A stretch of DNA of 64,000 nucleotides from Lophium mytilinum (taxonomy: Eukaryota): NCBI GenBank assembly GCA_010093605.1, contig MU004190.1, positions 806,001-870,000 on the forward strand. Direction: 5' to 3'. Shown here piece after piece: positions 1 through 64,000 of the stretch; positions within the stretch are counted from its first letter, which is position 1, and each line of letters begins with the position of its first letter. The notes under the pieces are model-generated. The model was not told where the DNA came from, did no database searches, and was given only the letters and a program-made list of their open reading frames with translations. A program made the position numbers and the translations under genes.

Positions 1-850
1 AGTAGCTAGAGCCGCTAGATATATAATTTAAGGTCTAATAGCTAAAGCTACTATATATATAAGAAAAAGCCCCTAAATTTCTCTATAGCCTTATAAGCCC
101 TGCTAGAGAGATAGGAAACTACTATATAGTACTTAGAGATAGCTATATCTATTATAATATATTAGAGGGTAATACCTGCTTTATAAAGGTTCTTTTTTTA
201 CTATACCTAAAAGTAATCTTACTAAGGTTATAATAACTAAGAGATTATTATCTACTTATATAAAAGCGCTAGCTTAAAGAACCTAATAGATTACGCCTAA
301 CTATAAAGCCTAGTAACCCTAAGCTAATATATATTATTAAATTTACCCTCTAGTAGAATAACCCCTTTAAGGTAATCTAGCGCCTATATAGCGGCTTTTA
401 ACCGCTGCATTTCTATCTCTAGATAGTAACCTAGCGCCTATAGATAGACTAACTAACTAACTAACTATAGTAAGGCTGTAACTAACTAACTACTTACTAT
501 AAAGCTACTAGTATAGGTAGAAAGGCGGTATTACTTACCTAAATTATAGTAATAGAGGACTTACTATATACTTATAATTATAAGAGAGGATAGGCTAGGC
601 GGGCTATATACTAGGTAGAACTATAGCCCCTAGTAGGTGTAGACGGCGGCGGATTTTATATATTATTATAGTTTCTCTCTTTTACCTAGGCCCCTATAGG
701 TAACCTACGGGCATTTGCACTACCTCTAGCCTCTACCACTAGCTTGCTTAAGGCCGGCGGCGCGCTGCGCAGGCTCTACTTGCCCTAAGTTGCTACGGGG
801 CCGCTGGGCCCTTATGTATATACTTAGGTGGAACCTACTCCTTAGGGCCT
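1..850. mobile_element. RIP-degraded repeat/transposon remnant (truncated by window edge; family unassigned)
   Basis: Very AT-rich, with abundant TpA and scarce CpA/TpG, and no ORF; composition returns to normal at roughly 800-900. The right boundary is approximate. Confidence 0.75.
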
Positions 851-1077
851 TGGAACCCCGGGGCAGCGGCGCAAGGGCAGGAATTTAGGCACTGGACCGC
901 CCAAAGATTTGGGCGCTCACGTGCCTAAATACCCCACCCCCGCCGGCTGAAAGGCCACGCGGTATGCGCCTTCGGCGCGTTTCATCCGCAATATGAATGA
1001 ACCAACCAACCAACCAGCTGCACGATAATAATCGGTTTCCCTAGCTCTGACTTTAACACTTCCACTACCATCCAGGA

Positions 1078-2814
1078 ATGCCGTCCCTCGAATATCCACG
1101 CTTCCTTAACGTCCTCGTCGCCGCCACCTCGCCCACCACCCACAACTTTGCCCAGGACGTCTTCAAACGCACCTCCTCCCTTGATCATGTCCGGTCCCGC
1201 ACCATTGTCTGTCTCGACCAGAAGTCCTACCCCACGAACCCCTTCCTAGCCGCCGACTACTACCACGATGGCCTCACCCAGGCCTCTGAAGACATTGCCC
1301 GAGGGCACCAGAAGGCCGCCGAGCTGTGTGCATGGGCTGATCTGCTCATTCTTGCCCCGATGACAGCAGACGATCTCGCACGAATGCTCCACGGCCTGAC
1401 CAACAACCTGCACTTGGGCATTTTAAGGAGCTGGGATGTGTCGAAGAAGATACTGCTCATTCCGGCCATGTCCACCCTCATGTGGGAGAATCCCATGACC
1501 AAGAAGCAGCTCAGCAAAATCCGGAGAAAGTGGAACTGGATACGCGTGTTGCAGCCGCTACTGTGGACTTTTGAGTCGAAAGTTCGCAAAGACCTTCCGT
1601 GGGATGGCGTTGATGGCTTGATTGAGTCCGTCCAAACTCAGGTCGATTTGATGACTGTGGGCAGAGACGTCGAACATGTGGCAATGCCGCTCACGCAGGC
1701 CTTTAAACCAAACGCAAAGCCCGGCCCAGTCCTCCCGCCGGAACTATGGTCTATCATTCTGGATTACACCGGTGACTGGGAGTTAGCAACGGCACTAAAC
1801 ATTCACACAAAAGTATCAACCCCATCGGAGTGGAGGCAAGCGAGTAGCGAAGCCGGACCACAAACCCCCATGGAGAAACTTGAATGGATTCTCCTCATTG
1901 GTACCCTTAGTGAAGTCAAGGCCCTGCTTGCAGCAGACAAGCCGCGACGTCTCTCCCGTCTGTGTATCAAGATCATGATGCGATTTGCTAAAGTCAACCT
2001 CCTCACCCACCTAGAGACTGCGCACCAGGAACTGTTCTGGTCCACCTTTGGGCACTCCTTCCTCCCAGTCAAGTCATCCTCTATCTTCGGTAAAGTTGAG
2101 ATACTAGAGTACTGGCGCACCTCTCCCTCCTTCCTCACGAAAGAATACTCCAACGAAGCCATGGACAACGCCAGTCGCGCCGGTTTTGTACACGTGCTTG
2201 AGTGGTGGTACAATTCCGGTCTATCACTCAAATACACCGAGGCTGCCCTAGAGCAAGCCAGCAGCCAAGGTCACATAGCCGTGCTTGAATGGTGGAAGCA
2301 GCACGGCCTCCACGAACGTGACTCCAAGTCTTCGTCCTCCCAATCTAGCTCCACTGCTAACACGGATGAAACTGATTGTTCGACTCGCGCACCTGTCCGC
2401 CTTAAAGTTGGGAAATCCATATCGTACGCTACGCAGTCTGGACATCTTCCAACTGTCCGCTGGTGGAGTGAGTCCGGCATCGCTTTTCCACATGAAGACA
2501 CTGTCGCCAAGCTAGCGTCAACCCACGGCCACGTCCATATCTTAGGCTTCTGGCGTAAGCTCCGCGGCGAAAAGATGCTTTTCGACAACCAGGTTCTTGT
2601 TGGCGCAACCAAAATGGGCCACGCCGATGTGCTTGAGTGGTGGAAGCGGAGTGGGCTGCGTGTCGAATATAAGACATGCGACATCGAGGAGGCGCTAGAA
2701 GACGGAGTCGAGGGCGACAAAGGGGAGAGGGTCAAGCGGTGGTGGGCGCGGAATGGGCTGAACTTAGGCGTTGCCACGAGCGAGTGGATGCGGACTAAGA
2801 TATTAGGAACTTGA
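1078..2814 (+). CDS. Flavoprotein (HFCD/PPC-decarboxylase-like) domain fused to ankyrin-like repeats, 578 aa
   Basis: Single ORF. WADLLILAPMTADDLARMLHG and PAMSTLMWENP match the Hal3/CoaC flavoprotein fold; C-terminal repeats of the form ASxxGHxxVLEWW are ankyrin-like. Confidence 0.85.
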   Translation: MPSLEYPRFLNVLVAATSPTTHNFAQDVFKRTSSLDHVRSRTIVCLDQKSYPTNPFLAADYYHDGLTQASEDIARGHQKAAELCAWADLLILAPMTADDLARMLHGLTNNLHLGILRSWDVSKKILLIPAMSTLMWENPMTKKQLSKIRRKWNWIRVLQPLLWTFESKVRKDLPWDGVDGLIESVQTQVDLMTVGRDVEHVAMPLTQAFKPNAKPGPVLPPELWSIILDYTGDWELATALNIHTKVSTPSEWRQASSEAGPQTPMEKLEWILLIGTLSEVKALLAADKPRRLSRLCIKIMMRFAKVNLLTHLETAHQELFWSTFGHSFLPVKSSSIFGKVEILEYWRTSPSFLTKEYSNEAMDNASRAGFVHVLEWWYNSGLSLKYTEAALEQASSQGHIAVLEWWKQHGLHERDSKSSSSQSSSTANTDETDCSTRAPVRLKVGKSISYATQSGHLPTVRWWSESGIAFPHEDTVAKLASTHGHVHILGFWRKLRGEKMLFDNQVLVGATKMGHADVLEWWKRSGLRVEYKTCDIEEALEDGVEGDKGERVKRWWARNGLNLGVATSEWMRTKILGT

Positions 2815-3471
2815 GGTTTGGAATGGTGTTTGGGGTTCTAGGTATAGACTGCATAAAGTCCTAAGCGTACGAGCATTGATAGTAATTTGAACCTACGGTA
2901 CCCCGAATAATTTTGACTCATTGTTAAGGTAACCTTGTACATACCTGATCTTACCTAGGTAACCCCGCAATGTTCTGCACACATTACAACCTCAACGGGT
3001 TAATCAGCAGGCTTATAGAAAAGATACCTTCATGATAGAATCAGTACGAACATGGAGTGGGGTTAGCACGTGCGATTCGTCGCGGCTTTGCGTGAACTAC
3101 TCTAAGGCTCTCTCAAGGCGCCCCTCCTGCCCCTCTATCACCATTAGATTCTAGCACCACTCCCTCTGCTGCGACTGTATCGTGTTATAACATGTATTGA
3201 TATCAAGACATTCATCTTGCATCCTAGCCCTCCTCAAATCCCTCTTAAGCCCGGAATACCGCGCGTTCGCCATTCCTCCCAGCAAAACCTCCGGCATCGG
3301 GCGGAATAAAAGCAGCACCACGCGCGCGCCGCGGAGCCTCCCGACGTTCCACACCACCAACGCACGTCTTTGTTCGATCTGCACTGGCACCCTGCAACGC
3401 TAGAGCATTATACACATCAAACTTCTCGTCGATCGCATAGACCTGCTGGCTGCTTACCACTCTTTTTGATC

Positions 3472-5297
3472 ATGGCTGATGACTCGGTACCTGCAGGAGC
3501 GCTGCAGCAAGAACAGGGGAGTGATTTGCTCGAGGCGGTAGGTCAAAGTCCCGGAATAGGTAGGGGTCTGGAACTGACTTGGCGGTGATTAGTATACCTC
3601 ACAGTCGGAGTCGGATGTGGATTCGGCCTATAATGATATGTATGTTTTTATTCTACTTGTTCTAGTCTTGAAGACTCTGTAAATCGAGATGTGGTACTGA
3701 CATCAGCCTACACAGCGTCTCCGAAACGGCGTCTGTGACGTCTTCAATCCTCGCTGGGAAGTTCGAAAATGGACGGAGGTATCATGCGGTATGTGATGCC
3801 TTCGAATTATACACAAATAGTCAAAAGAGCAGACTTTGCTGACTGTGTACGTGCTTGTAGTATGGACAGCAAGGCAAATATGCTCCGACTTCATGGATCC
3901 CCTGTATTTGGCTGACATTAATTGCTTAGAGTATATGTTCCCAGATGATGAGGTTAGCTAGAGACGTCTCTATTTTTGGAAACCTACTTTGCTAACAGTA
4001 TCATATGTAGCAAGAGCAAGATCGGTAAGCAACGTGGTATACACCTGCGCTTATAACTTTTCCTAACCGTCGCACGAGCCTGGACATCAAATACGCATCG
4101 ATAAATTTAGTGTTTGGTCAAGGAACGGACGGAACGCTGTTTGCTCCAGTCAAGGATCCGCAAACCATCCTAGATATTGGGACGGGGACAGGTATGTTCA
4201 GCGATGTATAGCTCCAATGTACATGTTCAATTCTGACTCGGGGCAGGAATCTGGGCAATCGACTGCGGTGAGTGATCCCGTGTCATTGTCTATAGTGTCT
4301 GACAGCCGAAGGTGAGGAGTACCCAGGAGCTACTGGTAAGTGCATGCTGAGCTTGCAATCCCATCACTTAGGGATCAGAATGCTGAGTCCCAGCTATTAC
4401 TAGTATATGCAACAGACCTGAGTCCAATTCAACCCGCATGGTTTGTACCCATCTACTACCTTCCTTTGATCGTCTGTAGACTAAGCCTAAAACAGGGTGC
4501 CACCGAACGTCAAGGTACATTCATACTACTTCACTCCGACGGTAGGGCCATGCTAATCTCGCCAACCCAAAAGTTTGAAATCGACGACGCGGAAAAGCCA
4601 TGGACCTTCGACCCAAACTTCTTCGACGTCGTCCACACGCGGACCATGACAGGCTGCATCCGAGACTGGCAAAGACTCGCTCAACAAGCCTTCGTGTACG
4701 TAGTCCCCCTTCAAACGAATATCGTCCCTCTCCCCCGAAAACAGCCTACTCACGAAACCCCCCAAGCCACATCAAACCCGGCGGCTACTTAGAATGCCAA
4801 GAAATGGACTACATGACCGTCGTTCAATCCGACTCCCAAAACCCAGGCGAAGCCATACTCCTCTGGTGCAAGCAGCAAGGCGAAGCCGCCGCCAAAGCCG
4901 GCATCTCCCTGCGCACATCCACCAGCTACCTCAAAACGCTCATGGAGAGCGTTGGCTTCGTCGACGTCGTCACGCGCGAATTCAAACTCCCGATTGGGCC
5001 GTGGGCATCGGACAGGACGCTGCGGAATGCGGGCTTGTTGCAGATGAGCGCGATGCTGGAGGGCATGGAGGGGATTAGCTTGAGGCTGTTTACGCATTAT
5101 ACGAATTGGACGCTGGAGGAGCTGCACGTGCTGCTGGCGAAGTGTAGGACGGAGATTAAGGATAAGCGGTTGCATGCTTATTGGACGCTGTGAGTTTTAT
5201 GTTAACCCCCCCCCCGGGGTTTCTGACTGGCGTGAGGTGGTGAGAGAGTGCTGATGGTGCGCGCAGACCAGTCGTCTATGGGCGGAAACCAGAGTAG
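3472..5297 (+). CDS. SAM-dependent methyltransferase (LaeA-like/TAM family), about 14 exons
   Basis: Spliced translation gives [76 protein letters not shown] and VVYGRKPE*. ATG at 3472, TAG at 5295-5297. Confidence 0.9.
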
Positions 5298-8200
5298 CAC
5301 ATTTGCACCTTCAGAGTTCTTGGCAGGAAGGGTATGGGAACGGTCTTAGTTGTCTATTCTCTTTTTCAACGGTGTGCAAGTTACGACGATGTAAAACCGG
5401 TTAACAAAACAATATAGACGTTTGTGTATCTTTGTAACTTCAAAATCGATTTGATGATTCATTGGCCCCTTTCCTATGCGTTCTCCTTATCCTACTCCGC
5501 CTCTATACGCTCCTCCCTCCGAGATCGCTTCTATGCTCCGTCCCCTCCTTCGCTGCTGTATCGCCCGCCTCGCAATGCGGCTTGCTCGGATTGCGATCCC
5601 AATCTCTGAAAATGACATATACAATAGTGCTAATTGGTACCAATATAGACTTACTCCATCCGCTCAGTCCAGACCTAATCCACGAAATCCGACATCAGCA
5701 TACCTGTCGGTAATACTTCTTGATGCTTTACTCTTTTGGAGGCCTGGGTTCATCGTGATGCTATCTCTTGTAGTAATTGCACGCAACATTTGGTTTCTAG
5801 CGCCTACAAACATCCGCCAAGCTTAGACCAGGGCGTTTACGATGTACGTGTGACACGAGTGTTGGGTACTAGCTCGGCTGCCGTCGATGCATCTAGCGAC
5901 TCAAGGGGTATCTTCAATTCTGTGATTTGGTTTACGTTGCCTAGTAGTGTGTATGCTAAGATAGGTCCGATTGAGAGTGCCGGTCAATTGTATACCAAAA
6001 TCAAGTCGAAATCGCACGGACTCGCTCCCGTTTATACATCTCGCGACATCAAGATAAACAGATTTTTGCGACCTGATTCAGAGCTTCGGTGAAGAATCAG
6101 TTGAGATTGAGTGCAGATCGGACGGAATAGCTCTCCTTTGTGGATACCCCTCGATATATTGAAAGTACCCTCCAGTGCGAGGTATGTTTTGTAGCGTCGC
6201 GGAACTCATATCTTCGAATTGGAACGACGGTTAAGTCGTAGTAGTGTGATCCAGTCGCGATGATTAAAAGGTACTGATGCAGTGAATGCACATCGCGCAG
6301 AAACAATCCATCTTACCCCTTTTCAGCTGGACGAGACCACCACAGCATCTCGGAAACGTCCTCACAGCCTGGTCGCCAAGGCGATCTTCCCGACCTCTCC
6401 AACTTTCTTTTCTCATCCCGAGATCATGCGTCAAGCATGCACTCCACCATCCGCTCTATTTCAGACATCCGCGATGCGATTTGTCTGGCCTAGCCCTTCA
6501 CGGTGAAAGTCTTCTGTGGAAGTGCCGAGGGAGGTAGATAGTCTCACACCTCCGATGTGCTTACAGCATGAGAATAGATCTTAGAAGAGGTTCCATGGTA
6601 CTGGAAACGCAGGACTGGGCTAGGCGAGAATTGAGGTGTCGGGATCGTTCCGGAAGCAGGTTTGCAAAGATGTCGGTTTGATGGTGCGCGCACGCGAGTG
6701 GCTATGTCTGGCTCCGGAGATCGTGATTGATGTGTTCAAGTATGGGTTGCCGGTACCAGGGCCATGGTCATGAACGGGGTTCGAGGGGAAGTAGGTGGGT
6801 CTTCGAGTCCGCTGGGACGGGAACCACGTTTGGATGGCCAGCTTTGGCTGCGCCGCGAGACCTCAAGCCCCCTGTCATCAGATTTACGGTTGTTAGGATT
6901 GTACCGAAGATTTGTTTTCGAACCCGAGCCAGTGGTGGCGGATTTGCCTTGCGTTGGTTATCGTGGAACGAGGATGCGGAGCGGTCTAAGCCCTCTCTGC
7001 AAGGATGGATGTCAGTTATGATGTGGCGAGGTTGCAGGAGGTGGGGTGGTGGATCGATCATGGGATAGATCTAGCGGAATGGCATTTGTGAGGGGCCTGG
7101 GATCGAGGCGAAGACGGAGACGAAAATGATCAGATGATGAGAGGGCGATGCTTGAAGGCTGGGAAGACGTGCATGGAATGGTAGGACAGTATCTCCATGT
7201 TTCAAGGCTGTGATACAGCATGGCACGCATTCAAGACGCCGGGGAATTGGAAAAGCGTGAGGCTTTTCCTTTCTAAAAAGACGAGGAGATGAAGGGGGGT
7301 CGGGTACAAATTGATCAAAAGAGGAGGAAGTCTTTCTTTGATGCACGATGGTAATTCATTCAATCCGGTTCGACTGCTTGGTACATTCTTTGGATCCCTT
7401 GTCTTCCTGTGTCTTCGCATGTCTAAACCATGCTCATGTCTTAGATCTGGGAGCAACTGCGTGAAATATGAAGCAAGCTGCCTTCATCGTGCCCCTCCCG
7501 GCCTAGAATCGGAAGAGCTGTAGGTAGTAGAACCTGGCTTCGGTAGCAGCGAGGTACGGCAAAGCAAGGCACGGCTAAGCGCGGTGAAGCTACTGTACGA
7601 ACAGCTTTGTCACAGGCTGTGGGCTGTACGTAGATATATGTGGCTGCTGCTGTCAGCGATTACGAGTGCCGACCGTTATGTGTCAATGTGACAGTGCCAA
7701 AGAGTACCAACAGCGGGGTGCTGAGAAGGCGTCAATGCACACCGCAAGATGCAGCTTTCCGTCTTGAGCAAGTGCCGACTTATTGCGCTCAGAAGCTGCT
7801 GTTGTGGCGGATACCTGCGTCCTGGAAGACAGTCCTAGACGAATGGACAAGCGCCGTGGTTGTGGGTTCCGATTTCTCGTTCATGCGGCGTTCTGGGTGG
7901 CTACATGTTGTGCTCTTGCATTAGGCAAGTTTGCTTGGATCGGAACATACCGCCGTTTATGTGCGAGTTGCTGGATGCATGCGAGTATGGCCAATGATGG
8001 CGGTCAAGGTCTAGAAAAGTCGCGCCATGTGGTATTGATGCTCTCCAGCCCTGTTTGTGGACAAGTTTCAGCTTCGCATTTATTGTAGGGCGTCCACACA
8101 GCGCGTGGACAGTCTCGACAGTGTACGAAAGGATATACTCTAATGAGGATGATACACACGAGGGTTGGCCCGGAAGCGAGGGAACTACTGCCGACAGACC

Positions 8201-9466
8201 TCAGGCGCTCACAGCACCCCCATCCTACATGCCATATCTATCAGATCGATACTTGATGCATGCTCTATGCCCGGGGCTCAGCCAGCCTTATTCTTCCTCT
8301 GCATACACGAGCAGGCCCTTCGAGCAGCATCCCACGGGCGTCTTCGGATGGTTGCGGAGCAAAGAAGATCGCAATCAGATAGCTCCCGGTAGCTTTCAGC
8401 CCACGACAATCCCACCCCGAAGAGCCACCTCGCATCTTAACAAGGCGTCGTGGACAAATGAGGGCGCCCTCCCCTTTTCGGGCTTGGGGACGCGTCGTTG
8501 GTGCGCGGGAGAGGCCACGCCGCGTGCAGATCCAAATGCTTATCTACATCGACCCCTTACCCAAACCATATCCTGGCAAAGTAGTGATGTGCGACGGGAT
8601 AAGACAGAATAAGCCGGATTGAGGCTCATGCGAAGGAGGACCTGCGTTAGCTCAGGGAGAAAGGCAAGATCCGTGATGTTAAGGTCAGATCTACAATCAA
8701 AGCATCTTCTCACTCGTCCACTATAAAGCCGGAGGGGACCCGGCGGTGAATGTCTCAGCCTCAGCAACCCCCATTCACGCCCCCATGCCTCTCCCGCCGC
8801 TCAAGCGAGGCGCTAATATCGTGCACAGAGGATGCTGGGACGCACCGAACGCCTTGCATAGATGCATGCCGCAAATCGCCGACCTGAGCTCAACCTCAAC
8901 ATCCCTCATCCCTTCACCCATCCGAGCGCTGGGCCCGATCCAAGCGCTGGGACAGTCCGCTTGACCTCCACCCGGCGTCCATCCCGCTGGCGTATCTGAC
9001 GAATCCTGGAGAGGGCTGCGAAGCACCTTGCCAAATGCGGAACAATTGCTGCATGTCTCTCAGCGATACTTACCGTTCCAGCTGTTGTGACCGGGCTTTG
9101 CTCTGACTCTGCAGCAGCCAGCAACAGAGCAGCCTTGCTCCGGCCACGAGCCTTGAAATTTGACATGATATGAGCTGCCGTTCATCATTGTGGCTTTTCT
9201 AAGCCCCATTCAGCTAAAACGCCCAGTCTGAGATTATGCTCCACAGGGACATGTCTTCCCATGTCTTTATAACGCCTGCGTGCTCCCATCCTCGTGGTTC
9301 TTCTGTATCCTCCCTCTTGTGCCTATGTGGAACGTGGAGCTGTTTTTCTTCTTGTCCTTTTATGCACGCTCGTTAAGTGCTTTTTGAACTATTATATTGA
9401 TAATTCCCTCATCATTCGTTACTCTTACCCCCTCCCCAGCCCCTAAACAAGAATATAAAGTACACA

Positions 9467-12400
9467 ATGAGAGTCCTCAACTGGTCTCTCGCTTTTGCTG
9501 TCGCCGCTGCCATACCGGCACTGGCGTCTACGAGCCACGATGGATCTTGCGGGAACGGCGTCTCATGTATGGGATCAAACTTCGGAAACTGCTGTGGTCC
9601 CGACAACAAGTGCGGCGCTTCTGTTGATTTCTGTGGTTATGGATGCCAGACAGACTTCGGATGGTGTGACGGAACCAAGGGAAGGACTTCTCCGGATCGA
9701 ACATGCGGTGGAGATACCGGTTATCATTGCAAGGGCTCTAGATGGGGTGACTGCTGCAGCGAGTACGGCTACTGGTATGTGAAGACACTCCAACTGATCA
9801 TGAGAAGAAGTATCGAGTGGCTGTGAGAGCTGACCCTTTCCAGTGGATCGAGCAGCGCCCACTGTGGTACAGGATGTAGAGGCGGTTTCGGCATGTGCCA
9901 CGGTTCCGATAACTCTACTACCTCGAACAGCACAGTCAACCACACGACCAGCAGAGTAGATCGGAGGGACTCCCTACCGACACATCTTCCCCTCTCATGC
10001 CCAGGCTCTAATGGGACAATATTCACCGCCGCCAGTGGAGAAGTATTCAGAGTCGAGTGTGCTATTGACCACTATGGCGGAAACATCGAAGGAGACCTCA
10101 TATACACCGAAAGCTTGGAGAAGTGCATTGCAAAGTGCGACTCCAAGAAAGGATGCGTCGATGTTTCGTGGATCAAGGAGTCTGATCAGGGCCCTTGCTA
10201 CTTGAAGAAGTCTCTCGGGGATGCTGTCACGGCTTCAGACGTCTGGGGGGCCGTGAAGGTATATCCTGTCACTGTTTCTCCATCAGTCACGTCGTATGCC
10301 CTGCCGACGCCCACTGGCCTCAAGTGCCCCGAGGCAAACAACACTATCTACCAAGCCGATTGTGGCGCTGAATACTTGGTCCAGTGCTCAACCGATCATG
10401 CCGGAGGCGACATCTCTGGAGGCCCAGTCTACGTGGACAGTCTTGGTGCATGTGTGGCAAAGTGTGCAAAGCACCCGAAGTGCGTAGATGTTTCCTGGGT
10501 TTCAGGGTCCCCCGATGGCCCTTGCTACTTGAAGAAGTCTATCGGAAGTGCCTTGTCACGGACGAATGTCCACGGAGCCAAGCTGATCTCGAGTTGCACC
10601 AAGTCGTCGGCGCTACCAACCATCACCTCGTTGTCTAGTACATCTCTGAGTTTGTCGGTATCATCAATCAGCCTTACAACGCTATCGGCCACAAGCTTGT
10701 CTGTGTCATCGATCAGTCTTTCCACACCATCTGCCACCACCCTGTCAGTGTCATCGCTCAGCCTGTCAACACCTTCGGCCACCAGTCTGTCTTCTATCAG
10801 CCTCTCCCTGTCATCTATCAGTATATCGACACCGTCCACTACTGTCTCCTCGATCAGCCTGTCTTCGATCAGTGTCTCCACTCCATCACTTTCTAGCTTG
10901 TCGGTGTCTTCATACAGCGTGTCAACTCCGTCGATCACGAGTCTATCATCTGCCAGCTTATCTGTGTCCTCTGTCAATGTGACAACACCTTCGATCACCA
11001 GCGTCTCGTCAATCAGCATATCTGTGTCCTCGGTCAATATTACGACACCTTCTATTACCAGTGTCTCGTCATTGAGCATCTCCGTGTCCTCGGCCAATAT
11101 TACAACCCCTTCGATCACTAGCGTCCCGTCCCTTACCGTATCCGAGATTTCAGTGAATGCTTCAACTGTTTCTCTCAATATCTCCACGGTTTCGCCTAGC
11201 TCCTCATCGGTCCCACTCAATACGTCTAGTATTTCGGTGTCTAGCGTCTCTTTGACCTCGTTGCTCACTCTTACTACGTCTGCAGTTGCGAACTCGTCAA
11301 GCCACGCGTCTTCAACGATTTCGAACAGTGCCAATCTGACCACATCGGCCGCGTCTTCAACGATCTCCAACAGTGCCAATTTGACAACGTCCGCTGCCTC
11401 GTCGGGATTCTCGAATAGTGCTAATCTGACCACCTCCGGTGCTTCTTCAACTATCACTAACAGTGCAAACCTCACATCTACCGTCAGCACCACGACAAAT
11501 GCGACAAGTACCAGCTCCAAAGCTTGCACCACTGCAGCAAGCCCTACCGCGTCTTGCGTTCCTTGTGACGGCCAAGGAGGAAGCCTGCCTTACTGCGGCG
11601 CCGACATCAGCACGGATTACTACAAGTTCACCCCTAAGACATGCAACACGGTCACCTACAACTTCGACATTACGAATACCACGTTGTCGCCCGATGGAAT
11701 GGAACGAATTGTGCTACTTGTGAACGGTCAAATGCCCGGTCCTACTATCGAAGCCAACTGGGGCGATACTATCGTCGTCACGGTCAACAACAAGCTCCAG
11801 AATAACGGCACCAGCATCCACTTCCACGGAGCGCGTCAAAATTACACAAACGAATACGACGGAGTTCCATCCATCACGCAGTGTCCGATCGCCCCGGGCG
11901 AGTCTATGACCTATACATTCATTGCTTCGAACTACGGTACTTCGTGGTATCACTCCCATTTCGCCATACAAGCCTGGGAAGGTGTCTTCGGACCGATGAT
12001 CATTCACGGCCCTACTTCACAGGATTTCGACGTTGATGCCGGTACTATCATGCTTCAAGACTGGACGCACGTGACGGTGGACTCCATGTACGACGCTGCG
12101 CAAGATGCTGTCAATGGTGGACCTCGCACTATGGACAATGGCCTTATTAATGGTGTGAATACTTGGGGAGCTGATGGCACGAGCAACCAGACTGGTTCAC
12201 GTTTCGAGTTGTCGACCAAGTTTGTCTCCGGCCAGAGTTACCTCCTTCGCATCGTCAACGTTGCCATCCAGTCTACCTACAAGTTTTACCTAGATGGCCA
12301 CTCGTTGACTGTCATATCCATGGACTATGTACCGATCACGCCCTACAAGACCGATATTTTGAACATCAACATTGGTAAGTCTTTACTTTTAAATGGACAG

Positions 12401-13305
12401 TACTAGGTCATAAGTCTGAACACACAGAACCCCAAGCAGTGGCTCATACTTATGGCCTGGCACTGGAACTCGATTCAGAGGCTGACAAATAATTAGGCCA
12501 ACGTTACATGGTCATTGTCGAAGCCGATCAGCCCGTTAATGACTACTGGATGAGATCGGACAACCAGAACGCGTGCGCTGCCACCACACAAGCTCTTGAC
12601 ATCAAGGGCATCGTTCGATACGATGGAAGCAATGGTACTACACCTACAACAACGGCCTACAACTACACCGGCGAATGCGTTGACGAGCCCTACGCAAGCT
12701 TAGTTCCGTACGTGTCTCTGGATGCGAGCGATGAAGACGAAGAAGATAAGTACGACGTCACGATCTCCGCCAACAGTGCCAACCTCTTCAAATGGTATCT
12801 GTCGGGCACGACCTTCCAATCCCAGTACGACAACCCAACACTCTACCAGTACTACCAGAACGGATCGGCCCCAACATACAGTGGGAACCTTATCTTAGAT
12901 GTTCCCAACGAGGGCGAATGGGTCTACATCATCATCGAGAGCGGCGTCGCCCTTCCGCATCCCATCCATTTGCACGGCCACGACTTCTTCGTCCTTGCTG
13001 AGGGCAACGGTACCTATGACGACAGCGTGGACCTGAAGCTGAGCAACCCTCCCCGCCGCGACACGGCTCTCCTGCCAGCCGCTGGCTACATCGTCCTCGC
13101 CTTCCAGACCGACAATCCAGGCGCCTGGCTCATGCATTGCCACATTGGCTGGCACACGTCCATGGGCTTCGCGCTGCAGTTCCTAGAGATGAAGTCCAAG
13201 ATCAAGGGCACGATCACCGACTCGTGCGTGCTAACCGGTACTTGCGACACTTGGAAGGACTATGCGGACGCGAATAATGTAGAAGTGGAGGATTCTGGTG
13301 TTTAA
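9467..13305 (+). CDS. Secreted modular multicopper oxidase (laccase-like, AA1) with 2x hevein/CBM18, 2x PAN/apple-like domains and a Ser/Thr linker; about 1215 aa
   Basis: Exons 9467-9774, 9844-12374 and 12497-13305 join in frame via GT-AG introns. Signal peptide present; Cu motifs HFHG, WYHSH, HPIHLHGH, HCHIGWH; C-terminal DSGV; CCS-x-YG-x-CG hevein motif. Confidence 0.9.
10610..11500 (+). repeat. Coding tandem repeats in the Ser/Thr-rich linker (about 16-aa units, then four units of about 15 aa containing SNSANLT)
   Basis: Visible in translation: repeated TPSITSVSSxSISVSS-like units, then (S/T)NSANLT(T/S) four times. Confidence 0.75.
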
Positions 13306-13481
13306 ATCCTTGAACGTTTCGGAGCGGGCGGGCGGAGCAATTTCCCTTGCAGTATCATTCCTAGAAAATTAAAAACTTAATGCCATAATAACATGGTGAG
13401 CGAAATGGGTGGGACTAGGGATGAAATAGATGGAGTCTGAGCCCTTGGAAGCGTTTTGCTGGGCTGTTGGGATATATCCTT

Positions 13482-13549
13482 CGGGCGGTCTCCGGGCAGG
13501 CCCCTTAAAAAGGCCCCTTCGTTACGTGCTCGCTAGCTTATTTTATAAA
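13482..13549 (+). repeat. Left terminal inverted repeat (68 bp)
   Basis: CGGGCGGTCTCCGGGCAGG...CTTATTTTATAAA is the exact reverse complement of 17686-17753. Confidence 0.95.
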
Positions 13550-16500
13550 TATCACAATACTTACGGGCCTTACAGGCCTTATACGCAACACTAAAAAATT
13601 AATAACTCTATTAAATTTTGCGCGTTTCTTCTACTATATTACAGCCTTATTAAACACTATTAGATTATTATTTTTACGGGCGCGTTTTATTTCTAGGGCC
13701 TTATTAGGTCCCTAGAATAATGCCGGGCGCTTTAAATTTCTACCTATTTTTCTACCTCTTTTTCTACCTCTTTTTCTACTCCCTTTAGGACGACCTCTCT
13801 TAGCCTTTCTAGGAGGACTAGGACTATTATCTAGAATAGGCTTAGTATTAAGAATTAACTTATCTAAGCCCTTAATATTTACACGCTTATAGTTATATTA
13901 AATAGAGTTCCAGGGCGGCAGCCCTATACTCTTAGCATGCTAAGAAGCTAGTAGAGGTGGAATTAGCTATAAATTTAGGTATAGATCTCTATATAGCGTG
14001 CTATATATAATATTCTTATTATCTAGATTACTAAGAAATATATTCTTATTAATTTTAACGTCCTTCTTTAGTACCCCTACTTCTTTCTTATACCTTTTAG
14101 CGTGCTCTATAGGCTTCTTCTTCTTTTTATTCTTATTCTTATTACTACTACTCTTATTAATATTATTTAGCTTTTCTATAATACTAGCATTAAATTTTAT
14201 AAGGTTATATATTAGCTTAGTATTAATCTATAGAGTTCTTCTTTTTTTAGCCTAAGCCTCTTTCTATAAATAAGTATTAGTAGAACGCTTAGTAACCTCT
14301 ATACTAGTTAAAGCCCGCTTATTTATCTACCTGTATTATTTTCTATATTATAGCTAAGAAAGCCTTAATAGTATAATAGTAAATTCTATATTACTTTATA
14401 GTTAATAGAGCTTAGCCTTTCTCTCTAATTACTTTATAATCTTAGCCTCTAAGGCCTTAATTTATATAGTAATCTTAGCCGCGTTATTATCTAGAAGGCC
14501 TGCGTAGGCGTTAATAATATAGAGGGCTAAGTCTTATATTTTATTAAGCTTAAGAATATATTCTAATACTAAATTACTATAGAGAACTATGCCCTCTATA
14601 AAATAAGGCTACTAATCCTCTTAAACCTTATAGGCTAATATAATATACTAGCGGGGGTAAATATATTCTAAGGGAATAGGCGTGCCTATAAGAATTACAC
14701 GTAGAAGGTAATATGCGTATAGTAGGCTAAATTAACGCGGGTTATTATATATATAATAAGATAGAGTCTAATTCTTATTAGTATACCGCGTACGCTTTAA
14801 AAAAGGTAAGGCGTAAGCTTTACAGAGTAAATTAAATACCCGGAGGAGTGTAAAGTAAGTAATCTTTCTATTAATAGATGTAAAGAACGTTTAGTAATAA
14901 TTAAGAGTAATTTTCCTAGGTAGGGCGGTCTTATACTAATATTCTTCCTCTTTTAAATAGTATTCTAGAATATTAATCTACTCTTTTAATTTTCTTATAT
15001 ATCTATTAAGGCTTAGCTAGGGGTTTATAAAGTACTTTAAGGCTCTATTTATACCTTTAGAGTATATAGAGCTAGTAGCTTTAAGATTTAGAAGCTTTCT
15101 AGCGAGGTGTAAGTTAATAAAGTTAAATAAGAAAATAAGATAAGGCAGGCAGTATAATAGGTACGCCGGTGTAATATAATATATATAGGCTATATATAGG
15201 CTACTCTTATATATTTTTAGTTTATAGTAAGTATATAGGTAAAAACGGGTAGGCTATAGGGCCTTATATATAAGCTTGCACCTACCTATATATAAGATTA
15301 ATATAGAAGGCGTACTAAGTATACCTCTATATACTAAATCCTTATAATATACCTATCTTTAACACGCGCGGAGTATATAGATAATAAAAATAATAGAAAA
15401 ATTTAAAATAATAATAAAAGAAGCTCTAAAACTTACTAGATATAGACTATTATTAAGTACTCTTCTTTCTTTATATACGTGTTCTAGAACTAGGGCTTAT
15501 TAATTTTAAGAAGGTAATCTAAAACCGCTTAGTAATTTTTTTTAAGCTCTTCTTCTATCTTAGATTAAATATATAGCTAGAATATAGCCTTAGCTGCCTT
15601 TCTTTTAGACTAGGTATAGCTCTTGCCTTTATTAACGCTATTATTAATATACTTCTTTATTACCTTTACAGTATACTACTAATAAAGCTATAGAATAATA
15701 CTAATAAACTTACCCGCTAAAAGGGCAGCTCTTAGCCTCTTTCTAAAGTTAGCTATAATTACTTTAGGCCCGCGGTTCTCTTACTATATATTTCTATTAG
15801 CTATAGCTAATAGAAAGGCCTAGGAGGCCTTATCCTCCTTCTTTATAAGAGACTATATAGCCGGAAAGAAGTATCTAGTATTTATTACGCCTATAATAAG
15901 GCTAAGCTTTAGCTTTACCCTATTTATATTAAATATAGCGTCTATTTAATAATAGTAGTCTATAATAAAGCGCTTGCTAAGATTCTCTTAGCCTAGTAGC
16001 TAGAAGACTACTTACTTAAGATTGCGGGCAATATAGTAGCTAGTGCGCGGGTTAACTTTATAGAAGTAGTAAGAGTAATATTTAAAGCTATTTTTATAGA
16101 GAGATAGCTCTAAGGTAGAGAGGGCGTTCTACTTTATACGCGTATTATATAGAAGAGTACGCAGCTTATAAGCTATATTATAGTACTTTTTTTTAGATAT
16201 TTTTAATTTCTAGAGCCCTAGTTAACGCGCTATAGTTGCATAAGTCTCTTCTATACAGCGTAGCTTAATAGTATAGTAATAGGCCTTAATAGCCTTAGGC
16301 TAGCAATCTTAGTAAGTAATATAGGCTATTAAATTAGGTATTATTAAGTGCGCGGTATATAGAACCGCGCTATATTTATAGATATAATTAGGGTATATAA
16401 CTATAGAGATCTAGGTATAGTTCTTTAGGTTTTTATATAGCTTTTTATAGGCTATATAGACTACCTATAAGTAGTTAAATTATAATACTATAGTATTCTC

Positions 16501-17685
16501 TCTCTATCTACTACTAGGCCCCTTCTTCTTAAAGTCTATAAGCTTATAATAGTTCTAAGTATCCTTACTATAGTATTTATAAATAATATAAATATACTAT
16601 TTTTTAGTATCTTTCTATAGTAAGCTGCTATTATGTACGCCTAAAAACCCCTTAAAAAAGAAGTAATTAAGGTACCTCTTAATAGCCTTATCTAGCGTCT
16701 TATACGCCTTACTATTCTTTAGTTTATAGAGGTAGTAAGCCGGAATTTAATTAATTATCCCTTTAATAATAGGCACTAATTAGGGGTGTAATTAGGGGCT
16801 TAAAACCTATAAAGGGCGAGGCGCAGGGGGCGTTAAAGGGTTAGAATTAAGCTAGGGCTTATTAGAGAGTATATAGTAATATTCTAGGGCTATAGAAGTA
16901 TAGTAGTAAGAAGTTATATATATATAATATTCTTAGTAAGTAGGTAATAACTTAATAGAATCTAAAAGTAATAGAAACTTAGTAGAATACGCTAGTAGAC
17001 TACTTTTAGTATAATTTATAGGGGCTAGAGTCTTAAAAGGTATAGGACTAGAGCTCTAGATACTTAGCTAGTATAAAAGTATACTCTATGTAGGTATAAG
17101 AGGTATAAGAGGTATTAATTTAATTAGAATTAGCCTCTCTTTACGGCTAGGCGTATAGCTATAGGCCTAGCTATTTATATAAGTATATAATTAAGTAAAT
17201 TAAGTAGGCTGCAGGCGTAAAGGCTATATAAAATAGAAAGGCTATTAATAGAAAGACTATATATAGGCTAAGTATAGTAATAGAATAATATAAGGTAGTA
17301 GAGAAGGCCTTTTAATTAAGAATTTATATAAAGAAAGAGGGCTTTCTTTATTATCTAATAATAGATTAGATATTACGTATATAGAGAATAGATAGAAAAT
17401 AAAGATAGAAGAGAAAGAAGCTATTTAACGTTAAAATTAATAAAATTAGTAAGGATTTCTATATTAAATACACCTACACAGGCGCGTTAAGTGCGCGGTT
17501 CCCCGCTATTAATTAATAATATATTCTTGCTTCTATCTAAACCCTACGCGCTAGCTATAATGCATAGACACGTAGCTATTAATCTATTGCGTTAGATTCT
17601 AATTGCGATGAATATTAGTAGAGTTATAATTTTTTACGTGGGGGGCTACTAACGTGGTAGTATTAATTTTAAAGATTTTATGTTG

Positions 17686-17753
17686 TTTATAAAATAAGCT
17701 AGCGAGCACGTAACGAAGGGGCCTTTTTAAGGGGCCTGCCCGGAGACCGCCCG
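17686..17753 (-). repeat. Right terminal inverted repeat (68 bp)
   Basis: Exact reverse complement of 13482-13549. Confidence 0.95.
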
Positions 17754-18081
17754 TATATCCTTCTGAACCTTTTCTAGTGTAAATAATATGAACTAAAGCT
17801 TCGTGCTATTTTCTATATCTGTAACATGTTCCTAGCCTTGTTCATCTTCGAGGTCAACGCTGCTGTGACGAAGAGTTTCCAGACGTCGAGGTGATCACCC
17901 CTGAGTCGATCATCGCCCTGAGCGGGCAAGTGAATTGAACCCTGCCAAGCCAGCCCCATGCACGAGCCACGTGGTGAATTCAACCTCAGCCCCTTCCGTC
18001 TGACCATACGCACACCACAATACACCCACACTCCTTCCCTTCCCACTCTTTTCCAATACCAAGCATGCCCGTCCGCGCGTA

Positions 18082-19846
18082 ATGAATCGCCCCTTCACCA
18101 AAGCCGGGAACCCCTTCAAACCCGCCTTCTCTTACCTCTCCAAATCGAATTCCGACTCGCATCCAACCTCAAAACGCTCCGGACACCGCTCGCAAACCTC
18201 CCCACCGCCCAATGATCCAGCCGCCGACCTCGACTCCGACCTTGAAAACCAGAATCAGGGCGCCATGTCCCGCCATTCGTCTCACAGCTCGAGCCAATCC
18301 TTCTCTGGCCTCGCGCCTGGCCCTATACCCCTAATCGATATCTCGCGCTCCCCCTCGCCATACCCGCGGAGTCGTAGCGCAGCTCAGAGCGAAGATGAGG
18401 ATGACGATGACTTTGAGCCCGCGAGCTCGATACGGCCGCTCGTCGCGTCGGATATTGGCAGCGGAGGCCAAGGACGGGGGGGATGGAAAAGCATATTTAG
18501 AGCCGGGGGCTTGGGGGGTTTCTTCTTTGGGACGTGGATGGGATGGCAGGTTTATGTGGGGTTATTGGTCTTCTGGGTGGGGGGCTGTGGGTTTGGGTTG
18601 TTGCTGATGAATCGGTTTATCATGTTGAGTAAGTTGGGGAGCTTCATGCCCTTTGTCAATCGAGTTTTGGAGAGAACAGGGCTAATTTATATGCAGCTGG
18701 AGTGTACAAGTTTGTGTATCCGTTAACGGCAACATATCTACAGCTTCTCATCACGCATCTTCTCCTACTCGGATCGGCGAGCTTGAGCAGAGGCATTGCG
18801 CGGCCCCTAAGAAAGATTGGGCTGGGCGCTGCTGTTGCGCCTTCTTTGCCGGCCGCTCCACCGGGTGGTGGTAGATTCAGGGACTCGAACAAAAGCAGGA
18901 TACCTTTCATACAGTTCGGACGGTGGCTGTCCACTGGTACAGGGGGCATCGCAGGAGGAGGAATATTTGAATTCGATAGACAGATCGCGAAACAGGTGCT
19001 ACCATTAGCTGTGGTATATGTCGCCAAGGTTGTGCTGAGTAACCTGTCATTTGCGTAAGGCCCCCCCCCATTCTTCAGTCATGCTGCAAAATACTGACAA
19101 TAAGCTCTAGCTACGCTGTCCTCCCCATGTACCAAATCGCCCGAATTGGCGTCGTTCCCCTATCCCTCATAATCTCCGCCTTCCTCCAACGCGAGCAACA
19201 CTCCATCTCGACCCTCTCATCCTCCCTCGTCGCTACCCTCAATCTCCTCCTGGCCAGCATCCGCCCCGGCGTCCGCGTCACCTGGGAAAGCATCGTCGCC
19301 GGCGTCTTCTCCTCGTTTTTCGTAGCACTCTACCCCATCCTCCTCCTCCGCACCTACCGCGCCCTCGTCGCCGGGCTCGTCCCTCAAGGCGACATCCTGA
19401 CCGGCTACCCCTCCACCACCGCCGACGAATCCACCAGCAACCGTGAGGAAACCCGCGCCTACTGGCGCACCCTCCACTACACCTCTTTAACCGCCCTCGC
19501 CATCCTGACGCCCCTCGTCCTTCTCTCGGGCGAGGTCGGCAACATCCTGCACAACTGCTACATCCTCGACGTGCCCTTCTTCTGGCTGCTGGTCGTGTGC
19601 GGCGGCATCGGCAGCTGGGCCGTCTTCGCTTCCACGCTCTTACTGGCTAAAGCAACGAGTCCCCTCACCGCTACATTTGTTGCGATTCCGCGGTCGGCGT
19701 TCCAGCTGGTTGTGCTGAGCCACTTTAATATCCCGATTCATTCGTGGGTCGGTGTGGCGCTGTGTTGGGTTAGTAGCGTGTGGTTCCTTGTTGCGCGGAG
19801 GGATGAGGGCCGGACGCTGGATCGGCTGAGGTTGGAGGGGAGGTGA
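18082..19846 (+). CDS. Nucleotide-sugar/triose-phosphate transporter family (DMT) protein, GDP-sugar transporter-like
   Basis: Exons 18082-18628, 18697-19054 and 19111-19846 join in frame. LLMNRFIM-TGVYKFVYPLTATYLQL, SNLSFAYAVLPMYQIAR and KATSPLT; multiple TM helices. Confidence 0.82.
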
Positions 19847-20516
19847 TCCGGTCGGCCTGTTAGTGCTGCATCATTTATGGAAGGGATTAATCGGAAGAGT
19901 GGGGCATTTTAGCGATTATACGGTGTGTAGTGTGGAATGCAGTGTCGAGTCATATATTTTTGGATGCTTGTCTGCTGATGATAGGGGTGCTTTGATGCGG
20001 CGTGAAGGTTTCGAAGGCGATGCGTGATTCGGCACCGCGTGATTTAGAAGGTGCATTGAACGCATGTGATAAGCCGGTGAGTTGACTGAGCCGCCTCAGG
20101 CACCACGGTAAGGGTGGAATATCGCTATGCCCGAACACGCTTTGACATCATGGAGGAGTGCTTCAGCAGTGGCATGTGAGTTTACACAAGCCTGTCAAAA
20201 GATGTTCTTATCACGTGCCGTTTCACGTTTCACGGGGAGGGCCCTATGTACCCCGATTACCCTAACTCGTCGGTCACATCTCTACGTACGCCTATCTACC
20301 CCTGATCGAGGGTTCTCCATGCGGCGATAGAGACCCTTCTCGGAACAGCGAGTAAATTTGCCAAACAGTCTCAGACAAAGTTAAAGAGTGCACGCAAGGT
20401 CGAGACTGCGGCCCATCGCCCTAAGTATCTGTTGAGTGGCTTGAAGCGTTACATACAGTTACAGAATCGGGTAAACGAGTTGATGACGAGGCATATCGGA
20501 GCCATGGCGCTCCTTG

Positions 20517-20557
20517 CGGCCCCGAGCTCGCAGCTCTTTACGGCCCCGAGCTCGCAG
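20517..20557 (+). repeat. 17-bp direct repeat, two copies (CGGCCCCGAGCTCGCAG), 24-bp period
   Basis: Copies at 20517-20533 and 20541-20557. Confidence 0.8.
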
Positions 20558-23500
20558 TCACACGCCGAAGAGAGGGGTTGACGTCTCGCTCCCGATCCTT
20601 CCCTATCATACGGGCTTTCTGTGCTACGGTGCGTTGGCGTCGCCGCTCCGAGGGCCGGAAGCATGTGAGAATCGGCACTGGTGGGTGGGTATATTAGAAG
20701 AGGGGGATGCCCCGTTGGAAGGGAGGAAGCAGGAGTAGGAAGTGGGGAGTTAGGAATCGACAGAGGTTAAGAGACCTCAGAATGGAGAGGGGGGTGGGAG
20801 ATGGACGAGTTAGAAAAGCTCATACCAATAACAGCAACATGGGCTGGGAGCTTCTGGGAGATGTAGTCGTGGCATGGCGGGCTGGGAACAGAACCATTAT
20901 GGATTTTGAGTTATGGTTCTTGGGGAGTGGTGTGTGGTCCAGGATGTTGTCTTGAAATCGGATTGACAGGAATGGAATGGCTGGATTGGAGTTGTTCATG
21001 GGTGCTGCGACAATAACCAAAAGACTACACTCTTCATGGTGGAAGACCGAACCTGTACCACCTTTCTCTCGGACTCGGTGGAAAAGCTCGTCTAGCAACA
21101 TTCATCGATACGACAAACGACTCAGATTAAGGAACCATGGGGCAGCTCCGACAGCAGTTTACGAAAGCAGTGCGCGTGGCTGTCATGGCACTGCGAGAGT
21201 GATGTTGGGATATCTTCCCTGTCGGGAATATACGACAAACAGCTAGACGGGAATGGTCCGGAGTCTCTACATCCAATCAACCCAAAGGAACTCATGTTGA
21301 GTCGCAAGAACCAATTTGGAAAGACGAGAGTTAAAGTCACGGAATGGGGTGTGGTGGATCGGCTTTCTTCAGCTCCAGATCCCTAGCAACCGATAATGGT
21401 CTAGACTTAATCAAATGGTAATCAAACCGCATGGAACGTACTCCTGTCTCAAGGATCGAAGACACTGATCCAATTGTTTCATGGGGGAGCTGGCAGACTG
21501 GCGAATCAGCACCTACAGTCGGTTCACACATGTTGGCGGTATTCACAATCCACAGCCAACCGAGTTATGGGCAAAGTCTCGGAGCATTTCAGCAAGATCG
21601 AAAAAAGCCCTTGAGGCACATTATGAAAGATTGAAAGACCGATCCGATTGTTTGCATGGAATCTTGGAAGGCCGCTTCAAAAAAGTGGTCATATCCAACC
21701 AATGTCCTCCTGAGTCTCTTCCAAAAAGACCATGTCGCAAAACCATGGTCTGTCTTTCGATAAAATCTCTACTGCGAGGAGTGCATGCTGCTCGGGCCAT
21801 GGCTCTCGTCTTGAATCCTCCTTGGAGCAAAAAACAAGCACTCATCTAAGTCAGGTGATGTAACTAATTAGTTCTAGAGTATCATGAGACACTTGCGGGA
21901 CCGTGTTGGCGCACACTCTCTCCCGTCTCAAGCTGATGAAACAATTCCAAACGGCCGCTTCCGTTCAACTGATGTCCGGTATGGTCATCCCGTCCCGCCT
22001 AGGCCGACGTATGGCAGAAACCTAGAAACCTGAGTCATGGGAGGAAGTTCATAGCACTTCCAGCAAAGCTACATGAGTCTGGTGGATTGGCTGGCAATTG
22101 AGAGGCCAAACGTATCCGCGTTCAAAATCACAAGTCCAAAAGACCCTATGGGTGTGGGTGGTCTGTTTGCTGGCGAAGCCTATTCAGAATACTCTTCCCG
22201 GACCATAGTCGTTCATGGGAGGCCCTCGGTATAGTCTCTTGTATCGAGGAGCCAAACTGACAATTACTATTTCGGAAAGGTTTTGAATTCGGATACGAAG
22301 GTATTCATGGCAGCGACTTGTCTGGTGGCTCCATGTTTTACTTTCGAAGATCAAAATCACAAGACTCCATAATTCATGTCTTGAGTGACAGTCAAGAGGA
22401 CCTTTCTCGACCTAAACGCCTTGGCCCATCAACTAGAGGCTTATGACTTGGTATGCAAGTCAGGATCCTAAACTCACTAAGAGTGCACACGGGTTTAAGA
22501 TGACTAGGATTTTGAAGATGTATGCGAGTAACTGGGGATGTAGAGCCACAATGGAAACCGAACTCCGGTATGCTTGCGGTATGGTCTTTCCGCTTGGATC
22601 TCTTTGCACTTTTGATCCGGGTATCATGAATGCGTCAACCTCCCTCCCATGGCGCGCTCTGAGTCCTGGCGTCAAAATGATATCATTATCACAACACAAT
22701 GTGTGAAGAAACTTGTGGTGCACCAGTTTCGTTTTCACTATAAACAAATTCACACACCGCCTTCATGAGACCGAGAGTCGTTTGTGGGAAATATTCTACT
22801 CACGTCTGCCGCGGAGGAGTATGCAAAGCGGTCAGGATCGCTGCCACTCTATTTTAAACTAAAGTCGATAAAGAGCACATGTGCAGTGCATCGTGCTGCG
22901 TAGCCATCTCAGCCAGACGACAGTGTCAGTCAATGTCGGCAGCACGTATGACGATTAGAAGACTGCGAGAACAACAGCGAGGGAAAACTTCTGCCCTAGA
23001 TCGATACTCATACTGGTTCTATGGGTGGAGAAGTTGGTTAGTGGCATTTAGCCCCAAGCCACGAACGAAAGCACAAGATCTTCCATAAGACGACTTCCCT
23101 TTGTTGTAGATTTAGGGCCACGAACATTTTGTTCCAATTTTCGATTGCTCTAGATAATCAGGTCGCTAGTAATGGTGATCCATGTTTGGAGCAGAACCCA
23201 ACTGCTCTGAGGTTAGAGATGGTGAATTGTGTTCTTTCTGCCTAGTTGTTTAAAACTCCGGTCGGAGATAGAAATATGTTGTCGTCTGCATCCCGGAACG
23301 GAGACTTGTAACGGATTCGATAGTGAAAAGCACATGCGGTCTACTTGATGATGAAGCAAAAACACATTACTACACACACATGATGGCGCTGGAGAGGTTT
23401 GAGTGAGTTGGACACTTGAAAGACGTCGACAGCGATAGCGATGTTTAGTCGAGAGACGACCTAGTAAAATCCGAGTCCAACCGCGTCCATGTTGGGAGTA

Positions 23501-26500
23501 GAAGCCAGCTGCGTCAAAAGCATCGTTGATAGCACTACATCTCCCAGCGGCATCGCCGAAAAACAGAAACATTCTCCTTTGGGAATCATGTTGCCTTGTG
23601 CGTCTAGGAGCCAAGCGTTAAGAACCAATCAACCGCCTGCTTTCTGATGTCGAGCAAGGTTGCAACGCCCGTGGAAATTTACGAGATATGAGCCCGAGAG
23701 CCATGGGAGAACATGCGCTAAAACTTCGAGGCAGCTTGACATCGATGAAGCGGAGTCTTAGTTTCTGGTTGGGCTGGGGAAAACCCTATGCTCCCTAATG
23801 GGACGAAAATTTGACTATGAAACAAAACCATGTTCTTGTTGGTTTTGCGTGCGGAGATCGGCCCTACAAGTTCATCATGTGGCCTGAATCTCGGCATCAA
23901 GACTCAAAGCATTCCTCCGCATGGAGAGCTGATTGCATCTGACCCCGAGGCGTGAACAAAACGACTCGGATTACAACGTTGATGACCTGGGGAGTCTGTC
24001 GAGCCCGTTGGAGACCTTGGTGTTGAGCTCCTAAGATTATCCGAAGCCATGCGCGATGTTCCGTCGGCGTGGCAAGAAATCTAGGGAAGCGCTTGGGATG
24101 GAGGGAGTACAGGCCAGGTTTCCTAGAATCTCAGCGGCGAGTAATCCGCGCTTTACAGGGCAACCGATGGCCCGTCGCAACCTGGATGTGGGTAGCACGA
24201 CTACGGAAACATCCACTCCACATTTGGGCCATGGAGCTCATCCGCTGGTGCACCAAAGACGCAAATGAACTTTTCAACCAGACCGGTCCTCCCACGTTGG
24301 CTCAATTACAGAAATGTAACTCGCCATCAGAAGGATGTGCCGTTGACCGTCTCATAGCCGACCCGACCCTACGAGGTCTAAATGGTGTGGTTCGAGAATC
24401 CAAATTATACAGGAAAAGAGCCGCATGCTCGACAATTGGCTCATTTCTCGCTGGAGCTAAAATCGGACAGTGACTTGAACATGAGAGCGATTAGTACGAG
24501 AAGCCCTCGAAAGGAAAGTGACCTGAGGTTCCAAAAGAAACTCACACATGTTAGCTCGGCGTCTACCAAGACTCCAGAAACCCGCGCCGGTTCCATTCAT
24601 GTTGAGACCCGAACCCAGTCACTTCAAAGAAAAAAAAATAGGAACAGATGATGTTTGGTCAACCTTGCCAAAAGAGTGTTCTGACTTGGCCTGTTTTTCC
24701 ATTCGAGACCTGTCGTACTATACCAAAGAATATTCGCATGAGCCCGGAACTGCGCTGCAACCTGCAGGCGTCACACTCCCTGACCGACCTGATTCGGTGT
24801 CCTGAGTTCCGCCAGTCTTGCCAAAAATCAAGAAGGCGGCTCACTTTCCATGTGAGAAAGACCCGTTGGGCTGAGTTACGCGCTCGAGACGGGCAGTGTT
24901 GGGATCGAAAATGGCTGCAATTGTTCGTCATGAAGGAGAGAACCATTTCGGACTTCTAAATTTAGTGTCAACCAGCCTTGCATATGCTACTCCGAGACCT
25001 ATCACAAAAGCCGAACGGAAACTAACATACGAGAAGGCGAGACTCAATCCATTCGTGAAGACATGGTCATGGAGAGGGAGTCGGGTTCTGCTTGTCTTGC
25101 TCAACATTCCAAGACGACGAGGTCTGGAAACTGAGTACGGTCACTGATCAATTCTGGTCCCAGAAGGAGATTGTGCTGGCAGCGGAAGCATGGAGTCTCA
25201 GCCGCCTATGGAAGTGGGTAGTACCTTCTCCAACTCTATCCCGCAGTCGTGGCCATGTTCTAGTGGTCTCGTCTAAAAGTCCTTTCAGTCAACTCATCTT
25301 ATGGAGGATGACCGCCCAGCGAAATACCGTGACGCGATACTCCACGTCGAGAGCAGAGTTCAGCTGCTCCAAATCCGAACCTAAGGGAAGCGTCTTGCGA
25401 CTGCTTCGTCTTTTTAAATAGCGCCGAGAGTCCCGGTCATGCTGCAGATCGAGACCACCGTGAATCAAAGGCGCGTTAACGTATCGGCCTGTGACCAGCA
25501 ACCATCACACTTAAAGGTTTCCATGCCTCCAGAGCTTCTTCGCATGCTCTGGAGTGATGGATCGGCTCGAAACAGAGGTTTCAGAATGCCCATGGAGGAA
25601 TACCGGGTGACAAGGGTGTTCAAACCTTTCGTTGTTTACAACCGATGTGGGGCAGGTGGCCCAGTGGCCTAGGTCAGACATAGCCAGTCTTTTAATGAGA
25701 AGTAGTAAAGGCATCTGCTTTCACCACCAAACCATAACCGCAAGAATCTTTCATGAAGGTTTGGTCTGTATCGAAGATGAGATTCAAACAGGTCATGTAG
25801 AGTTTCAATGCTGGCGACCTCAGCACATCATGATCATTACAGCACCGAGCAATCCATGGAACTCTGTACATTCTCTTCGCTTGAACCGTAGTAAGACTTT
25901 CAAGATAGGACTATATCTGTCTCATGTGGTGGAGTCGTAGAACTAACGCTCGTACGCATACGTTAGTATAGTCACGTTCCTATGTCCAATTGAACCTCTT
26001 ACGCGTTTTTTGATGACAATCCAACTGTTCGTGCACGTGTTTTCTCTGGTGGCTATTTAGCTCGTCGTGACCTTCGCGTGATTGAGACAATAGTCCGGGG
26101 AGAGTCGTCGCGAGGCTGTGACCCTTTCGCCGCCGCTTAAGTGGCTTCGACACCTGGTTGAAATCATGAGTGAAACGTGAACTCCGTAATGCTAGCATCC
26201 GAGCTTCATTTCCAGCGCTATTCATTGGCTGAATGATCGTTGAAAACTTGAACGGTCTCTAATAGTGACATCTAGTATTATGAGAGCATAGAATGAGATA
26301 TGAGCATTGAGGAAGTACATAATCAAGATGACTTTGAAATAACTTCAACAAAGTCGTAGTGAATAGATTCTTATCCGTCTTACCGCAAGAGCGCAGCCAG
26401 ATATCCCCCAATGCATCGCCATCAACGCCGCAAGAATGCTAATTACGCATTCTACCCCTCCCAAAAAAACTCGTTGGGAGATGACGCAGACTCAATGGAA

Positions 26501-26672
26501 CGAGAAACTGCGTAATAAAAAATGCAATTGGTATATGAACACGCCCAAGAAGAGAGGAACGCCCACAATGCAACCAAACCAAACCATTACTCATTCCAAT
26601 ACTGCGTTTCGCATGCACTTCGTGTTTCACCGGGCTCGGTATGTTGCCAAGCCCCTCTCCTCCAGTATCATC

Positions 26673-29600
26673 TCAAAAAACGCCGCCAGGCGACTTATCT
26701 CGTTCGTAGAAGACAATATAAGCGTTCTCGTTCTGCAGTCGGCTTAAGGCAGACAAACGGTCAGGGTCAAAATCCGTGGCCTTTTCGTCGTTGAATTCAC
26801 GCCAGACGCCCTTGCCTTTATCTTTCACTAATGCAGTGTAATGTCCGCTGCTCAGCGTATTGCCCATGTGTCGGATAACTCCGTAGGCGTTGTAAACATA
26901 AGGGCCATTCATGGCCGAATCTCCTTTCAAATTGGCAAGATTCTGTGCGCCTTCCTTGGCATGGGCGATGATGTAGTCTTCATCCTCCGGCTTGAGGGGA
27001 GGCAGCGTGAATGGTGCGAGATCTAGCCCGTGTAGCGGAAACTCTATCGGTGTACGTATCTTGCGCGCCCTTTCCGTGTGTGATGCGCTGAAGCGTTTGA
27101 AATGGATGACGAGGAACTCAGGTGCTCGCGTGATTGTGAGCTTCTTCGTAGCTTCGCGATCTACTTTGCATCTTGGGCACTTCCAGACTTCGTCGCCAGA
27201 TAATCGTTCCTGTGCGCAGTAGGACCGTAGGCAATCTCGTAGGTCGGCAGGCCGATCCTTAGGAATCTCGACACTAATACTCCAGAATGCCTCATATGTT
27301 GTGCTCGTAGTCCCGCACACTGTGCAGCTGAGTTGCGAGGCGTGTTGACCGGCAAACAAATCCCCAACTACTGACTGCTCGCGATGGGTATAACGCCGCC
27401 ATTCAATCTTGGCTGCATAAGGTCTCGGAAGATGTTCACGTGCTAATTCGTCCGCTGGGGTAAGCTGGTGGAGCGGAGGTTTCGCCCACACGGTATTTAG
27501 ATCCTCGTGAAAGGAGTCCAGAACAAATTCTAAGAACTCTTTGGCGTCTTGCTGTCGATCGATCCCCCATTCCGAGTTGAATCGTGCACAGATTTTCTGA
27601 GAGATGGTTAGCTCTCCGCGCAGTGGATTTGTTGCCAAGAAAAAGAAGTACTCACCCTGAAAGAAGATGGCCGGATTGGTCTATGATCTTTTCCCCACAG
27701 ATTCTGCACGAGTGTAGCAAAGGTTTCAGACATCAAACCTCGTGTTCCTTTCCAGTTCTCCCGCTGTATCGATCTCAAGTACTCGTTGCTCAAGAACAGC
27801 TGTGTGAGTGGGCTTGTAGCGTTCAGGCATTGGATTGTTGAGTTCATGTAACACGTTACGCCGAAATTGTGGAGGCCCGTCTTGGGAAGCCTGTATTGCG
27901 GATGGTAGCTTGGTGAAACATATGCTGGAAGCTGTGTAGCCCGGCCTTGAGGAGCAGCTTGACGCTCGTGAACTCCACTGTAGCTCACTCGAGGTACAGA
28001 TGGTGGTGGTCGTGAAGGCACAGAAGGAATAGCAGGAGCGGTATAGTTGTTTGGGACTGGCTTCCGAGGGGGAGGATATATCATGGACTGATGTTCTATT
28101 TCGGCTGGGTCAGGGTAACGACGTAGGAAATCGCTAGTAGTGCGATAGATGGGCGACTCTATTTCTTCCTCGCCGATGTTGTCCATAGATTGCCTCTCCA
28201 AGGCAGGTCGGTCTCTTCGCGCTTCCTCGAGTAGTCTGCGTTCTTCTTCTGGATCCATAGGAGCATAATCTCGCCTCCGCTGGATATTTGGTCTTACGCC
28301 ATTTCTTGCCATTGGCACTCTTCTAATCGCGCGCGCCGGCTTTGTATGGCCGGAAGCTACGAGAGCGGCTGTGTTTGAAGTCTTTAGGGCTGTATTACCT
28401 AAAAGGTCAGTCCAGGCGTGTATCCCGCCCATGAGCAAAATCGGAGGTCTTTGTAACGGCTTGTCCGAGTTGAACTCATAGAGCGTGTCAAAAAGTCGCT
28501 TGAGCGCAACCTCTTGGTCATTTCGTGGAGGTTTTGTAAGAAACGCTGTGCTTGACGTGGATTCGTCGTAGTATACCACAAGGTCATACTCATTCCGTCG
28601 TTCGAACATATTCTGTTCTTCGTCCGGAGAAAGAACTAGGCGGTCTTGCAATTGCTCGGCAGATTTTCCCTCCTCGAGAGCCGTCGGTTCCACACACATG
28701 ATGTTGTTCACATATATATGGCCTTCATCAAATTCCTCTCGGTCTCGAACATCGATCAGCAAAACACTGTGCATCCTTGTGTAATCATAAAGCTTCTCAG
28801 CGCTGATGTCAAGCTCTCGTGGCACATGTAATGATTTTCGACGGACCGGTACAGGCGTCTGTGAGCTATTCGTGGATGGAAAATACGAGTCGATATCGCC
28901 ATTCGTGCTGGTAGGATATACGGACACATTAGACACTAGAGAGTTGCTTCGACCGGCCGATCCGACCATGCTCCGAGCAGTGCTTCGAGGAGGGTTGATG
29001 TTCGCAGGAGTTGACAGATTCCTAGCAGGACTATACGTTGGGCTTGGTTCTTTTGGCATCGACGCTGCAAGTCGAGTATTCAGAGGTAATTTTGGCGGAT
29101 GGGGAGGAGGTAACGAGGGCGGTGGAGGCATATCCCGCGGCCCTGACGGTCGAGTGGAAGAAGTATATTCTGTAGGAGAAGGCATCTGAGCAGACAGCGC
29201 TCCGGCACTTGGAGGACTCGTTGTATCGATTGTTTGGGGCGTAGGCCTCAAACGAGTGAAGCGTTCCATGAGGGGATCCGCCGATACATTGCTTGGTGGA
29301 ATTCCATTACTTCCCAGAGATCGACCATGCAGATTATGCGGTTTAGGGTGAACGAAAGGCCTTGATCTATGAGAGTCTGATGAGCCTGACGGTGACGAGC
29401 GGCCATTCGCATTGTCTGCCGGGACTTCAAGAGAGGGACGCTGAGGGAACATCAATTCATCATCGCGAGAGACCGGTGCCGGGGCACTTGGCAACGAGTG
29501 CCGTGTGCTTTGCATACTATAGTTCGTCTGTCCATTCGGCGTAATTGGGCGGTAATTTCCCGACACGTTATCGACACCTCTTGAAGAAGGGCGTCCGACA

Positions 29601-30206
29601 GGGCGACGTGCTGACTGTGTTCCGTTCCTCTTATTATCGTTCTGTATGATGTCCTTGATTTTCTGGAATCTCTCATGGTGCAATCGGATTTCCTAATAGA
29701 CAGTCAGTTCAATAGTTTAGATGCGACGCCTTACGACATACCTTCGTCAGCTCCTGCAGCTGCCTATACCGTGGACCCCTGCTACTTTGAAAATCTACGT
29801 ATCGAGGGTTGGCCGGTATGACCTCTGAAAGTATGGTGAAGGCTATCAAGAATTCTTGAAAGGCGCGGTCTGGTCGCCGGCTATGCTGTAGCATCATTTT
29901 GGCCGAATTGAAAGCCGCCTGAGCCTTGTCTACTTGGCCAATAATCTATTCGCAATGTTAGAAAGTCCATAGTCGCCTCTTTCCCAGGAGCAAACGTACT
30001 GAAGCGCCACGAAAGGAGTCGACGGTTTCTTGCGCCGTGGCCACGATATCTTGAAAGTAAGGTAGAGCTCCAGAAGGCCCTCTCCCATCACCGCCTGCAG
30101 CACTGCTTCCCCTCCAGCCGCCTTCGCCCGCGGTGGGCGCATCATAGCCGTGCCCATTCATGGCGTTCCTCGGACCTGTTGGTGGAGGAGGTGCGGCAAC
30201 GCTCAT
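26673..30206 (-). CDS. DOA4: Ubiquitin carboxyl-terminal hydrolase, Doa4/USP8 family (rhodanese + USP domains), multi-exon
   Basis: Rhodanese LLIDVRDREEFDEGHI; Cys box GLHNFGVTCYMNS; QQDAKEF; His box HMGNTLSSGHYTA; FNDE; AYIVFY. Confidence 0.9.
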
Positions 30207-30757
30207 GCCCGCTGCTTACGATCCAGCAGGCCGGTACATGATAGAGGCGCAGGTATTTATGACGATGCTCTACGGGCGACGATGCGACTCGAGGGCGGGC
30301 GGATAATTGCAGGGAGGGGGGTCGGGAGGCGGCAGGTGAGGTAATTCACGGTTCCGCTGGCGGAGAGAGCTGCGGGGATGTAAAAGCGCTGTTGGGGGAG
30401 CAGAAGTGGCGGTTTATATATGTGGACGCGGAGAATAGTGCAGAAGATGAAAGACAGGCGTTGTTTGCGTCGCAGAGGGCGTGTGGTCTCAACATCGCAG
30501 GCGGGCCTTGTCTCGCTGCTGTTGTGGCGGTGGAGTTGTAGCGGCGGCCCAGTGACGAAGCCAAGCCCACCTGAAGCTCTCTCGCCGCCTCATGCCTAAG
30601 CTGCTACCTACCTCCCCAATACCTCGCCGTCCGCTGCCAAACCCCTCTCTCGCACCTCCTTGAGTCTGTGTGAAGCCGACTGTAATACACCTCCGCTGGT
30701 CGCACAGCTCTGCAGCTTCATCCTCTTCCTCGCGCAACCCGGAGCCCCTCAGCCACC

Positions 30758-33358
30758 ATGGCGGGCTGGTTTGCGTCCTCCAACTCCGCCCTCGATGAGC
30801 AGATCGAGCGCGCGACGTCCTCGAGCTTGTATGTGTTTCGTCTTCGCCATAGTGTCTAGTGGCCCTGTCAAGCTAACCGTGTGCAGAGAGGATATCGCCT
30901 TGAACCTCGAGATATCCGACATTATTCGATCCAAAACGGTGCAGCCTAAAGAGGCTATGCGCTCTCTCAAACGACGGATAGGCCACAAGAATCCAAACTT
31001 CCAGATCGCGGCCCTGAACGTAAATATCCCACAATTCCCGGGGTGACGCGGAAGCAACGGAGACTGACATTCACCACAGCTCACAGATACCTGCGTGAAG
31101 AACGGCGGTTCTCATTTTATGGCCGAGATCGCATCCCGGGAGTTTATGGACAACCTGACCTCGATACTCAAGGCCTACGGAGCAGCAGAGCCAAATCAAG
31201 ACGTGAAGAATAAGATTCTGGAGCTCATTCAATCGTGGGCCACAGCCGCCGAGGGGCGGAGTAACCTCATCTACATCAACGAAGTCTACCGGACACTGCA
31301 ACGCGAGGGTTATAAGTTCCCACCAAAGGCAGATATTGCCAGCAGTATGTTTGATAGCAGTGCAGTACGTCCCTCTTTCCTCCGGGCTTCTTTAAACCTG
31401 TACTAATCAGACTACCCGGAGCAGCCTCCGGAATGGACAGACTCTGACGTCTGTATGAGATGCCGGACCGCCTTCACCTTCACAAATCGGAAACATCATT
31501 GCAGGAACTGCGGCAATGTCTTCTGTGGGGCTTGCTCGAGCAAGAGCTTGCCGCTGCCGCATCTGGGGATTCTGGAGCCTGTGCGCGTGGACGATGGCTG
31601 CTATGCCAAGTTGACGGACAAATCTCGCGGTACTCCAGTACCAAGGGGGTTTGATGCCAGCAAGCCGGCGAAGACACTATATCAAGGCTCGATGGAACCG
31701 CGAAACGCCCGGGTAGAGGACAGCTTCGATGCCGATCTAAAGAAGGCGCTTGAGATGAGCCTTGAAGAGGTCAATGGACACCAGCGGGGATACGTGCCGC
31801 AGGCACAACTACAACAACAGAACAAGGCCCCCCCAATCAACGGAACCACAAAACCTACTCCGCAGGCTCAACCTCAAGCAGAAGAGGACGAGGACGAGGA
31901 ACTCAAGGCTGCGATCGCTGCGTCTCTAGCAGATATGGAGGAGCAGAAAAAGAAGCATGCCCTGGCACTAAAGCAGCAATCATCTACGTCTAATGGGCTT
32001 CCGACAATTGCGCCCAAGAACGACTACGAGCTCACCCCTATGGAAGCGGAAAATATCAATCTCTTTTCTACTCTTGTTGACCGGTTACAACATCAGCCGC
32101 CAGGCACCATATTGCGGGAACCACAGATCCAGGAATTATATGAGGGCATTGGAAAGCTTAGACCTAAGCTAGCTAGAACCTATGGCGAGACGATGAGCAA
32201 GCACGGTATGTTTTCTCCCTCGACTATTTGAATGCTCGACTAATTTCTGAAGACACCCTTCTTGACCTCCACGCTAAACTTTCTACTGTCGTCCGCTACT
32301 ATGATCGGATGCTTGAGGAGCGACTCTCTAACACATATACCCAACATGGAGCAGCCTACGGATTACCCCCAAGCATGCAGCGACCGACGTCTAATTTGTA
32401 TCCTACTATTCAGGCAGGGATGACAGATAGCCAGACTGGAGAAAGCTACTATACAGGAAATGCAGCCTCGTCTGAGCCAGCCTACGCCCGCCCACCATCC
32501 ACTTACGCATATTCCACACCCCAGCAGCAGGCGCCAGCCTATGGCCAATTCGATAAGCGGGCTCCGGTGCCACAGTATGGCGCACCCCCGCAAGAGCAGT
32601 CATACCAGCAGCCACAGCAGCCGTATCCTAATCTGTCAGCCTACAGTGGCGGACCAGTTCCGCAACAGCAACGACCAGCCAGCACAACCTATCAACCACA
32701 GCAAGCCCCTGGTGAGGGTTCGCCTCATATGCAGCGGCGAGTCTCATCTCAACAATACCCTTCTCAGCCTGCGTCCCAATATGCGCCTTCGCAACCTTCC
32801 GCTCCAGATGATGCAACTGCGTCGTACTACTACGGCGACCAAGCGCCCTCGCAACCGCCGGCTCCCCAGCAGGAGACCTACGCGCCTACGCCCCTACTTC
32901 AACACCAGAAACCAGCCTCTCCCCAGCTCTACCACCACGCTCCTCAACAAACCCCTTTATCACCACCGCAAGCATCTCAGCCGCTCCCGGCACCACAAAA
33001 TCCTCCGTATCCCGCCCAAGCTCCCCCACCAACGCCCTACTGGCAACAACCAGACGCGGGATCCGCTCCGCAGCAACAAGGTCCACCGCAGACATCTCAA
33101 CAACAGCCTCAACAGCAAGCTGCTCCAGTCCCATCCCAGCCACTCCCCGCTGCGGCCCCGCCACAGCAACCCCAACAGCAGCAAGCTTACTGGCAGCCTC
33201 CCGCCCAACAGCAGCGTGCGCCGCCCGCACAAGTTGCAGCGCAATGGCAACCACCGCCTTTTGCGACTGGGGGCTACGGCCCGGAAAGCTTCCCGGCGGC
33301 ACCGCAACATCAGTTGCCTGTCGCGCCGAAGGTAGAAGAGGCGTTAATTGAGTTGTAG
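30758..33358 (+). CDS. VPS27: ESCRT-0 subunit Vps27/Hrs (VHS, FYVE, 2x UIM, GAT-like, P/Q-rich tail)
   Basis: [58 protein letters not shown]; UIMs [10 protein letters not shown] and [11 protein letters not shown]-terminal clathrin-box-like LIEL. Confidence 0.95.
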
Positions 33359-33920
33359 GTCGTAGTTGTCTGTCGAATGGATCGTGGAGAGAGTTTGCGT
33401 GCTCATAGGGTTGGCGTCTTTCTTCTACCTGGAATAGGAATTGCGGTACTGTTTGGTGGTTGGTGGATCGGTTAGTCAATCATTGCTTGCGCTTGCATTT
33501 GTTCGAGGCGTTCTGAATTCAACGGGTCAGAAGGCGGGGAGTATATACCTCGCAAGACGGTAGGTGCTTTTCGAGATCCCGGATTGGCCTGTGGAAGGGG
33601 GAGGAGAGAAGACAGAGGACAGCGTTAGGTAGTTTGAATGGTCAGCTGTGATATGTCTAGACAAAGCATGTAAGAGTCAATTTTCGAACCCTCATGACGA
33701 CGATGAGCTGTCTCTACCTGAGTTTCCGTTTCTCCGGCTGTCAGAAACATATCCAGATAAACTTTCCCCTATCTCGTGTCCTGTTCGCTCATCCACTCAT
33801 CCAACATCAAGACATTACTACCCACCTGGCATCCCGCCTGAAGCACTGAACCAAATTTCGTTCCCTTCCCATCTCCCATTCAACCCTCCACAAGCACGAT
33901 ACACCAACCCCACTCCTTCT

Positions 33921-34628
33921 TCACTTCTCCCGCTCCTCATCTCGCTCCCCAACTATCTGCCCCGCCCTCCTCACATCCCTCGTCGTCACCTCCCGGCCCC
34001 CCCTCTCCGCCTGCGCCTGATCCAAAAACCTCCACGCCTCCTCCTTCCGCCCCTTCGTCAGCTCGCTCAGCTTCCCCACCGCCCGCACAAAACCCCCACT
34101 CCACTCCTCCGCTCCCAGCTCCCTCCTCTCCTCCCCCCTCTCCAACCGCTCCACCAATACCCCTTCCGCCGTCACGTCGAGCACCGCGCTCGCCCACCCC
34201 GCCGGCGGCGCGCGCTTCGTCGGGTTCCGCACACAGACGCCCTGCTCGTGGAGCGTGTACTTCAGCACAGGGATGGGCTCGGAGGGCGTGGAGCCGGCGC
34301 CGTGGTCGAGGCGGTAAAGAAGCGCGATGTGCGCGATGTCGTCTTGTGAGAGCACGGGGTCGCGCCAAGTAGAGGTTGGGCCGGTGGGGGTGAGGTGCGA
34401 GGGTAGGATCTGGTCTTGGTGGCAGAGGGACCAGTTGCGGCGGATGTCGCCGAGGATTTCGACGCGGTGGGAGGGGGTGGGTTGGTTGGTGGTCGTCTTG
34501 GGTGTAGACGCGATGGCGGGTTTGAGGTGTCCGGCGCGTTGCTCCGGGGTGGAGGGGGTGACGGGCATGGTTTGTGAGGTGGTGGGTTGACGGGGACGTT
34601 TTGTGTGGCTGGATGGGGTGGACGGCAT
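33921..34628 (-). CDS. Hypothetical protein, 235 aa
   Basis: Intact ORF preceded by CC-ATG; Pro/Thr-rich N-terminus and charged helical C-terminus; no recognised motif. Confidence 0.5.
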   Translation of the reverse strand: MPSTPSSHTKRPRQPTTSQTMPVTPSTPEQRAGHLKPAIASTPKTTTNQPTPSHRVEILGDIRRNWSLCHQDQILPSHLTPTGPTSTWRDPVLSQDDIAHIALLYRLDHGAGSTPSEPIPVLKYTLHEQGVCVRNPTKRAPPAGWASAVLDVTAEGVLVERLERGEERRELGAEEWSGGFVRAVGKLSELTKGRKEEAWRFLDQAQAERGGREVTTRDVRRAGQIVGERDEEREK

Positions 34629-34696
34629 GGTTATAGGTGGAGGTGAGGTTTTGGAGTTTGTGGCCGCGCGTGTGTGGTTGTGTTGTCAGAGATTCA

Positions 34697-35012
34697 ACCC
34701 TAACGATGATGAGAGTGTCGGCCTGAGCGCGGTAGACAGGTGAGTGAGTGGAAGCAGTTTATCGGTGTCTAATCATGATAAGTCGGTAAATTTTCGAAGC
34801 CCCCGAATGTATCTAAGCAGCGTTCGTTAAGGACGTCAGCCCTGGTGGGTGTAGGCTAATACGTTTCCTGGCGCCTCAGGTTCGATTCCCGGGCGTGTCA
34901 GAGTCGAAACAATGCATTTGCACGCTGCATGCGTTTCGTAGTGGAGGCGGATCTGATTCCTGAATTAATGGGATCCGCTATGACGGTCAGGTTGGGGGCC
35001 GTCTGAAAGGGT
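34697..35012 (+). ncRNA. Putative long C/D-box snoRNA-like structured RNA with internal Pol III B box
   Basis: Terminal stem ACCCT (34697-34701) / AGGGT (35008-35012); box C ATGATGA 34706-34712; box D CTGA 35003-35006; B box GGTTCGATTCC 34879-34889; several hairpins; T tracts immediately downstream. Confidence 0.7.
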
Positions 35013-35019
35013 AAATTCC

Positions 35020-35036
35020 TTTTTGCTCTTTTTTTT
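35020..35036 (+). terminator. Oligo-T tracts, candidate Pol III terminator
   Basis: T5 at 35020-35024 and T8 at 35029-35036, directly after the putative ncRNA. Confidence 0.55.
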
Positions 35037-35311
35037 CCTTTGCTTTTTGTGTGAAGCTGCGATCTAGACAAGTGTCGAAAGTTTTATTATTGGTAACGGG
35101 TCAGAAACCCAGTGATGGTCAACCTTGTCTCCGTATAGCTTCATCTCAAAATACATCCATGGACCCGAGCGTCCTCAACCATGGCACACTCTAAAACATT
35201 ACTCTATCCCACACGCATAACTACAAACTGTCTCTTTCATTACCACCTCAAAAATCTTCTGCGTTCGCTTTCTACCACTCTTCATACCACGCCCATCAAT
35301 CCCTATCACAA

Positions 35312-36541
35312 ATGGCAACATACCGCCACCGCAACCCCACCCGCCCTTCACCTGCCACCGTCTCCGTGACCATGGAGCCCGACCAACTCAACCGCGACCT
35401 CACCAGCGCCGAAATCCGCATCCTCACCGCCGCCTCCCTCATCTCCCCCTCCCCAAATCCCGGCATGCGCACCGTCAGCGCCGCCGCCCTTTACCCCACT
35501 ACCAGCACCAAAACCCTCGAGCTCCCAGAGCACATGACCTCCGTAGCCGCCATGGAGCACGTCGGCTTCACCCCCGCCGCCGCTACCCAAGTCTTCAACA
35601 ACTACTACACGTGCCCGGACCCGGATAACTACCCCTACGGCCTCATAAGTCACGCCCACGACAAGGTCAAGCATCCCCGGTCTATGGCGCAAGTTGGGCT
35701 GAGGACGGAGTTCCAAGATGCGCTGCTGGATCCTACGTTCAAGGATGTGTTGAGGACGAACACGCTGTTGTACTGGGTTCAGGCGACGTTGTCGGGTAGG
35801 TATCGCATGCTGAGTGACTTGAGCGTGCGGTTGAAGCGGCTTGCGGAGAGGTTGGAAGGCAATTCTGCCGCGGCGCGTTGTCGTGGTGTGGAGATGCCAG
35901 AGGAGGTGATGAGGAGGCCGCCGCCGCGGCCGGAGGGGGAATGTTATCTGCTGTATAAGGGACAGGCGGCGCGCACGGTGTGGTATGCCGGAGAGGAGTG
36001 GGAGAAGGATGGGAGCTTCAATATGCGACAGCTGGCTAGCCTGCCGGTGCCCCCAGGGGATTTTAATGGTCGCATACCTGCTGTGTACTTCAATCTTGAG
36101 GCGGAGACGGCGGAGTTGTATAGGGCGTGGGCCGCGAGGCGGGACCAGTACTGCGAGACCTTGATGATTCGGGTTGAATTGCCGAAGGGTTATGTCGATG
36201 GCTTGAAGCAAGAGGAGGTGTTTTATGGGAAAAATTGGAAAGACTTGGCCTGGGTTCATCCCTCTCTGCATGGCACTCGGTTTCGGGAGTATAGGGAGGC
36301 CGAGCTTATCAAAGGGCATGTGTGCACAGGTGTGCAGAAGAAGAGATGGATGAAGGTTGAGGAAGTTCAAGAGAAGATATCGAAGAAGAATGCTATGAAG
36401 GTTCCCGAAAGGGACGAGGAGGTCATGGCGGTACAATGGGCTTTTTTGTCTGCAGAGCACGAGGGCCTGGGTGTGGCTAGTGCAGGGAATGTCTTTGTGG
36501 ATGTTATACCACCAGAGTGCTTGTTTGGGGAGTCGCCTTAA
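35312..36541 (+). CDS. Hypothetical protein, 409 aa; C-terminal half resembles DUF3990/ART-like motifs
   Basis: Intact single ORF with LYKG...GDFN..AVYFN..ETAELYRAWA and W...ELIKGHVC. Confidence 0.65.
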   Translation: MATYRHRNPTRPSPATVSVTMEPDQLNRDLTSAEIRILTAASLISPSPNPGMRTVSAAALYPTTSTKTLELPEHMTSVAAMEHVGFTPAAATQVFNNYYTCPDPDNYPYGLISHAHDKVKHPRSMAQVGLRTEFQDALLDPTFKDVLRTNTLLYWVQATLSGRYRMLSDLSVRLKRLAERLEGNSAAARCRGVEMPEEVMRRPPPRPEGECYLLYKGQAARTVWYAGEEWEKDGSFNMRQLASLPVPPGDFNGRIPAVYFNLEAETAELYRAWAARRDQYCETLMIRVELPKGYVDGLKQEEVFYGKNWKDLAWVHPSLHGTRFREYREAELIKGHVCTGVQKKRWMKVEEVQEKISKKNAMKVPERDEEVMAVQWAFLSAEHEGLGVASAGNVFVDVIPPECLFGESP

Positions 36542-37813
36542 TGATTAGGTCCCTGTCAAGGCAGGGCGACCATATAACGGCGCATGCTTCGAACAGCACC
36601 TGGACGTAAGTCTGTGCCACCTTTCTTCCAGGCTCTTTTGATATGCAGATCAATCCCAGACAATCGCAAGATTGACTAATGAAAGCTAGTAGGTTCAGTC
36701 CGAATTGCGTTACCTACGATCGTACCTCTCTTCTAAACCATAATTAACGCTTCGAGTACGTTGGACGTTGGAATGTTATAATATTGCTTATCTTCCGGTC
36801 CCCCAAATCTAGGCGGAGCGTGCTTCTAACATCGGAAAGAATCCCTAAGGTCGAGTAGCTTGACCAAGCTACGCTACAGCACCAGGATGTGAGTTTGTGC
36901 GACCAACTTCCCTTCTAATCGCAATGTTTCTTGCGGGACTTCTGATTCCTTGCGGGACTTCTGATGAAATACCAGACCTCGCCGAACGGAGTAACTTGGT
37001 ATAGTAGTAGGGCACAAGTTTAGGGAAGTTTCTTTTTATCTTGTAACGAATCATAGTGTGGCGCTACGGCACCACAAACAGCGGCAAGCAGGCTAGTAGT
37101 CAGCGCGTGGAGTTCCTCTGACTCAAGCTCTCGGGGAATCAACGTTTCATTAAAACATCTTCAGTGGGTTCAGATACCTCTAACGGTGGAGAACAAGGGT
37201 GTCTGGAGTTCTGTGAAGGCGCTGCAAGAGTGTTTGGGGCTGCTCTAAATTGCAGTGTGCCATCTACGACATCTTAGATAACTCTTGGAGAGACAAAGAA
37301 GGATCTCAGAGAGTGACGAGCGAGGTTGGACAAACTTATCCGCAGGTACGGTATTCAAGTTCGATTACGAGGCTGTCTGATTCGCGGCTTCAGAAATCTT
37401 ACATCACGTATGAATGTCCGATAGTGCACTGTAGAGCTTCAAGCAGTGGAGGTCGACCTCAAGTGAAAGATTTTGAAGGATAGTGTTGAGAGCACTATGT
37501 AGAAAACAAGTCGCTGTCATCATGGGTCGGCCCCTGCCAAGCAGTTTCTCCGTTCAGGAACCACCAAAGCATTCGCAAAACTCTTGTCCCAAAGTCAAAG
37601 CCCAGAGCTTTTTTCATCCGTTCCCAGTATATCCCAAAAGTACTGGGCGGCCCCGAATTCCTGAATATCAAGGCAGAAGCAATCTCAATGGTTAAGATGC
37701 AAAAGCAAATGCAATGTACTTTTGAGGGTCATCCCAACCCTAAACCCACTCACCGTCATGTATCGGCAAGAAGACCTCAACCAAATCACCCCATCCCCGT
37801 ATCTTATGTATCC

Positions 37814-39355
37814 TCAGTCTATGACTAAGGGGTTCAACCAGCCTCCAGGCCTCCTATCAGATCATTAGCACCATGCACCATCCAGAATATGCATGCAAAA
37901 GACACGTACCCCTTCCTTTGCCGCTTCCGCTCCCTAGCCATAGCCTCAAACCTTGTTCGCGCAGCCCTCGCCTCCTTCTCTTCAACGTCAATTCTCAGGC
38001 GCAGGAGCTCCTTGTCCTCGGGATCGTCCTCGAAAAACTCGTAGTATCCGGGACGCTTGCGACGAAAGCTGCTCGTGAGGCCGGGCTCAATCTTGATACC
38101 AGGCTCGATCTTCACGTCGACTTCGTCGGCTGGTTCAGGCTTGATGTCGATATCGGACTCAGGAGGTGGGGCACTGTCTCCAGTGGCTTGGGATAGGGGG
38201 TTGGCATGGTCGTGGAGAGTTTGAGACTCGGTTGTAGTAGGCTGCATGTTGAGAGCAGTATTGGTGGACGTGCCTGGGCCATCACCAAAGAGGGAACCTC
38301 CGTTTTGATTCTGGATAGTTGCGAGAAGTGCTTCTCTCTGGGCACGGATGCAGGTAGGGTCGGCAGTGTCCTTCGCGGTGAGCGGTTCAGTCGTGTGGGG
38401 TTGGTCCATGTTAGCTGGCTCAGGAGTCGCTTCGGGAATGAACAATGAGGACTCCTCTCTGGCGTTTCGTGCGGCGAGATCCGCGGCATCGCTGGGTGTA
38501 TTGGGGTCAGTGAGAGGGTCCTGAGCAATGGTACCCGAGCCCATCAGTGTGCCTGTCGTGGCGGTGCCATTCTCCGCGTGCTGCTCTCCCAAGTCGGTCG
38601 CATGGGTGTTCCCACGGATCGGGAGAGTAGTAGTAGTGGTATGAGCACCGTCTGGACGATCGTCATCATCATCTTCATCATCATCCTCGTCATCATTCTC
38701 GTCGTCTTCGTCCTCAGACTCGCTGTCGGAGTCCTCGATGGGAGCCGTGGGGCCCGTGGGAGCTGGACCTAGGGCCACCATAACACAAGCTGATGGTCCA
38801 AGTGTCTCTCCCAAGATAGCCTCAACCTGCCGCAGATCCTACGTAGTACCGTTAGTAGTCTAAGGAGGCATCGAAGAAGAAATTGGCCGCAGGTGCGGGA
38901 CTATCGAGACTCACCTCCGAGCGCACTCGTGCCCAATTATTGACCGCCCCAGGATGAAAGTGCTTGTAGTGAGTGATGGCCGGTTTGAGGTTGCGAGGCC
39001 ATAGGCCAAGGAGTCCAGTGCGATCTCTTGCGGTCTCCATCTTCTCAACCATGAGTTGAAGTGAGGCGAGGCCTCCGGCTACATCTCCTTTCGAACATCG
39101 AGTGAGCTTGCGCAGCTTGCGGAGTACTCCGTATGACCATCGAGTGGGATCATCTTCGGCCCGACGCGGCCTCTCATATCTTCTATGATTGCTGCGAGGG
39201 ACCCGGGCGATGTAGCGGAACTGCTGTGGGATCGTCGTTGCGATGTTCTCCACTCCCCAATTTCTTTTCATCTCATCGACCATCTCATCAACCATCGCAT
39301 CCGTCTGGTCGGTGACTTCGCCTTTCAGCTTCTTGGTGGTCCAGGTAGACACCAT
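37814..39355 (-). CDS. Hypothetical low-complexity acidic protein, probably 3 exons
   Basis: The 39355 ORF joins the 38814 ORF in frame via intron 38914-38839 (GTGAGT..CTAAC..TAG). A further GTACGT..CTAAT..TAG intron gives the C-terminus GRPGGWLNPLVID*. Confidence 0.55.
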
Positions 39356-40106
39356 CTTGACAGAGTGCTGAGAATCGAGGATATGTGAAGGTGATGGTAT
39401 CGAGTAATAGATGGACCACCCGCGGCGCTTTTGTGAGGAATGCGATCGAACTAAGAGTCAAAATGCTGGTATCTGAAAAGTGAGTAGTGGTAGGGTCCTG
39501 TGGCAAGAACCTGGAAGGCACGTTGTAAAAGAGAGGAGAGTGGCGAAAGTGTGATGCAGATAGAGAGGATATGGGCGGAGGTAGGTGTAAGTAGAGGAAG
39601 TTGTAGGAGGAAGAGGTTATAGGATATGAAGTGTAGGAAGAGGAGTAAGGAGATATATATACAGGTGTACGCCAGAAGGTGAGGAGTGAAGAATGTGTGG
39701 AAGATGCTGGAGATAGAAAGGTATCTAAATCAGCAGTGAGCTGTTCGAGATGGAAGATGTGAGGGAGACTAGGCGGCCTAATGATGAAGCCGAATCAAGA
39801 TATCTCTAAAGTCGGATAGAGACTTGGTATAGAGGTATGTGAAAGAGAGGGGATACCACGGCGAGGTAAAAAAAAAAGTCGATATTCATCTGGGTTCTGT
39901 ACACCTTGCTCTCATGAAGTAAGAGTATGGCAGGAGTGTTTCTTCTCGTTTTGCTTTTCCTTCCATTGGAAGCGGATAGCGAAGTGTGTGTAGATATACT
40001 TATATGTGTAAGATATCAACCAATCAGCCACCATATCAAACGATATCCTAGTCTGATTCCATGCAAAGAGCCTGTGATATGAGTGAGCCAACGTGCCCGA
40101 ATGCGC

Positions 40107-41923
40107 TCAAAGCACGACAGTGTTAAGCTCCGGATATTTCTTGAGTATCTGCGGCGATCCTGGCTTCAGCCTCCAATGCTGAGCGCGAGTAAGATGTAGC
40201 TTGAAGCGATCGGTCAACTGCGGTGCGGAGCACTTGCAGCCGCTACAGCCCGTGACTGTATAAGGCCCCGTGGCTCCGAACACGAGATCCGGCGGAGGCG
40301 CAAATGTGATAGCTTCGTTGAGGCTGTAGGGCCAGCAAATGGTGGTTTGGGATCCGAAATATCCTTCGAGCTCTGAACTCCCGCCTTCATCTACTGGGTC
40401 GCGGGCTCTGATTCTTTCTCGGACACTTGGCCTATGTAGCTGTTAGTGTTTCCGTCCTGAAGCTTGGAGAGGATGCCCATACCATGGAAGAAAGTCCCAT
40501 CGAGTTACAGGGCGGTCCTTAGGGGTTGTTGGTGGCAGCATGTATGAAGGTATCCACGGGATCTCCTCTACGACCGGGCGGAGGAAGTACTGTAACCCAG
40601 CACGTGTGATTAGCCGACGTAGGTTTGAAAAACTACTTGGCCGACTATTTCGGCATATTCAAGATTAGGTTTTCAGTGGAAACTTACTCTCAGGAGGCTG
40701 TGTAAGCACCAGTACGCTCCCAGAAAACTCGCTGGTTCTATCCAGGAAGACCCTTCTCGCATTTGTTCGAAAAGAGCTTTCGAAAGGGGGGAATTGCAGC
40801 CGGTAGACGAGAAAAAGGGCGCCATACAAGGCACAGCGGGCAGTATGGTATCCAGAGTTTCTTTAGGGAGGTCTTTGTACTTTTCTAGCGCGTTCTGAAC
40901 CATTTGCTCAAATAGAGAACCAGGGCGGTCTCTCCTAGGCGTACTTCCAAAAGTCCATATACTCCTTAGTCCCGGAGAAACATGGATGGTAGGTTGACTA
41001 GGAGGTGGAGTAACGTTCCTGTTGCTTGTGCTGATGATTCTGGAAGACGACGTGGTTGAAGGCGTTTCCGCCGAGATAGATTGAGGAGCCCTCAAATCCG
41101 CGAAATCAAGAGATCCTCTTCCATTGAAGAGTGTTGATGGGTCGGGCATTGACAGACCATTGCGTCTTATGTCATCATATATCTGGCTTTCTGAATAACT
41201 CTCTGCTGTTGATGAGGTAAAGGTGTCGAAATTCGACTCAGATTGAATGACAGACCAGAAAGCCTCGTCGCCGAATGCAAGGCCATCCGCTTGGGTCACG
41301 GTCAGCGGATCGATGTCGTGAGCTGTATTGAACTCGAGATTATGATAGCCGGCCATCTCTACGCCATTGGGAACTTCCGGTGAGTTTGAATTACTATTGG
41401 GAATAGGAGAATTGTCTTGAGGACCAGGAATTCCAGTGGTGGTTCGGCTATGGGATGTCCTTCTTCTCTTGCTGCTGGATAGGACTTCCATCCCTTGATC
41501 GCTGGTCTTTTCTTTTGGGGTTGTATCATCCGTTGAATGATCCTGACTTCTGCAAAGGCCGTTCGATGTAGCGCCTTCGCTTTCCGCGAAGCAAAGCCGT
41601 CCAATTTTCTCCAATCGAGCCCGTAAACGGGCTACCTCCTCCTTCAAGAGTTGGTTCTCGGCAATCTTCTCTTTCAATTCCCGGTTTACATTGGTAGCGA
41701 GAAGGGCCTGAAGGGCGCTCTCTAGCTCTGCTATACGTTGCTTCGTCTTTTCACGCATGGCACGCTGGGACCTCCGGTCCGACAGCCGCTTGCGTTGTAG
41801 CCGTGACGCTGTGTCTGGGGACTCATCTCTCTTGGCCTCAGCTCCCTTTGGCGTCTTCCGTCGTCTGTCGCTTGGTGCAGCAGTGTTAACGTTGGCGTCT
41901 TGCGCTTGCGTTGATGGACTCAT
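40107..41923 (-). CDS. bZIP transcription factor with C-terminal DUF3425-type domain
   Basis: Basic region RKRLSDRRSQRAMREKTKQRIAELE plus zipper. Spliced exons give WDFLPWPSVRERI...ICWPY...HWRL...YPEL; stop at 40107-40109. Confidence 0.85.
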
Positions 41924-42496
41924 CGTGGCGATTGGACGCTGTGTCAGAGAATCTAGACGATCAAAGGCGATAATTCGAAATCTCACAGACCTAAATTTAC
42001 AGGGCTCAAGCTTTGAACGAGATGATATAAGTGCATGCTGCAGTGATGTCGTGGAACTAAGGTACAGCTGCAACAGAGGCGGTTGAAACCGAGGCGTCCG
42101 GGCTAACCGGACGAGTGAAGGGCCGCCCCGCAACTCCACGTTTTGCCCCACCACCCCCGGAATTTCGTTGTGCATGGATCTATATTCGCTCTACGCTTAA
42201 ATCTGGCCGATTGGGTGCGGAAGCCTTGTGATAGTTATATTTTCTCATTTGTAGATATCTAGTCTTAATAGCGGTCTCTTTTTCTTATTGCATGAAGCTC
42301 ATAAAGGTCGTAAATATATGTCCTTTTTCTGACTCGGCGTTGCCGGAATCATGAGTTACCCCTTTTGGAACACCTCTAATTTAGCCGCAAATTGTTCCGG
42401 CTTCAATATTGCATCTCTCAACGTCTGATGACAACAGAGTGGTATTTACAGTACATACTACGGTACAGGCAATTAATATCCTCCTCGCATTAACCC

Positions 42497-44198
42497 TCAA
42501 GAGCTTCCAATTTTCGCCTTTGCGCTTTCGAATACAGAGAGTAGAGCCTTTGTTAATCCAAAATGCTCCCCAGTCCTCTGATCTACCGCGGCCAGCACCC
42601 CCACGACAGCCGAGAGCTTCAGTAAAGTTACTACAAGCGCGAATCGTCCCTTTCCTATCTTTTGATCTTCCATAGTCTCGCCTCGTTTGAAAGCCCCCTT
42701 ATTTGCGACACTCACTTTCCCAATGTTCTTGATATCATAAGGCGGTTGTAGAAAGCTTAAGAGCTTAGCCAAGAGCCCCGGGGGTGAGACTACAGTCCGT
42801 GTATGAGTGAATGCATCAAATCCATGCTTGCCGTGGTAGTATCCCGTCCCAGACTCGCCGACACCGCCGAACGGGGCAGTAGGCACGCCAGCGTGAAGCA
42901 TCACCTCATTGATAGTCACTCCGCCGGATTGAGTGTGGGATATTACTATACAACGGGTCAGTCTGTGAAGGCTTCGGCTATGTTAGTATTGAAGCACTCA
43001 CTCTCTTCAATTTCGGCTTTGTTCTTGCTGAAGATGTAGATTCCCAGTGGATGGCCCAGCGTGTTGATAGCTTGATATGCTTTCCGGAAGTTGTCTTTGA
43101 TGACGGGTAGGATTGGACCGAAGAGCTCTTCTTCCAGCAATGGGTCTTCGGCAGTCAGCAATTTGCCCCATCACATTAGTCCGGAGTGGCAGGCCTACCT
43201 TTCATCGTCACATCAGTGATCACAGTTGGAGAAATATGAAGCGTGTCCCGATTAGACGTCCCACCCCTTACGATGTTCCCTCTGGTCCTATCCATCATGT
43301 CCTTCAAGCGGTCAAAGTTCCGTGAGTTGATGATCGTGGTCATGTCCTCCTTCCCGCCCTTCAAAAACTCTTCAAACCAGTACTGTAGTCTTGCGATAAA
43401 CTTGTCGTGAACATTCGGATGTACGAATACGTGGTTCACTGAAAGGCAAATCTGTCCTGCGTTCAGGTATTTGACCCACGCTATCTTTCTCGCCGCCAGG
43501 TCGAGATCTGCGGATTCGCAAACGATGGCCGGACCTTGTCCACCAAGTTCGAGGACAGTAGGTGTCAGATGCTTCGCCGTAGCCGCAGTAATGAAGCGCG
43601 CAACCTTCGAGGATCCAGTAAAGAAGACCTCATCGAATTTAAGCTCCAAGATCTTCCCCGTCTCCCGCGCTCCTCCAGTGACTATCCTGATGGCGTCCTG
43701 GTCTAGATATTTCGGGATCATCTTCGCCATCAGATTTTGCGACGCCTCTGCCATCTCCGATGGCTTTAGCATGACCGCACACCCTGCCGTCACAGCTGCA
43801 ATAAGCGGCTGAATGGTCAGAGTTATTGGGAAGTTCCACGGGCCAATGACGAGTGCAACTCCTAGTGGCTCCTTCCTGATATGGGCGCCTGACAGCCTTC
43901 CCATGATTAGTCCGGCATCTGGGATCTCGTCCGCCGCCCATTCCTCCATATGCTTCAGATGGTCGAGGACGTCGTTCTTCATCGACATGAACTCGACGAA
44001 ATGGGTCTCAAATTCGTGTCGGTTAAGGTCCGCATTGAGGGCCTTCACCATTTCCGCCTCATTATCCTCAATCATCCACCATATCTGCTTGAGCTGCCAT
44101 TTGCGCCATGCTAGAGACTTCGTCTTCCCAGATCGGAACGTCCGCTGGAGCGTCTCGTAGGCGTCTTCGAGTTCGGCCGCGGTGGTGTAGGTGGACAT
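42497..44198 (-). CDS. Aldehyde dehydrogenase, ALDH3/fatty-aldehyde (Hfd1/CarD-like) family, with C-terminal membrane anchor
   Basis: EPLGVALVIGPWNFP, FTGS, LELGG (catalytic Glu), NAGQICLS (catalytic Cys), EELFGP, PFGGVGESG.GYYHGK; 2 introns. Confidence 0.92.
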
Positions 44199-44831
44199 GG
44201 TGCTCAACCTACAATTACCAAGTAACGCGAATAGTCGAGATTGTTTAGGACCAGTAGATCGCGAAATGTCGTGATAGACGCGTTCAATGGAACGGAATTG
44301 GGTCCCGAATTCCGAGCGCGGAAATAAGACAAAAAGAGCGGGAGCAGTCCGAGCTAGGGACGTGTGATATATTCAGCTAGCTTACAATATCGACAATATG
44401 AAGATGATTATCACTTAACTTTATCAGCCTGACGGCTAACGACAGCAACGAGTAAATAATAAATGTACTCAGGCAGGCGGGGATAGTGGGGGCGATGGAC
44501 GAATTCCCGAGGCGTCCTCGTCAGCAATTTCCCTGTAAGGAGGGGACACTAAGAAAAGCAAAGATTTATGCGAATTTCATGAATTACATACATTTTGAAG
44601 AATTGTATCGACTCACAAAACTACTGTTTCCCACTCGAAGCCCATATTCCCATTCCGAGAGATCGGACAAATGGCTGAATTTATGCAGATCTGACAGTCG
44701 TACGCGTTTTGCCCGGGATCCTGGATCCAGATAATTCCAAGAGCAGAGAAACTCCTATTCGGTTCTTCGAGGTCCGTTTAATGTATCTCAGTGGCGTTTA
44801 CCATTGAAATACGTCAATTTAACGTTTAAAC

Positions 44832-44878
44832 CCACGTGGTTAAGGTCCACTTAACCACGTGGAAGCTCTTGTCACGTG
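44832..44878. promoter_or_regulatory. Perfect 13-bp inverted repeat with CCACGTGG in each arm, plus a third CACGTG (E-box/G-box cluster)
   Basis: CCACGTGGTTAAG (44832-44844) - GTCCA - CTTAACCACGTGG (44850-44862); CACGTG at 44873-44878; located upstream of the ALDH. Confidence 0.5.
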
Positions 44879-45075
44879 CCTGAGAACTGAAGTCATGATT
44901 CCCTTCCAATCCCAGACTTTGGATTCATATAGATAGTCATAGCGTGATTAATCGTTGAACCCCCTGATAATGTATGCCCATAATGCTTTCACTCTTGTTG
45001 CGGATATTTGTGAACGTGATGAAGGACCTCAGACAGTCGCGAGCAGGTGTGCAGACGTCCATCCCAGCGCAACTT

Positions 45076-46812
45076 TCAAGCGACGAATGCATAGCTACCA
45101 AGCATAGCATACACTTCCCAGGCACTGACATGCTTTTCTCCTTCAAGGAGTTGAGCGACCATTTGGGCGTTGCGGATGAAGAAGTGGCTGCTGATGTAGT
45201 GTAGTTGCTTGATAACCCAAGACCTCATGCCTGGTACTGTATCGGACAGTCCAGCAACATAGAGGGGAAAGATGAGCATGTAGCAGTCGATCAGGTGGTC
45301 GTGTGTATGAAGATGGCCGGTATGCACTGGAATGTCCATGGACGCGAAGTGTCTTTGCTGAACTGCGCCATTGCAGTCGACGTAGGGCGGCACACTGGCA
45401 CATATCTCGCGAGCCAGTATCTCGATGTTATTTAGAGCTGCTGCAAGGAGCTGCGAGTGCTCGGGAGCAGCCAGAGAGTGCTCTATGAGAGAGTTGATGA
45501 CAAGGGTCCTCATAACCCGGAATAAGTTTCGCGCTAGACATATTTTTGGGTCGGAGTAGGTGTCATAATGAGAGCCAAATACTCTGTCTGAAGTGCATTC
45601 CGTAAATGTAGTTATACGGTCCCATCTTGCCGGTAATTCAAAGTCTATGGTCAGTAGCCTTTCGTCGAGCTTCATGGCCATTCTGACATATTCTTCATTG
45701 GATAGCACACCGCGCTTAGCGTCGTTCCGGAATCTCCCATAATCAACCATCACCTCCGATAGTCTTAACTTAGGGTCTAGTGTGTGAAGGTGATTGGCAA
45801 TATGAGCTTGAATAGCCATCAGCTCATCAGGTACCGGTGAATCACTACAGAGGCAGCTCATGAGAGAGTTTGAGCTGAGTCGCAATAAGATGTCGATGTC
45901 AGAGCGATTTTGGAACTGCTCCAGACCGCGCAGCTTAACAAGAGAAAGTGCCCCATCTACATGGCTCGTCCATGACTTGGTGTTGCGAGGCTCTATATCG
46001 GTGATCTTCTCAAAGAGATCGAGAAGAAGGGACGCCAGCAATGTAGCCTCTTTGGTCGCTTCCTTGGGGCTTTTCAGAATCTTGGTAGTCATTCGTAGGG
46101 CTAAAACATATCTTTCTCGAGCATTGGCTAAAGCGGTGTCTGAATTGACTTGATGCCATAGGTAAGCGAGGCTGACGGCTTCAATCGCTAACGTCAGGTG
46201 CTCCGGGGAGTCCGTCGGATGAGAGTATGGCCTCAGAAAGTTCCAACATTTGGACGTAACGTAGAAAGCAAAGAACGCCTCCCGGGCCTGCAAGTCTATC
46301 GAGAGCGGGAGGAATTGTGGTTTAACGGGATGCGCATTCTGCACTACGAAGACTTTCTTCGCAACGGTCAGACTTTCGTCTCGAATACGCAGTTGCTGTG
46401 TGTCCCGGTATCCTGAACAAGCTACGCTAGCCCTAGTACATTGGCCGCAAGTCGGAATCATGAAATCGCACTAAACACAGTGTTACCTGTTCGTTCCAGA
46501 AAGGGTCAGACGGGGGCATAGAAGAAGTGGCACTCTAACTCTAGAACAAGCCGTCGTGGGTGTGCCCGTATCTGCCGCTGCTTGAGGCGCTTTGATGCAT
46601 TTCTAGGAGATCTAAACGTGATAGGAGCTATTCAACATAGACTTGTTGAAGAACTTCAAACAGCGGCAGGCAGGTGTACACTCGAGCCGGAGTGCTTGAT
46701 GGATGTGCCACTATTTTCAGGCACAGGGTATATTGCCAAGATTGCGACGCACCTTCAATCTCCGAGCTCTGCAACGTTCGCAGGCCTTGGAGGGTCTACC
46801 GCGAAATACCAT
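45076..46812 (-). CDS. Zn(II)2Cys6 transcription factor
   Basis: MVFRGRPSKACERCRARRLK, an intron of about 280 nt, then CDFMIPTCGQCTRASVACSGYRD; fungal TF body with WTSHVDGA and EICASVP. Confidence 0.9.
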
Positions 46813-47403
46813 GGCTGTGTGGTCTATCAGAATGGCTACGATAAGCAGCCGCTTTGAGAGATGACGAGATGATGGATGACGGGAGGAGGTTCGTGACACT
46901 GAGATGTTCTTTGGAAAGAAATGGACCTGACTAGATTTGTGGGTCAAGGACGCCAACGCTATACTACATCAGATATGCTGTTCGACGTGCATAAAAGAAG
47001 CTCATTGGCTGCAACGAGAGACTCGATTCGTGACTACTTCATTTGCGGCATGTTTCTCGACGGACAGCATGAATTTGACACCTATTGGCGGCGTTAACGA
47101 TCTAAGCCTTTGAGTACGTCCTGGGGGGAAATAGTCTAGGTTCAGGGACGCAGAAAGAGGCTTGATGAGACGCTATTCACATGTAGCAGGTAATTCGACT
47201 GTGAAACTAGCTGAAGTATAAGAGTTCCGGTCTGGTAAGACATTTGAAGAAGCCCTTGGTTAATCAATTTACTTCGCTACTACTAGATACTACCTACACG
47301 TATCCTTTCTTTTCAGGATCCTCCGCTCTCTTCTTGACTTCTGGCTTAAGCCGACACCAATCAGCAGTACATCCATCACTCGAAGGCTATTATACTCCCC
47401 AAA

Positions 47404-48431
47404 ATGGCCTTCCTCGCAGCCTTCATCAAACGCCAATTCATCTCCTATCCACCTATTCCTACCACATCTTTCTCTGGCAAAACCGCCATTGTCACCGGCA
47501 GCAACGTCGGCCTTGGCCTCGAAGCCTGCCGCTACCTAGTCCGTCTCGGAGCATCACAAGTGCTAATAGCATGTCGAAACACCGAGAAAGGAGAAGCAGC
47601 AGCAAAGGACATTCAAGCCTCAACATCATGCTCTCCTGGCACCATCAAGGTGTGGCAACTCGACATGAGCTCTTACGCTTCAGTACAAGCCTTCGCCGAG
47701 CGCGCGACAGCCGAGCTACCTCGCCTTGACATCTTGCTTCTTAATGCTGGGTTAGCGACCATGAAGTTCCGAATGGCTGAGGGACTCGAAGAGACGATCA
47801 ACACGAATGTCGTTTCGCTTTCCCTACTCGCCTTCCTACTTCACCCAAAGCTTCATGATACTGCAGTCAAATACGACACGGAAACCCATCTCACAGCCAC
47901 AGGGTCTGAACTGTACGAAGTTGCCAAGTTTGCGGAAAGGGCAGCACCGGAGGGCCAGATATTCGCGACTCTCAGCGACCAGAGCGAAGCCAACATGCGA
48001 GATCGCTACAATACTTCGAAGCTACTTCTGATCTTTGTTATGAAGCAACTAGCTGCCATAGCTCCTCTTGGACCTAGCAAAGTAATTGTGAACTGTGTGG
48101 GTCCCGGGTATGTCTTCATCCGACCTCCACTCGAGTAAATGCTGACTTTTGCAGATTTTGTCAAAGCGAGCTCCATCGTGACTACACGAACGCCGCCCTT
48201 CGCCTCCTTATAAGGCTGCTCGCTCGTCCGACCGAGGTGGGCTCACGTACACTTGTGTATGGTGCCGGCGCAGGACCAGACACGCATGGCCAGTACTTGC
48301 CAGATTGCAAGATCACGCCGACCAAGGGCTTGGCCAGCGGCGAGGCAGGTAGCAAGCTGCAAGCTCGGATTTGGTTGGAGCTGAAGCAGAAGTTGGAGGT
48401 TGTTAGCCCCGGTGTTACTTCATTGACTTGA
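47404..48431 (+). CDS. Short-chain dehydrogenase/reductase (retinol dehydrogenase/WWOX-like)
   Basis: TGSNVGLG, LLNAG, YNTSK, VNCVGPG; one intron; last exon EVGSRTLV..HGQYL. Confidence 0.9.
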
Positions 48432-48848
48432 TTATAGATACCTTCAGGTGTTTGTTACGAAGACTGAGTTGAGAGGAAACACTGAATATGGTAGATAGGT
48501 TACAATGAGCAAGACAAAGAGGTACGAAAGTTTACCATAAGAAGACGATGTCACTGGTACTCGCGAGATGGAATCAGAAACGTTTACAGGATCATATTGT
48601 ATTCATGTACAGTGACAAGCCACAAGTCTGGGCACACTGGTATGCCACTGCTTGGGGTACATCCACAGGGTTCCGAAGGCTCAAGGGCGATGTCCTGCTT
48701 CAAGCAGTGCAGAGTAGACTGCCTCTTAGCCAATTGCTTGCTCAGCAGCCGGGCTAGCCCTAAGAGTAGTGTTTAGTGAGCAAGTTGGAGCCGAGGTGTG
48801 TCCAGACTTGTGGCCTAGGACTGTAAACAGGGCAACCCTACGTTCGGT

Positions 48849-50121
48849 TTACTTCCAGAGAAGTACCGGCTTCAGCGTCTTCCCCGAACGCATATCTTCA
48901 AGAGCGGTTTGATAATCAGCCACAGGATACGTCTTGACCAGCTTTTCAAGTGGAAACCTCCCCTCAGCAATCTCACCAACGAGATACGGAATGAACTAAA
49001 CATCGCACGGTTAGCACATACCCCCAAGCCATATGAATCAAGCACTCACCTCTGGCGGGTTACTATCCCCCTCCGTACATCCCACATACGTCTTCCCCTG
49101 AGTCATCAGGTTCGTCGCATCCACCGCAATCTTCTTATTCATCCCCGTCACCCCAACCGTCGCCGCCTTGCCTAGTATTCCCAGCACATCAATCATCATC
49201 TCAATGACCGGCACCACCCCCGTCGCATCAATCGCATACTGCACCCCTCCCGTCGTCGTGGTAAGTTTCCGTATTTCCTCTGCGAGATTCTTATCGTCGC
49301 CTTTGAAGACATGCGTTGCGCCCAGCTCTTTCGCGAGATCGAGCCGTGACTCAACCAAGTCCACAGCAATGATAGGGGATGCGCCAATGTTCTTGGCTGC
49401 GATCAAGGCGCTCAGTCCTACGGCACCGGCACCGAAGATAGCGATGCTGGACCCTTTCTTCACGTCTAAGGTGTTGATGACGCAGCCGGCGCCGGTTTGG
49501 ATACCGCAGCCTAGTGGCGCGAGGAGAGCAAGGTTTGTGTCTTTCGGTACTTTGATGATGGAGTTCTCTTGTACAATTGCGTGCGAGGCGAAGCTTGACT
49601 GGCCAAAGAAACCTCCGAGGACATGGCTTGGATCTGTTTCGTCTTGCGTTGTGTAGAAGAACGTTCCGTCGGTTAAGCGGCGGCCGCCCATGTTATATGG
49701 GATGAAGTTTTGGCAGTAGGCTGGGTGTGCAGAGGAGCAAGAGTTACATGCGCCACAATGGTTGAAGCTGAGGAGCACAAAGTCCCCGGGTGAGAGCTTG
49801 GAGGTCAGGTCACTACCAACTTCGAGGATGGTGCCGGCGCCTGGGTAGGATTAGCGGAGGGTTTGATGTGGTTGTCAATATGACAAGAGAGTCTCATCCA
49901 AGAACAGACAATAATCTATAGAGCCTACCTTCATGTCCTAAGATATACGGGACAGGGAATGGCCCTTTCATGCAAGTGAGATCTGTATGGCAGATGCCCG
50001 TTGCGTGCATTTCCACCAGCACCTCTTTGGGCCCCGGGGTGCCGACATTGAGCGTCTCTAACTCTAGCGACCCATCAAAGTTCCTCAACACCAATGCTCT
50101 GGTCGTCCTTGAAGCCGACAT
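48849..50121 (-). CDS. Zinc-dependent MDR alcohol dehydrogenase, benzyl/aryl-alcohol (XylB/geraniol DH-like) type
   Basis: GICHTD, GHEGAG, structural Zn [34 protein letters not shown]; 2 introns. Confidence 0.9.
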
Positions 50122-50613
50122 TCTGCAGTATCAATCGCGTGTGTATTCAAGTCACGTGCAGAGGAGAAGAACGGCAGGGAGTCTAGCTTTGTAACTACAT
50201 CATGAGGGCATAATGTTAGCTTATTAACTATTGACGTGCAGGTGTCGCCTACCGTGATACGAATTTTGGCTCCTAGATTATGTTCCCCGCGAGTTGGCAA
50301 TGCGGGGGAATGTGTGGGGTTGGGGGATCGGAACGTCAGCTGAGTATGACGGCCAAACTGACTAAAGCGACTGGATCGAGCCAAGAATCATTAAGAGGCG
50401 GGGCCGGGGGCATTTCAAGACTGAATCAGTTGAGCTTGACTCAGTCGCCAGCTACTGATAAAACATATGCAAGGCTGTAAAGAGGTTGGATGTCTCGGAT
50501 ATATGAATGAAATATTACAACGTCCAACTGAAACGAATGCCAATCCATCGCTGGAACTTACATTCTTTATGTACAGGTTCAGAATTCTTGACAGAAACCT
50601 GGTCTGGCGACCT

Positions 50614-52886
50614 CTAAAGCATGCCGGCTGCATATTTCTCTGCGCTGAGAAATCTGGCTGGAATATCCACATATTTGGCCCGGATGTAGTCCGCAAACCC
50701 CTTTCCTAGCCCGTCAAGCAATGGCGTACTGCTGATACCCCGGCCTAGAGGTCCATACACGACGAAATGCACCGCCTTGATGTTCGGAAACTCGACTCTC
50801 TCTAAATAGTAATCGGGGGTCCAGTCGTCACCGATGAGCTCCTTCATCTTAGCACTTGTCAACAAGCTGCGAAGCCAATCATACTCCTCATCCGTATGGA
50901 CGAAAAGTCCAATGTTGACATTGGCGCCCTTATCACCAGACCGAGCAAGCACGATATCGCCAAGGGGTTTCGAGATCGTTTCTCCGAAGCTGCTCAGGTC
51001 CACTGGGTTTGTCGGTTCATAGCTAACTCGTTGCGCGAGAGGTTCGGTCTTCGATGGATGTCCAGAGTCGAACTTCTTTACCGAGAAGTTGTCCGCTGTG
51101 GCCTTTTTATCGAGGATGTGAACCCCCTCTTGCAGCCTGGCTTGCTCAATGACTCCGGGATAGTAGGTGAGAAATTCCTTAGGCAAAGCAGTTCGGAAGT
51201 CCATACTTCCGTGTGCTCCCGAATAATGTTGCATTCCGTTGTACATCTGAGCTTTCAACAGTCCGTAGAGAGTCATCTGTTTTTCAGACTGCGCGAAAAT
51301 GCGGACTTGCGTCGTTCCTCGAATTTGGCTCTTTGGATTCGTTTCCGGAACTCCAATTCTACACCCAAGCATTAGCGACACCTCCACACGGGAGCCTGCA
51401 TAGATTCGCGCACCGCTGAAATTCAAGGATGTCAAAATCGTCAAGCTGACCAGTCTGCCGTAACCGGTTCCTGATTTGGTATTCGTGAATCTCAAACTTT
51501 CGCCCAATAGACTCGGGTGTACCGGTCGCAGCCATGAGCATCTCGCATTGGTAACCTCCCTTGTAGAAAACCGCTAGCTTCGTAGTTGGTGGAGGAGGCA
51601 GACCTTTCGTGCCCGAGACGAATACTCTACGAGAATTGTCAGCATATGCCTCTAACCATTTCGAAAACGAGATTTACCTATCCTTGCCGATCTCTTTTAT
51701 TGAAATGTTTTTCAGATCTGCCTTCACACAGCTGTTGAGATAATGCTCGCCCTGGATTTCATAGAGCAGCTGGCACCTGATAGTATCTTCGGTGACGAAC
51801 CCATTCTGCTGTGGATGCTTCGTGATAACGCAGTCGCCGTTCGCGTGGATCTCTGCAATTGGAAGTGCGATGTTTTCGAGTTCCTCAGTAGCGTACTTTT
51901 CGAACCCAGAGAAATTGGCTCCTGTGGCATATGCGGAGCACTCAATTAGATGGCCAGCAACCAAGCCTCCAGCCAGCTGGTCAAAGTCGGTATCGCTCCA
52001 TTGATGCCACCATTGCGCTATGCCAATCACTGGTGACGCGTCTGCAACTCTTCCGCCTGGACATCTAGTAAGCATGTGTCGGTGACTTGGTGCCATAGAG
52101 CTTACACATAATGAGGTCTGCGCCCTCATCCAAGCCTTTTTTGATAGCGCGAGCTCCTAGATAGGCGTTGGCGCTCACAATTGGCTTATTGGGGTTTCCG
52201 ACAAAGTTGTCCGTATCTTTGGCCAGCTTGACGTTCGGATTCAATTCGTCCAAGTGGGGAACAAGGCCGCCATCCTTCAATATATCCTCTATGCTATCCA
52301 TCAAGTTGTCGCCTACTACGTAAGCTACTGTGAGGTCATATCCTTTTTCGTCAATCTTTTGAGGTTAGCTAAAGAACGTGCGTCATCCGAACTGGAAGCT
52401 GATCGAACCATTTTCTTAACCTCCTTCGCAAGGCCTGCGGGATTCAGCGCGCCGGCGTTTAGCACGACTTTGATTTTGTGCTTGTTGATCAATTCGAGGG
52501 TCAACTTGAACCCGTCTAGTGCCGTTTGCTCATATCCGGGATGTTTCCCAGCTTTGTACGCTTCCGCATTGTTGGCCAGATTGATCTCTAGATCGAAAGT
52601 ATAGTCAACATTTGGATTTCAAGTCCCAGTCTACGATTACAATATGTGTTTTGTTTAAAAAAGTGATAATAGATCCAGGGTTCCATACCCGCAAGGTAGT
52701 CGCCAGTGATGGCGTCGATGGGCCCATTATTCGCCTGATTGAACATGAACTCGCCAGGATCGCCTGTGAAAATCAGCCACTCTGTCACTCAAATGCGCAA
52801 TAGCAAGATTGCAAGACGTTCGACGTACAATTTGCTCCCGAGCAATCGGCGACGCGGACCGGACGTTTTGCTTCATCTACAGCCAT
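50614..52886 (-). CDS. AtuA/DUF1446 (acyclic terpene utilisation) family protein, multi-exon
   Basis: RPVRVADCSG, GDYLAE, NAYLGA, GRVADAS, AGHLIECS, QLLYEIQG, ARSGDKG, DGLGKGFADY. Confidence 0.88.
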
Positions 52887-53744
52887 GGTTGCTTCGAATA
52901 TTCCAGATAGCCCGCAGAGAAATTAGACGCGACTTTCTTCGCCAACCTCAAGCACATCCCCGAAGTCTTCTTAAGCATTTCCGGCGCGACAGAGTGGTGT
53001 GGTTCGGTGCAGCGGGCACCAATTCTGGCCGTGGTTAGCAACGTGATCCCCCACTAGGAATGTGGGACTCGGAAACATACTGACTGTACCGATGGGTCGT
53101 AATCCGAATCGCCATTGTTTGTTGCAGGAACTTTGAAAAGAATGCGGGAAATCGGCATTTTAAAATGCCTCGCGGCCACCGTCAGTGCTGTGGATTTAAT
53201 TCAAAGCAAAAAGCCACTGGCTGAAGGAGGGTTCCAGCCTTCCATTACAGCTGTCCCCCGCATCAAAGCTAACCCGCAGTGGAGCTACCCCAGACTGTGG
53301 CATTGAGCATTGACTTTCCCCGCGTCGTTCATTGGTGGCCGAGGAACGGAGATACACATTTGGTGAGGGAAATGTCTGACAGGGACGCATCTGACAGCAC
53401 CTTTAGAACGCCGGCGTAACATGAATCATGATCCAAACATTAGACCGCAGCCGAGTGGACGCTTGCTGACGGTGGCTTGCAGCCGATGCATAAAGTCCGA
53501 ATAACTTCATAGTCGTTCATAAGATAAAAGCTCCCCAAGCCAAGTAAAAACAAAGGGTTCCTGATTCAGCAGTCTTGATTCAGCTGATATGGTCAGGTCA
53601 CCGGAGGTTCTTCGGGAACCATTTGTTCCTCCCAAATAGGGATAGTCGGATCTAGAATGCTGTGCAATTGTAGTTTTAAGTATCGCTTTCCATTATGTCT
53701 GATTTTCTCTATTTTCAGCAGTGTCTTCGTTACGAGTCTTCATC

Positions 53745-56286
53745 ATGTCTTCCAAAAAGCCATTCAAAGTGGTTATCATCGGTGGGAGTGTCTCTGGCCT
53801 CACCATGGCGCACACACTAGAGAGAGCGGGCATCGAATATGTTCTTCTCGAAAGAGGTTCAGAGGTCACCTTCAATGGTGGCGCTAGTATTGGATTGCAG
53901 CCTCATGGGCTGCGTATTATGGACCAAATGGGAATGTATGAGGACATTCTCAAGACGACCGCACCAATGATACGAGCGGACCATCGGCGTCCAGACGGTA
54001 CACCTATTGCGAAATCAGAATTCATGCTGCAGATAGAAGAAAGGTACCAGAAGAAAAAGAGCTTCGTGACTTGTAGTATTGCTGATTGCTCCAAATAGAC
54101 ACGGATATCCAATTTTGTTCTTCGAGCGAGCAGAGATGCTCGAGATCCTATATAACCACTTGCCCGACAAGTCCAAGATCCTGTGTTCGAAGAAAGTCGT
54201 GGATATCCAAAGTAATTCGGAAGTTGCTACCGCCATCACGGAAGACGGGACGAAATATATCGCAGATATGATCATTGGCGCAGACGGGGTGAATAGCACC
54301 ACGAGGAAGATGATGTGGAATATGATGGCAGACACAGATCCCGATCTTGTTCAGAAAGAAGCGACATCAATGTTCTCAGATTATTCCTGCACTTTTGGGG
54401 TCTCAATCTTCGAAAGCGACGATCCGGAACTGCGCCCAGGCGTCAGTCATATCAACTACGGCGAAAAGCAATCGCATATTTGCATCATATCCACCCGGAA
54501 TAGGAAGTTCTGGTTCTTGATACTGAAACATGACAAGAGATACTATGCTCCGAACATTCCACGATATACGGCGGCAGATCTTGAGGCTTCTGTCCTGAAG
54601 CATAGCGGCGTCCGGGTGACCGAACACTCCACACTCGGAGATTTATGGAAGCACAGGTCAAAGTGTACCATGGTCTGTCTTGAGGAAGCCATGTTTGATC
54701 GATGGTCGCATGATCGCCTGGTGCTGCTAGGAGATTCCGTACACAAGGTTACTCCCAATGCCGGCCATGGCGGAAATACCGCGATTGAAAGCGCCACTGT
54801 CCTCGCAAATCTCCTCTACGAAGCCAAAATGGGAACCAGAAAAGGCGCATCTTTGTCCCATGAAGGCCTATTAGCCATTTTTCAAGAGTATCAAGCGAGC
54901 CGAGAGGTCAGGGTCGCCAACGCATGTCAAAAATCATCTGCCGCGACGCGACTCCAGGCCATGGATAACCTCCTCTGGAAATCGGGAGCCCTCCAAATCG
55001 TTCCAATGCTCGGCGAGGACATGGAAGTCAATGCGGCCTCGTCGCTTATAATGGGCGGGGAGCCGCTGAAGTTCGTTGCGTATAAGGGGAAGCAAGGCTC
55101 GATTCCATGGGATGGTTGGGACCTAACTACGCTGGCTGATTCCGAAAAGAGATCTTTCTTTGACTCAGTTTTGGGATATTCCATATATCTTGCCTTACCG
55201 CTACTCTTACTCTGGACGCTGCGGGAAACGTCGGTCTGGACAGTGCCTGATTTCTCATTAGCAAACGGCTTCAACGGAACAAGATGGACTGAAGCCTCTC
55301 CCGCCGATAACAGTTATTTTCCGTCTACGAATACCTCGAACCCTTGGTGCTTGATTTCAGCATGCGTAGAAATATTATCAATTGGCCTGATGATGGCTGT
55401 AGAAGGATTCCGGGCCAGCGAACCATGGAAATTCCGTCTAGAGTAAGAGTCCTCCAATTTATTACTTTGCGTAGCTAATTAGGGGGCCAGTGTCCTGGCT
55501 GCTATTGGCGCATTCCGCTTTGGTGGTCTTGGAGTAGTCGGTGCACTATATTTCCTCGCGCATGGCGTGGAAAGCTACATTTCGCCAGGACCGGACGCTC
55601 GTGGACATGTTGTGCCCTTAGCCGTGGCTAGAGCCCTACCAAAGGCCTTCTTCACCAGCATGATAGTCACGCTCGTGCTGATCGGGAAATTGCCTGAAAG
55701 AGTTCTCCGGGTCGACCCAGGCACGTCGGAATATATCTTGAGGGCACTGATACAGGTCTTACCGGTCCTCCCTACTCTTCTGATCCGAGCATTCACGATA
55801 TTTGGCCAATCTTATGCTAGAAAGCCGATGATGGGCCATGCGGATGTCGAAACCCTCCAAGTTGCATACGTAATCTCCGGGCTGGTCTCGGCGGTAGCCC
55901 ACGGGTCCAGTTTGTTGTACGGTGTCGTGACCTACATTACGCAAGAAGAAGGCAACTTGAATGGAAGATGGCTCCTCGAAACGCTCCTAGGGGCTACCGG
56001 TCTCAACGGCGAGTTACGGTCCACGTACGTCTACTTCACAGCCGCTGCCATTTTCTGGGTGTTCTGGTCGTGTAGAATGGCCATTCCAGTGGAAGCTCGC
56101 ACCATCGGTTCCAAGTTGACATTAGCCCTGGCTATTGGAGTAGGCGTTGTGGTCGTTGGACCAGGCGCAACCACTTCCTTCCTTTGGCTATGGAGGGAGG
56201 ACAAAACACGCTGCGACAAGGCCGCCGCACTAAGGTTCCAGAAGAACCTTGACAGACCTGACTTCTTGTCCGGCGAAACGAATTGA
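53745..56286 (+). CDS. FAD-dependent monooxygenase (PaxM-like epoxidase family) fused to a C-terminal multi-TM domain; about 812 aa
   Basis: Exons 53745-54043, 54099-55442 and 55491-56286 join in frame. IIGGSVSGL, GADG, LLGDSVHKVTPNAGHGGNTAIES; C-terminal VEGFR..GLGVVGALYF..H and GPGA..WLWRE. Confidence 0.85.
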
Positions 56287-56775
56287 TGAGAGACCTCGAT
56301 AGTCATTGAAGCAATGATGCTAGTGATGAGGACGAAGTAGTTGGGAGAAGATTTCATCTCATGATGAAATATACGCATAGCGTGCTCAGAAGTCAAAGAC
56401 TAGTGACCTTCCTAAAGCGTCGACTCATATTACGTTCCTCTTATACATGCCTTATCATGAACCCAGAAGCTACCAATAAGCAATAGTGAAGATCGTCGCA
56501 AACCCCTCGGCGCCACTGACAATGCAAGACGCATATTCAAGGTCATCTAAGCGTGAGCCGCGCGAAGAGGAGCCCAAGAGCGTCATTGACTTGAAACCCG
56601 CCATTCAGACTTCACGCAGCACCCTGCGGCCCCAGGGATACCAGAGAAGGCTCACAGATGCGGCAGATGAAGATGAAAGGAATGGTACCCCAACTGTAGA
56701 GACTTAGATGTCCAACTTCAGCGCTCTCAGATTCTACCTCATATCAAACTGCTCTATATTCCAGGATTCAAGACC

Positions 56776-58561
56776 ATGGCTTTAGCGTCTATCTGTTTTA
56801 CTATTGCTGCATATACGCTGGTATATAGCGGTCTCTTCACACCACACGTTCATGCACATCCAGCATACGGGTGCGCGAACGAGACGACCATCAATGGAGT
56901 CACGTTCCCGGCCCTGATTGAAGCAACGACGGAAGATCTTATAACGGGCCTCGAATCGAAGCTCTTCACAAGTGTCGACCTCGTCAATGTAAGACAAATA
57001 TTCGAGGATACTACGTATTAGTACTAACAGAATCAGGCCTACATAGCGAGGATCCACGAAATGAACTCGACTCTGCACATGGTCACTGAGCTTAATCCCG
57101 ACGCGCTCAGCATTGCCGCAGAGCTCGATGCGGAGCGTTCCAATGGCACGAATAGAGGGTAGGCCACTTAAAGTAATCGAGGAAGAGAGTCACTGACTAA
57201 ACTACAGTCCCCTTCATGGTATCCCCATTCTAATCAAAAACAATATCGCCACCGCAGACAAGATGAACAATACGGCCGGGTCCTATGCTCTTCTTGGAGC
57301 AAAAGTACCACGCGACTCTACCATAGCAGCTAAACTGCGAAAAGCCGGTGCTGTCATTCTGGGGAAAACCAACCTCAGCCAGTGGGCCAATTACAGGAGT
57401 ACCAACACCTCCAACGGATGGTCTGCCCAAGGCGGGCAGACCTACGCCGCGTACTACCCAGGTCAAGATCCATCTGGCTCATCTTCAGGCTCCGGCGTAT
57501 CATCATCTCTTGGCCTTGCGCTTGCGGCCCTAGGCACCGAGACAGACGGCTCAATCGTTAGCCCATCGGAGAACAATAACTTAATAGGCATCAAACCTAC
57601 TGTCGGCCTGACCTCCAGATCGCTAGTGATTCCGATATCCCAGCACCAGGACACAGTTGGACCCATGGCACGAACGGTAAAAGACGCCGCCTACCTCCTC
57701 CAAGCCATTGCCGGAAAAGACGTCCACGACAACTACACCTCCGCAATCCCCTTCGACAGCCTGCCAGACTACGTAGCCTCCTGTAACTTCTCCGCACTTG
57801 CCGGAAAGCGCATCGGAGTCCCCCGCAACGACATATACGAAGTCAACAATGTTACCTTCCCCATAATCGACGCTTTTAACACAGCTCTCAAGGTTCTAGA
57901 AGCCGCCGGCGCCACCATCGTCGACCCGACAAACTACACAGCCTGGGACGCCTTTTTCAGCAGCACCAGCGAGACCTGCGTTCTAGACACCGACTTCGTC
58001 TCCGACCTGAAATCGTACCTAGACCAGCTGATCTACAACCCCACCGGCGTGGAGACCCTAGCAGACGTCCGCGCATTCACGCATAGCTTCGGCGCAGAAG
58101 ACTACCCAGACCGCAACACCGCCGAGTGGGATCGGGCGTTGAACGTAACATTCAACAACACGTCTCCGGAGTTCTGGGATTGCTACCAGCGGGACCTGTA
58201 CCTTGGCGGTACAGGTGGGCTCCTCGGGGCGTTGAAGAACTACTCGCTTGACGTGATTGTCATACCGACGTTTTTCTCGTCTTCCATCTCTGCGATTATC
58301 GGCGCTCCGGTTGTGACGGTGCCGCTGGGGTCATACCCGCCGAATACAACAGTAGTGACGAATAAGAGGGGCGATCTTAATGCCACGGCGCCGAACATTC
58401 CGTTCGGGATCTCGTTTGCGGGGGCTAAGTGGAGCGAGGCGGACTTGATCGGGTACGCGTACGCGTTTGAGCAGAGAACGAAGGTGAGGGATACTATTCA
58501 GCCGTACATCAAGCCGACGACGGAGTTGAGCGATGTAGTGGCGAAGCGCAAGGCTAGATGA
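56776..58561 (+). CDS. Secreted amidase (amidase signature family)
   Basis: Signal peptide; PLHGIPILIKNN, GKTNLSQWA, SGSSSGSG, GTETDGSIVSP, GIKPTVG; 2 introns. Confidence 0.92.
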
Positions 58562-58743
58562 TAAACAAGGCACTGGATGAGAGACATTGAAACATTCATC
58601 GAGCAACTATCCTGGTTTGATGGGTATCATGAATCTCAACCACTACTTAGATAGCTCAATTGAGAGCCTAGGCTTTACACTAAAGTTTGCCTAGTATAGT
58701 CAAACCTTCGTTACCTCGCTTTGTCCGAGAGGGCATCATTCCA

Positions 58744-61429
58744 TTAGTACTCCGTGATGCTATTCGTGCACTTGTGAATGAAGGCACGAACAAGGTCCTG
58801 CACCGTTAGTGTCAAAGAATGCTGTAAACAACGTGGGGAAGGTGTTACCTTGAAATCACAAACCGGCATCGACCCAAATACGGGGTTATTCTTGAGCTTC
58901 AATTGAGTCGACCTCGGGCTTGCGATGCCAAACGCAACCCTCGCAAGGAACAGCGGGTCATCTTGAGGACATACTTTCAGGATCCTATCCATCATGGCTG
59001 GATCTGGTTGCTGTGGCGGGACCTGTGGAAGCACCACTTGTTGATGCGTCTCACACCAGGTGCAATGGCCGCATTCGTCCGGCAGGCCCTTCGAATCATC
59101 GGCAAAGTATGCAGCGAGAGCGCGGGAAAAGCACTTTTTCCCGGTGACAAGGCCAACGACTTCTTTAGTCCTCTGGAGGGCCTGGCTTTCACGATCCACC
59201 ATCTCGGAGTAGAGCTTGTCCGCAATGGCGTTGATCTCTGCGTCAGTAGAGGGCAGCTTGCGTTGCACAATGTATACATTCTGCACACCGCTTGTCTTTA
59301 GAGAGATAATGCCGCTCTCATTCCACTTGCTGAGCTTGCCAACGATGTCCGCTCGCACGAGTCCAGGTTTACTCGATACGACGTCTACGTCGACAGTGAG
59401 ATACTTCTTCGCTTTCAAAGCGGAAGCCCTAATTGATTTGGCTGCGAGGTCATTGTCGGCGTGGTGGTAAGCTCCATAGTCAGTGATCTCATACTGATAT
59501 TTGCTATAGATCGGAGTAGTGGCACGAATGAAGCTGAACTGTAATTCCAGCTGAGCATAAATGACACTGAGAGGGGAGCTCTGAAATATCGTTAGTGGCG
59601 TAGACATGGAACGGCGATCTAGCAGAATTACCTTGATGTCAAAAGCATTGCATTGTGCCGTATGCGATGCGGAGAATTTCTCCCCGATACCAAGTGCAAC
59701 GTTCTCGGGAGAGAAAACCTCCCTCAGGAAGTTGCGGATAGAGACCTTGGAAGGAAGATCCCCGTAGGTGAACACATTTCGAAGGTAGAAGTCATCCGGG
59801 GAGAGGAAAAACATGCAAACGCTCTGTTTACCATCTCTGCCGGCTCTCCCGATCTGCTGAGAGTATTCTTCTACGCTTTGTGGGATATTGTAGTGGACTA
59901 TGTTGCGGATGTTGGATTTGTCTATCCCCATGCCAAAGGCGATCGTCGCTACTATCTTGAAAACGTCAGTACTCAGATCCTCGCCAGGTGCGAAGATAAA
60001 TCGAATGCGGACTACAAACTTACAATCATGTCTTCGTTCTGCATGAATCTGTCTTGTACTTGGGTCTTCTTCTCGGTCAGCATCCCGGCATGAAATGATT
60101 CGGCTTTGAACCCTTCACTACAAAGTTCTCCTGCAAGAGCTTCTGTTTGCTGCAGTATTCTTAGTTTTAAGCCAGTATTGGAAGAAGAAAGTCTTACCTT
60201 TTGCACGGTAACGTAAATGATAGTCGGCCCAGAATGCTTCCTCAGAAATTTAATCAGCTCCGGGTAGCTGTCGTCTTTGGAAGCCGACGAACTGGCTAGT
60301 AGGCGCAAGCTACAATAGAGCGGTTAAAGACCATAGTTTAGAATGGTTGAGACCAAAGGGAAACCTACTTTGGTCGATACATGGGAGTTCTGAACAGCCC
60401 GGTCGTCGGACTGATACCGAAAGTAGTGCAAATGTCCGTCGCGACCTTAGGTGTGGCTGTTGCTGTAAGACAGATCACTCTCTCAGCTTTAATCTCGGTC
60501 GCGAATCGGGCCACTATTCCTCGTGCATATTGTCAACGACTAGTCAAAGCTAGATAGAGCAGGGAAAGGGTAAACACCATGGGCGTATGAAAAGACTGAC
60601 CTTTCAGATAATCCGGCCTAAACGAATGGCCCCACTAGACCGCATTAGAGATGGCCTTTCAAGATCACGTTATAATATGATTAAGTTGTATCATACCTCT
60701 GAGACACAATGAGCCTCATCCACGGCTAGTAAACGGACGCCACCGCGCACCAACTTCATGGATTCCACGAAGCCCTCGTTATTCAGTCGTTCTGGTGCGC
60801 AATATAGCAGCTTTAAGGTGCCGTTTTGGAGGTCCTGGTTAGTCTGAATGAATTGCTCTCTCGTCCTAGTAGAGTCCAGGACGGCAGCTTTGACTTTCCG
60901 GCGAACGAGAGCGTCCACCTGGTCTTTCATAAGCGCGATTAGTGGAGATACGACGATGGTGATGCCCCCATCATGGGGTGCGCGATCTCCGGATTGCTTG
61001 TCCAGCTCGCCAAACACCAACGCGGGAATCTGAACTTGTTGGTTAGAAAAAAGATAGTGATAATGCTTCGATATATTGGAATGAGGTGATCCTTACCTGA
61101 TAGCAAAGGCTCTTGCCGCCTCCAGTAGGAAAGATAACCGTCGCGCTTCCGCCGTCCAAGAGCCGAGAGATGACCGCAGCTTGTTCAAGCCGGAATGCAT
61201 CGAAGCCAAAGTTCTCTTTAAGAGCTTTCAGAGCTAATTGCTTGTTCCTATCTGAACCTCGAGCAGAAAGAAGCTCCGGTGGCGGCTTTTTGGAGAGCGG
61301 GAGATCGTTGTTGGCGTCCGTACTATCGCGGCTTCGCTTGCGACTGGAGTTGGGGTTCGAAATGGCTTGCGCCGCTTCAAACAACGCGTCATCATCGTCA
61401 GAATCGAAGCCAAACTCGTCGTCGGACAT
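58744..61429 (-). CDS. RecQ family DNA helicase (compact, non-Sgs1 type), multi-exon
   Basis: [53 protein letters not shown], Zn motif CGHCTWC. Confidence 0.92.
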
Positions 61430-62262
61430 GGCGAACGGTGATGCTGTAAGATGGTAGTGAGGTGGAGTTCGAGTCGCGATTGAAGTGGGGCCGGACGCGT
61501 TGGGCGAAACGCCCGGTCACGTTACGACGCCTGGACTTATATCTCATCAACGACTTCATGCACTTGTCCTCTCACCTCCATCTACAAAATTCAACTAGCA
61601 AGCTTAGTGAGAATATACCTCGCTATGTATGTAGGATGGCCGTAAAGCTGTTCTACGGCCTTCACGTCTCTCTTCTTATGACTCGGTAGTATCAATATTT
61701 TACTCTACTCGTTCCCCTCACGACCATAGATCGCGATAGGTCACACTGCGACGACAGTTTCAATCCATCTCTCTCAACCTCACTCCCTTAAAACACGCAT
61801 ACTACTTCCTTCAACTCACGTCAGGTCACAGTTACTTTTAAATTTTCTGTGGAGTACATATATACAACATGTGAAGCGCCCCTTTCTCAATTTCCCCAAT
61901 TTCCACATCAGTCTCAGCCTTGCAGATCTCTTCGCACTATCCCAAAATCAACAAACCATGAGTGCGAATTGTTCCTTGCAAGCCCTCAACGGGCCAATCA
62001 TTACTTGCAGAGGATACAACCTTGCGCATTTTGTGCGTACTCTGCATTGAAGGCTTGAAGCTAAGGCATGAGAGCCTTGATAAAGGTTGAGCTAGCCCCA
62101 GCTTATAGAGGCTGGAGGGTGCTTGTTTGGCCGAAGCTCTAATAGCAGTCTTCGGGCTTCTCTTTTTCGTGCTTCTCGCATCCTTCCTTATCATTCGGAG
62201 TCGCGAACGGAGACCCTTCTGCAGAACGTGATTGTTTGGATTGCAACGCGCACTCTGAAGCT

Positions 62263-63286
62263 ATGGAAAAAAGGTGTTTCCTGTGGATATGCTTGGGACT
62301 GGGATGGACTGTAGGAGTTGGAGCGCAAGCTATGGCTGCGTGCGCGGTGAGTCCGTCTCGATTGCATACTTCATTGCACATCACTGAGCTGGAAGCTGAT
62401 CAATTCGCGCCTACAGCAAGGCTGCGTAGGCATATCGACGGCTAGCTGCAAACCGACAGATTACACCTGCATGTGTAATAGTGCCGATTACATCTCCAAG
62501 CTCACTGGATGTATCTACGAGGAATGCGATGAGACAGAATCAGCAGCGGCGAAGGAGTTCTTAGAGGAGCTGTGCAGTGGTACCTATAGCCCCAGTCCCG
62601 AAATCTCTCACCAGCGTATACTGATGGCATATCCAGGCGCTGGATCCCCAATCACCATATCCTCCAAAGGCGCCACCGCCAATTCCGACGACACCTCTGA
62701 CAACGAAGCCTTGGAGAACGATTGGAAAGGCATGGAAGACCACCCGCTCGAGCTGCGGCAGGAAACCGAGCTAGGCACCTTCTTCGAAACCGGTCAAACG
62801 GAAACTGGATTCCCGACCGAGACTGGCATTACTACCTTACCGACGATCACTGACACCTTCACTACAGCCTTCACCGGAACGGGCACTATCACAGGCACCG
62901 CCAGGACAGGCTCTCCAACGACCGGCAGCCGCACAATTGGTAGCCCAACAACTTCCACATCCACGCCCACCCCGAACAACCGCGGCGGCGGCGGACTCAG
63001 CACCGGCGCAAAAGTCGGCATTGGATTGGGCGTCCCGCTCGGCGCCATCATAATAGCAGGTTTAGTAGGTCTTGGGTGGTTCCTGAGGCGACGAAGCAAG
63101 AACAAAGCTGCTGCTGTAGCTAACTCGCAGCCGGAGATGGTGGGCCCGGCTAAGCTGGGTGGAGCAAGCCAGTCTGTTGGCGCAGAGCTGCCGACGAAGG
63201 GGAACACGCATGAGATGCCGGCTGGAGCGTGGATGGGACAGCCTCAAGGTCAGTTCGCGCCTGCGGAGTTGGGCGAGAATAGGTAA
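62263..63286 (+). CDS. CFEM-domain type I membrane protein (signal peptide, CFEM, Thr-rich stalk, TM helix)
   Basis: Spliced ACAQGC..SCKPTDYTCMC..CIYEEC..LC gives the 8-Cys CFEM pattern; GLSTGAKVGIGLGVPLG TM followed by RRRSK. Confidence 0.8.
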
Positions 63287-63751
63287 GGGTATGTGTAGAG
63301 GTCCCGTGTATGTGGGTGTGGAGGGCGATTGCGCGTTTCGAAGGGCAGGTAATCGTAGAGCGTTTTGCATATACCTAGAAAGCCACTAAATGAATGTAAG
63401 AGCGTACTGACTTTACCAAGGAACAAATTTGCTCTGCTCTTGAACCATCATACTCTCTAGATAGTCTGGCACTGGAGAAGGCAACCAGCCAGATCTATCA
63501 GAGAACCGCGCTTTCAACATCAGATTACGCGATTTTTTTTCGTGTATCTGGCAGTTAGTATCACTGCCGAGAGTGAGGCCGAGATGAAGGAACAGACAAA
63601 GCTAGCTTTCACTTCTGAGGACCTGATGTTGAATCAAAGGAGACGGATATCTATCTTTCTGAGCTATACACTCTAAACTATTAGCCTCATCCCAAGTAGA
63701 GCTGGCCGAACTCACCGAGATCTTGATCCTAGCCAAAGCAAGCCTCCCCAA

Positions 63752-64000
63752 TCAATCAAAATACCCCGGGAAAAGCCAGTTCAGCTTCTCAACCGCCTCC
63801 TTCTTCCTCCCATCCTTATGCGTAATCCCGCCTGCCCACTTCATCTGCCCTTCCAAATGCCTCGCCTTCACCTGCTCCCCATGCTCCTCCTTACTCAACT
63901 CATCCAACACAGCCCCCACAAACCTCCTCGCGTTCTCCGAATTCGCCTTCATATGCCCCATCACCATCTCCACATTCACATCCTCGCTATCATGCCAGCA
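63752..64000 (-). CDS. MEU1: 3' end of S-methyl-5'-thioadenosine phosphorylase (partial, runs off window)
   Basis: CWHDSEDVNVEMVMGHMKANSENARRFVGAVLDEL..WLFPGYF matches the fungal MTAP C-terminus. Confidence 0.75.
   Translation of the reverse strand, partial: CWHDSEDVNVEMVMGHMKANSENARRFVGAVLDELSKEEHGEQVKARHLEGQMKWAGGITHKDGRKKEAVEKLNWLFPGYFD

Follow-up and report, generated by a model that had tools for sequence, protein, structure and literature searches.

A candidate Pol III small-RNA gene family with a remodelled tRNA-Gly(GCC) head in Lophium mytilinum

tRNA genes can act as leaders for other RNAs. In Yarrowia lipolytica, tRNA-Trp(CCA) and RUF70 form dicistronic Pol III genes that occur in 13 dispersed copies, and the same work reports that 5S rRNA in Yarrowia and a C/D snoRNA in Arabidopsis have tRNA-Gly(GCC) as their leader (PMC2566860). 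In Neurospora, RNase Z excises the milR-4 RNA from the precursor of a tRNA, and milR-1 needs TATA-like elements and has neither an A box nor a B box (PMC3547838). The Aspergillus RNAs Afu-182, Afu-202 and Afu-309, as well as Afu-448, are intergenic, 270-320 nt long, without an assigned function and listed at one location each (PMC2377427); Li and Breaker's "atypical snoRNA" motif is mostly intronic and about 90 nt long (PMC5640933). The locus of Lophium mytilinum described here belongs, in the reading to which we incline on the basis of sequence comparison, to a seven-member family of Pol III small-RNA genes that is kept by selection, is analogous to RUF70, and has a remodelled tRNA head. Our literature search found no description of this RNA family (most subscription papers lay outside its coverage), and the passages compared from PMC8216456, PMC5824354 and PMC13015456 contained no match to it.

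The window, i. e. the whole stretch of 64,000 nucleotides that was analysed (G000:C10:806001-870000), is part of a 43.4-Mb assembly in 49 contigs. The genes near the element include one of the FYVE/UIM Vps27-type and one for a ubiquitin hydrolase. The element is located between a divergent minus-strand ORF (33921-34685, first ATG at 34628) and an ORF with its first ATG at 35312. The ORF on the minus strand (33921-34628) has no Pfam match and starts about 70 nt from the 5' extension of the RNA unit; if it is a real gene, its promoter must overlap this extension. The ORF at 35312-36541 on the plus strand encodes 409 aa, again without a Pfam match. Its sole named sequence relative is from Mytilinidion resinicola (33% identity), and in the Atlas it lies next to hypothetical proteins of ascomycetes (0.96-0.97) and to clusters that have DUF3990 in one third of their members. 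This one match and the Atlas neighbours fit an ascomycete, probably of the Dothideomycetes. The first-pass annotation had called the element unannotated, and this holds: There is no Rfam match at gathering score in the whole window, ARAGORN calls no gene at the element, and at E<=10 only three trivial Rfam matches were obtained for it. Rfam contains models for some of the Afu RNAs; neither these nor U3 nor any other known Rfam family matches. For the complete family, loose E-values returned only short archaeal sRNA, DUF2800, mascRNA and Six3os1 matches, with the mascRNA match covering the T-arm alone (E 0.63 and 1.3), and none of the copies has an Rfam tRNA match. Neither an inspection by eye for known motifs nor Rfam gave a match to a self-cleaving ribozyme (HDV-like, hammerhead, twister), to SRP RNA or to an H/ACA RNA. 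The idea of a structured non-coding unit of the Pol III type that no ORF explains and that has no name in Rfam is supported by our work.

The motifs from which the element had been described as a highly structured C/D-box RNA of about 315 nt are all in place: ACCCT (34697-34701), box C ATGATGA (34706-34712), box D CTGA (35003-35006) and AGGGT (35008-35012), moreover the perfect B box GGTTCGATTCC at 34879-34889, which is the sole B box on both strands of the window, and the T5 (35020-35024) and T8 (35029-35036) tracts. An additional T4 run at 34791-34794, absent from the earlier annotation, lies inside the proposed transcript of about 315 nt. Of 60 shuffled windows, 37% contain a pair of boxes C and D with a 5-bp stem (mean 0.55), and the window itself has one such pair; taken alone, this arrangement is therefore near chance. 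As a rough estimate, a pair that brackets the element exactly is less probable by chance than the mere occurrence of such a pair. When 317 nt were folded, five of the seven hairpins named initially were favoured or at least weakly present: CGTTC/GGACG (pair probability 0.96-0.97) and the hairpins at 34947-34978 (about 1.0) and 34982-35003 (0.82) are strong, and the helices at 34905-34938 (0.1-0.3) and of the T-arm (0.13-0.15, with an A.C mismatch) are weaker. The terminal helix ACCCT/AGGGT reached 0.88-0.98. Two hairpins were not favoured, CCTG/CAGG with every pair at 0.1 or below, and AGCC/GGCT, which is outcompeted by a GCCC/GGGT hairpin at 34839-34850. High structure can thus not be claimed for the lone 317-nt sequence (z = -0.50; 32 of 100 shuffles were equally stable), but it can for the family of seven copies.

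This family came to light in a DNA search of the organism's own genome: There are seven full-length copies on seven contigs, 73-96% alike, i. e. the copy in this window, L001 (34687-35036), and the six sister copies L002 to L007 beyond it, which had not been seen in the first-pass annotation. Searches seeded with two other copies and a motif search returned the same seven and none further, and neither the three DNA searches of the genome nor the family model revealed truncated copies. The model, which was built from the same seven copies that it scores, gives them 230-296 bits over the full length, with L001 lowest (230). Six sites in the genome that match the motifs with two mismatches are not family members according to this model, and the tail motifs do not occur elsewhere in the assembly at 0-1 mismatch. 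All copies are intergenic by ORF listing, and over 10 kb the flanks share neither DNA beyond the unit nor a common protein. In the tree, L001/L002, L004/L005 and L006/L007 are sister pairs and L003 stands separate. All seven copies have a common core of 214-236 nt (34806-35019 in L001). A few hundred bases from L004 and L006, there are small elements with terminal inverted repeats of 35 and 50 bp (L152:4319-4655 with L153:2767-2888, and L154:5362-5917, respectively) that do not enclose the RNA unit; a relative of the one by L004, 75% alike, lies 2 kb from L005. No distant homologues were detected in metagenome, viral and prokaryote scans, with fungal genome collections outside the search: In a metagenome motif scan of 109 stretches, the family model had no match in 80, and four motif-only matches (at most 12.7 bits) in the remaining 29 were taken as chance; two scans of viral contigs and the prokaryote genomes yielded no homologue. 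Close relatives are found in two metagenome runs of one study, whose contigs, about 195 nt in length, match L001 at 95%, have six substitutions in common and, where the region is covered, lack the same 10 nt as L001. The contig of run X3 has seven listed substitutions, none of which clearly breaks a consensus helix, the pairing partner of 34982 being outside the contig. Since the runs were picked for holding this stretch, they carry no information on the flanks. No RNA run containing the L001 stretch and no near-identical X5 contig over L001 is listed, which says nothing on expression.

The L001 unit lies on the plus strand. It starts with a 5' extension (34687-34765) that is common only to L001 and L002 (67% identity), holds ACCCT, box C and GAGTGAG and has no common fold. 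An AT-rich upstream element like that of the tRNA genes of this genome, as judged by a tRNA upstream profile, follows at 34766-34805 and includes the T4 run. The 5' domain predicted by the consensus fold (34806-34865) is a helix of AATGTAT (34806-34812) and ATACGTT (34859-34865) that encloses hairpins at 34821-34835 and 34839-34850; the helix has a probability of about 0.5, and an alternative GCAGC/GCTGC helix of about 0.4. The piece derived from tRNA-Gly(GCC) (34862-34900) comprises an anticodon-loop remnant, the T-arm with the B box, the acceptor 3' strand and the discriminator A34900. Three hairpins form the tail, and their helices are 94-100% paired in the consensus fold, except for one at 90%. 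Tail hairpin 1 (34901-34939; helices 7-9 at 94-100% in the alignment) presents the loop TTTGCAC (34917-34923), of which TTGCAC is invariant in all seven copies; in L001, it lacks a 10-nt inner hairpin that the other six have. Tail hairpin 2 (34945-34979), seen in the alignment, the consensus fold and the 317-nt fold, comes after the invariant linker AGTGGA and is rebuilt in L001 as an 8-bp helix with a probability of about 1.0. Tail hairpin 3 (34982-35003) is 98% paired with two-sided change in two of seven pairs, and its last C is the first base of the proposed box D. The unit ends with a 3' single strand (35004-35019) that contains GTAA at 35011-35014 (GTAAGT in four of the seven copies) and with the T5 and T8 tracts (35020-35036) as the predicted Pol III terminator.

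The origin of the head was traced by comparison with 35 tRNAs that have a detectable B box. The 29 nt ending at A34900 match best to the organism's own tRNA-Gly(GCC), at 152 of 203 positions over the seven copies, as compared to 137 for the next best tRNA, and the alignment score was reached by none of 300 shuffles. Moreover, the family model hits a tRNA-Gly locus at 14 bits, L002 has 20 nt identical to tRNA-Gly(GCC), the register up to the discriminator is preserved, and four of the seven copies retain the Gly anticodon loop CGTTGCC. With the anticodon stem shortened on its 3' strand, the anticodon arm cannot form. The consensus fold gives the acceptor 3' strand a new pairing partner adjoining the T-stem and refolds the tRNA-derived piece into one long hairpin (34868-34901). 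An intact cloverleaf is absent, and ARAGORN calls only one copy of the seven, L003 as Pro-GGG, and not L001.

The promoter was compared with a tRNA reference set of 42 over-threshold matches (63 scored of 1386 candidates) and three tRNA-Gly(GCC) genes, of which 41 genes were used after leaving out three AT-rich organelle-like genes and one fragment; the comparison of AT peaks was made on 36. Among the tRNA-like genes, L194, L196 (G000:C21:185038-185849) and L197 (C44) are very AT-rich and look organellar, two of them being in a nuclear contig, and the tRNA-Ser-type genes L179 and L195 carry inserts of 50-60 nt past the anticodon arm that resemble mRNA-type introns. Both the tRNA genes and the seven copies have an AT-rich peak at -40..-20. 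With the upstream profile from the 41 tRNA genes, the copies score at a background percentile of 0.90-0.99, L001 being the weakest (0.90), and the element sits at an equal distance before a conserved GCAGC in all seven; in L001, the profile is negative 90-120 nt further up, at box C. An AATTTT motif that was considered as an Sm site is better explained by this tRNA-type upstream element. All copies have the B box, that of L007 with two mismatches. L006 and L007 are the only ones with a good A box, at the tRNA-equivalent place 17 nt after the inferred start; in L001, the A box is degenerate (best score 5.5, within background). The conserved fold starts at AATGTAT (34806), a T4 or T5 run is located 15-19 nt before the equivalent of 34806 in six of the seven copies, the core contains no T4 in any of them, and T5 is found 214-236 nt after the predicted start in all. 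For nine of the 41 tRNA genes, no T run in the 40 nt downstream exceeds T4. The position of the tRNA-type upstream element, the start of the fold and the placement of the T runs together point to transcription from near 34806, about 100 nt downstream of box C, which would give an RNA of 214-215 nt in L001. This start is provisional in view of the extension shared by L001 and L002 and of a 275-nt contig of run X5 that holds L002: Upstream of the predicted start, it extends for about 107 nt and ends 5 nt before the C-like box, where the DNA contig of L002 continues. The X5 contig comes from one study and is RNA by guess only, and contigs cannot mark a transcript start.

Several observations are consistent with selection on the fold. 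The consensus fold has a z-score of -3.2, which none of 200 column shuffles equalled, and 94.7% of the 435 cells of the consensus structure are paired; for single copies, the z-scores range from +0.1 to -4.2. Two-sided change is seen in 10 of 63 pairs, as compared to 5.0 in shuffles and 1-4 in slid controls, a count that is inflated by relatedness and by a structure derived from the same seven rows, and seven relatives give weak power. In a leave-one-out analysis, the 64 private substitutions break 9 pairs where 16.3 were expected (p 0.015), mainly due to L003 and L006; L001 (3 vs 3.0 expected) and L007 (3 vs 3.2) show no such depletion, and at otherwise invariant columns private substitutions are barely depleted (35 vs 38.3). 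The core diverges more slowly than the co-duplicated upstream flank in L001/L002 (22/196, 11%, vs 24/98, 24%; p 0.003) and in L006/L007 (35/203, 17%, vs 19/56, 34%; p 0.007), with no rate difference in L004/L005 (core 7/208 vs flank 3/49, p 0.29). Gene conversion limited to the core could mimic this signal. RIP was considered and rejected as an influence on the copies, which have 52-57% GC and a TA/AT ratio of 0.58-0.82, as compared to 1.56-1.88 in seven of nine larger RT-bearing stretches. The upstream homology extends 49-118 nt before the predicted start. Over -120..-61, L001 and L002 are 67% identical (z 6.3), and among the remaining 20 pairs only L004/L005 (z 3.4) lies above z 2.3, even though its aligned homology ends at -49. 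Four U1 and four U2 copies that were fetched have 50-150 nt of common flank, and three tRNA-Gly genes have none; the U1 and U2 copies thus indicate that a small-RNA gene can take its promoter along when it spreads in this genome. There are 17 U1-like matches in the genome, none of which reaches the Rfam cut-off, and nine U2 matches above it; they are dispersed, with L205-L212 among the places. The sequence upstream of the U2 matches and of U3 resembles, by eye, the 3' end of an mRNA-type intron (CTAAC), and a group I intron match (106 bits) follows the end of the 18S match and precedes 5.8S (L189:3182-3543, G000:C21).

The initial interpretation as a C/D-box or U3-like snoRNA of about 315 nt did not survive the comparison of the copies: The boxes are not conserved, no guide was found, U3 is encoded elsewhere, and the upstream element is not placed for such a start. 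Box C is exact only in L001; at the corresponding position, L002 reads ATGTTGA and the other five copies lack a box. CTGA is present in three of the seven copies, and its C forms the closing pair of hairpin 3, which is A-U instead of G-C in L002, the nearest copy. This base and its partner have changed jointly, so that it is the hairpin that holds the position. To the organism's own 18S, 5.8S and 25S rRNAs, spacers and U3, the longest Watson-Crick match is 11 nt, within the 9-13 nt of shuffles, and a duplex of the tail with the upstream end beats shuffles in one of the seven copies, L003 (the stem of L001 has 5 bp). GAGTGAG had been likened to box B of U3; no U3 model matches here, the similarity to the organism's own U3 is not significant (p 0.37), and that gene lies at G000:C8:1123042-1123257 (126.8 bits). 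The reading to which we give the least credence is a C/D-box (kink-turn) RNA of about 315 nt that starts near box C and is perhaps restricted to the L001/L002 subfamily. The boxes and the 5-bp stem are indeed exact in L001, L002 has one-mismatch boxes and a 4-bp stem at the corresponding places, the BLAST match between the two starts at box C, and the X5 contig covers most of the 5' extension of L002 before it stops next to the C-like box, an observation below the bar for a weak hint. However, the boxes are missing in most copies and the C of box D is engaged in hairpin 3; by the kink-turn rule, the change in box C of L002 falls on the A of the sheared G.A pair, the extension diverges faster and lacks a common fold (two-sequence consensus -4.15 kcal/mol), and Pol III would have to read through T4 in L001 and T5 in L002. 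It is also very unlikely that the tRNA-Gly-derived RNA is a decoy for the splicing machinery or modulates it. The loop (A/U)UUGCAC matches AUUGCAC of the organism's own U1 stem-loop II and U2 3' stem-loop, exactly in three of the seven copies; in U1 and U2, AUUGCAC serves as the U1A/U2B'' site. Moreover, the 3' end of the family can pair over 6-9 bp with the 5' end of U1, a value without a shuffled control. The loop 7-mer, a motif noticed after the fact, occurs 8 times in 106,800 flank bases, and neither U1 nor U2 is significantly similar to the family overall (p 0.12-0.71). A derivation from U1, U2 or U3 was rejected on the same ground.

A stronger competitor, although we consider it unlikely, is a low-copy tRNA-derived SINE whose Pol III transcripts are recopied by a LINE enzyme, with the fold kept only as a copying aid. 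The tRNA-related head, the unrelated body, the T-rich end, the dispersal in unrelated flanks and a pair that is 96% alike would all fit a SINE, as would at least 150 reverse-transcriptase matches in the genome. Low-copy tRNA-related SINEs of 140-493 bp are known from A. fumigatus (PMC5063351), and a poly(T) end has been described for Au SINE (PMC4223381), so that the T tail is compatible. On the other hand, the longest flanking repeats have 5-8 nt, as in controls, and those at -20 are inside the homologous unit, though old target-site duplications could have decayed; truncated copies are missing; and 148 of 150 RT matches contain stops. Using RIP-tolerant scoring, no similarity was detected to 39 RT loci (best 49 vs shuffles 39-52), most of which extend just 1.5 kb past the RT match and were not sorted into LINE and LTR; heavily mutated partners could be missed. 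Homology that passes through the upstream promoter would not be expected of a retroposed Pol III transcript, the start itself being inferred, and the core evolves more slowly than the flank in two of three sister pairs. The lack of an excess of target duplications and of RT similarity, the stops in the RT matches and the promoter within the unit lead us to favour the gene family over the SINE. Finally, the family may be real and L001 itself decaying or silent, or only a TFIIIC-bound DNA site, which we regard as improbable. This copy combines a degenerate A box with the weakest upstream score of the seven, a T-stem mismatch, the loss of 10 nt, the lowest model score and private changes that break pairs as often as expected, and it may be weakened. 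Yet its B box and terminators are intact, hairpin 2 has been rebuilt, the core is conserved above the flank in comparison to L002, and a 95%-alike relative exists in other samples.

For the preferred gene family, the following scheme can be proposed. TFIIIC would bind the B box and TFIIIB the AT-rich element, and Pol III would start near 34806 and stop at T5, resulting in an RNA of about 215 nt in L001 and 218-236 nt in the other copies. With its anticodon stem broken and re-paired, the tRNA part would no longer decode; it would serve as a promoter and as a hairpin resembling the T-arm and acceptor. The RNA would most likely be a folded particle that binds proteins via the invariant unpaired UUGCAC loop, the AGUGGA linker and the AGGNUGGG loop; a role as an rRNA guide is not envisaged. 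Probably, the intact RNA is the working form. By analogy with RUF70 and milR-4, a tail of about 120 nt might instead be freed by tRNase Z after A34900, a possibility that we rate somewhat lower; the consensus helix covers the discriminator position, and cleavage may therefore be hindered.

If the family is indeed a selected multicopy RNA, it would be a fungal counterpart of RUF70 in which a tRNA promoter has been turned into a new RNA gene in filamentous fungi, whose Pol III genes are poorly catalogued. If it is a SINE, it would be unusual in that the upstream promoter travels with it, in a genome where retroelements are nearly all mutated, and if no copy is transcribed, it would be a minor repeat. 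Among the known systems, box C/D snoRNAs including U3 (Rfam RF01846) share box C, box D and the terminal stem with L001 alone; unlike in these, the boxes of the family are not conserved, and there is neither a guide nor an Rfam match. The "atypical snoRNA" motif differs as a mostly intronic RNA of about 90 nt (PMC5640933). The Afu RNAs, compared by description, are listed at single locations as opposed to the seven copies here, and a remote relation is possible (PMC2377427). AfuSINE2 and MgSINE (PMC5063351) and Au SINE (PMC4223381) resemble the family by a tRNA-related head, an unrelated body, low copy number and, for Au SINE, a T-rich end, whereas here no target-site duplication or LINE-like tail was found, the promoter is co-duplicated and the fold covaries. 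With milR-4 and milR-1, the family has in common that they are Pol III RNAs of a filamentous fungus with T terminators; unlike the milR precursors, the family has a broken tRNA part, seven dispersed copies and no predicted long stem of the Dicer type (PMC3547838). The likeness is to RUF70, which was compared by description rather than by sequence: Dispersed units, a structured RNA right after tRNA position 73, a terminator only after this RNA and compensatory changes are features of RUF70 (PMC2566860), and in our family, too, the structured cargo, a tail of about 120 nt with three hairpins, begins right after position 73 with the terminator only beyond it. The leader of RUF70 is an intact essential tRNA and the product has been seen on northerns (PMC2566860), whereas the family is known from sequence and its head is a remodelled fragment of tRNA-Gly(GCC) that retains no more than the T-arm, remnants of loops and the acceptor 3' strand. 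This combination of a remodelled, non-decoding tRNA head with an unrecognised tail is a new form of a known plan.
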